Origin: an uncultured Chloroflexia bacterium | Lineage (GTDB): Bacteria; Chloroflexota; Anaerolineae; Anaerolineales; Anaerolineaceae | Length of the DNA: 32,000 bases | NCBI GenBank assembly: GCA_963704755.1 | Contig: OY969938.1 | Span: 1,110,001 to 1,142,000 of the forward strand | Reading direction: 5' to 3' | Shown: piece by piece, positions 1-32,000 of the stretch | Layout of the letters: each line of letters opens with the position of its first letter | How positions within the stretch are numbered: position 1 is the stretch's first letter | Made by a program: the position numbers and the translations under genes | Notes under the pieces: model-generated | Databases searched by the model: none | Told to the model about the DNA's origin: nothing | What the model saw: only the letters and a program-made list of their open reading frames with translations

Positions 1-1859
1 AGATCGATGTACGGCAGGTTTTTATCCCCGCCTACGTCCATGGTCCGCACGATCACGGGATGGTCTTGGCCCATGGTGGAAAAGATCTTGTGCAAGAGCT
101 CGTACTGCTCCTGCTCGCTGGGCGCCGTCTCGCGGGTTAGGAACAGAAATTCGGTGCGCAGCAAGCCCACCCCTTCAGCGCCGTTTTCCAAGGCCACCGC
201 GGCGTCGTTGGGTCCGCCGATGTTAGCGAAGACTTCTACCCGGCTGCCATCGGCTGTTTTGGCCAGGTCTTTGCTCAGGTGAAGCAGACGCTCACGCTCA
301 GCTTGCCAGCTTGTCCTCAAATCGCCGAGCGAAGATTGCACCTTCCCGGATGGATCGACCCAGACTTCACCGGTGAAACCGTTCAAGCCGACCATTCCAC
401 CGGCCGGTTGGTGTGCTAAAAACATGCCGCTCCCTGCCACGGCCGGGATCCCCAGTCCTCGGGCCAGGATCGCGCTGTGCGAAGTCGGCCCGCCGCCGGC
501 GGTGACGATGCCCAACACCTGGCGCATATCGAGCTGTGAGGTCTCGGTGGGGGTCAAATCTTCCGCGTACAAAATGACCGGCTGGGGGAAAGTCAGCGGG
601 GCCGCTGCGGGAGCGCCGCTCAGGGCCAACAGCACCTGCCGGCCGACATCCTCCACATCCAGCGCGCGCTGTTTTTGATAAGGATCATCCAGCGAACGAT
701 AAGTATCGGCGACCGTATTTACGGCCGCGTCCCAGGCCGCGGCGGCATTCAACTGGTTCTTGAAGATACCGTCGTTGGTCCGGTCGAGCATGTCCGGGTC
801 CTGCAGAATGAGCTCGTGGGCTTCAAAGATCGCAGCTTCATCCGCGTTCAGTGTCCGTTTGACCTGCTCGTAGCGCTGTGAAATATCCTGGCGGGTTGCT
901 GCGACCGCTGCCTGGAACTTCTTCCATTCAACATTGGGATCTTTGGCCGGCTCTTTCGAGATCGTTGGCCGGGGCGGCTCGTAACGATACAGCGGACCCA
1001 GCGCGTACCCCTCCGAGATCGGCACAGCACGCAGGTAGTTCGTGCTTTCAGACGATTTTTGCACCGGCTCAACCGGTATGGCCGGTAAGGGTGTTTTGGC
1101 CGGCTCTGCCGGTCCGGGGACAGCCGTTGGTTCGCCAAAGCCCGATTCGACCAGTTCCTTGAGCGCTTTCAGCGCCTGCGCTGCTTCATCGCCGCTGGCA
1201 TCGATGCGGATCTGATGATTCTGCACCGCTCCCAGAGTCGCAATCGCATTCAGGCTGCGGGCCGAGGCCGGGCCTTTTCCGTTGGTCTCGTTCTTTACCT
1301 GGATATCGGCCTTGAAACGGGTGGCCATCTGGACAAACCGCGCTGCCGGCCGGGCGTGCAAGCCGTGTTGGTTGATCAGAGTCACCGTCACCAATTCTTC
1401 CGCCGGTAAAGGTGCAGGGGCGGCCGAAACCGTTTCGCCAACTTCCGCTGCGTCGCCTAGTTGATCCTGCTTGGGGAATAGCGACTGGCGCGCTTCCTGG
1501 TAAACCATTTCCAGCGGGCTGCCCAGGCTGATTTGAACCCCGGCAGCAACCGCGCCTTCCACAAGCGGCGCGGAACAAAAACGAACCTTCTCTCCTATTT
1601 CGGGCGGCAGCAGGTCCAGCGCCATTTGAGCGCTAAGCACTGCGCTGCCCAGGTCCATCAATACCAGTACGCCATCCTGCGAAGATACCAATTCGATGGC
1701 TTCCATGATCTCGATGGCATCCGTACCAAATGTCTGGCGATCATCCCCCACTCCAGCCGCCAGGGCAATAGGCGCTGTAGGTGAAGCTACCTGCTTGACC
1801 AGGTCAACCAGGGCTTGGGCCAATGGACGGCTGTGTGAAACAATAACCAAACCAACCAT
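1..1859 (-). CDS. dhaM: PTS-type dihydroxyacetone kinase phosphotransferase subunit DhaM, a multidomain protein (EIIA-Man-like + HPr-like + Enzyme I-like). The C-terminal end runs off the left edge of the window.
   Basis: Absent from the ORF track because it is edge-truncated. My own translation starts at ATG 1859 (GGAG 6 nt upstream). It gives MVGLVIVSHSRPLAQALVDL (DhaM/EIIA-Man His), LINQHGLHARPAARFVQ (HPr-like His), GGGPTSHSAILARGLGIPAV (EI phospho-His), then GVGLLRTEFLFL and RTMDVGGDK (EI PEP-binding domain). The frame stays open to base 1. Confidence 0.9.
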   Translation of the reverse strand, partial: MVGLVIVSHSRPLAQALVDLVKQVASPTAPIALAAGVGDDRQTFGTDAIEIMEAIELVSSQDGVLVLMDLGSAVLSAQMALDLLPPEIGEKVRFCSAPLVEGAVAAGVQISLGSPLEMVYQEARQSLFPKQDQLGDAAEVGETVSAAPAPLPAEELVTVTLINQHGLHARPAARFVQMATRFKADIQVKNETNGKGPASARSLNAIATLGAVQNHQIRIDASGDEAAQALKALKELVESGFGEPTAVPGPAEPAKTPLPAIPVEPVQKSSESTNYLRAVPISEGYALGPLYRYEPPRPTISKEPAKDPNVEWKKFQAAVAATRQDISQRYEQVKRTLNADEAAIFEAHELILQDPDMLDRTNDGIFKNQLNAAAAWDAAVNTVADTYRSLDDPYQKQRALDVEDVGRQVLLALSGAPAAAPLTFPQPVILYAEDLTPTETSQLDMRQVLGIVTAGGGPTSHSAILARGLGIPAVAGSGMFLAHQPAGGMVGLNGFTGEVWVDPSGKVQSSLGDLRTSWQAERERLLHLSKDLAKTADGSRVEVFANIGGPNDAAVALENGAEGVGLLRTEFLFLTRETAPSEQEQYELLHKIFSTMGQDHPVIVRTMDVGGDKNLPYID

Positions 1860-1877
1860 TTCGTTCTCCAGCGGGTT

Positions 1878-2252
1878 TTATTGCGCTGCAATCGTCAAAG
1901 CAAGCCAAATACCGTAAATAACAGCGCCAACTCCGACCAACCCGAATAACCAATTGATAAATATGAGTAGTCCCCTGGAAGGGTTCATGTCCAGAATAAT
2001 GCCGCGTAATCCCAGTAAGGAATGGGTGACAACCGCGGCCAAAAAGGTGATTTCCATGGCGACGATCCAGGGATTGCTGAAATAGTTAACTACGTCCTGG
2101 TAATCGAGCAAACCGTTCTCGGCCACCAGGTGGTTGACGATCATGTGCACGAAAAGCAGAATCACCAAAAGCGGTCCGGTGACCATCTTGATAAACCACA
2201 GCCAGGCCGTTTCTCCTTTGCGCGGAGCAGATACATTTGAAAGTTGAGTCAC
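1878..2252 (-). CDS. Small 3-TM membrane anchor, SdhD/FrdD-like (complex II-type hydrophobic subunit)
   Basis: 124 aa with a GTG start preceded by GAGGAGG. It has three hydrophobic helices with His residues (FVHMIVNH, VVTHSLLG). It lies directly downstream of an SdhC-like and an SdhB-like gene, with a 10-nt gap. Confidence 0.7.
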   Translation of the reverse strand: MTQLSNVSAPRKGETAWLWFIKMVTGPLLVILLFVHMIVNHLVAENGLLDYQDVVNYFSNPWIVAMEITFLAAVVTHSLLGLRGIILDMNPSRGLLIFINWLFGLVGVGAVIYGIWLALTIAAQ

Positions 2253-2262
2253 AACAGCCTCC

Positions 2263-2655
2263 TCAAGCAGTGATCATTTTGACTGCAAAGACCAGGATGA
2301 TAACCACTGCCAGTGCCATCAGGCCAACGAACAACTGTTTCTGGCGGGTCACGCTCACACCAAAACTGGTGAGGACGATACGGATACCGTTCAGCCCGTG
2401 GATAAACACCCCGGCAACGACCAGCAATTCACCGGCCAGGAAAATTGGGCTTTTGGCCATTTTGATAAAAGAATCGTACGCGGCAGGCCCCTGGGCCAGT
2501 TTACTCAGCACACTGAGGTGGAGAAACAGGTACAAGGTTAAACCAATGGCTGTGAGACGGTTAAGGATGAACCCCACACCACCAGTCTGGCGTCCGACGG
2601 GATTGAACCAGCTCCAGAAGCGGGAAGCAGAAGGCCGATTGATTTTGTTTTCCAT
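2263..2655 (-). CDS. Small 3-TM membrane anchor / cytochrome b-like subunit, SdhC/FrdC-like
   Basis: 130 aa with three predicted TM helices and conserved-looking His (LFLHLSV, FIHGLNG). It sits 22 nt downstream of the SdhB-like gene. Confidence 0.7.
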   Translation of the reverse strand: MENKINRPSASRFWSWFNPVGRQTGGVGFILNRLTAIGLTLYLFLHLSVLSKLAQGPAAYDSFIKMAKSPIFLAGELLVVAGVFIHGLNGIRIVLTSFGVSVTRQKQLFVGLMALAVVIILVFAVKMITA

Positions 2656-2677
2656 AATCTTTTCCCTGGTGTTGGAA

Positions 2678-3406
2678 TTATCCGCGACCGAATAACCCCT
2701 TGAATTTTTTGACTACGACCTGCGTCCGCAGAGACATTATCCGCCGGCCGGGATCGACAAATGAAGGGCAGACCGCGGTACATTCGAACGCGCTATGGCA
2801 GCGCCACAAGCCGTCCTCCGAATCGATCACGTCCAGCAGTGTGTGGCTGCCGTTCAACCCGTGGGCGTGGGCCCCGGCCAGAACGGCCGGCCCCAGGTAT
2901 GAGGGAGTTGTCGAGGAGACCGGGCAGGCGCTGATGCACAGCCCGCACTCGATGCAATCGCTCAAGCGGATATACTGCTCTTCTTCTTTGTCCCATTTCG
3001 AAGGCGGCTTCTCGACCTCGGATTGAGTGACCGGCGCTACGGTCGGTGCGGTGACTTCGTCCATCTTCAAATAGAGCGAGCCCATATCTACGGTCAGGTC
3101 GCTGACGATGGGGAAGTTGCGCAGCGGTTCCACCACAACCGTGCCGCCGTTCTCGGTTACACTGCGGATGGGGGTGATGCAGGTCAACTTTTCGACATGG
3201 TTGACGCGCATTCCACAGGCGCCGCAGGTGGAGTGGTGGCAGGCGTGCCGGAAACACAAGGTGCGGTCATGGAAAGCCCAGATCCGCTCCACAGCATCTA
3301 AAACGTACTCGTCCGGGTCAACTTCCAGGGGAAATTCATCGTAATGAGGAGTCTCATCTTCTTTCAAGCGAAAGACGCGAAAAGTTACGTTCCATTGTTC
3401 AGTCAT
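2678..3406 (-). CDS. Succinate dehydrogenase/fumarate reductase-type iron-sulfur subunit (SdhB/FrdB family)
   Basis: 242 aa with AGGAG 7 nt upstream of the ATG. Full SdhB-type cysteine patterns are present: CHHSTCGACGMRVNHVEKLTC (C-x4-C-x2-C-x11-C, 2Fe-2S), CIECGLCISACP (4Fe-4S) and CHSAFECTAVCP (C-x5-C-x3-CP, 3Fe-4S). Confidence 0.88.
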   Translation of the reverse strand: MTEQWNVTFRVFRLKEDETPHYDEFPLEVDPDEYVLDAVERIWAFHDRTLCFRHACHHSTCGACGMRVNHVEKLTCITPIRSVTENGGTVVVEPLRNFPIVSDLTVDMGSLYLKMDEVTAPTVAPVTQSEVEKPPSKWDKEEEQYIRLSDCIECGLCISACPVSSTTPSYLGPAVLAGAHAHGLNGSHTLLDVIDSEDGLWRCHSAFECTAVCPSFVDPGRRIMSLRTQVVVKKFKGLFGRG

Positions 3407-3416
3407 GATTCAACTC

Positions 3417-4583
3417 CTAATTCGGGCTAGCGTAATATTGTCGGAAGGAAAGCAGTTTGATCTCTTTCGTGCTGCAAGCCGCCTGAATTCCGAGTTTCTC
3501 ACAGACCACGTCCGCCGTCTTTTCAGCCATCGCCCGCAATGTCGTTGCCTTTCCTCCGGTAATGGTCACCAGGCCTTCGATATTATGGAGTTCCTTGTGG
3601 TCGTAACATTTGAACGTACGCGCGATACTCCGGCCCAGGCCACCCCCAATCAACGGACGGCTGGCCATGTAAATACCGCGAGGTTTCGCGTTTTTGATCG
3701 CCGGGATCAATTCACTGCCGCGCTCCAGCATGAGCTGGGCTTGTTCTTCAACAACCGGGACATAGTCCAGGTCTTCCACCTCGAATGAAGTCGTCCCCAC
3801 CACCACCATCCGTCGCTGCGGCAAGACGATGTCGCCGTCACCGGGTTTGTTCAAGCGGTTGATTGCCCGCTGGACAAAGCGCTGGTCGTAGGCCACCATA
3901 ATGCCAGGCGTGGGTTTGATCGGCACACTGGCCCCGGCCATCTCGGCAATTTCCCCGCTCCAGGCGCCGGTGGCATTGATCACGATATCCGCGTGCAAAT
4001 CCCTGGTTTTATTATTGGTGCGGTCCAGGACCTGGATGCCCACCACATTGCCCTTGCCATCCAAAATCATACCGGTGACATTGGTATAGGTTTGGAACTT
4101 TGCTCCGTTCGACTTGGCCGTGGCAGCGAACGCCAGAGCCAGGCGTAATGGGTCAAATGTGCCGTCTGGGATTATAAATGCCGAAAGGACCTGGGGGTTG
4201 ATGTTAGGCTCCAATTCCAGAGCCTTTTTCCCGTCGATTTGTTCAAGTGGGATGTGGCAGGCCTCACAACCTTCGATGAAGGTTTCTGCATAGGCCAAAT
4301 CATTGTCATTCAAGGCTATAAATAATCCACCGTTAGGCTCGATTACATCTGGTACGATCTTGCGCAAGATCATATTTTCGTCGATACATTCGATCGCCAA
4401 TTCCTGGTCTTTGACTGCGTACCGGCCCCCGCTATGCAAAAGTCCATGAGTCCGACCGGAAGTGCCATTGCAAATATCTCCACGTTCAACAACGGTCACG
4501 TCAAAACCGCGTAGTTGCAAATCATGTGCGGTGGCGACCCCGGTGAACCCTGCCCCAATGATGATCGCTTTTGGTTTTGTCAT
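3417..4583 (-). CDS. glpA: FAD-dependent glycerol-3-phosphate dehydrogenase, GlpA-type flavoprotein (short form without the C-terminal BFD-like domain)
   Basis: IIIGAGFTGVATAHDL (GxGxxG) and GRTHGLLHSGGRYAV match my recollection of the E. coli GlpA N-terminal ~390 aa. I place the start at ATG 4583 (GGAG 9 nt upstream); the track begins one codon earlier at TTG 4586. Confidence 0.88.
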   Translation of the reverse strand: MTKPKAIIIGAGFTGVATAHDLQLRGFDVTVVERGDICNGTSGRTHGLLHSGGRYAVKDQELAIECIDENMILRKIVPDVIEPNGGLFIALNDNDLAYAETFIEGCEACHIPLEQIDGKKALELEPNINPQVLSAFIIPDGTFDPLRLALAFAATAKSNGAKFQTYTNVTGMILDGKGNVVGIQVLDRTNNKTRDLHADIVINATGAWSGEIAEMAGASVPIKPTPGIMVAYDQRFVQRAINRLNKPGDGDIVLPQRRMVVVGTTSFEVEDLDYVPVVEEQAQLMLERGSELIPAIKNAKPRGIYMASRPLIGGGLGRSIARTFKCYDHKELHNIEGLVTITGGKATTLRAMAEKTADVVCEKLGIQAACSTKEIKLLSFRQYYASPN

Positions 4584-4612
4584 CAATTACTACTCCAATT
4601 TCCTGCAATTAG

Positions 4613-4625
4613 ATTTTTTTTGCGG
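4613..4625 (-). promoter_or_regulatory. Conserved 13-mer CCGCAAAAAAAAT (read on the minus strand), 30 nt upstream of the glpA-like start codon; copy 1 of 2
   Basis: An identical 13-mer occurs at 7045-7057, 31 nt upstream of the glpK start codon. Function unknown. Confidence 0.4.
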
Positions 4626-5100
4626 AAACATACCGCGCTTCCTCCAATCCAATTCGATAATGCTCCTTTAATGATGGTTTACCGCTGGAGGCGGCCGTCC
4701 GGCTAAATTGAAAAAATGGGCGTATACAGGGATTGTTCTTTCGCCCCATGTACTCCCATCTTTCAACTCAGGCGTCTTACGATTTTTAATTAATTTTACC
4801 AAACTTAATCTATTTGCGAATACTTGCGGATTTACCAGGGTCAAGGCCACAAATCGGGGTCGAAGTTCTCTCTGGCCGTACTTCGACTTGCACAATATTT
4901 TCCCGCCCTGGCGATTTCGGGAAACCCTGCCTGCGTTCTCCACTGAACATATTCTCATCGTTACCGCACGTTATGAACCGTGATGGAAGTGTTTTTGCTG
5001 GGTATACGGAGGATTTTCAGTGCGTTCATGTGCATTAATTCACAAAAATGATATAAAAAAACGAACATCACTTTCGAACGGCCGTCTTGGTTTCACGAAA

Positions 5101-5352
5101 TTAGCGGCGAACAACCCGATTGAAGAGTAATAAGCCAAAGAAAATGGCCCAAATAAATACACCAAATGCCAGCCCCCATAAAATACCTTCCAGCCAACCC
5201 AGCGCAGGGACAGTCTGGAGAGAAGTAACCACTGCCATGAGCACACTGACCACTGCAATCACTTTGACGCCTATCGACATTTTAATCCAGGGTTTCGGTT
5301 GTGAAAGATCGGCTACCTTTTCCTTTACTTTCTTTTTGGAACTCTTGGACAT
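5101..5352 (-). CDS. Small hypothetical membrane protein (83 aa, Lys-rich N-terminus, 2 predicted TM helices)
   Basis: The internal ATG at 5352 is preceded by GGAGG (MSKSSKKKVKEKVADL...). Two hydrophobic segments follow. No family recognised. Confidence 0.5.
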   Translation of the reverse strand: MSKSSKKKVKEKVADLSQPKPWIKMSIGVKVIAVVSVLMAVVTSLQTVPALGWLEGILWGLAFGVFIWAIFFGLLLFNRVVRR

Positions 5353-5454
5353 GCTAAAACCTCCAGGAGGACAATTCAGTCCGGGCCAAACCATAACCTT
5401 TATAAACGTTCAAGATGTACTGCAGGAAAGAACTCGACATCATCTGGAAAGAGA

Positions 5455-5491
5455 GGCGGATGAGCCGCACCATTTGGGCCGCTCACCCGCC
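5455..5491 (-). terminator. Weak candidate terminator hairpin after glpK
   Basis: GGCGGATGAGC (5455-5465) pairs with GCTCACCCGCC (5481-5491) with one mismatch. On the minus strand it is followed by TCTCTTTCC, which is only moderately U-rich. Confidence 0.25.
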
Positions 5492-5517
5492 CCCGGACTA
5501 ACTTAGTTCAAAACAGA

Positions 5518-7014
5518 TTAGTCGATCCAATCGAAGGTGCGCGTAACGGCTTTCTTCCAGCCTTTGTACAGTTTTGCGCGTTCTTCGGCGCCCATCTTGG
5601 GCTCCCATTCTTTATCCTTACCCCAGTTCACGCGCAGGTCGTCGATTTTGTTCCAGAAGCCGACGGCCAGGCCGGCTGCGTATGCGGAGCCGAGGGCGGT
5701 GGTTTCCGCCACGGTCGGGCGAATAACCGGCACACCCAGGATATCGGATTGGAATTGCATGAGCATTTCGTTGAAGACCATACCACCGTCTACCTTGAGG
5801 GCAGTCAGCGGCACACCCGAATCGGCGTTCATGGCATCCAACACCTCGCGGGTCTGGTAAGCGGTGGCTTCCAGGGCAGCGCGGGCGATGTGATTCTTGT
5901 TGATGAAGCGGGTCAGGCCAACGATAGCGCCACGGGCGTCACTCTTCCAGTACGGTGCAAATAGACCGGAGAAGGCCGGGACGAAATAGATACCGCCGCT
6001 ATCCGGGACAGCGCCCGCATATTCCTCGATGTGCTTGGAGAAATCGAAGAATTTCAGGTTGTCACGCAGCCACTGGACCAACGCACCGGTGATGGCGATG
6101 GAGCCTTCCAGGCAGTACACGGCCGGCTGATCGCCGATCTTGTAACCCAGGGTGGTCAGCAAACCGTTCTTGGATTGGACCGGTTTTGTGCCCGTGTTCA
6201 GCAGCATGAAGCAGCCGGTGCCATAGGTATTTTTGGCTTCGCCAGGATCGAAGCAGGTCTGCCCAAACAGGGCCGCCTGCTGATCGCCCAAAATACCGGC
6301 AACGGGGATGCCGCTCAGTGAACCGATGGCTTTGCCGTATACTTCGGCTGATGGGCGGATGCGCGGGAGCATCGCTTTGGGAACACCCATGATCTTCAGG
6401 ATTTCTTCGTCCCAATCCAGGGTTTCCAGGTTCATCAGCATGGTGCGGGAAGCGTTCGAAACGTCAGTAACATGCACGCCGCCGTTCGGTCCGCCGGTCA
6501 AATTCCAGACCACCCAGGAGTCGATATTTCCGAAGAGAACCTCTCCCTTTTCAGCTTTTTCACGTACGCCAGGTACATTATCCAGAACCCACTTGATCTT
6601 GGGGCCGGAGAAATAGGTGGCCAGAGGCAGACCTACTTTTGCGCGGAAGCGATCCTGTCCCCCGTCTTTGGCAAATTCATTGCAAATCGCGTCGGTGCGG
6701 GTATCCTGCCAAACGATGGCATTGTATACCGGTTTGCCGGTCGCACGATCCCAAAAAACCGATGTTTCGCGCTGGTTGGTGATACCAATCGCAGCGATGT
6801 CTTTCGGATCAATGCCGGTCTTCTTTAAGGCCCCATCAATGACTTCTTGAGTTCGCTGCCAGATCTCCAACGGATCGTGCTCAACCCAACCTGGTTTCGG
6901 GAAGATCTGCTCGTGTTCCTTTTGGTCAACGCCTACCACTTTCCCAGAGTGATCAAAAATCATGAAGCGGGTGCTGGTGGTACCCTGATCTACTGCGGCA
7001 ACATATTTAGCCAT
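5518..7014 (-). CDS. glpK: Glycerol kinase
   Basis: 498 aa. [40 protein letters not shown] and GTGCFML are classic GlpK/FGGY motifs. Full length. Confidence 0.97.
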
Positions 7015-7044
7015 TTAAACACTCTCCTAAGGGGTACTTGACGA

Positions 7045-7057
7045 ATTTTTTTTGCGG
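7045..7057 (-). promoter_or_regulatory. Second copy of the 13-mer CCGCAAAAAAAAT, 31 nt upstream of the glpK start codon
   Basis: Identical to 4613-4625 in sequence, orientation and distance to the downstream ATG. Confidence 0.4.
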
Positions 7058-7100
7058 TGAATAGCATGGAAGACGATTTTTCCAGATACGATTGGCGTGC

Positions 7101-7128
7101 AAAAGAAGCTGGGGAAAATGCCAGCTTC
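7101..7128 (-). terminator. Candidate intrinsic (possibly partial) terminator between dhaL and glpK
   Basis: The minus strand reads GAAGCTGG-cattttcc-CCAGCTTC-TTTT, starting 12 nt after the dhaL stop. The stem is 8 bp and the U-tract is short. Confidence 0.45.
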
Positions 7129-7139
7129 CTTTTATTGAT

Positions 7140-7775
7140 TTAAGCCTCTTTCCAGGTCTCTGCAGCGGTCTTTAGGAGTAAATACGAGGACGTCGCACCC
7201 GGGTCCTGGTGACCGGCACTGCGTTCACCCAGGTAACTGGCCCTTCCTTTTCGCGCAACCCAGGGAATGGTCGCCAGCATTCCTAGCCTGGCTGCTTCAG
7301 CGGATTGTTCGAGGGCGGTATTGAGGGGTGCGTTCGCAGCCAATGATTCTTTGAGGGAATCAACTGCCGGGAGCAGGGCATCGACCATGGTCTTATCCCC
7401 GGGCTCCGCTTTTCCGCGCATCACCACGCCGCTCAGCGCGGCTTCAAGTGCCTCGGCCCAATCCTGCAGATTCAGTTCCATTTTGCCCGCCGACTTCATG
7501 CCGGCCTGTAAGAAGAACGTTCCGTATAACGGCCCGCCTGCACCACCTACGGTAGAGAGTAAAGTCATCCCTACGGTTTTGAAGATAGTGCCGATATCCT
7601 TATCACTGTTCTCGGCCAGTTTGATCACCACGGCTTTAAAACCGCGATCCATGTTCGCTCCATGATCGGCATCGCCGATGGCTGCGTCCAGTTCGGTGAG
7701 ATAGGTTTTGTTCTCAGCAATGACTCCGGCGCTAGCGCGGACCCATGCCAGGATATCGTCTCGATGAATACTCAT
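7140..7775 (-). CDS. dhaL: Dihydroxyacetone kinase, ADP-binding subunit DhaL
   Basis: 211 aa. LDAAIGDADHGANMDRGF is the DhaL/Dak2 nucleotide-Mg motif, and GGAGGPLYG is also present. It lies adjacent to dhaK. Confidence 0.95.
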   Translation of the reverse strand: MSIHRDDILAWVRASAGVIAENKTYLTELDAAIGDADHGANMDRGFKAVVIKLAENSDKDIGTIFKTVGMTLLSTVGGAGGPLYGTFFLQAGMKSAGKMELNLQDWAEALEAALSGVVMRGKAEPGDKTMVDALLPAVDSLKESLAANAPLNTALEQSAEAARLGMLATIPWVARKGRASYLGERSAGHQDPGATSSYLLLKTAAETWKEA

Positions 7776-7796
7776 ATTGGGCTCCGTAAGACCAGG

Positions 7797-7823
7797 CCAG
7801 GGTGACCCAAAAGATCACCCTGG
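7797..7823 (-). other. Intercistronic hairpin between dhaK and dhaL
   Basis: CCAGGGTGA (7797-7805) and TCACCCTGG (7815-7823) form a perfect 9-bp stem with a 9-nt loop. Confidence 0.4.
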
Positions 7824-7838
7824 CTTCGTACGCTAAAA

Positions 7839-8840
7839 CTATATTCCCCAGCGCAATCCCGGGGTTTTGACGGGGGCATCCCACAACTTGATCATTTCGT
7901 CGTCCATCTTGAGCATGGTAATGGACACGCCGGCCATTTCCAAACTGGTGATGTACGGCCCAATCAGGTTACGCACTACTTTGAGGCCATGCTTTGCAGC
8001 AATTTCGGCCGCTTTGCGGTACACAATGTAGAGCTCGATCAATGGCGTCCCACCCATGCCATTGACGAACAGGAGCACATTGTCGCCTGATTTGTAGGGG
8101 ATATCGCTGATGACAGGTTCCATCAACATTTCGGTGATCTCGTCAGCCGTCTTCATGGCCATCCGAGTCCGACCCGGCTCGCCATGAATGCCGATGCCGA
8201 TTTCGATTTCGTTCTCCGGCAGATCGAAGGTTGGTTTACCCACATGCGGAACCGTGCAGGAGGTCAACGCCATACCCATGCTGCGGCCCAATTCCTTGAC
8301 CTTCGTGCAGACCGCTGCGACTTCTTTCAAGGAGCGCCTTTCTTCAGCGGCCGCGCCGACTAACTTTTCTGCCAATACCGTGCTGCCTACACCACGGCGA
8401 CCGGCTGTATAGAGGCTATCTTTTACGGCCACATCGTCGTCGATGACAACACTTTCGATTTCGATACCCTCAGACCGGGCCAGGTCGGCTGCCATTTCGA
8501 AGTTCATGATATCGCCAGTATAGTTCTTGACGATATGCAGCACGCCCTTGCCGCCGTTGACGGCTTTGGTCGCTTCGAGCATTTGATCCGGAGTAGGGGA
8601 AGTAAACACCGCGCCAGGGCAAGCCGCATCCAACATACCCATCCCGACGTATCCGCCGTGCATGGGCTCGTGGCCAGAACCACCGCCGCTAACAATCCCC
8701 ACCTTTCCCATTACGGGAGCATCGGCGCGCACGATGTAATTGGGATCGTAATGCACTTTAACCAAGTTCGGGTGTGCAATTTCGATACCCTGGAGCTCTT
8801 CCAGGACCACATCCTCGGGTTTGTTGATCAGTTTTTTCAT
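7839..8840 (-). CDS. dhaK: Dihydroxyacetone kinase, DHA-binding subunit DhaK
   Basis: [12 protein letters not shown]..., [15 protein letters not shown] and [13 protein letters not shown] closely follow my recollection of E. coli DhaK. I chose the start at ATG 8840 (AGGAGG upstream). The track ORF starts 7 codons earlier, at 8861. Confidence 0.95.
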
Positions 8841-8891
8841 GAATTTATTACCTCCTGCCAACGGAAAGCTTGACTCGTACGGAATTATTGG

Positions 8892-9665
8892 TTATTTGTT
8901 GGGCAGAAAAGCGGTAACGAACCAGTCATACGTAAAGACACCAACTACACCACCCACGATAGGCCCAACAATCGGAATCCACCAATAGCCGCTCGAGAAC
9001 AGGCCAGTCGTACCGGCTAAAGCACCAAAAATACGAGGTCCTAAATCACGGGCAGGATTGATGGCGTATCCGGAGGGGCCGCCCAGGCTCAGGCCAACCG
9101 CCAGAACAGTGAAGCCCACCAGGAATGGGCCAAGGTTGTGCATCAAACCAGTGTTGCGAGAATCGCCGCTGGCTAAAACGCCCCACAAAAGTACAGCCGT
9201 GCCGATAAGCTCGGTCAAGAAGGCGGTCAAGAAACTGTAGCTGCCGGTAGAATTTGCCGATGCAGCACCCCAAAACGAAGCACCAAAAACAGAACCTGGA
9301 CCAGTTGCCCAGACATTTGGCATGCCAGCCGCAACCAAACCATCACGGTAGACAATGTAAACTGCTGCCGCGCCCAAGAAAGCGCCGATCAATTGGGCTA
9401 AGATGTAGGGCAGTACTTTGCCCCAAGGGAAATTGCGTTTTACTGCCAGGCCAACGGTAACAGCCGGGTTAAGGTGAGCACCAGAGACGCCCGCCGAGAC
9501 ATAAACGGCCACAATAACCGCGAACGCCCATCCGATAGTAATGGTGTTCCAGTTATAAGCTGTTCCGGCCAAGCGCGGAGCTAAGCCAACGTTTGCGACA
9601 ACACCGTCACCTAACAGGATCAAGATAAAAGTCCCAAAGACTTCGCCGACAAACTGTCCGAACAT
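8892..9665 (-). CDS. glpF: Aquaglyceroporin / glycerol uptake facilitator (MIP family)
   Basis: 257 aa with six hydrophobic segments and two NPA boxes (HLNPAVT, INPARD). It sits in a glycerol-gene context. Confidence 0.93.
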   Translation of the reverse strand: MFGQFVGEVFGTFILILLGDGVVANVGLAPRLAGTAYNWNTITIGWAFAVIVAVYVSAGVSGAHLNPAVTVGLAVKRNFPWGKVLPYILAQLIGAFLGAAAVYIVYRDGLVAAGMPNVWATGPGSVFGASFWGAASANSTGSYSFLTAFLTELIGTAVLLWGVLASGDSRNTGLMHNLGPFLVGFTVLAVGLSLGGPSGYAINPARDLGPRIFGALAGTTGLFSSGYWWIPIVGPIVGGVVGVFTYDWFVTAFLPNK

Positions 9666-10019
9666 GTTTTTTCTCCTTGTTTATTCTGGGGTAATACAGA
9701 TCGTACAAAAAACATTGGACCAACTGGTAACCAAGCTCTTTACGATAAGCCCTCCTTTTTCCAGAAAAATAGGTGAAAATAGAACCAATTACTCAGGATA
9801 ATGGCTAAGGAATAATTAAATTTTTCAAGAAGACTGCTATTTTCCGATGTTTTTTGTCAGAATTCACCATTTATCAGGCAGCAGAACTTCAAAATATGAA
9901 ATCGACTGAAGAATATAACCCGCTTTAACCCCCTCAGGTATGCTGGTTAATCATTAGGTAACTATCCCACATTTCTCTCCCGTTGAGTTTGTAGATTGAA
10001 TAATTACACTACATTTTAT

Positions 10020-10059
10020 ATTCTACGTAAAGGTCCCCGGAATTGCAACTTACTTGCCT
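10020..10059 (-). promoter_or_regulatory. Promoter of the glpF-dhaKL unit. Two readings overlap: sigma70 (-35 TTGCAA 10043-10048, 17-nt spacer, -10 TAGAAT 10020-10025) and a sigma54-like -24/-12 element AGGCAAGTAAGTTGCA (10044-10059).
   Basis: Read directly on the minus strand. The GG-N10-GC spacing is exactly that of TGGCACG-N4-TTGCW. The same TTGCA also serves as a -35 with ideal spacing to TAGAAT. Confidence 0.55.
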
Positions 10060-10069
10060 AATTGTGTAT

Positions 10070-10113
10070 CATTTTGAAACAGTTTGAATAGAGCACTGTC
10101 GCATTTTGAAACA
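10070..10113 (-). promoter_or_regulatory. Two direct copies of the 12-mer TGTTTCAAAATG (10070-10081 and 10102-10113), a candidate activator (DhaR-like) binding site
   Basis: The repeat is an exact 12/12 match with a 32-nt period (about 3 helical turns). It lies just upstream of the promoter elements and just downstream of the regulator's stop codon. Confidence 0.5.
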
Positions 10114-10137
10114 CTTGTTTCGCGTCACCTTTCATCT

Positions 10138-12180
10138 TCATAAAACTATCTGGGCTTCCACCGGATGGCGATAGTCAGCCGGGTCGATGGCAAGCGACTT
10201 CATCCGGCGCCATAAGGTCGTCCGGCTCACACCTAAAATATCTGCCATGCGCGACACGTTGCCGCGGCACAATTTGACCGTGCGCAAGATGGTCTCTTTC
10301 TCCACTTCGTCCAGCGAGGATAATTGAAAATCCGGATCCTCCGGCAGATTGCTGCTGGTCGTCAGACGTAGATATGCCGGCAGGTCTTCGACGTTGATTA
10401 CGCCATCCTGCCCAACCTGCATGACCGTCCGCCCGATGACCGCTTCGATCTCGCGCACGTTTCCCGGCCAATAGTATTTTTTCAGCACATCGATCACGCC
10501 CGGCTCCAGGCTGACTTTGTAGCCCGTCTGGGTGGAGAAGCGCTTCAAAATTCTGTCCACCACCTCGGGAATATCCTGCGGACGGTCGCGCAAGGGCGGC
10601 AGCGTGATCGAGAATACGCTCAGGCGGTAGAGCAGGTCGGATCGAAAACTTTTTTGCTTGATCAGCTTCTTCATTTCGACAGCCGTCGATGCGATGATAC
10701 GGCTGTCCACCTTGATCGGCCGGCTGCTGCCCAAACGCTGTACCACGCCCAGTTCCAGCACGTTTAGCAGAATGGTCTGCGCTTCCAGTGGCAAAGCGTC
10801 CACGTCCTGCAGGAAGAGCGTCCCACCTTCGGCCAGCTCGAATTTACTCGGCCGGCTGCTGGTCCGTTTTTCAAGGAAATTCTCGTCGTACCCTAAAAGT
10901 TCAGGCAAGACCAGTTCGTTGGGGATGGAGGCGCAGGCGAAGATCACGAAAGGGCCATCCCGGTTGGCGCTAAAGTTGTGAATGGCGCTGGCCAGAGCAT
11001 TCTTACCCGTCCCGGGCTCGCCGTGAATCAAAATACTGGCCTTGGCCGGCGCGGCCACCCGCACCAAACGCCGCACGTGCAGCATGGCCGGCGAATTACC
11101 CGGAATATCTTCCAGCGTCAGGGCCGCGCTGGCGCCGATCTGGTGATGGACGAGCTGGCGCACTTCCTTCACCGGGCGCAGGGTGGCGATAATCCATTGC
11201 AGCTCGTCCCCGTTGTACACATAGCGGATGCTCATGATGGTGTTGACGACGTGGCCCTCGACCGTCAGGCGTACCTCCCGGTCGGTGACGGCGGTACGGT
11301 TGCGGATCAGGTAATCCAGCGAGGGCTGCAGGTTCATGAAAGCGTCGATCGGTTTGCCTAACAGCGACTTGGCCGGGGCGCCCAGGAGTTGGCTGGCCGA
11401 AAGGTTCGCATGCATGAGAACGTTGCTTGAATTCCAAACCAAGATGCCCTCGGATATGGCCGACAGTACTGCATTCAACTCGGCCAGGTTCGAGTTCTGT
11501 TCCCGCATCAATACGTCCGCCTGCTGTTGGCCTTCGATGGCTTTGGCGGTCACTGTCGCCAGCCCCAAAGCATAGGGATGATATTTTTCCCACAGGGTAA
11601 AGATGCCTACCACCCCCAGCGGATGCCCGGTCAGGTCGAACATGGGGGCGGCTGCGGTACCGAACTGGTGAAAGGCCTGCACGTAATGCTCGTAACCAAC
11701 CACCTGAACCGGCATGCGCTCGGCCAACGCCAACCCGACTGCGTTGGTGCCGACCAGTTCCTCGGTCAGGATGGCCCCTTTCACCACCCCGCAAGCCTCG
11801 AGCGATTCGACCATGTCGCTGTCGCCGTAAATATTCAAGACACAGCCGGCCGTATTGGCGAACAGGATCGCCGTGGAAGTGTTTTCCCCATTCTGCTGAA
11901 CATCTTCCAAAATTGGCAGGGCCACCGAAAGCAGGTCAAAACTGACCAACTGCGATGAAAACAGGTAATCCTCGTTGAGGTGGACCGAGCGGGCCGGTTG
12001 AAATGGATTTACTTTTGCCCAGCAGCGTTTCCACGACCTGGCGATAATAGGCTGCACGCCGGGCAGGAGCTGCTGTTTATATACAAATGCTTTCCATTCC
12101 CCTAAGAACTCTTCCTCACTTTTTCCAGAACTTCCATTTTCTATGGCTAACTGGGGTAGGAGAGTGATAGAAGGTTTCAT
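10138..12180 (-). CDS. dhaR: DhaR/AcoR-like transcriptional activator of the bacterial enhancer-binding protein family (N-terminal GAF/PAS-like sensor, AAA+ core, C-terminal Fis-type HTH). The GAFTGA loop is not conserved.
   Basis: 680 aa. It has Walker A GEPGTGKN, Walker B/sensor GGTLFLQDV and the R-finger region RSDLLYRL. WPGNVREIE and the C-terminal HTH VSRMADILGVSRTTLWRRMK are also present. The symbol is assigned from context only. Confidence 0.8.
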   Translation of the reverse strand: MKPSITLLPQLAIENGSSGKSEEEFLGEWKAFVYKQQLLPGVQPIIARSWKRCWAKVNPFQPARSVHLNEDYLFSSQLVSFDLLSVALPILEDVQQNGENTSTAILFANTAGCVLNIYGDSDMVESLEACGVVKGAILTEELVGTNAVGLALAERMPVQVVGYEHYVQAFHQFGTAAAPMFDLTGHPLGVVGIFTLWEKYHPYALGLATVTAKAIEGQQQADVLMREQNSNLAELNAVLSAISEGILVWNSSNVLMHANLSASQLLGAPAKSLLGKPIDAFMNLQPSLDYLIRNRTAVTDREVRLTVEGHVVNTIMSIRYVYNGDELQWIIATLRPVKEVRQLVHHQIGASAALTLEDIPGNSPAMLHVRRLVRVAAPAKASILIHGEPGTGKNALASAIHNFSANRDGPFVIFACASIPNELVLPELLGYDENFLEKRTSSRPSKFELAEGGTLFLQDVDALPLEAQTILLNVLELGVVQRLGSSRPIKVDSRIIASTAVEMKKLIKQKSFRSDLLYRLSVFSITLPPLRDRPQDIPEVVDRILKRFSTQTGYKVSLEPGVIDVLKKYYWPGNVREIEAVIGRTVMQVGQDGVINVEDLPAYLRLTTSSNLPEDPDFQLSSLDEVEKETILRTVKLCRGNVSRMADILGVSRTTLWRRMKSLAIDPADYRHPVEAQIVL

Positions 12181-12201
12181 TTTTATGGGTTCGCGTTTAA
12201 C

Positions 12202-12729
12202 CTATGCGTGTGGGTTGGCAAATGCAGCGACTAATTCACGACAGAAATCGGGGATATCGGCCACAACCCGTCCCCACACGAGGTTGCCCTCGCGGAAGGC
12301 CGGCTGGTCCACCCAGGTAGCTCCGGCGTTGACCAGGTCATCCTTGATTCCCTTCGATCCGGTCGCCTTATGTCCGTCAACGATGTGAGACGAAATCGCG
12401 ACCAATCCGGCATGGCAGATGATCCCGATGATCTTGCCCTGCGCGTTCATTTCATGGACAAAATCAGTGACGACGGGATAGCGGCGCATCTTATCCGGCG
12501 CCCAACCACCCGGGATGACCAACCCGTCCATTTCGTGCGGGTCCAGGTCTTTCAACTCAACGGTCGGTGTAATAACCAGACCGTTCTTACCGCGAACCGG
12601 TTTCAAATCTACGCCGGCCGCAAAGACCTGGGCGCCTTCTTCTTGCAATCTCATCATCGGAACGTAAAACTCAAGATCTTCTACGCCCTCAGCGAGTAAA
12701 ATGACAATTTTTAATCCAGATAGTTTCAT
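12202..12729 (-). CDS. DJ-1/PfpI family protein (class I glutamine amidotransferase-like; possible glyoxalase III/deglycase)
   Basis: 175 aa. The nucleophile elbow IGIICHAG and PGG are present, and the size is typical of the family. It ends 21 nt upstream of the dhaR-like start. Confidence 0.85.
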   Translation of the reverse strand: MKLSGLKIVILLAEGVEDLEFYVPMMRLQEEGAQVFAAGVDLKPVRGKNGLVITPTVELKDLDPHEMDGLVIPGGWAPDKMRRYPVVTDFVHEMNAQGKIIGIICHAGLVAISSHIVDGHKATGSKGIKDDLVNAGATWVDQPAFREGNLVWGRVVADIPDFCRELVAAFANPHA

Positions 12730-12749
12730 TGTTGTTTAACCTCACTAAG

Positions 12750-12778
12750 ATTATAAACAAAGATGATAAAAATTGCCA
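12750..12778 (-). promoter_or_regulatory. Candidate sigma70 promoter for the DJ-1/dhaR-like pair (-10 TATAAT 12750-12755, -35 TGGCAA 12773-12778)
   Basis: The -10 hexamer is perfect, the spacer is 17 nt, and the -35 is weak. Confidence 0.3.
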
Positions 12779-12826
12779 TGCGATTTTAGCGGGAATATGT
12801 CCAACCGGCCTCTCCCCAGCCCAAAA

Positions 12827-13630
12827 TTAATCTCCGTGGCCGTGTTCGCGCTCGACGATGCCGATGTGCTTATCGTGGTCCTGCATCACCAATACAATCC
12901 CAAAGGTCTCCAGTAAGGCTTCCGGGGTAAGGATATCCTGACCGGGACCGAAAGCGATCACCTTTTTCGCCAACAGCATGGCGTAGGTACATTCGGAAGC
13001 CTGATGAATGTCGTGGGTAGCGATGACCACCATGGCGCCCCGGCTGAGCTCTTCTGACAGTGCCTGGTCGAGCGTTTCCTGCCCGGCAGCGTCCAGCCCG
13101 GCCGCCGGTTCGTCCAGGATGATCAGGTCGGCCTGGCGGGCCAACACCTGGGCCAGATATGTGCGCTGCTGTTGACCGCCCGAGAGCGAGCGCAGCGGGG
13201 CATCTTTTAAGGCTTCGATTCCCATGCGCTGCATCGAACGGTGGATGATCTCCTCATCCGTATGGTCCATGCGTCCAAACAGTCCCTTCTTCGAAAAACG
13301 TCCCATGCGAACCACATCGATGACCCGCAGCGGCAGGATAAAACCGGAGGAATGGAACTGGCTCAGGTAAGCCAACTGGTCGGCATTCTTACCCGGCAGC
13401 CGCCCGAACGCCCCAATCTCGCCGTGGACCGGGGGCAGCAAGCCAACGATCGTTTTCAATAGCGTCGTTTTTCCAGACCCGTTGACCCCGACCAGGGCTA
13501 ACGATTGGCCGCATTCCAGCTCGAAATTGATATCCGGGACGATGATCTCATTGTTGTAGCCAATATCCAGGTGGCTGACACGCAGACAGGCATCCTGGCC
13601 AGAAAATGATGAAGGGCTGTGATCGCTCAT
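12827..13630 (-). CDS. Metal (Zn/Mn/Fe-type) ABC transporter, ATP-binding protein
   Basis: 267 aa. It has Walker A GVNGSGKTT, signature LSGGQQQR and Walker B LIILDEP, plus a His-rich C-terminus. Its start overlaps the upstream permease stop (ATGA). Confidence 0.9.
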   Translation of the reverse strand: MSDHSPSSFSGQDACLRVSHLDIGYNNEIIVPDINFELECGQSLALVGVNGSGKTTLLKTIVGLLPPVHGEIGAFGRLPGKNADQLAYLSQFHSSGFILPLRVIDVVRMGRFSKKGLFGRMDHTDEEIIHRSMQRMGIEALKDAPLRSLSGGQQQRTYLAQVLARQADLIILDEPAAGLDAAGQETLDQALSEELSRGAMVVIATHDIHQASECTYAMLLAKKVIAFGPGQDILTPEALLETFGIVLVMQDHDKHIGIVEREHGHGD

Positions 13631-14475
13631 TGGGTTGGCACCCCACCCCGCGCAGCAGCCGGTGACTTCAAGTTCTGGAAGGTGAATACCACAAAGAACA
13701 GCAGCGTCGCTACTAAAACGATCGCCGATCCGGCTGCCAGGTTGAAATGATAGCTGATCAACAGGCCGGCATAGACCGAAAAGGAGCCGAAAACCGCCGC
13801 CCAGGTAATCATGGTTTCGATCCGCCGGGCGATCAACGCACCCGCACCGGCCGGCGCCAGCAGCATGCCAAACACCAGCAGTGTGCCCACCGTCTGGAAG
13901 GAGACGATAACCGTCAGCGAGATCAACGCCAGCATGATGTTATGGTACAGGTTGGCCGAGAAACCGGCCACCTGGGCCTGCTCCGGGTTGAAGCACAACA
14001 GCAGAAACGGCCGCATACACACCACAGCCGTGATCAAGATCAGGATGGTAGCCACCAGTTCGATCAGGATAGAGGATTGACTCACCCCCAGGATTTCACC
14101 GAACAGCACCTGGACGATATCGCCGGTAAAGGTATTCGAGCGCGAAACGATCACCACGCCTAACGCCAGCATGCCCACGAAAAGCAGGCCAATGGCGATG
14201 TCGAAGGAAAGCCGTGAACGCCGCGTGATCAGGCTGATGCCGCCGATCATCACCACGGCCCCTACGGCCGCCCCAATGATACCGGGAATGCCCAGCAGGA
14301 TGGCCGCGGCGATGCCGGGCAGCACTCCATGAGCCAGTGCGTCGCCGATAAAGGCCAGTCCGCGCAGCACAATAAAAGTACCCACAATGCCGCACGAGAT
14401 CGAAACCAATATGCCGGCAATCAAAGCATGCTGCATGAACGTGTTGGTTGTAAACGGAGTAATAAACCAGTCCAT
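13627..14475 (-). CDS. Metal ABC transporter permease (ZnuB/MntB/TroC family, ABC-3)
   Basis: 282 aa and polytopic. DALAHGVLPG is the typical ABC-3 motif. Confidence 0.9.
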   Translation of the reverse strand: MDWFITPFTTNTFMQHALIAGILVSISCGIVGTFIVLRGLAFIGDALAHGVLPGIAAAILLGIPGIIGAAVGAVVMIGGISLITRRSRLSFDIAIGLLFVGMLALGVVIVSRSNTFTGDIVQVLFGEILGVSQSSILIELVATILILITAVVCMRPFLLLCFNPEQAQVAGFSANLYHNIMLALISLTVIVSFQTVGTLLVFGMLLAPAGAGALIARRIETMITWAAVFGSFSVYAGLLISYHFNLAAGSAIVLVATLLFFVVFTFQNLKSPAAARGGVPTQ

Positions 14476-14500
14476 AATTTCCTTTGCGATATCACACTGG

Positions 14501-14577
14501 AGAGACGCAGAGAACGCCGAGGCGAGAATAAAAAAGCAGGCTTCTATTTCTTTTCACTCGGTGCCCTCCGCGTCTCT
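14501..14577. repeat. Imperfect inverted repeat in the gap between the binding-protein and permease genes
   Basis: Arms 14501-14521 and 14557-14577 pair as 8 + 3 + 7 bp, separated by internal mismatches. The loop is 35 nt and A/T-rich. Confidence 0.5.
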
Positions 14578-14612
14578 GCGGTGAGTTTCTTTGAGCTTTT
14601 TTTTACAAGTCG

Positions 14613-14645
14613 TAATTCAGAACGGATGTGATCCGTTCTGAATTA
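14613..14645. repeat. Perfect 15-bp palindrome with a 3-nt loop, straddling the stop codon of the binding-protein gene
   Basis: TAATTCAGAACGGAT-gtg-ATCCGTTCTGAATTA. It encodes the last ~9 codons (IQNGSHPF*) of the 14617-15624 CDS. Confidence 0.8.
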
Positions 14646-15624
14646 CTGTCTTTATATGATCCGAAACGAACGTCCTTATTTTTAACCCATTCACAATTGT
14701 GCTCGCCAGGCCGCGTTCGAAATCGAAATAATCGCCGTTGGCGGGCAGGCTGTGGGTAGTCAACTGGATGACTTTTACGCCGGTCTCGCTGCCGATGGCA
14801 TCCGAAACAGCCGAGGGAGTGCCCAGCTCGGTGAAGATCGCCTTGACCTGGTTTTGCTCGATCAGCGTCTTGAGGTCAGCCATATCAGAAGCCGAAACCT
14901 GGGCCTGCGAAGTCAGGCTGGGGATGATCGCCCCGACCAGCTTGAAGCCGTAGCGTTGGGCAAAATAGCCCAGCGACTCGTGCCCGGTGACCAGCTTGCG
15001 GTCCGCTTCCGGCAGGCTGCTGACCATATCCGTGATCTCGCCGTTCAGGTTCTCCAGGCGGGTGGTCAAATCCTTGGCGCTGGCCGAAACGTCCAGGCCA
15101 AATTGGCTGTTGAGCTGGCCGGCCAACGCAGAAATTACCGCTTCCATGGTGAGCGGGTCGGTCCAGATGTGCGGATCCGCAGCCCCAACCGCCTGGTCCG
15201 GGTCGCCGCTGGGTATACCTTCACCGGCGCCCACGTGACGTACGGTGATGGCGTCAGAGGCGGTAAAAAATTTAACCCCGTCGGCTTGCGCTTGGGCCAG
15301 GGCCTTCTCCATCCCGCCCTCCAGACCCAGTCCATTCTGGACGATCAGATCGGCATGGGTCAGGGTTTCGATATCCTTGGCCGAAGGCTCCCATTCGTGC
15401 GGGTCCTGCCCGTTGGGCATCGAGATGATCACTTTGGCCTGGTCACCCACCAGGTCCTGGACCAACGATCCTAAAATCGAATACGTGACCACAATGGTCT
15501 TTTTCCCGTTTGCGCCAGGCGTGCCGGCGTTCGCTGCGGAGGCAGCCAAACCGGATTGGCAGGCCGAAAGAACCATGGATGCAACCACCAGGATACTTGC
15601 TAACCCAAAAATGTGCTTACGCAT
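14617..15624 (-). CDS. Metal ABC transporter substrate-binding lipoprotein (ZnuA/MntC/TroA family)
   Basis: 335 aa. It has a signal peptide with lipobox LSAC. DPHEWEPS, DPHIWTDP and HESLGYFAQRYG are typical cluster A-I motifs. Confidence 0.9.
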   Translation of the reverse strand: MRKHIFGLASILVVASMVLSACQSGLAASAANAGTPGANGKKTIVVTYSILGSLVQDLVGDQAKVIISMPNGQDPHEWEPSAKDIETLTHADLIVQNGLGLEGGMEKALAQAQADGVKFFTASDAITVRHVGAGEGIPSGDPDQAVGAADPHIWTDPLTMEAVISALAGQLNSQFGLDVSASAKDLTTRLENLNGEITDMVSSLPEADRKLVTGHESLGYFAQRYGFKLVGAIIPSLTSQAQVSASDMADLKTLIEQNQVKAIFTELGTPSAVSDAIGSETGVKVIQLTTHSLPANGDYFDFERGLASTIVNGLKIRTFVSDHIKTVIQNGSHPF

Positions 15625-15841
15625 TGTTATGCTCCCAGTAAAGTAAAAATCTGGTGGCCTACCAGGCCGGTGAAATAATGGCCGGGGTTCTTATCCATCC
15701 AGATAAGCCGTCCCAAATTCGGTATTAAACAGACCGGATTGAGCCAGCGGTCTGCCAACAATGCTGCAACTATACTGCACCCGCCAAAACCGTGTCGTGC
15801 TGCCCCGCACTTAGCGAACGTGGCAATTCGGACCATTTGAG

Positions 15842-15857
15842 TGTGCTTTTGAGCACA
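15842..15857. promoter_or_regulatory. CRP-like palindrome TGTGC-N6-GCACA
   Basis: TGTGCTTTTGAGCACA lies 15 nt downstream of the Crp/Fnr-family gene stop and ~220 nt upstream of the metal ABC operon start. Confidence 0.35.
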
Positions 15858-15871
15858 TTCTTCGCGACGGG

Positions 15872-16801
15872 TTATTCCAGGCCATCCAGGGCAAAGCCGT
15901 GGTCGCCGTGTTCCCATTCCATCAGGCAGTAGCGCTCGCCATCTTGGGTCGCTACCAGCGAGAGAATCCCCTGGCGGCGCAGGTCACCCAGGGTGCGTGT
16001 GATCGTCGTGCGCGTGGCCCCCACCGCTGAAGCTAACTGTAAATGGGTAATGCGCACGTCCACCAGTTCGCCGTTTTCGGTGGCGACCCCGAACTGTTCC
16101 GCCAACAATGACAGGATACCCAATACGCGCTGGTCCAGCCGTGGACGGGCCTGGATCGCCGCCCAGGCTTCAAGCTGCTGCAAGCGCGAACGCAGTTTCT
16201 CGGCAAAGTCGCGGTCATGCGTCACCTGGTCCCAGGGTTTGATGGTGACCAACGAACCGGTGTGCGAGATCAACTGGATGTAACAATTGTCGGCTGGGTG
16301 CGGGATGACCAGTTGGCCCGGCCCGCACAGTCCTAACAAGACCTCCGACCCATCCTGATAGACCATGGTTTGGGCGATGATGCCCTGGTACACCTCTAAA
16401 ACAGTATCGGGTTCCAACAAGATCACGTCGCCACGCTGGTAGCGTCGTTGAATGTTCGTCGTTCCGGTGTGCTCGTTCTGGCGTTCCAGGTTATCCAGTG
16501 TCCGCTGGACGATCTGTAATATCACCCGCGCCGGTGTATCCGAAAGGAAGACGGCCGTCGCGCCGGCCTCGTAGGCCATGGTGGAAAACTCGTTGGCGCT
16601 GCAGCAGGCCAGCCAGGGCCAGGTCGAGCCGCGAAAAGGCACCAGCCCGTCCGAATTGTCGATCAGCGAGATCATCAAATCGAACGAGCCGGGAAAGCTG
16701 CCCTTTTCCGGCAATACGCTGACCATGTACCCCGCTCCGGTCAACAAAGCGACCATATCCATGGGCTCTTTCCATTGGCCCGCCAGGACAATGTGTTTCA
16801 C
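15872..16801 (-). CDS. Crp/Fnr-family transcriptional regulator with an N-terminal receiver-like (probably pseudo-receiver) domain
   Basis: 309 aa. The C-terminal HTH is THLQLASAVGATRTTITRTLGDLRRQGIL, preceded by a cNMP-binding-like beta-barrel region. The first ~110 aa have an alternating beta/alpha CheY-like pattern (MKHIVLAG, DLMISLID) without the acidic pair. Confidence 0.75.
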   Translation of the reverse strand: MKHIVLAGQWKEPMDMVALLTGAGYMVSVLPEKGSFPGSFDLMISLIDNSDGLVPFRGSTWPWLACCSANEFSTMAYEAGATAVFLSDTPARVILQIVQRTLDNLERQNEHTGTTNIQRRYQRGDVILLEPDTVLEVYQGIIAQTMVYQDGSEVLLGLCGPGQLVIPHPADNCYIQLISHTGSLVTIKPWDQVTHDRDFAEKLRSRLQQLEAWAAIQARPRLDQRVLGILSLLAEQFGVATENGELVDVRITHLQLASAVGATRTTITRTLGDLRRQGILSLVATQDGERYCLMEWEHGDHGFALDGLE

Positions 16802-17020
16802 GTATTTAGCACCCCAACCAGATTTTTATATTTATTACAGACAAATGAGAACCGGCAAATACTACGCTTACCATTTTACTATATGCATGGCTATGCCTCC
16901 ACAACTCATTATGGGGCATTCACAAGAAAGAGGCTGTCATTGCACACCCTGATAAAAGCAGCCGGGGAGCGGCCATTTCAAAGCCGGTTATAACATTATT
17001 CCAGGGAATAATTTTTGTGA

Positions 17021-17055
17021 TGAATACCGGTGAAGCTGCACCTCACCGGTATTCA
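17021..17055 (-). terminator. Hairpin 25 nt downstream of the M23 peptidase gene (13-bp perfect stem, 9-nt loop, no U-tract)
   Basis: TGAATACCGGTGA-agctgcacc-TCACCGGTATTCA. On the minus strand it is followed by an A-rich rather than a U-rich tail, so it would be an I-shaped terminator at best. Confidence 0.4.
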
Positions 17056-17079
17056 CAAACAACCCTTCAGGGCAATGAA

Positions 17080-18483
17080 CTAAGGATAAACTGTGTCCAG
17101 CCAATCCAGCGGATCAACCTGGACGCCGTCCACCCACAGGTCCCAGTGCAAATGCGGACCGGTCACCCGGCCGGTATCGCCGTACAGGCCGATCACCTGG
17201 CCGGCATCCACATGATCGCCGACCTTGACGTCGATCTCGGATTGGTGGAAGAGGGCGCTGTACACGCCCCATCCATGGTCGATAATGGTGGCATTGCCGC
17301 GCACGGTCAGCAGGCCGGTGAACACCACCACGCCCGGGGCGGGAGCCTTGATCGGCAGGCCCACACCGCCGCCGTAATCTACCCCGGTATGGAAATAGAC
17401 GGTTGTATCTGTGTTGTAGGTACGCCGGTCGCCGTAACCGGCCGTGATCCAGGTCGGGTCATTACCCGGCGCCTGGAAAACGCCCGACCAATAACGGGTA
17501 GAAGTAGCCGGAGTGGTGATATCCACCATCTTTTGGTCTTCCGGCCCGGTAATCGCGGGATCAATGGTCGAGGGATCGACTTCCAGGGGCGGGTCGGTCG
17601 CGAATATACCGGCCACGATGTTAACCGCCTGCTCCAGGCTGCTGGTCTTCCCGTCCGGCGTGGTCCATTGGAGCTGGATGGGATACAGTCCCGGATCGGC
17701 CAGTGCATTCACCCCGCTCAAAGCGATCTGGTCGCCGTTATCACCGGGGAAGAAGTGCAAGTCATGGCCCATGAACGAGCCAGACAAGGTCAACTGCTGG
17801 GCCGAGCCGACCTTGATCACCACCGTATCGCCCTGGACCAGCGGAGCCGGATCGATTTCGAAGGTCGGCAGGTTGGAAGGCACGGCCGGGGTGCCGGTGG
17901 CGCTCTGGTCCTGGCCGGTGCCCGGCGTCGCCAGCGGGTCACCCGGCAGGGCTTCCCAGCCGTTATCGAAGCCGTTCAGCAGCACCAGCGACCAGGGGTT
18001 GACCCCTTCCTGGGCCGCCAACCCCAACACACCCTGGCCTGCATCCAGGGTCTGGTTTTCGGAATAAGTGGCCTGGTTGTCCTGCTCGGGGATAATCAGG
18101 CTGGAGCCGACATACAGCTCTTCCGGGCTGGTGATGTGGTTCAGGTGAATGAGCATATCCACCGGGATCTGATAGCGCCGGCTCAGGCCTTGCAGTGAAT
18201 CCCCCAATTGGACCGTCTCGGTGATCAGCGTCCCGCTGATGCCTTGCAGGCCCGGGATGACCAGCGAATCGCCGGCCTTCAATTGATTCGGGTCGGCAAT
18301 GTCATTGGCGTTGATCAGGTCATCTTCACTGACCCCAAACTGGAGCGCAATGGAATAGAGGGTATCGCCGGATTGAACAATATAGACGGGTTGGTCCGGC
18401 GTATCTGCCTGGACTGCTCTCGGAGAAAATATGCTCAGCACAGCCAAAATGGCCAGCAATCGGATAAAACGATTAATTTTCAT
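17080..18483 (-). CDS. Secreted LysM-domain M23 family peptidoglycan metalloendopeptidase
   Basis: 467 aa with a signal peptide (MKINRFIRLLAILAVLSIFSPRAVQA). The LysM repeats include YIVQSGDTLYSIALQFGV and VQLGDSLQGLSRRYQIP. The M23 motifs are HTGVDY (HxxxD) and GPHLHWDLW (HxH). Confidence 0.92.
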   Translation of the reverse strand: MKINRFIRLLAILAVLSIFSPRAVQADTPDQPVYIVQSGDTLYSIALQFGVSEDDLINANDIADPNQLKAGDSLVIPGLQGISGTLITETVQLGDSLQGLSRRYQIPVDMLIHLNHITSPEELYVGSSLIIPEQDNQATYSENQTLDAGQGVLGLAAQEGVNPWSLVLLNGFDNGWEALPGDPLATPGTGQDQSATGTPAVPSNLPTFEIDPAPLVQGDTVVIKVGSAQQLTLSGSFMGHDLHFFPGDNGDQIALSGVNALADPGLYPIQLQWTTPDGKTSSLEQAVNIVAGIFATDPPLEVDPSTIDPAITGPEDQKMVDITTPATSTRYWSGVFQAPGNDPTWITAGYGDRRTYNTDTTVYFHTGVDYGGGVGLPIKAPAPGVVVFTGLLTVRGNATIIDHGWGVYSALFHQSEIDVKVGDHVDAGQVIGLYGDTGRVTGPHLHWDLWVDGVQVDPLDWLDTVYP

Positions 18484-18642
18484 GATGTCGTCGCAATCGT
18501 CACGATAAGCCTTTTGTCGGATTTTTTTAAACCCACTCGAGTGGGCTCCCCTGAACGGTTATTTTTCTGGCATTATAACCCAAAGCCCCAGACAACGTTT
18601 AACGACTGCAAAGGCATCTCTGGGATCTACCGTGGAAGAAGT

Positions 18643-18693
18643 TATATATGGGGTTTATTCGTGCGCGAAGCGCACGAATAAACCCCATATATA
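18643..18693. repeat. Perfect 24-bp palindrome with a 3-nt loop in a divergent intergenic region
   Basis: TATATATGGGGTTTATTCGTGCGC-gaa-GCGCACGAATAAACCCCATATATA, verified base by base. Confidence 0.9.
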
Positions 18694-18994
18694 CAACCCA
18701 TTCCGGTAATTCCCAAAGAACCCTGCAAAGCCAGAGAATGTATAGTTGGCCAGTCATACATAATTGGCAAGGTACTTCGTTTCGTCCCCCAGAAAATGCA
18801 TCAGGAAACCCTTTAAAAGCCGCTGTACAATTGATTCAACAGTACATCGCGACAGAGTGAAGCGAACGAACGAGTCTTAAAGTCAGCCAATTTCCCAATT
18901 GGTACGACGTAATTTTAAGGAGCAAGTCGTGTAACTATCCAAAAATAACCAACAAAAAATACACTTCCTTGCGACAATCTTGCACAACCGCGAT

Positions 18995-19025
18995 TTGACA
19001 AGAGATTGTGCTTGGCGCACAATCT
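18995..19025 (+). promoter_or_regulatory. Candidate sigma70 promoter (-35 TTGACA 18995-19000, 17-nt spacer, -10 CACAAT 19018-19023) with an overlapping operator-like inverted repeat
   Basis: The inverted repeat is AGATTGTGC (19003-19011) / GCACAATCT (19017-19025). A third half-site, ACAATCT, is at 18974-18980. Confidence 0.4.
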
Positions 19026-19127
19026 ATCTTGGATCATCCGATAGCGACCTGTACTATCTTAGCGGATGCAACGGCATTGAAAGCAAATGTAATCTGGTCT
19101 CTGCTGACAGTCTTCCCGGAGGTACAA

Positions 19128-19871
19128 ATGGATAAATACTTTGGTGAGTGGGTTCCATATTCAGGAACTAGCGCCATCATTCTTGGGGTTGTTTTGCTGG
19201 TGATTGCAGGTGTTTTCACTTTATTGGGCTTTAAGCTAAAAAAACCCTTAAGGGTAAAACAACCTGGCAAGGCAGCAGGAGGAATGACGATCTTCGTTTG
19301 GATTCTTTCCATCCTGACATTTCTTGTAAATGCAGGCATCTATGCGCTGCTGATGCAGCAGGCAAAATTAACGGGTACTGTACCAGCTAATCCAATTACG
19401 AAATTTACACTATCGTTTGCATTCTTAACTTTCTTAATAATCTTTCAAATCAATGTAAAGAAAGATGCAAAGGCAGGTTTCTGGGCTGCGGCGCTTGCAG
19501 CTATGGCTGGACCTATGGTTTTTGAATTACCTTTTGACCTGATTGTTATGGGCAGGACTTTTCCCCCTATTCCCCCGGATCCTACGGCTTTACGTGTCTT
19601 ATTTTTCTTTCCTCTTTTCCTGACAGAGCTAACCACGATATCTCTATTGTTCTTTTCTCCACTTTTTAAAATTACTAAATATTCTCTATACAGCTTGGCC
19701 GGCATGTTTTTCGTATTTGCAATTTGGGGGTTCTTAAGCTTTTCGTTTGCCTACACGACAGAATTTCTCGTTTTCAATGTAGTTGCCAAAGCCCTGGCCT
19801 TCCTTGTGGTTGTCACGCTCTTTCTTCCACAGAAATTTATGGACTCAAAGCTGCCGGCCGGATTGTCGTGA
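19128..19871 (+). CDS. Hypothetical polytopic membrane protein (about 7 TM segments), in a lower-G+C gene
   Basis: I place the start at ATG 19128 (GGAGG 5 nt upstream); the track ORF starts 40 codons earlier. Hydrophobic helices run throughout. No family recognised. Confidence 0.65.
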   Translation: MDKYFGEWVPYSGTSAIILGVVLLVIAGVFTLLGFKLKKPLRVKQPGKAAGGMTIFVWILSILTFLVNAGIYALLMQQAKLTGTVPANPITKFTLSFAFLTFLIIFQINVKKDAKAGFWAAALAAMAGPMVFELPFDLIVMGRTFPPIPPDPTALRVLFFFPLFLTELTTISLLFFSPLFKITKYSLYSLAGMFFVFAIWGFLSFSFAYTTEFLVFNVVAKALAFLVVVTLFLPQKFMDSKLPAGLS

Positions 19872-19908
19872 AATCTATCGGTGGACAAAAAACATGGCCC
19901 AAATAAGG

Positions 19909-19941
19909 GGTATTTGCGCGGGCATCCACCGCGCAAATACC
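19909..19941 (+). terminator. Candidate terminator after the membrane protein gene
   Basis: GGTATTTGCGCGG-ggcatcca-CCGCGCAAATACC forms a 13-bp perfect stem. It is followed by TCTCATTTG. Confidence 0.5.
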
Positions 19942-20080
19942 TCTCATTTGTAAAACTCAGGTACGAGACCGGATAATTCCTTATGTATAATAATTATCGA
20001 GTATTACGATCTACTTATAGATTATTTGACGGTCCAAGGGATCGGATTGCTCTTACCAACCACAATCGATAAAGGTAAAA

Positions 20081-20941
20081 ATGAGTCCCAACCTGACCAA
20101 CTATATTTGTATGACCTGCGGAACGCAGTTCGCCGCCACGGCCACGCCCCCGGCGCATTGCCCGATCTGCGAGGACGAGCGCCAGTACGTCGGCTGGAAC
20201 GGCCAGCAGTGGACCACGTTGCAAGCCCTGGCTGAAACGCACACCAACCTGATCAAACCGCTCGAGCCCGACCTGACCGGCATCGGCATGGTACCGAATT
20301 TTTCAATCGGCCAGCGCGCCTTGCTCGTGCAGACCCCGGCCGGGAACGTCCTTTGGGATTGCATCCCCCTGATCGACGACGCGACTATCGCCGCAGTGGA
20401 AGCCCTGGGTGGTATCGCATTCATTGCCGTTTCGCACCCCCATTATTATTCTGCCATGATCGAATGGAGCCACGCCTTCAACGCCCCGGTTTACCTGCAT
20501 GCCGCCGACAAGGAGTGGGTGATGCGCCCCGATCCGGCCATCATCTTTTGGGAAGGAGAAACCCGGTCGCTCCTGGAGGATTTGACTTTGATCCGCTGCG
20601 GCGGTCATTTCGCCGGCGGGACGGTTTTGCACTGGCCTGGCGGTACCGGGGGCCAGGGTGCCTTGCTGAGCGGGGACATCCTCAACGTGGTCCAGGACCG
20701 CCGTTTCGTCAGCTTTATGTACAGCTATCCTAATTTAATCCCCTTGCCGCCTTACGCCGTGCGGAATATCGTTGCAGCGGTCGAGCCATTCCAATTTGAG
20801 CGCATATACGGCGCCTGGTGGGATCGGGTCGTTGCGCAGGACGCCAAACAAGCCGTGGCCCGTTCTGCCAACCGCTACATCGCCGCGATCGAGGGTACCG
20901 GGAGTGGAGAGGCTGTTAAAGAGGAAAAATCCCTCCCCTAA
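20081..20941 (+). CDS. MBL-fold metallo-hydrolase with an N-terminal zinc-ribbon/rubredoxin-like CxxC...CxxC motif
   Basis: 286 aa. The N-terminal motif is CMTCG...CPIC, followed by an MBL-like core (AVSHPHYY, GGHFAGG). Confidence 0.75.
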   Translation: MSPNLTNYICMTCGTQFAATATPPAHCPICEDERQYVGWNGQQWTTLQALAETHTNLIKPLEPDLTGIGMVPNFSIGQRALLVQTPAGNVLWDCIPLIDDATIAAVEALGGIAFIAVSHPHYYSAMIEWSHAFNAPVYLHAADKEWVMRPDPAIIFWEGETRSLLEDLTLIRCGGHFAGGTVLHWPGGTGGQGALLSGDILNVVQDRRFVSFMYSYPNLIPLPPYAVRNIVAAVEPFQFERIYGAWWDRVVAQDAKQAVARSANRYIAAIEGTGSGEAVKEEKSLP

Positions 20942-21156
20942 AATCCGCACTTTGAATTTAGGGGGAGGTTAGGAGGAGGCAAAAAGCGCCGGGCTATCAG
21001 ACCATTGGCGTGTAAAACCGGCTCTCTGCCCCCTTCCCTGCTTCCCCCCAAATCAAAAACCGATTTGGAGGGAAGAGCAAGATTACTACCCTGGAATCCA
21101 TAATCAATGATGCAGGGCAATCGCATCATGCCAATTTAGTCCCAACAGAGAGATAA

Positions 21157-21201
21157 TTTTGAGTGTTATTGTGGGGCTACGCCCCACAATAACACTCAAA
21201 A
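21157..21201. repeat. Perfect 21-bp palindrome with a 3-nt loop
   Basis: TTTTGAGTGTTATTGTGGGGC-tac-GCCCCACAATAACACTCAAAA. Confidence 0.9.
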
Positions 21202-21272
21202 CTCATTCTTTGGGGAATTGCCCTCGAAAAGCCGGCAGGCTGCAATTGCCCTGACCAATGATGAAAATCCTC

Positions 21273-21300
21273 TTGACAAGATCTCATTTTTGCATAGAAT
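21273..21300 (+). promoter_or_regulatory. Sigma70-type promoter of the pyr operon (-35 TTGACA 21273-21278, 16-nt spacer, -10 TAGAAT 21295-21300)
   Basis: The -35 is consensus and the -10 matches 5/6. Two direct AATTGCCCT repeats lie upstream, at 21216-21224 and 21244-21252. Confidence 0.6.
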
Positions 21301-21309
21301 CAATCCGAT

Positions 21310-21390
21310 ATGTATAAACGACCATTCAACGACTACTTGCACTTCACGCCCAAAAAACGGGCGGCTGGTCGTTCCCCTTTTTCTATTTGA
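21310..21390 (+). CDS. Hypothetical 26-codon leader peptide ORF (MYKRPFNDYLHFTPKKRAAGRSPFSI) in the pyr leader
   Basis: The ATG lies 10 nt after the -10 hexamer, so the mRNA would be essentially leaderless. The stop TGA (21388-21390) abuts the 5' arm of the attenuator hairpin. There is no SD sequence, so this is speculative. Confidence 0.25.
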   Translation: MYKRPFNDYLHFTPKKRAAGRSPFSI

Positions 21391-21419
21391 CACCCCGAGA
21401 TTCCTCGGGGTGTTTTTTT
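21390..21419 (+). terminator. Intrinsic terminator (attenuator) 19 nt upstream of the pyrC start codon
   Basis: ACACCCCGAG-attc-CTCGGGGTGT is followed by TTTTTTT. It lies between the promoter (21273-21300) and the pyrC RBS GGAGGA (21428-21433). Confidence 0.8.
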
Positions 21420-21438
21420 ATGTTTTTGGAGGATTTGG

Positions 21439-22500
21439 ATGCTCAAGTTACCGGGCCTGATCGACCCGCATGTACATCTGCGGGAACCTGGCGGGACGCA
21501 TAAAGAAGACTGGGACAGCGGTACCGCGGCTGCCCTGGCCGGCGGGTTCACCTTGATTCTGGCCATGCCCAATACCCAGCCCCCGGTGACGGATGCCGCC
21601 AGCCTCAAATTGGTCCTGGATACGGCTGCGCGCAAAGCCCGCTGCGACTACGCCCAATTCCTGGGCGCCTGCGCGGATAACGCCCTTAGCGGAGCGGCCC
21701 TGGCCGGCCAGACCGCCGGGCTGAAGATGTACCTCGACCAGACTTACGGCCCGCTCAAGCTGGACGAAATGAGCCAGTGGATTGAATTCTTCCGCAACTG
21801 GCCGGCCGAGCAGGCCATCGCGGCCCACGCCGGCGGGCACATCACCGCCGCGGTCATTCTCCTTTCAGCTTTGTATGACCGCCCGGTCCATATCTGCCAC
21901 GTCTCCACCCGTGAAGAGATCTTGCTCATCCGCGCAGCCAAAGAACGCGGCTTGAAAGTGACCTGCGAGGTCACCCCGCACCATCTCTTCCTCTCCCAGG
22001 CCGACCAGGCCGCCATCGGCGCCGGCCGGGCGGAAGTCCGCCCGGTGCTGGCCACCACCGCCGACCAGCAGGCCCTGTGGGACAACCTGGACGTGATCGA
22101 CTGCTTCGCCACCGACCACGCCCCCCATACCCTGGCCGAAAAAGACGGGCCGAAACCCCCGCCCGGTTTCCCCGGCCTGGAAACAGCCCTGCCGCTGCTG
22201 CTCAATGCCGTACACGCCGGCCGCCTGACCATCGATGACCTGGTGGCCCGCTGCTACACCAATCCCCAGCGGATCTATCACCTGCCAGCCCAGGAAGAAA
22301 CCTGGATCGAAATCGATCCGGAGTATCGCCACGAAATCCACGCCGCCGGCAGCTATACCCGTTGCGGCTGGACGCCTTACGAAGGCATGCAAGTCAACGG
22401 CTGCGTCACCCGTGTGGTGCTGCGCGGCCGGGAAGTATTCAAAAATGGCATTGTGACCGCACAACCCGGAAGCGGCCGCAATATTCGCCAGACACCCTAA
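21439..22500 (+). CDS. pyrC: Dihydroorotase, short CAD-like form
   Basis: 353 aa. It has [10 protein letters not shown] (HxH), GLKMYL (carboxylated Lys position), HICHVS and TDHAPH. It strongly resembles my recollection of the DHOase domain of eukaryotic CAD. Confidence 0.9.
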
Positions 22501-22526
22501 TTCACTATTTACAGGAGCAAAGAATA

Positions 22527-23519
22527 ATGGCTATTCACACCCCACCCAATCGTGCCAAGAACCCCTATCTGCCTTTCGGCGACAAGCAAGATAGCCCCTT
22601 TTACGGTCGCGACATCCTTTCGGTTAATCAATTCGATCGCGAAAAACTTTCCTATATCTTCGCCGTAGCCACAGAAATGGAAGAAATGGTGCGTCGGGTT
22701 GGCTCTTTTGACCTGCTCAAGGGTAAGATTTTAGCAAGCCTGTTCTACGAACCGTCCACCCGGACCTCTTCGTCCTTTACTTCAGCCATGGAGCGCCTGG
22801 GTGGCAGTGTAATCCCGATCAACGAAGTGCGCTATTCCTCGGTCTCCAAAGGCGAGAGCCTGCCGGACACCATCCGCACCCTGGAAGCCTACGCGGACGT
22901 GATCGTCCTGCGCCACCCAGAGACCGGCTCGGCTGCCCTGGCGGCCAAATACGCCCGCAAACCGGTCATCAACGCCGGCGACGGGATCGGCGAGCACCCC
23001 ACCCAGGCTCTGCTCGACCTGTTCACCATCCAGGCTGAATTGGGCCACATCGACGGACTGACCATCACCATGCTGGGCGATTTGAAATATGGCCGCACCG
23101 TTCATTCCCTTTCGCGCCTGCTGACTCTCTACAACGTCAAAATCAATTACGTTTCACCTGAAATCCTGCGCATGCCGGCTGAAATTATCGATGAAATCAA
23201 CGCGAAAGGCATCGCCCAGGCTCAATATACTGCGCTCGAACCGGCTCTGTCCGAAAGCGATGTGCTCTACGTTACCCGTGTGCAAAAAGAACGTTTCGAA
23301 AGCCCGGAAGTTTACGAACAGGTCAAGGGCAGCTACGTGATCACTCCGGAAGTGCTGCAAAGCGCCAAAGAAGAAATGATCGTGATGCATCCCCTGCCCC
23401 GTGTCGGCGAGATCAGCATGGACGTTGATGACGATCCTCGCGCAGCCTATTTCCGCCAGATGGAATACGGCCTGTACGTGCGTATGGCCCTGCTGGCAAT
23501 GGTATTAGGAAAAGCCTGA
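22527..23519 (+). CDS. pyrB: Aspartate carbamoyltransferase catalytic chain
   Basis: [16 protein letters not shown] and HPLPR are present. I place the start at ATG 22527 (AGGAG 9 nt upstream). The longer track ORF from 22362 overlaps pyrC and is rejected. Confidence 0.93.
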
Positions 23520-23592
23520 TCGATCCCTTTCGTCTGAGAGGCTGGCAGTAACCTGCCTGCCTGCACGTCTCACTGCTTTGCTACCCGAGGAA

Positions 23593-25044
23593 ATGAGTAT
23601 TCTGATGACCCAGCCTGCCTCTTTTTTTGAAATGCTCGCAGCCCGCGCACGCAAGATCGATTCCCTGCTGTGCGTCGGTCTCGACCCGCACCCGGCCGAC
23701 CTGCCCGAACCCAGCGCAGCCGCCGCGGAAGCTTTTTGCCGGCGCCTGATCGATGCCACGCATGATCTGGCCCTGGCTTATAAACCCAACGCAGCCTTCT
23801 TCGAAGTGTACGGCGCCGCCGGATGGCAGGCTTTAAAAGAAGTGATCGACGTTATTCCAGAAGGTATACCGGTCGTCCTGGACGCCAAACGCGGCGATAT
23901 CGCCTCGACTGCCGACGCTTACGCGGAGGCCATCTTTGGTACGCTCGCGGCCGACGCGGTCACCATCAATCCTTACCTGGGCTATGATTCACTGCGGCCC
24001 TTCCTGCGCCAGCCTCAGCACGGGGTGTTCCTGCTGTGCAAGACCTCCAACCCGGGTTCGATGGATTTACAGGACCTCTCATTGGTCTGCCAGGGCCAGC
24101 CCATGCGCCTGTACGAAAAGGTAGCCGCCCTGGCCCAGGAATGGAACGAACAGGACAACCTGGGCCTGGTGGTCGGCGCCACCCACCCGGATGCCTTGCG
24201 CCGGGTACGCAAAGCCGCCCCGGATCTGTGGTTCCTGACCCCTGGAGTAGGCGCCCAGGGCGGTGATCTGCAAGAAGCGCTCCAGGCCGGTTTGCGCAGC
24301 GATGGTCTCGGTATGCTGATCCCCGTCTCGCGGGCCATTTCGCGTGCCGCCGACCCGCGCCAGGCCACCCTGGAGCTGGTCGAGAAGATCCGCCAGGTGC
24401 GGGCATTCCTGGCCCCGGTCGAGGTGGTTGCACCTCAGGAATTGCCGGTACCCGCCGCCCTGGCCGAGGGTTTGCTGCAAGCGGGCTGCGTCCGCTTTGG
24501 CCAGTTCACCCTCAAATCCGGGCTGATCTCACCCATCTACATCGACCTGCGCCGGCTGGCGTCCTTCCCGGCCATCCTGGCCGATGCCGCCGCAGCCTAC
24601 ATACCCTTGCTGCAACGGCTGACCTTTGACCGGCTGGCCGCGCTGCCTTACGCCGGTTTGCCCATCGCTACCGCGATCAGCTTGCAGACCGGGCGGCCGC
24701 TGATTTACCCGCGCAAAGAGGTCAAGAGCTATGGCACCCGCGCCGAAGTGGAAGGCAGCTTCGAGGCCGGCGAGACCGCCGTGGTCATCGACGACCTGGC
24801 CACCACCGGCGAGAGCAAATTCGAAGCTATTGACCGGCTGGCCCAGGCGGGGCTGCAGGTCGAGGACGTGGTCGTGCTGATCGACCGCCAGTCTGGCGCA
24901 ACCGAGGCCCTGGCCAAAGCCGGTTACCGTCTGCACGCAGCCCTCACCCTGACCGGCTTACTCGATTACTGGCAAAAAACCGGCCGCATCCCCTTGGAAC
25001 AGATCCAGGAGGTGCGCGACTTTTTGGAGAAAACTAAAGCGTGA
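23593..25044 (+). CDS. pyrFE: Bifunctional orotidine-5'-phosphate decarboxylase (N-terminal) / orotate phosphoribosyltransferase (C-terminal) fusion
   Basis: The N-terminal half has LCVGLDPH and LDAKRGDI (type 2 OMP decarboxylase). The C-terminal half has the PRPP motif VVIDDLATTGESK and FTLKSG. The start is uncertain: ATG 23593, ATG 23605, or the track's TTG 23578. Confidence 0.9.
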   Translation: MSILMTQPASFFEMLAARARKIDSLLCVGLDPHPADLPEPSAAAAEAFCRRLIDATHDLALAYKPNAAFFEVYGAAGWQALKEVIDVIPEGIPVVLDAKRGDIASTADAYAEAIFGTLAADAVTINPYLGYDSLRPFLRQPQHGVFLLCKTSNPGSMDLQDLSLVCQGQPMRLYEKVAALAQEWNEQDNLGLVVGATHPDALRRVRKAAPDLWFLTPGVGAQGGDLQEALQAGLRSDGLGMLIPVSRAISRAADPRQATLELVEKIRQVRAFLAPVEVVAPQELPVPAALAEGLLQAGCVRFGQFTLKSGLISPIYIDLRRLASFPAILADAAAAYIPLLQRLTFDRLAALPYAGLPIATAISLQTGRPLIYPRKEVKSYGTRAEVEGSFEAGETAVVIDDLATTGESKFEAIDRLAQAGLQVEDVVVLIDRQSGATEALAKAGYRLHAALTLTGLLDYWQKTGRIPLEQIQEVRDFLEKTKA

Positions 25045-26093
25045 GCGCTGCCTACCGCGCTATCCGCCCGTTGCTTTTCCGGCTCCAACCCGAACAAATC
25101 CACCACCTGACCATTGATTTGCTGCGTCTGGGTGGCGGCGTTTTCCTGGGAAGATGGCTCTTACGAGCCTGGTTCCGCCCCCAAACCACAGGACCATCCG
25201 TCCAGGTTTGCGGGTTGACCTTCAAAAATCCGCTCGGCCTGGCCGCCGGCTACGATAAAGACGGGTTGGGCTGGCGCGGACTGGACTGCCTGGGTTTCGG
25301 CCACCTGGAAGTCGGCACGGTGACCCTCCGGCCCCAACCCGGTAACCCCCAGCCGCGGATCTTCCGCCTACCCGCAGAGCACGCGGTCATCAACCGCATG
25401 GGCTTTCCCAGCCGGGGAGCCGCGTTTCTGGCCAATCGATTGAATGGCCCCCGCCCAAAGGGCCTGGTACTGGGCATCAATATCGGCAAAAACAAGCTCA
25501 CTCCGCTCGACCGGGCGGTCGAGGACTACCTGGCCTTGTTCGATATCTTCGCCCCCCTGGGTGACTATCTGGCGGTCAACGTCAGCTCGCCCAACACTCC
25601 CGACCTGCGCAAACTTCAGGCTCGCCAGGCCCTGGAAGACCTGCTGCAGCCGTTGAGTGCCCGCCGGAGCGAATATCTCCAGGCCAGCGGCAAACGCGTG
25701 CCTGTGCTGGTCAAGCTGGCCCCCGACCTGAGCGATGCCGAGCTCGACCAGGCCCTGGAATCCGTCCTCGCCACCGGTATGGACGGGATTATCATCCACA
25801 ACACCACCGTGACCCGCCCGGGAATCGTCTCGCCGGCAGCCGGCGAAACCGGCGGTCTTTCCGGCCGGCCGGTCGCTGCGATGAATATCGAAATGGTAGA
25901 GAAAGTGGCTATGCGCATTCAAGGTCGCCTGCCGGTCATCGCCAGCGGCGGCGTGATGGACGCCGACGGGGTCCAGGCCCGCCTGGATGCCGGCGCCTCC
26001 CTGGTGCAGCTCTACACCGGCCTGATCTACGAAGGCCCTGGCCTGGTCCGCGATATCCTCAACCAGGGGTTGGCGCTTCCAACTACCCGCTAA
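25041..26093 (+). CDS. pyrD: Dihydroorotate dehydrogenase (quinone), class 2
   Basis: 350 aa. The GTG start overlaps the pyrFE stop (GTGA). The catalytic Ser motif NVSSPNTP, the N-terminal extension, and GFPSRG and GGLSG are all present. Confidence 0.93.
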   Translation: MSAAYRAIRPLLFRLQPEQIHHLTIDLLRLGGGVFLGRWLLRAWFRPQTTGPSVQVCGLTFKNPLGLAAGYDKDGLGWRGLDCLGFGHLEVGTVTLRPQPGNPQPRIFRLPAEHAVINRMGFPSRGAAFLANRLNGPRPKGLVLGINIGKNKLTPLDRAVEDYLALFDIFAPLGDYLAVNVSSPNTPDLRKLQARQALEDLLQPLSARRSEYLQASGKRVPVLVKLAPDLSDAELDQALESVLATGMDGIIIHNTTVTRPGIVSPAAGETGGLSGRPVAAMNIEMVEKVAMRIQGRLPVIASGGVMDADGVQARLDAGASLVQLYTGLIYEGPGLVRDILNQGLALPTTR

Positions 26094-26273
26094 TCTAGCC
26101 CAGTTCTTCTATTTATGTGGTTGTGGAATATGGGTATTCATCGGTCGGCCAGGAACTCTCCCACCCGGCGCTTTCCCGGCTTCGAAAGCCGGGCTACGCT
26201 ACCCGGTTCGATCTGGGGATCGGATCGAACATCTTTCACCGCCAAACTCAGCCATTGACCAAATTTAACGGGA

Positions 26274-26303
26274 TAAAAAAAGAGGCGCACAGATGTGCGC
26301 CTC
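26274..26303 (-). terminator. Intrinsic terminator of the compatible-solute ABC operon
   Basis: The minus strand reads AGAGGCGCAC-atct-GTGCGCCTCT followed by TTTTTTT, 19 nt after the binding-protein stop. Confidence 0.8.
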
Positions 26304-26321
26304 TCCTGATTTCCATCTGCC

Positions 26322-27335
26322 CTACGGGCAGCTCTGCAAGAAACCTTCCGTTTTTAGGAAGTCGCAGGCGACCTGATCGGGTTCCTGGCCATCGATATCC
26401 ACACTCTTGTTGAGGTTGGTCATCACATCGGTGGTCAGCTTGGCCGAGATCGGGTTGAGCACATCGGCGATACCCGGGTATTTATCCAGGACGTCTTTGC
26501 GCACAACCGGAGCCGGGTTATACACCGGGAAGAAGCTCTTGTCGTCCTGCAAATTAAAGAAGCCAAAAGCCGCGATACGGCCGTCGGTAGCAAAACCCAT
26601 CGCCACAGTACATTGGCCATCCCGAAGGGCCTTGTAAGTCAAGCCCGAGTCCATCAGGTTGACGTTGCTATCTGTGAATTGGAAGCCATACAGCGTTTCC
26701 ACGCCTTTGAAACCGTCCGGGCGGGCGTAGAACTCCTGGTCGGTGCACAGGCTGGCGTCGCCGCCGTTATTGATGTAATCCGCCAGGTCCGAGATGGACT
26801 TGATTCCCAGAGAATCCCCATTTTCCTGGGTCATCATCAGGGTGTAGGTGTTGTTGAAGGGGGCCATATCCAGCCAGATCAGGTTGTTCTGGGCGTCTTC
26901 GGCCTTGACCTTATCGTAGGCTTCCTGCGAATCGGTGATCGCGTCTTCGTGTCCCAGGTGGGTCAGCCAGGCGGTACCGGTATATTCCCAATACAGGTCG
27001 ATGTCGCCGTTAACCAGCGCTTCGCGGTTCACATTCGTGCCGCCCAGGTTGGTCTGGTCATCCACCTCGTACCCGGCATTCTTCAACGCCAGGACGGTCA
27101 TTTTTCCAAGCAGGATATTCTCGGTAAAATCTTTCGAACCGACCACAATGACACCACCGGAGGTATTATCGCTGGGTGCCGTTGGGGCAACCACTTCCGT
27201 AGCAGATGGCGCGGCAGCCGGAGGCTGCGTCGCTGGAGCTGTGGTGGGTTGGGGGGTTGCCGGGCTGGCACAAGCCGCCAGCAAGACAGTCAACAAAATG
27301 GCCAATGAAATAAGCACTCGCTTTTTCTTAATCAA
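26322..27335 (-). CDS. Glycine betaine/choline/carnitine-type ABC transporter substrate-binding lipoprotein (OpuBC/OpuCC family)
   Basis: 337 aa with a TTG start and AAGGAG 7 nt upstream. The lipobox is LLAAC. VVGSKDFTENILLGKM and DLYWEYTGTAW are present. Confidence 0.88.
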   Translation of the reverse strand: MIKKKRVLISLAILLTVLLAACASPATPQPTTAPATQPPAAAPSATEVVAPTAPSDNTSGGVIVVGSKDFTENILLGKMTVLALKNAGYEVDDQTNLGGTNVNREALVNGDIDLYWEYTGTAWLTHLGHEDAITDSQEAYDKVKAEDAQNNLIWLDMAPFNNTYTLMMTQENGDSLGIKSISDLADYINNGGDASLCTDQEFYARPDGFKGVETLYGFQFTDSNVNLMDSGLTYKALRDGQCTVAMGFATDGRIAAFGFFNLQDDKSFFPVYNPAPVVRKDVLDKYPGIADVLNPISAKLTTDVMTNLNKSVDIDGQEPDQVACDFLKTEGFLQSCP

Positions 27336-27488
27336 TTTCTTTCTCCTTCTTTCGGGTCAATCTGATCAGTTTGAGTCCGGGACAGGGATGGAACAAACGC
27401 TCTTGCAGCGTCCCGAACGAACTTTCCTTACAAACACAATTCACGACAGTACATGGATCAGGCAGGCTTTTCCGGCAACCACCTCCTT

Positions 27489-28274
27489 TCAGGTTAATCT
27501 TTCGGTATTGACCACCAGGTAATCCTGGATTTTCCCCAATATCCAATCGCCTAAAATCGCCAGGACGGCCGTCAGCACGGCGCCGACCAGCACCATGCTA
27601 TCCCGCCGCAGGGAAATTCCGGTAATGATGAAATTTCCCAGGCCGCCGGCCCCAATGAAAGCCCCCAGGGCAGCCGTGCCCACATTGATGACCACCGCGG
27701 TGCGCATCCCGGCAAACATGACCGGAAACGCCAGGGGCAGCTCGATGTCCCACAAGATTTGCAGCTTAGTCATCCCCATCCCGGTGGCCGCCTCGATGAT
27801 ATCGGGCCGGACGCCGGCGATACCGATCGCCGTATTCCGGATGATCGGCAGCAGGGCATACAGCCATAAGGCAAAGATTGCCGTGGTGGCGCCTAACCCC
27901 AAGATGCCCATGAACAGCGCCAGAATGGCAATGCTTGGCACCGATTGGCCGAAGTTAGCGATCGAGAGGATAATCCCGGAAAAATCACGGAATCCCTCGC
28001 GGGTGATCAAAATCCCGGCCGGTACGGCAGTCACGATCGCCAGTACCGTAGAAAACAAGATCAATCGCAGGTGGGCCAGGACCGTCCTGACGATATCGTT
28101 GAAACCGACCGCGCTGCTTCCAAGGATATTTTCTTCCATGCTGCCCGGCGCGATAGGCAGCAAAATATAGTAATACAGGAGTATCACCGTCAGGATGACA
28201 AGTATCGGGATAGCCGTCCAGCTAATCAGGTTCGAAATGGTTGCTTTTTTTAAATTGCCGGCTCGTGCTTTCAT
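27489..28274 (-). CDS. Compatible-solute ABC transporter permease (OpuBB/OpuCB-like)
   Basis: 261 aa and polytopic, with the BPD-transporter EAA-like region IEAATGMGMTKLQILWDIELPLA. Its start overlaps the ATPase stop. Confidence 0.9.
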   Translation of the reverse strand: MKARAGNLKKATISNLISWTAIPILVILTVILLYYYILLPIAPGSMEENILGSSAVGFNDIVRTVLAHLRLILFSTVLAIVTAVPAGILITREGFRDFSGIILSIANFGQSVPSIAILALFMGILGLGATTAIFALWLYALLPIIRNTAIGIAGVRPDIIEAATGMGMTKLQILWDIELPLAFPVMFAGMRTAVVINVGTAALGAFIGAGGLGNFIITGISLRRDSMVLVGAVLTAVLAILGDWILGKIQDYLVVNTERLT

Positions 28275-29431
28275 GCACTTTGCTCCTGGTGATTGTCATC
28301 ATCATCTCCATTAAACTTGCTTTCCGAAATCGTCTTCTGGATCATCTCGATGCTGACCACCCCATGGACCCGGTTTTTGCTATCGACGATACACACGCTG
28401 GAATAATCCATCATCAGCATCTCTGAAAGTGCATCCCGCAAAGTGGTAGAGAGTTCGACGCCCGTCTCCTGCTGGTCGATGTACTGCCCCACGGTGCCGT
28501 TCTTGCCGCGCAAATCTCGCCGAATCACACTGCCTTTCAGGCGCTTGTCGCTATCGGTGACAAAAAGAGAGGTTACTTCGCGTTCACGCATAAATGCCAA
28601 AGCTATCTCGGCCGGCTGTGTGTTCAATAACAAAGTGGGATCCGAATCCATGATGTCTTCGACCCGGATCAGGTTAAGCTGTTTCAACGCCCGATCGGCC
28701 CCGACGAAGTTTTCGACGAATTCGTTGCTGGGATTGGAAAGGATATTGGCCGGTGAATCGAATTGCTCCAGGTGGCCACCGACGTTCAAGATGCAGATCT
28801 TGTCACTCATCTTGATGGCTTCATCGATATCGTGAGTGACGAACAGGATGGTTTTCTTTATCTCTTTCTGCAAACGTAAGAACTCATTTTGCAGCAGGTT
28901 GCGGTTGATCGGGTCGATGGCCCCGAATGGCTCGTCCATCAGCATGATCGGCGGATCGACCGCCATACCCCGCGCCACCCCAATCCGCTGGCGCTGGCCG
29001 CCGGATAATTCGTGCGGGTAACGGTCCAAATATTCCAGGGGCATATTCATCATGTTCAGCAGGTCTTCGGCCCGCTGGCGGATCCGCGCCGGAGACCAGC
29101 CCAAAAGCTTGGGCACCGTGCCGATATTCTCCAAAATCGTGCGGTGTGGGAACAACCCGATCTGTTGAATGACATAGCCGATCTTGCGCCGTAACTGGAT
29201 CGGATTGGTGTCCATGACATTGACTACACTTCCCGCTTCGTCCCGCAGGTAGATGGCCCCACCGGACGGTTCGATCAAACGGTTCACCATTTTGAGGGTG
29301 GTGGTCTTACCACAACCGCTCGGTCCAACCAGGGTACAGATTTCACCGGTCGGCACCGTGAACGACAGATCATTGACCGCCTCAGCGGTGGACCCCGAGT
29401 ATATTTTCTTTAAATGTTCTATTTTAATCAT
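28271..29431 (-). CDS. Compatible-solute ABC transporter ATP-binding protein with C-terminal tandem CBS domains (OpuCA/OpuBA/ProV-like)
   Basis: 386 aa. It has Walker A GPSGCGKTT, signature LSGGQRQR and Walker B LMDEPFGAID. A CBS-like C-terminal ~120 aa follows. Confidence 0.93.
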   Translation of the reverse strand: MIKIEHLKKIYSGSTAEAVNDLSFTVPTGEICTLVGPSGCGKTTTLKMVNRLIEPSGGAIYLRDEAGSVVNVMDTNPIQLRRKIGYVIQQIGLFPHRTILENIGTVPKLLGWSPARIRQRAEDLLNMMNMPLEYLDRYPHELSGGQRQRIGVARGMAVDPPIMLMDEPFGAIDPINRNLLQNEFLRLQKEIKKTILFVTHDIDEAIKMSDKICILNVGGHLEQFDSPANILSNPSNEFVENFVGADRALKQLNLIRVEDIMDSDPTLLLNTQPAEIALAFMREREVTSLFVTDSDKRLKGSVIRRDLRGKNGTVGQYIDQQETGVELSTTLRDALSEMLMMDYSSVCIVDSKNRVHGVVSIEMIQKTISESKFNGDDDDNHQEQSA

Positions 29432-30996
29432 CCATTATTCCTTCGTTCTTTGAGCCCCGTTGGCGTCAAACGGTCTTGAATTATGCCCAAAATAAAATCG
29501 ACTATAACTGCCAGGACCGCGACGACAAACGCGCCGGTAATGTAGCGTACGTCCTGCGCGCGCTGGATACCGGTAAAGATGTAGTCACCCAGCGTATCGT
29601 TGCCGATAAAGGCTGCGATGGCGGCGATACCCACCAGCATGACCAGGGAAACGCGCAGCCCGGTCATGATGACCGGCACGGCCAGGGGCAGTTTCACCCC
29701 TATGAGCAATTGGAACTCGGTCATGCCCATGCCGCGCCCGGCTTCGACGATCTCCGGCTGCACTTCCTTTATGCCGGTATAAGTGTTGCGCAGGATCGGC
29801 AGTTGCGCGTAAAGGATCAGCGCAAAGGCGGCGTTGAATGCCCCGATCCCCAGCGGCTTGATCAGCACGCCGAACAAGGCAATGCTGGGGATGGTCAGGA
29901 TAATTCCGGCGACGTACAAAGTCAGATCGCTGGCCTTTTCACCGGCCAACAAAAGTACGTAAAGGATGGCCGTGAAGCCCATACCCAGCAGCCCGACCGC
30001 ATCCGGCTTACGAAGAATGGACCCCAGGATGACGAACACCTCGCCAAAAAATCCGTGGATGCTCTCCAGCGAACGGTCCCAGGCGCGCATGGTGGTTGCT
30101 ATCTGAGAGGCGCTTTCGGCCCCAAAAAGGCCCGAGGAAGCGGCCCAAATTACAAAAAAGATCAACACCGGGATCACAAAGACCAGATGAGAAATTTTTG
30201 GCCGGCGAGAAGGCATGGTAATCAATACGCCAATGACCACACCCACGATCACTGCAACCAGGATGGAGAAAAGAACCAGCCAGATGTGGTTCATCATCAA
30301 TTCTTGCAGATAGCCCCCACGCCATTGCGCGGAAAGGAAGGTCCACATACGGGTAATCAGGGTCTCCTGATGGGTTGTGAACATGATCGTCACCCGGACC
30401 GCTGCGTATATTCCGGCCAGGACACCCAATGCATACAGTCCGCGGGTCGCTTTGACATTATAAATCACACTCAAGGCAAACAGCAGCAGACCGGCCCCAT
30501 AAACCGCCAGCAGCAACAAGATTACCCCCAGGATACCGGTCAGGCTAAGTGGATTAAAAATGGCGCTCGCATCAAATCCAAAGGCTGAGCGGAGCGCCAA
30601 CAGCAGCAACAGTACCGTTCCCAACGGTGTAAGCAATGCAGCGAGCAAAGCACATTGGTCCGGGTAGGTTCCTGCACCTCCAAATAATTTCATTACTCCT
30701 AATAGCAGCAAATTGAACGTATAAAAACTGCCAACGATTAAAACGTAGCTGAACAGGATACCGATTACAACGTTTTGATGGCCAACTATTAGGGGGGTGT
30801 TTCCGACTGTATTTGCATACAAACCAACGAGTAATCCAAATATGCTTACCCCCAGGAATGTTTTAAGAAAATTAGCTTTTGAAATTTGATCGAGATATTC
30901 TTCCCGGTTGGGCCTGGTCAAGACCTGTATCCAACCGTCGAACATTCCACTCAAAAGCGTTGGCGGGCTTTGCTCAAGTTGTACTTCTCTAGGCAT
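29428..30996 (-). CDS. Compatible-solute ABC transporter permease fused to an extra N-terminal polytopic (Yip1-like?) membrane domain
   Basis: 522 aa, against ~215-260 aa for ordinary OpuCB/CD permeases. The C-terminal ~250 aa has the permease motif VEAGRGMGMTEFQLLIGVKLPLA. The N-terminal ~210-250 aa is a separate 5-TM-like domain beginning FDGWIQVLTRPNREEY. Confidence 0.85.
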   Translation of the reverse strand: MPREVQLEQSPPTLLSGMFDGWIQVLTRPNREEYLDQISKANFLKTFLGVSIFGLLVGLYANTVGNTPLIVGHQNVVIGILFSYVLIVGSFYTFNLLLLGVMKLFGGAGTYPDQCALLAALLTPLGTVLLLLLALRSAFGFDASAIFNPLSLTGILGVILLLLAVYGAGLLLFALSVIYNVKATRGLYALGVLAGIYAAVRVTIMFTTHQETLITRMWTFLSAQWRGGYLQELMMNHIWLVLFSILVAVIVGVVIGVLITMPSRRPKISHLVFVIPVLIFFVIWAASSGLFGAESASQIATTMRAWDRSLESIHGFFGEVFVILGSILRKPDAVGLLGMGFTAILYVLLLAGEKASDLTLYVAGIILTIPSIALFGVLIKPLGIGAFNAAFALILYAQLPILRNTYTGIKEVQPEIVEAGRGMGMTEFQLLIGVKLPLAVPVIMTGLRVSLVMLVGIAAIAAFIGNDTLGDYIFTGIQRAQDVRYITGAFVVAVLAVIVDFILGIIQDRLTPTGLKERRNNG

Positions 30997-31403
30997 CTAT
31001 TCTCCTTTCGAATAATAATTAAGTCAAAATATTGGCACGCAGATATACCATAGAGTACGATCGGGAAAAATTTGTCCGTGGCCTGGCCAAATTAAAATAG
31101 CAGCCACTTCCCATTCGTTTCGAAATGGAATCTTCGCTCTAAAAAACAGCAATCCAACTGAGCGATTGCTCCAAACTATGTCCCTCTACCGAAGAGGCTG
31201 GAGCATTGAAACGAGTAAGGTCACTTTATGGGTTCACCGAATTGCCAAACAAACCACAATGGCCTTATACGTCAGCAGGACACAAATACACCCCGGTACC
31301 AATAACCGTATGTGCCCTAAAATGTGTCCATCCGTAAAAGTTTTTAGAACAATTACAAAAATAATTATACACTGTTTTTTAGGGGTGCCAGGGGATAGAA
31401 AAG

Positions 31404-31424
31404 AGAGAGTAGAGAGTAGAGAGT
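31404..31424. repeat. Microsatellite (AGAGAGT)x3
   Basis: Three exact 7-nt units followed by a partial unit, in an A+T-rich spacer. Confidence 0.8.
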
Positions 31425-31485
31425 AGATGATTAGTCTAAAAAGAAGGCAATAAGTCGACAAGGCAACGAGGGGCACAGGGAAGGT

Positions 31486-32000
31486 TCGAAAATGCCTCCC
31501 CCATTGTTCTGCCCGGTCTCCAGACCGAGGCCGCTCTTCAACTTGACAAGGAAATTCTAACCAGGCAGGAAAATGCCTCCCCCATTGTTCGGCCCGGTCT
31601 CCAGACCGAGGCCGCTCTTCAACTTGACAAGGAAATCCTAACCAGGCAGGAAAATGCCTCCCCCATTGTTCGGCCCGGTCTCCAGACTTTGGAAAGGCGT
31701 TAGGAAGACGCCCCTCCCATTGTTCGGCCCGGTCTCCAGACCGAGGCCGCTCTTCAACTTGGCAAGGAAATCCTAACCAGGCAGGAAAATGCCTCCCCCA
31801 TTGTTCGGCCTGGTCTGCAGACTTTGGAAAGGCGTTAGGAAGATGCCTCCCCCATTGTTCGGCCCGGTCTCCAGACCGAGGCCGCTCTTCAACTTGGCAA
31901 GGAAATCCTAACCAGGCAGGAAAATGCCTCCCCCATTGTTCGGCCTGGTCTGCAGACTTTGGAAAGGCGTTAGGAAGATGCCTCCCCCATTGTTCGGCCC
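31486..32000. repeat. Hierarchical tandem repeat array running off the right edge. A ~40-nt core is followed alternately by a 41-nt or a 14-nt insert, giving units of 81 and 54 nt.
   Basis: The core is AGGAARATGCCTCCCCCATTGTTCGGCCYGGTCTSCAGAC. Core copies start (at ATGCC) at 31492, 31573, 31654, 31708, 31789, 31843, 31924 and 31978. The periods are 81, 81, 54, 81, 54, 81, 54. The two insert types recur nearly identically. Confidence 0.9.

Follow-up and report, generated by a model that had tools for sequence, protein, structure and literature searches.

Four adjacent genes of an Anaerolineae (Chloroflexota) bacterium quite probably encode a single membrane-bound glycerol-3-phosphate (G3P):menaquinone oxidoreductase of the "GlpA-SdhBCD" type. 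An earlier note on this DNA had proposed that a GlpA flavoprotein sits here on a complex II-type iron-sulfur and anchor module and passes electrons from G3P to quinone, and the proposal is well supported by comparative sequence evidence, namely the partitioning of partners between GlpA types, the co-divergence of the subunits, the substrate residues and the absence of SdhA from the related loci. Domain composition, cofactor-ligand motifs, substrate residues, conserved synteny and co-divergence can all be read from the sequences themselves. The stretch analysed as a whole (the window) comprises 32 kb (32,000 nt) of a source genome of 4.87 Mb and contains the following features:

1..1859, minus strand: dhaM (5' part), EIIA-Man/HPr/EI fusion, cut by the left end of the window; it closes the tight cluster
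1878..2252, minus strand: sdhD', Sdh_cyt anchor of 124 aa with three transmembrane segments (3-TM) and a GTG start; His36 (TM1) and His77 (TM2) are predicted heme ligands
2263..2655, minus strand: sdhC', 3-TM Sdh_cyt anchor of 130 aa; His46 (TM1) and His86 (TM2) are predicted heme ligands
2678..3406, minus strand: sdhB', SdhB/FrdB-type Fe-S subunit of 242 aa with [2Fe-2S], [4Fe-4S] and [3Fe-4S] motifs
3417..4583, minus strand: glpA', short (388 aa) FAD flavoprotein of the GlpA clade without BFD [2Fe-2S] domain, predicted G3P-oxidising subunit
4584..5100, minus strand: AT-rich non-coding spacer 5' of glpA' (44% GC), where an internal promoter is possible
5101..5394, minus strand: small predicted 2-TM protein of 97 aa with two hydrophobic segments, between glpK and glpA'
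5518..7014, minus strand: glpK, glycerol kinase (FGGY_N and FGGY_C), source of the G3P substrate
7140..7775, minus strand: dhaL (Dak2, E 2e-55)
7839..8861, minus strand: dhaK (Dak1, E 7e-133)
8892..9665, minus strand: glpF, glycerol facilitator (MIP, E 2e-47), first gene of the operon
10138..12180, minus strand: sigma-54-dependent activator (Pfam PAS, AAA+, HTH_8), directly upstream and a candidate regulator

The intergenic gaps in the series glpA'-sdhB'-sdhC'-sdhD'-dhaM are 10, 22, 10 and 18 nt, in agreement with the five tightly packed minus-strand genes described before. The ATG at 4583 gives a glpA' product of 388 aa that is identical to a database protein (P0001), and the alternative TTG start at 4586 given by the ORF finder makes it one codon longer. 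Profile HMM searches with the four proteins, which had been proposed as a check, matched DAO, Fer2_3/Fer4_8 and, for the two anchors, Sdh_cyt.

GlpA' matches the Pfam DAO family with an E value of 2e-55 and reaches 432 bits against the TIGR03377 GlpA model, while no non-GlpA model gives it more than 93 bits. The match spans profile positions 2-377 of 530 and stays below the cutoff of 553 bits because the C-terminal third of the protein is missing. The alignment gives GlpA' 41% identity with E. coli GlpA across the flavoprotein domain and 25% with GlpD; its C-terminus lies ~14 residues past the last conserved block and ~150 residues short of that of E. coli GlpA, so that the cysteine-rich tail is missing. 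Furthermore, Fer2_BFD (PF04324), a domain that the long GlpAs in our survey do have, found no match in GlpA', which confirms that this homologue lacks the C-terminal BFD-type [2Fe-2S] domain. In the AF2 model (pLDDT 90.6) the helix 380-383 alone follows the DAO fold. The best PDB folds for this model are GlpD and GlpO (TM 0.82-0.86), with a TM of only 0.65 when normalised to the target because the C-terminal domain of the target is unmatched. Residues H50, R54, Y55, R309, R322 and K345 of GlpA' align with H50, R54, Y55, R317, R332 and K354 of GlpD, which we take to be its G3P and FAD contacts according to the established GlpD structures, and the positions aligned to GlpD R54, Y55, R317, R332 and K354 are invariant across the short GlpA family.

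SdhB' contains the domains Fer2_3 and Fer4_8, scores 167 bits against TIGR00384 dhsB (cutoff 88) and matches E. coli FrdB (E 5e-32) and SdhB (E 9e-32). As had been noticed previously, it retains all three SdhB cluster motifs, with cysteines C56/C61/C64/C76 (CxxxxCxxC...C), C151/C154/C157/C161 (CxxCxxCxxxCP) and C203/C209/C213 (CxxxxxCxxxCP), and 11/11 of these are invariant in 53-58 orthologues. The motif at the [2Fe-2S] site is unlike those of E. coli SdhB and FrdB: the signature of the subfamily is R-H-[SA]-C-x-H-x-x-C-G-x-C and the E. coli SdhB sequence is FRRSCREGVCGSD. This subfamily-specific C-x-H signature adjoins the [2Fe-2S] site, in the part of the protein that is turned towards the flavoprotein in complex II. 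The C-terminal ferredoxin domain is homologous to the N-terminal domain of GlpC (NF008369, E 6e-10; tblastn, E 2e-7), and it accounts for the sole GlpC tblastn match in the window. In fact, no sdhA/frdA, glpB or glpC was detected within the 32-kb window, either by Pfam scans of the other ORFs or by tblastn using the E. coli proteins SdhA, GlpB and GlpC, and the earlier statements that glpB and glpC are missing from it and that no sdhA/frdA lies beside the SdhBCD-like genes were correct.

Both anchor proteins match Sdh_cyt (SdhC', E 1e-12; SdhD', E 1e-10) and show three TM segments each by hydropathy. The best PDB match of SdhC' is SdhC of Mycobacterium smegmatis Sdh2 (6LUM_C, E 9e-12), a di-heme enzyme whose heme ligands are His C47/C87 and D65/D107 (PMC7447783). 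His46 and His86 of SdhC' align to the first pair and are invariant in 40-41 sequences, and in a weak alignment of SdhD' with 6LUM_D (E 0.65), His D65 is matched by His36 and His D107 by His77; His36, His41 and His77 are invariant in 41 sequences. Because the four heme-ligand histidines of Sdh2 match invariant histidines, the SdhC'/SdhD' anchor most likely carries two hemes b, and menaquinone is the predicted acceptor.

The surrounding genes point to glycerol utilization. The Pfam domains of the dhaM product are EIIA-man, PTS-HPr, PEP-utilisers_N, PEP-utilizers and PEP-utilizers_C; DhaM is the phosphoryl donor for DhaKL and has 840 aa in an 83%-identical relative, in which the gene for the sigma-54-dependent activator is found at the same place. 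A search for -24/-12 promoters gave nothing convincing. In most related loci, glpK precedes glpA'. In the window, a 514-nt spacer separates glpA' from glpK and the small ORF, so co-transcription of the two genes is not assured here. This spacer had no Rfam match and no conservation among relatives, in which its length is 19-760 nt; in a Thermoflexales relative it measures just 19 nt, and the whole glpF-to-sdhD' block is therefore contiguous there. The 97-aa protein had no Pfam match above threshold, and relatives from Anaerolineales and Thermoflexales (L001-L010 and L014) carry a homologue of it at this place.

The adjacency of glpA and sdhB, which the earlier note had suggested surveying, was analysed in 80 species genomes. 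SdhB' comes immediately downstream of short GlpA in 55/60 evaluable cases, and both anchors are also present in 37 of these 55 species, with a partial set in two more; in one locus (L048) the SdhB'C'D' trio lies upstream of the short GlpA. The order glpA'-sdhB'-sdhC'-sdhD' is thus not due to chance, as it recurs in dozens of species. GlpB and GlpC adjoin long GlpAs only: one or both are found beside 17/17 evaluable long GlpAs, and SdhB' beside 0/17. Some genomes (L015 and L033) have both systems side by side, which indicates that they are not redundant orthologues. Neither the window nor any of 84 related loci, each taken with 7-10 kb of flank, gave an SdhA homologue at E<1e-5. In an NJ tree, the bacterial GlpAs linked to SdhB' form one clade among themselves. 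Moreover, GlpA' and SdhB' diverge together, their pairwise distances being correlated at r=0.83 over 57 loci and at r=0.90 over 28 loci, values that a shared gene-transfer history can inflate, compared with only 0.36-0.42 for GlpA' and GlpK (r=0.42 on the same 28 loci). The type was found in Chloroflexota, Actinomycetota and one Planctomycetaceae MAG. In another 16 species GlpA' and SdhB' occur, but an SdhCD-like gene was not detected; for six of them the sequence extends 7 kb downstream. These species belong to Desulfobacterales, Desulfovibrio/Nitratidesulfovibrio, Spirochaetota and UASB14, together with one Anaerolineales MAG and one Solirubrobacteraceae MAG, the latter with a CCG domain fused to SdhB'. 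A sister group (Desulfovibrio, Spirochaetota) has GlpA' and SdhB' and no SdhCD-like anchor within 7 kb, suggesting that the GlpA'-SdhB' pair can apparently work with other partners or with none.

All these data can be combined in a working mechanism. Glycerol would be taken up by GlpF and phosphorylated by GlpK, and G3P would be oxidised to DHAP on the FAD of the cytoplasmic short GlpA. In canonical GlpA the electrons pass to its own BFD [2Fe-2S] domain and from there to GlpB/GlpC. GlpA' would instead dock on SdhB', whose N-terminal [2Fe-2S] domain could substitute for the missing BFD cluster, and the electrons would continue through [4Fe-4S] and [3Fe-4S] to the six-helix SdhC'/SdhD' anchor, probably with two bis-His hemes b, and to menaquinone as the final acceptor. 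With the DhaKLM route presumably in the same operon, both glycerol branches would meet at DHAP. Several elements of this scheme are inferred: that GlpA' physically docks on SdhB', how many hemes there are, which quinone is used and where it binds, and in which direction the reaction runs. The path proposed earlier (FAD, 2Fe-2S, 4Fe-4S, 3Fe-4S, then quinone/heme b) fits the cluster motifs, and needs to be amended as regards its single heme, since the four conserved histidines make two hemes b more likely. GlpA belongs to the DAO family and SdhA to the FAD_binding_2 family, so the docking surface of complex II cannot simply be copied.

SdhB'C'D' could also form an ordinary succinate:quinone oxidoreductase or fumarate reductase with an SdhA/FrdA encoded elsewhere, GlpA' being a separate and self-sufficient G3P dehydrogenase. 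In favour of this, SdhB' scores above the NCBIfam dhsB cutoff, annotation pipelines call it succinate dehydrogenase/fumarate reductase iron-sulfur subunit, and the search for sdhA in the source genome covered the 32-kb window. However, a GlpA' acting on its own would have neither the BFD cluster, which is the canonical electron exit, nor a GlpD-type C-terminal domain, and the adjacency of glpA' and sdhB' in 55 of 60 evaluable species from several phyla, at loci that never contain SdhA (0/84), their co-divergence, much tighter than that of GlpA' with GlpK, and the subfamily-specific motif at the [2Fe-2S] site of SdhB' leave this explanation very little chance. It should also be considered that Desulfovibrio species have their own complete frdABC, which would make the GlpA-linked SdhB' an extra copy there. 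A second possibility, that GlpA'-SdhB' is a soluble or peripheral heterodimer using a non-quinone acceptor, with SdhC'D' as a lineage-specific add-on or mainly a docking site, is unlikely: the 16 species without a detected SdhCD-like gene and the CCG fusion in the Solirubrobacteraceae MAG would fit it, but both anchors are directly downstream in the window, with gaps of 10-22 nt, and in 37 other species, the [3Fe-4S] motif of the quinone-proximal cluster of complex II is intact, and the invariance of the four heme-ligand histidines and of His41 is not easily accounted for unless the anchors have a redox role.

We see hardly any likelihood that the flavoprotein has drifted to another DAO substrate (L-2-hydroxyglutarate, glycine/sarcosine or proline), which would make the complex a different substrate:quinone oxidoreductase. 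It is true that DAO-family members are hard to assign from sequence alone, that GlpA' falls under the TIGR03377 equivalog cutoff and that glycine oxidase, sarcosine oxidase and L-2-hydroxyglutarate dehydrogenase appear lower in the lists of fold and sequence matches. Nevertheless, the low score is due to the missing C-terminal third, the difference between GlpA and non-GlpA models is large, the equivalents of the five GlpD residues do not vary among the short GlpAs, every one of the top structural matches is a G3P enzyme, and glpK is directly upstream in most loci, with glpF/dhaKLM around the cluster. A G3P:menaquinone oxidoreductase is therefore the reading that we prefer. The four genes likely represent the bacterial archetype of a separate and widespread class of respiratory G3P dehydrogenases, in which a DAO flavoprotein, instead of SdhA, would sit on a complex II Fe-S/di-heme "wire". 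If this is true, the SdhBCD module would be portable between dehydrogenase heads of different protein families, related versions would have other outlets (a CCG-fused SdhB', or GlpA'-SdhB' without nearby anchor gene), and many "SdhBCD" calls in genomes of Chloroflexota and Actinomycetota would not be succinate dehydrogenase.

Compared with GlpABC of E. coli and haloarchaea, the system of the window shares a GlpA-orthologue catalytic subunit and, as predicted, the organisation of a membrane-associated multi-subunit Fe-S enzyme reducing menaquinone. However, the BFD [2Fe-2S] domain is missing from GlpA', GlpB (FAD_binding_2-type) and GlpC (2x[4Fe-4S] plus CCG) are not encoded in the window, and the anchor, a peripheral CCG protein in GlpABC, would consist of integral-membrane heme proteins. 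GlpD and GlpO have the same DAO fold and substrate-contact residues as GlpA', but each consists of one subunit and bears a cap domain of ~110-170 aa at its C-terminus. GlpA', at 25% identity, lacks this cap and stops where the C-terminal domain of GlpD starts; GlpD is monotopic and passes its electrons straight to quinone, with no Fe-S partner, whereas glpA' stands beside Fe-S and anchor genes.

On the anchor side, the nearest known system is M. smegmatis Sdh2 (6LUM), a type A di-heme succinate:menaquinone oxidoreductase and the best PDB match for both anchors, with which the window shares a three-cluster SdhB with its three Cys motifs, two 3-TM anchors of type A and the predicted bis-His ligands, as the four axial histidines of bP/bD align. 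By contrast, no SdhA/FrdA (FAD_binding_2 plus Succ_DH_flav_C) is encoded in the window or the 84 loci, the head is a DAO-family protein and the predicted substrate is G3P rather than succinate. No SdhF equivalent was identified, the 97-aa upstream membrane ORF being unrelated to it in sequence. From textbook midpoint potentials, menaquinone reduction by G3P would be exergonic and could do without the help of the proton-motive force that is discussed for succinate:menaquinone enzymes.

The earlier note recognised two kinds of G3P dehydrogenases, a view that is now outdated, as the types GlpABC, GlpD, GlpO, GlpA-CoxG, GlpTk-NOX-MOX and GlpA-SdhBCD have been listed (Schmerling et al. 2025, Commun Biol 8:539; PMC11962113). 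The same paper draws a "GlpA-SdhBCD" enzyme for Thermofilum pendens (Tpen_1127) from synteny, as a cartoon, and describes its GlpA as one that "almost entirely lacks a C-terminal extension", followed by the genes for the SdhB, SdhC and SdhD counterparts. In the literature we found no biochemically or structurally characterised member of this type, so the earlier remark that no enzyme of such composition had been characterised still stands, although the architecture itself was already in print as a synteny-based prediction, so far only for this archaeon. It has also been stated that bacterial glpA co-occurs consistently with glpBC (PMC11962113); our survey contradicts this with its members from Chloroflexota, Actinomycetota and one Planctomycetaceae MAG. 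Both features by which the type is recognised from synteny are present: GlpA' is tail-less, with no more than a four-residue helix behind the DAO fold, and genes for the SdhB, SdhC and SdhD counterparts follow it directly. Unlike the archaeal system, with which it was compared by description, the one presented here is bacterial, widespread and located inside a glpF-dhaKL-glpK...dhaM operon, and it is a new bacterial member of the predicted GlpA-SdhBCD kind.

The glycerol gene cluster lies on the minus strand with the following layout, in which GlpA', SdhB', SdhC' and SdhD' denote the short GlpA, the SdhB-like Fe-S protein and the two Sdh_cyt anchors.

10138-12180, minus strand: sigma-54-type activator with a PAS domain, directly upstream of glpF
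8892-9665, minus strand: glpF
7839-8861, minus strand: dhaK
7140-7775, minus strand: dhaL
5518-7014, minus strand: glpK
5101-5394, minus strand: 97-aa ORF with two TM segments
4584-5100, minus strand: AT-rich spacer (514 nt)
3417-4583, minus strand: glpA' (DAO; TIGR03377)
2678-3406, minus strand: sdhB' (Fer2_3 + Fer4_8; dhsB)
2263-2655, minus strand: sdhC' (Sdh_cyt)
1878-2252, minus strand: sdhD' (Sdh_cyt)
from 1859 and off the window end, minus strand: dhaM, an EIIA-Man, HPr and Enzyme I triple fusion

The earlier note had described five closely packed genes and a short GlpA, with no glpB or glpC in the window and no sdhA/frdA beside the SdhBCD-like genes, and this description was upheld in full. 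The gaps from glpA' to dhaM are 10, 22, 10 and 18 nt, and neither tblastn with E. coli queries nor Pfam scans of the remaining ORFs detected sdhA, glpB or glpC in the 32 kb. Profile searches confirmed the DAO/GlpA, Fer2_3 plus Fer4_8 and Sdh_cyt assignments: the best model by far for GlpA' was GlpA (TIGR03377, 432 bits), of whose 530 positions only 2-377 are covered, SdhB' matched Fer2_3 and Fer4_8 and scored above the dhsB subfamily cutoff, and both anchors matched Sdh_cyt. By alignment, GlpA' is 41% identical to E. coli GlpA and 25% identical to E. coli GlpD, and it stops about 150 residues short of the E. coli GlpA C-terminus, so that the cysteine-rich BFD tail (the C-terminal [2Fe-2S] domain of that protein) is missing; no BFD domain was found in GlpA' by the profile search either. 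The GlpA' sequence is identical to one database protein, and its nearest source-named relatives (75-83% identity) come from Anaerolineales or Bellilinea MAGs. In the 83%-identical relative the operon is the same throughout, beginning with the sigma-54 activator and ending with a DhaM of 840 aa. In both, dhaM stands apart from dhaK and dhaL, with glpK, the small ORF and the four dehydrogenase genes in between.

We scanned GlpA relatives in one genome per species and kept 80 loci. In 63 of them GlpA is short, extending at most 14 residues past the end of the alignment to the window GlpA', and in the 17 other primary loci it is long, with a tail of at least 128 residues past the same point; second, long copies are present in L015 and L033. 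Sixty of the 63 short-GlpA loci had enough downstream sequence to be judged and 55 of these have an SdhB' homologue directly downstream, so that the glpA-sdhB adjacency, which the earlier note had proposed to look for in databases, is found well beyond the window. Both SdhC' and SdhD' are present in 37 of these 55 loci and a partial set in 2 more, and in L048 the SdhB'C'D' trio lies just upstream of the short GlpA. Two long GlpAs are cut by contig ends, leaving 17 evaluable genes; each of these has GlpB and/or GlpC downstream, and SdhB' follows none of them. An SdhA homologue was found in none of the surveyed loci.

The full GlpA'-SdhB'C'D' set occurs in Chloroflexota (Anaerolineales, Thermoflexales, Caldilineales, Ardenticatenaceae, Promineifilum and Limnocylindria), in many Actinomycetota MAGs, including Streptosporangiaceae and Solirubrobacteraceae, and in one Planctomycetaceae MAG. 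SdhB'-linked GlpAs are also found in Desulfobacterota and Spirochaetota, and most of the closest GlpA relatives in the 80-genome survey are of this type. In a neighbor-joining tree of the flavoprotein domain, built without bootstrap, all SdhB'-linked GlpAs group in a single clade from which the long GlpAs are excluded. The pairwise distances of GlpA' and SdhB' correlate with r=0.83 over 57 loci and, over the same 28 loci, with r=0.90 for GlpA'/SdhB' but r=0.42 for GlpA' and the neighbouring GlpK, a pattern that obligate partners would show and to which a shared transfer history could add. GlpA-SdhB fusions were also looked for, but none of the long representatives checked (601-995 aa) contains an SdhB domain; these are GlpA-GlpB fusions, a cytidylyltransferase-GlpA fusion and DAO proteins with extra sequence matching no other family.

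The 11 cluster cysteines of SdhB' (C56/61/64/76, C151/154/157/161 and C203/209/213) are all invariant in 53-58 orthologues. At the [2Fe-2S] site the subfamily presents the motif R-H-[SA]-C-x-H-x-x-C-G-x-C, unlike E. coli SdhB, which has FRRSCREGVCGSD at the same site. Because in complex II the [2Fe-2S] region of SdhB faces the flavoprotein, the altered motif would fit an altered flavoprotein partner. In GlpA', residues H50, R54, Y55, R309, R322 and K345 are invariant across the short family and align with H50, R54, Y55, R317, R332 and K354 of GlpD, which we take, from the GlpD structures, to be the G3P- and FAD-contacting residues. Conservation of G3P/FAD-contact sites has likewise been reported by Schmerling et al. 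(2025; PMC11962113). The AlphaFold2 model of GlpA' (pLDDT 90.6) has GlpD and GlpO as its best PDB matches (TM 0.82-0.86) and ends in a four-residue helix after the DAO fold.

SdhC' and SdhD' have three hydrophobic segments each, and their closest solved relative is SdhC of M. smegmatis Sdh2 (PDB 6LUM; E 9e-12 and 1e-8). Sdh2 is a di-heme succinate:menaquinone oxidoreductase in which heme bP is held by His D107 and His C87 and heme bD by His D65 and His C47 (PMC7447783). His86 and His46 of SdhC' align with His C87 and His C47, and His77 and His36 of SdhD' align, through a weak alignment, with His D107 and His D65; these four histidines, together with His41 of SdhD', are invariant in 40-41 sequences. 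As all four Sdh2 axial histidines have invariant counterparts, SdhC'D' is predicted to be a type A anchor with two hemes b, instead of the single heme implied before.

We consider that a membrane G3P:menaquinone oxidoreductase of the GlpA-SdhBCD type is quite probably the right explanation of these genes. Glycerol would enter via GlpF and be phosphorylated by GlpK, and the FAD of GlpA' would oxidise G3P to DHAP. Electrons would then pass to the [2Fe-2S] cluster of SdhB', a putative functional stand-in for the BFD cluster lost from canonical GlpA, run on through [4Fe-4S] and [3Fe-4S] to the hemes b of SdhC'D' and end on menaquinone. A parallel branch, through dihydroxyacetone, is provided by DhaKLM, also encoded in this cluster. 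G3P oxidation with the predicted menaquinone acceptor would be exergonic, because the midpoint potentials are about -190 mV for DHAP/G3P and about -74 mV for MK/MKH2. The DAO match of GlpA' starts at residue 7 and the Fer2_3 match of SdhB' at residue 8, with no N-terminal extension ahead of the first conserved domain in either protein, so the GlpA'/SdhB' head is likely cytoplasmic. The G3P:quinone oxidoreductase with GlpA on a complex II scaffold, as first proposed, is the best-supported reading of the sequences, on the grounds of partner exclusivity, co-divergence and conserved substrate residues.

The exclusive partnership of short GlpA with SdhB' and the co-divergence of both proteins, together with the loss of its own exit cluster by GlpA', leave very little probability, as far as the 32 kb can tell, for a distant SdhA using the SdhBCD subunits of the window. 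Slightly less goes to a flavoprotein acting on a substrate other than G3P, in view of the GlpA-specific profile score, the conservation of the substrate residues and a gene neighbourhood with glpK and glpF. The variant loci bear on a further explanation, in which GlpA'-SdhB' would be a functional unit with a non-quinone outlet. In favor of it, SdhB' is not followed by SdhCD-like genes in sixteen species, belonging to Desulfobacterales, Desulfovibrio/Nitratidesulfovibrio, Spirochaetota, UASB14, one Anaerolineales MAG and one Solirubrobacteraceae MAG. This anchor-less sister variant, with a short GlpA and an SdhB-like protein but no SdhC/D-like one, is represented in Desulfobacterales, Desulfovibrio, Spirochaetota and bacterium UASB14 by L045, L049, L051-L054, L056-L059, L063-L065 and L067 (for example L063, 6953-8990, Nitratidesulfovibrio sp. 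HK-II), and 7 kb of downstream sequence is present in six of these loci. Furthermore, in the Solirubrobacteraceae MAG (L036, 8171-9721) the short GlpA is followed by an SdhB-like protein that carries a fused CCG domain (Fer2_3 + Fer4_8 + CCG, 516 aa); this TfrB/type-E-like architecture stands midway between those of SdhB and GlpC. However, the window has both anchors, tightly linked and with every predicted heme ligand kept, and a non-quinone outlet is therefore improbable here.

Other loci depart from the GlpA-SdhBCD arrangement in different ways. The short GlpAs of L055 (5089-8146, an Anaerolineae MAG), L062 and L066 group with the long GlpAs in the tree, and no SdhB-like neighbour was found in these three loci; in L055 the EtfB and EtfA genes precede the short GlpA, which hints at an ETF-linked G3P dehydrogenase. 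GlpA'-SdhB'C'D' and a canonical GlpABC cluster stand side by side in a Chloroflexia MAG (L015, 333-4730 and 6869-9797) and in a Streptosporangiaceae MAG (L033, 6797-9721 and 9791-13769), so the roles of the two systems are distinct.

The 97-aa ORF between glpK and glpA', with two predicted TM segments, has homologues in the same place in Anaerolineales and Thermoflexales (L001-L010 and L014). It has no Pfam family above threshold and could be an accessory subunit. The spacer that follows has 44% GC; close behind the small ORF it contains a weak hairpin and then a T-run. Relatives do not conserve this spacer, whose length in them goes from 19 to 760 nt, and no Rfam match was found anywhere in the window; a regulatory RNA in the spacer was rejected on these grounds. 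The sigma-54 activator upstream of glpF in the 83%-identical relative has a MimR_N-type N-terminus. A search for the corresponding promoter (TGGCAC-N5-TTGCW, up to 2 mismatches) gave 21 matches against 18 expected by chance, none of them well placed; the regions upstream of the operon yielded no convincing -24/-12 promoter, and scans for sigma-70 promoters and terminators gave only consensus-level matches, near background. Elsewhere in the window, two adjoining plus-strand ORFs of 287 and 286 aa (19008-20941) have no Pfam match; this stretch may be foreign DNA, as it is the lowest in GC of the window (∼43% vs ∼55% elsewhere).

The short GlpA is publicly annotated merely as "FAD-dependent oxidoreductase", and GlpA-linked SdhB' proteins (P0281, P0305, P0317, P0324 and others) carry "succinate dehydrogenase"-type names, which probably misassign their function systematically in Chloroflexota MAGs. 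Under these names, a partial complex II or TCA cycle can be credited in error when pathways are reconstructed for Anaerolineae and other MAGs, and the entry of glycerol into respiration can be overlooked. The host group is often described as fermentative, and the system points to a predicted menaquinone-linked respiratory use of glycerol. Productive docking of a non-SdhA flavoprotein on SdhB, if shown, would make complex II more modular than is known today and bring the quinone-linked routes of G3P oxidation to four, the others being GlpD, GlpABC and GlpA-CoxG. The system is also a tractable target for studying the docking of a DAO-family head on the Fe-S subunit of a complex II, and it corrects the published picture of bacterial G3PDH diversity.

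To the best of our knowledge, no GlpA-SdhBCD enzyme has been purified and the type is uncharacterised anywhere. The architecture itself, however, had already been predicted for an archaeon: Fig. 9b of Schmerling et al. (2025, Commun Biol 8:539; PMC11962113; also a preprint), whose work characterised the GlpA-CoxG enzyme of Sulfolobus, shows a complex labelled "GlpA-SdhBCD (T. pendens)". The same authors state that bacterial glpA always travels with glpBC, which does not hold in our 80-genome survey; the survey is evidence for a broad bacterial distribution of the GlpA-SdhBCD type, of which a further literature search found no description in bacteria. Compared with the known systems, the one in the window lacks the BFD domain, GlpB and GlpC that define GlpABC, the C-terminal cap domain that defines GlpD and the SdhA that defines complex II proper. 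It has in common with complex II the Fe-S subunit and the predicted type A anchor, and GlpC has an N-terminus homologous to the SdhB' ferredoxin domain. Both defining features of the GlpA-SdhBCD type are present, that is, a tail-less GlpA and counterparts of SdhB, SdhC and SdhD downstream of it. The system is a bacterial representative of a G3PDH type for which an archaeal case had been predicted before, and does not constitute a new kind.

Follow-up and report, generated by a model that had tools for sequence, protein, structure and literature searches.

An orphan 81/54-nt tandem array in an intergenic spacer of an Anaerolineaceae chromosome, read as a non-coding higher-order minisatellite

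Judged by its layout, the array described here has its closest known analogue in kind in the MIRU-type VNTRs of Mycobacterium. MIRU loci consist of tandem units in intergenic DNA, each between 40 and 100 bp long and with GC-rich inverted repeats inside it, and they also mix full-length and internally shortened variants of the unit. They are dispersed at about 40-50 loci per genome, lie inside operons and carry small ORFs that overlap the flanking genes. Minisatellites of this type are not found at the homologous site in related species (PMC3184786), and the same holds for the present array. Tandem direct repeats of a structured non-coding unit, all in a single orientation, are also found in the type III antitoxins toxI, cptI and tenpI, in which 31-62 nt units in 1.9-5.6 copies are followed by a terminator and the toxin gene (PMC3401426). 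Short units are tandemly repeated, too, in NsiR1 of heterocystous cyanobacteria and in LhrC1-5 of Listeria. The LhrC copies are separate genes, each with its own promoter and its own terminator. In NsiR1, a tandem sRNA array, there is likewise a promoter for every copy (PMC4030482), multicopy sRNAs are documented, and the UCCC loops of LhrC, RsaE and RNAIII bind Shine-Dalgarno regions (PMC4132741).

The array to be compared with these systems lies at the right end of a window of 32,000 nt, by which is meant the whole stretch of DNA that was analysed (contig OY969938.1, positions 1,110,001 to 1,142,000, from an uncultured member of the Anaerolineaceae). It runs from position 31488 to the window edge at 32000 in the order L(81) L S(54) L S L S, followed by a 27-nt partial unit, and its copies are 96-98% identical, with L+S as a higher-order super-unit of 135 nt. 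Tandem Repeats Finder gives a period of 81 over 31488-31687 (2.5 copies, 98% matches) and a period of 135 over 31567-32000 (3.2 copies, 96% matches). Together with the parsing of units, whose boundaries are set by anchoring on CCCATTGTTC, this bears out the order of 81- and 54-nt units and the 135-nt super-unit that had been given in a preliminary description made from the letters of the DNA. The inserts quoted there are also as stated, but the eight core copies that it counted are seven complete ones and an eighth that is truncated by the window edge. All units have their first 38 nt in common, GAAAATGCCTCCCCCATTGTTCGGCCCGGTCTCCAGAC, after which follows a tail of 43 nt in L and of 16 nt in S. 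The 26-nt core pattern occurs 7 times, while 0.00 occurrences are expected in shuffles, and from this it follows that the array is real and far beyond chance. The parsed units are the following.

31488..31568, plus strand: L unit 1, 81 nt; G>T at 31510 and C>T at 31556 are private to it
31569..31649, plus strand: L unit 2, 81 nt, consensus, with TTGACA
31650..31703, plus strand: S unit 3, 54 nt, core unchanged, tail TTTGGAAAGGCGTTAG, TAG at 31701
31704..31838, plus strand: units 4 and 5, together the first super-unit (L+S, 135 nt), with GAAGACGCCCCTCCC and TTGGCA in unit 4 and GGCCTGGTCTGCAGAC in unit 5
31704-31784 and 31785-31838, plus strand: unit 4 (L) and unit 5 (S), as parsed
31839..31973, plus strand: second 135-nt L+S super-unit, units 6 and 7; 3 positions differ from the first super-unit
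31839-31919 and 31920-31973, plus strand: unit 6 (L) and unit 7 (S), as parsed
31974..32000, plus strand: partial unit 8, 27 nt, cut by the window edge, so that the array extends past the window

With a partly palindromic repeat of about 38-40 nt that alternates with short intervening segments, the array resembles a CRISPR, and the preliminary description was right that it does so with invariant inserts. CRISPR spacers are unique and similarly sized, whereas here there are just two intervening sequences, of 41-43 nt and 14-16 nt, which recur unchanged in the order L L S L S L S, and the pattern is that of a nested tandem duplication. A CRISPR identity is rejected on these grounds. No cas-like genes are found among the large ORFs of the left 31.5 kb, which read as housekeeping.

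The window as a whole is an ordinary chromosomal stretch, in which the left 31.5 kb carries housekeeping genes only: a glycerol/dihydroxyacetone cluster (glycerol kinase, DhaK/L) with a sigma-54-type activator, a metal ABC transporter, pyrimidine biosynthesis genes and an osmoprotectant ABC operon. The window proteins form singleton clusters, all from a single contig of 4,871,623 bp, and the array is thus part of a closed or nearly closed genome and not an artefact of a contig end. It occupies the intergenic spacer upstream of the osmoprotectant transporter operon, about 490 nt from the nearest gene, and its surroundings contain the following features.

26322-30996, minus strand: four-gene osmoprotectant ABC operon, first ATG at 30996
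31364..31391, minus strand: promoter-like site CTGGCA-16-TATAAT with a TG extension, 10/12 matches, directed toward the operon and away from the array
31452..31487, plus strand: degenerate version of part of the L tail, with GTCGACAAGG... where the L tail has CTTGACAAGG..., adjoining unit 1 on its left, as read from the sequence

The promoter-like site stands in an AT-rich part of the spacer, and since it is directed at the operon the array is upstream of, and outside, that transcription unit. Some further observations concern the operon and its spacer in their own right. The operon leader (30997-31391, minus strand) comprises about 360 nt behind the apparently strong extended -10 promoter at 31391-31364, and at about 31169-31141, some 145 nt before the ATG at 30996, it contains a hairpin that resembles a terminator, GCAATC-9 nt-GATTGC with TGTTTTTT behind it. 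A c-di-AMP (ydaO) riboswitch often precedes such transporters. Rfam gives no match to the leader at 30997-31391, ydaO not being among the matches, and the leader may be an unclassified attenuator or riboswitch. A perfect microsatellite, (AGAGAGT) x 3.4, is situated at 31404-31427, between the divergent promoter region and the array. The gene next to the array (29428-30996, minus strand) encodes a permease of 522 residues, the C-terminal half of which is an ABC permease domain (PF00528). The N-terminal part is a long membrane region, for which some homologues have the annotation Yip1 domain (PF04893), and Anaerolineales relatives share this architecture. The permease has its nearest relatives in MAGs of Anaerolineales and Chloroflexota, with 49-76% identity.

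How the array grew can be read in part from its differences. Across its 513 nt there are only 9 variant sites. Units 5 and 7 are identical and the two L+S super-units differ at just 3 positions, which identifies the L+S pair as the latest duplicated unit; the most recent copies are, in other words, the most alike. To exemplify, consider the paired changes C>T and C>G that had been attributed to the cores before the short inserts. They are present in the S units at 31785 and 31920, as described, but the S unit at 31650 has an unchanged core, and the two S units that carry the changes are identical copies made by one 135-nt duplication. The paired changes therefore count as one event and not as recurrent co-variation. 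To the left of unit 1, the degenerate L-tail piece at 31452..31487 is, from its sequence, probably a remnant of the unique progenitor, a leftover of the kind that is expected from tandem duplication of a once-unique sequence.

We lean, with moderate confidence, toward reading the array as an intergenic minisatellite of higher order that is non-coding and specific to its lineage, that would have grown by slippage or unequal recombination and that is possibly transcribed. According to this reading, an 81-nt progenitor with a 10-bp GC-rich inverted repeat would have been duplicated in tandem, one copy would then have lost or replaced its 3' part to give the 54-nt S form, and the 135-nt L+S pair would now be amplifying, by replication slippage or by unequal recombination between near-identical copies. 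The array would have no dedicated sequence-specific function, and if it is transcribed by read-through, its hairpins would act generically as a structural element of RNA or DNA.

The comparison with known minisatellites points in the same direction. Tandem units in the range of about 40-100 bp, high identity between copies, the lack of a gene call and the lack of a coding frame are what is found here, and they are the marks of an intergenic minisatellite or VNTR. There is no sequence similarity between the array and MIRUs, however, and where MIRUs are dispersed, inside operons and overlapped by small ORFs, the present array has no second copy in 31.5 kb and stands upstream of the promoter of the nearest gene, at a distance of about 490 nt from that gene.

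A search for relatives gives a uniform answer. No further copy of the array is found in the remaining 31.5 kb of the window. The exact core pattern has 0 matches in genome, metagenome and viral collections, both insert patterns have 0 exact matches in the viral collection, and blastn with a 351-nt query finds no match among plasmids and phages. By blastn and Tandem Repeats Finder, a homologous repeat is absent from 49 loci that encode relatives of the neighbouring permease; these include syntenic ones, the best permease identity being 76% over a partial match and 61-62% over the full length. The array is thus an orphan, with no relative detected in the collections searched. One relative, an Anaerolineales-like metagenome contig (L027) with a permease that is 61% identical, has an unrelated purine-rich tandem repeat at 2427-2608 (period 60, 2.3 copies, 97% matches). 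This repeat precedes the homologous transporter gene by about 2.3 kb, with a large ORF in between. From the presence of this different intergenic repeat it follows that intergenic repeats come and go in the group.

An array with such regular periods may also be suspected of coding for a protein. The suggestion to be weighed is that it is a decayed or UAG-recoded gene for a protein with a 27-residue repeat, read in the plus frame that gives ENASPIVRPGLQTEAALQLDKEILTRQ (the ENASP frame), or that a gene on the minus strand, with its start beyond 32000, has its C-terminal repeats encoded here. In favour of this are the periods, all of which are multiples of 3 and of 27, the synonymous changes of the ENASP frame and the length of one open minus frame. 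The preliminary description found the coding signals to be in conflict, which is correct, and the analysis of each of them can be summarized as follows.

Codon usage was scored by a log-likelihood ratio, trained on 23 window genes, in windows of 45 codons. True windows have a mean of +0.40 (sd 0.19) and wrong frames a mean of -0.57. The six cyclic frames of the super-unit score from -0.97 to -0.02, and none of them exceeds the 3rd percentile of true windows; the two of them that are free of stops score -0.59 and -0.35, which corresponds to the 0th percentile. No frame of the array combines a start codon with the absence of stops. The ENASP frame has no start, and it is interrupted by an in-frame TAG in each S unit, at 31701, 31836 and 31971, exactly where these had been located before. 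Since TAG terminates 5 of the 23 window genes, the genetic code is the standard one and TAG an ordinary stop. Five of the nine variant sites are synonymous in the ENASP frame, in agreement with the earlier estimate of about half, but the minus frame 31999 also reaches 5, and a binomial estimate for at least 5 of 9 changes on one codon position gives p of about 0.15 before choosing among frames, so that the excess is not significant. When the 135-nt unit is shuffled, 72% of the shuffles have at least one open frame and 32% have two or more, which means that open frames in a unit of this length are expected by chance.

Two frames deserve a description of their own. The plus frame of phase 31382 is open from about 31631 to 32000, where the change TTGACA>TTGGCA converts TGA to TGG, and the other two plus frames are therefore not closed in every L+S unit, as had been stated. 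This frame reads as a Cys/His-rich repeat (GKCLPHCSA...), with codon usage that is non-coding-like and with no match in Pfam. On the minus strand, the frame 31234-31998 is stop-free for 254 codons, with no ATG, GTG or TTG, and takes in the array together with 254 nt of flank that is unique and AT-rich; the preliminary description was thus right about an open minus frame that lacks start codons, and it remains open down to the stop at 31234. About 1% of shuffles equal this open frame through array and flank. Its codon usage is poor, it has no homologues, and as a gene it would traverse the AT-rich promoter of the neighbouring operon. It is regarded as non-coding, though the anomaly is unexplained. 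An idea of small ORFs, encoding peptides of 22-40 aa that begin with MPPPLF..., was dropped, since unit 4 lacks the ATG and the codon usage is non-coding-like.

The protein searches complete the picture. A chimeric query of the six frames gives no match among 5.8 billion protein clusters, and as this collection includes the genome's own gene calls, no gene has been called across the array in any frame. This is also an indirect test of the outcome, foreseen in the preliminary description, that the array lies inside a long annotated ORF: no predicted protein of the genome covers it in any frame. Pfam has no match to any of the array translations. A full HMMER scan of the stop-free stretch of 71 residues in the ENASP frame against 1.84 billion representatives gives three weak matches, the best of which is a eukaryote-type IQ-repeat protein with 17% identity and a 27-residue period. 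The third, P0146, is a protein of 287 residues with 27-residue INRP repeats, of which about 9 residues are matched per unit. HMMER scores sum over repeats of equal period, and the matches are for this reason read as period resonance between unrelated proteins that share a 27-residue period; as homologues all three are rejected. P0146 is rejected also on its own account, as only a half-unit motif is matched and as its own sub-period of 13-14 residues is absent from the array. The array is non-coding. A decayed or recoded repeat-protein gene, as had been proposed, is largely refuted by the poor codon usage in every frame, the missing starts, the ordinary TAG stops and the lack of a homologue, and we rate it as very improbable.

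The question then is what the array would do as RNA or as DNA, and this depends on its predicted structures, of which two inverted repeats are the most prominent.

31590..31612 (example), no strand assigned: L-unit inverted repeat of 10 bp, GGCCCGGTC-TCCA-GACCG-A-GGCC, in all four L units; the S units lack the 3' arm
31776..31814, no strand assigned: inverted repeat at the junction of L tail and S core, ACCAGGCAGGAAAATG / CATTGTTCGGCCTGGT, around CCTCCCC; repeated at 31911-31949

In plus-strand RNA the dominant predicted helix of the L unit is the 10-bp hairpin GGCCCGGUC-UCCA-GACCG-a-GGCC, with z = -2.5, in accordance with the GC-rich hairpin of the preliminary description. At the junction, the GGCC(U)GG of the S unit is predicted to pair with the preceding L tail in a stem of 13 bp with two mismatches (ACCAGGCAGGAAAAUG / CAUUGUUCGGCCUGGU), which would display CCUCCCC in a loop of 7 nt. 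The motif has a predicted unpaired probability of about 0.6-0.9 in the S units. CCTCC and TCCC each occur 8 times on the plus strand and 0 times on the minus strand, and the window genes use GGAG-type ribosome-binding sites, from which it follows that a plus-strand RNA would carry repeated loops of anti-Shine-Dalgarno type. The C-rich UCCC motifs by which LhrC binds ribosome-binding sites resemble this predicted loop.

These features are the basis for an alternative in which the plus strand gives rise to a multi-module regulatory RNA, transcribed as one precursor with a set of hairpins in each module. In one version of it the CCUCCCC loops of the S modules would pair with the GGAGG sites of target mRNAs, as C-rich sRNAs do, and in another the precursor would be processed to single units, by which a partner protein is neutralised, in the manner of type III antitoxin repeats. 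Documented precedents are Shine-Dalgarno-binding UCCC loops (PMC4132741), tandem sRNA arrays (PMC4030482) and tandem repeats in type III antitoxins (PMC3401426). The folding z-score of the array is also low, at -3.1 on the plus strand, but the minus strand, which has wobble-dependent helices of its own, folds equally well with -3.2; for the super-unit the two values are -2.8 and -2.2.

By C>T at 31811 and 31946, in units 5 and 7, an A.C mismatch becomes A-U in the plus-strand RNA of the stem between L tail and S core. Predicted pairs are kept or improved by three of the nine variants; two others swap G-C and G.U, in either direction, in predicted helices, and one breaks a terminal pair. Nine variant events are too few, however, and cannot establish covariation, for which an array that has no homologues offers no other material.

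A test by sigma-70 consensus finds no sigma-70-like promoter within 31488-32000 on either strand, nor is there an intrinsic terminator in this interval, and no such promoter is seen upstream on the plus strand. NsiR1 copies each have a promoter, whereas neither a sigma-70-like promoter nor an intrinsic terminator is found in the units here, and the array thus does not consist of consecutive sRNA genes that are complete in themselves, as NsiR1 does. It also differs from the type III antitoxins: there are two length classes of units, of 81 and 54 nt, the sizes of 81 and 135 nt and the number of at least 7.3 copies are outside the known ranges, no terminator is found, and in the minus orientation the next gene after the array encodes the ABC permease and not a toxin. 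Rfam has no match at gathering score anywhere in the window. Over 30950-32000, a threshold of E up to 10 brings only matches at the level of noise, the sole one over the repeat units being dauA, which has 17 bits where its gathering score is 45. Genes for tRNA or tmRNA are not found. The idea of a CsrA sponge was dropped, as GGA motifs are equally common on the two strands (14 and 16). A multi-module regulatory RNA is, with all this taken together, a possible but unlikely explanation. Its boldest form is that the array represents a new composite RNA gene in Chloroflexota, with a repeated two-part module of 135 nt and CCUCCCC loops, which would repress translation or serve as a sponge, or else would be processed to an antitoxin for a partner protein encoded just beyond the window; this we think quite unlikely.

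That the two strands fold alike is what a DNA-level inverted repeat predicts, and the array might accordingly be one of protein-binding sites, either centromere-like, iteron-like or titrating a regulator, in which the core palindrome GTCT-NN-AGAC would be recognised by a dimeric protein encoded to the right. Every core contains GGTCTCCAGACC or GTCTGCAGAC, the palindrome being perfect as GTCTGCAGAC in two S units, and the direct repeats are regularly spaced. The palindrome is short, however, and imperfect in 5 of the 7 complete cores, and the left 31.5 kb is chromosomal housekeeping DNA with no par, rep or integrase gene. The cumulative GC skew declines steadily along the window, which means that there is no origin or terminus here. 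The known units of centromeres and iterons are about 7-43 bp long, and those of the array are far longer. An array of this kind is a rather remote prospect.

The reading as a non-coding minisatellite, to which we return, has evidence against it as well. Both unit lengths and the difference between them are multiples of 27, which a neutral minisatellite does not predict; the chance of multiples of 3 alone is estimated to be about 1 in 9. On inspection no 27-nt sub-periodicity is seen inside the unit, and S can be aligned to L only by way of several indels with a net length of 27 nt. The regularity is unexplained under every reading. The minus frame that is open through the array and 254 nt of flank, as in about 1% of shuffles, is a second point against it, and the third is the number of well-formed predicted hairpins together with the variants that would keep their pairs, as a functional RNA would show.

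The array is a cautionary case, in that an intergenic nested tandem duplication can mimic a CRISPR, a repeat-protein gene and an array of structured RNAs at the same time, and in that open frames and seemingly synonymous changes in such a repeat are within chance. Its importance would be greater if it is transcribed and processed. Almost nothing is known, to our knowledge, about regulatory RNAs in Anaerolineae, and a repeated module with an anti-Shine-Dalgarno loop would, if true, be a simple and testable regulator of translation or a sponge.
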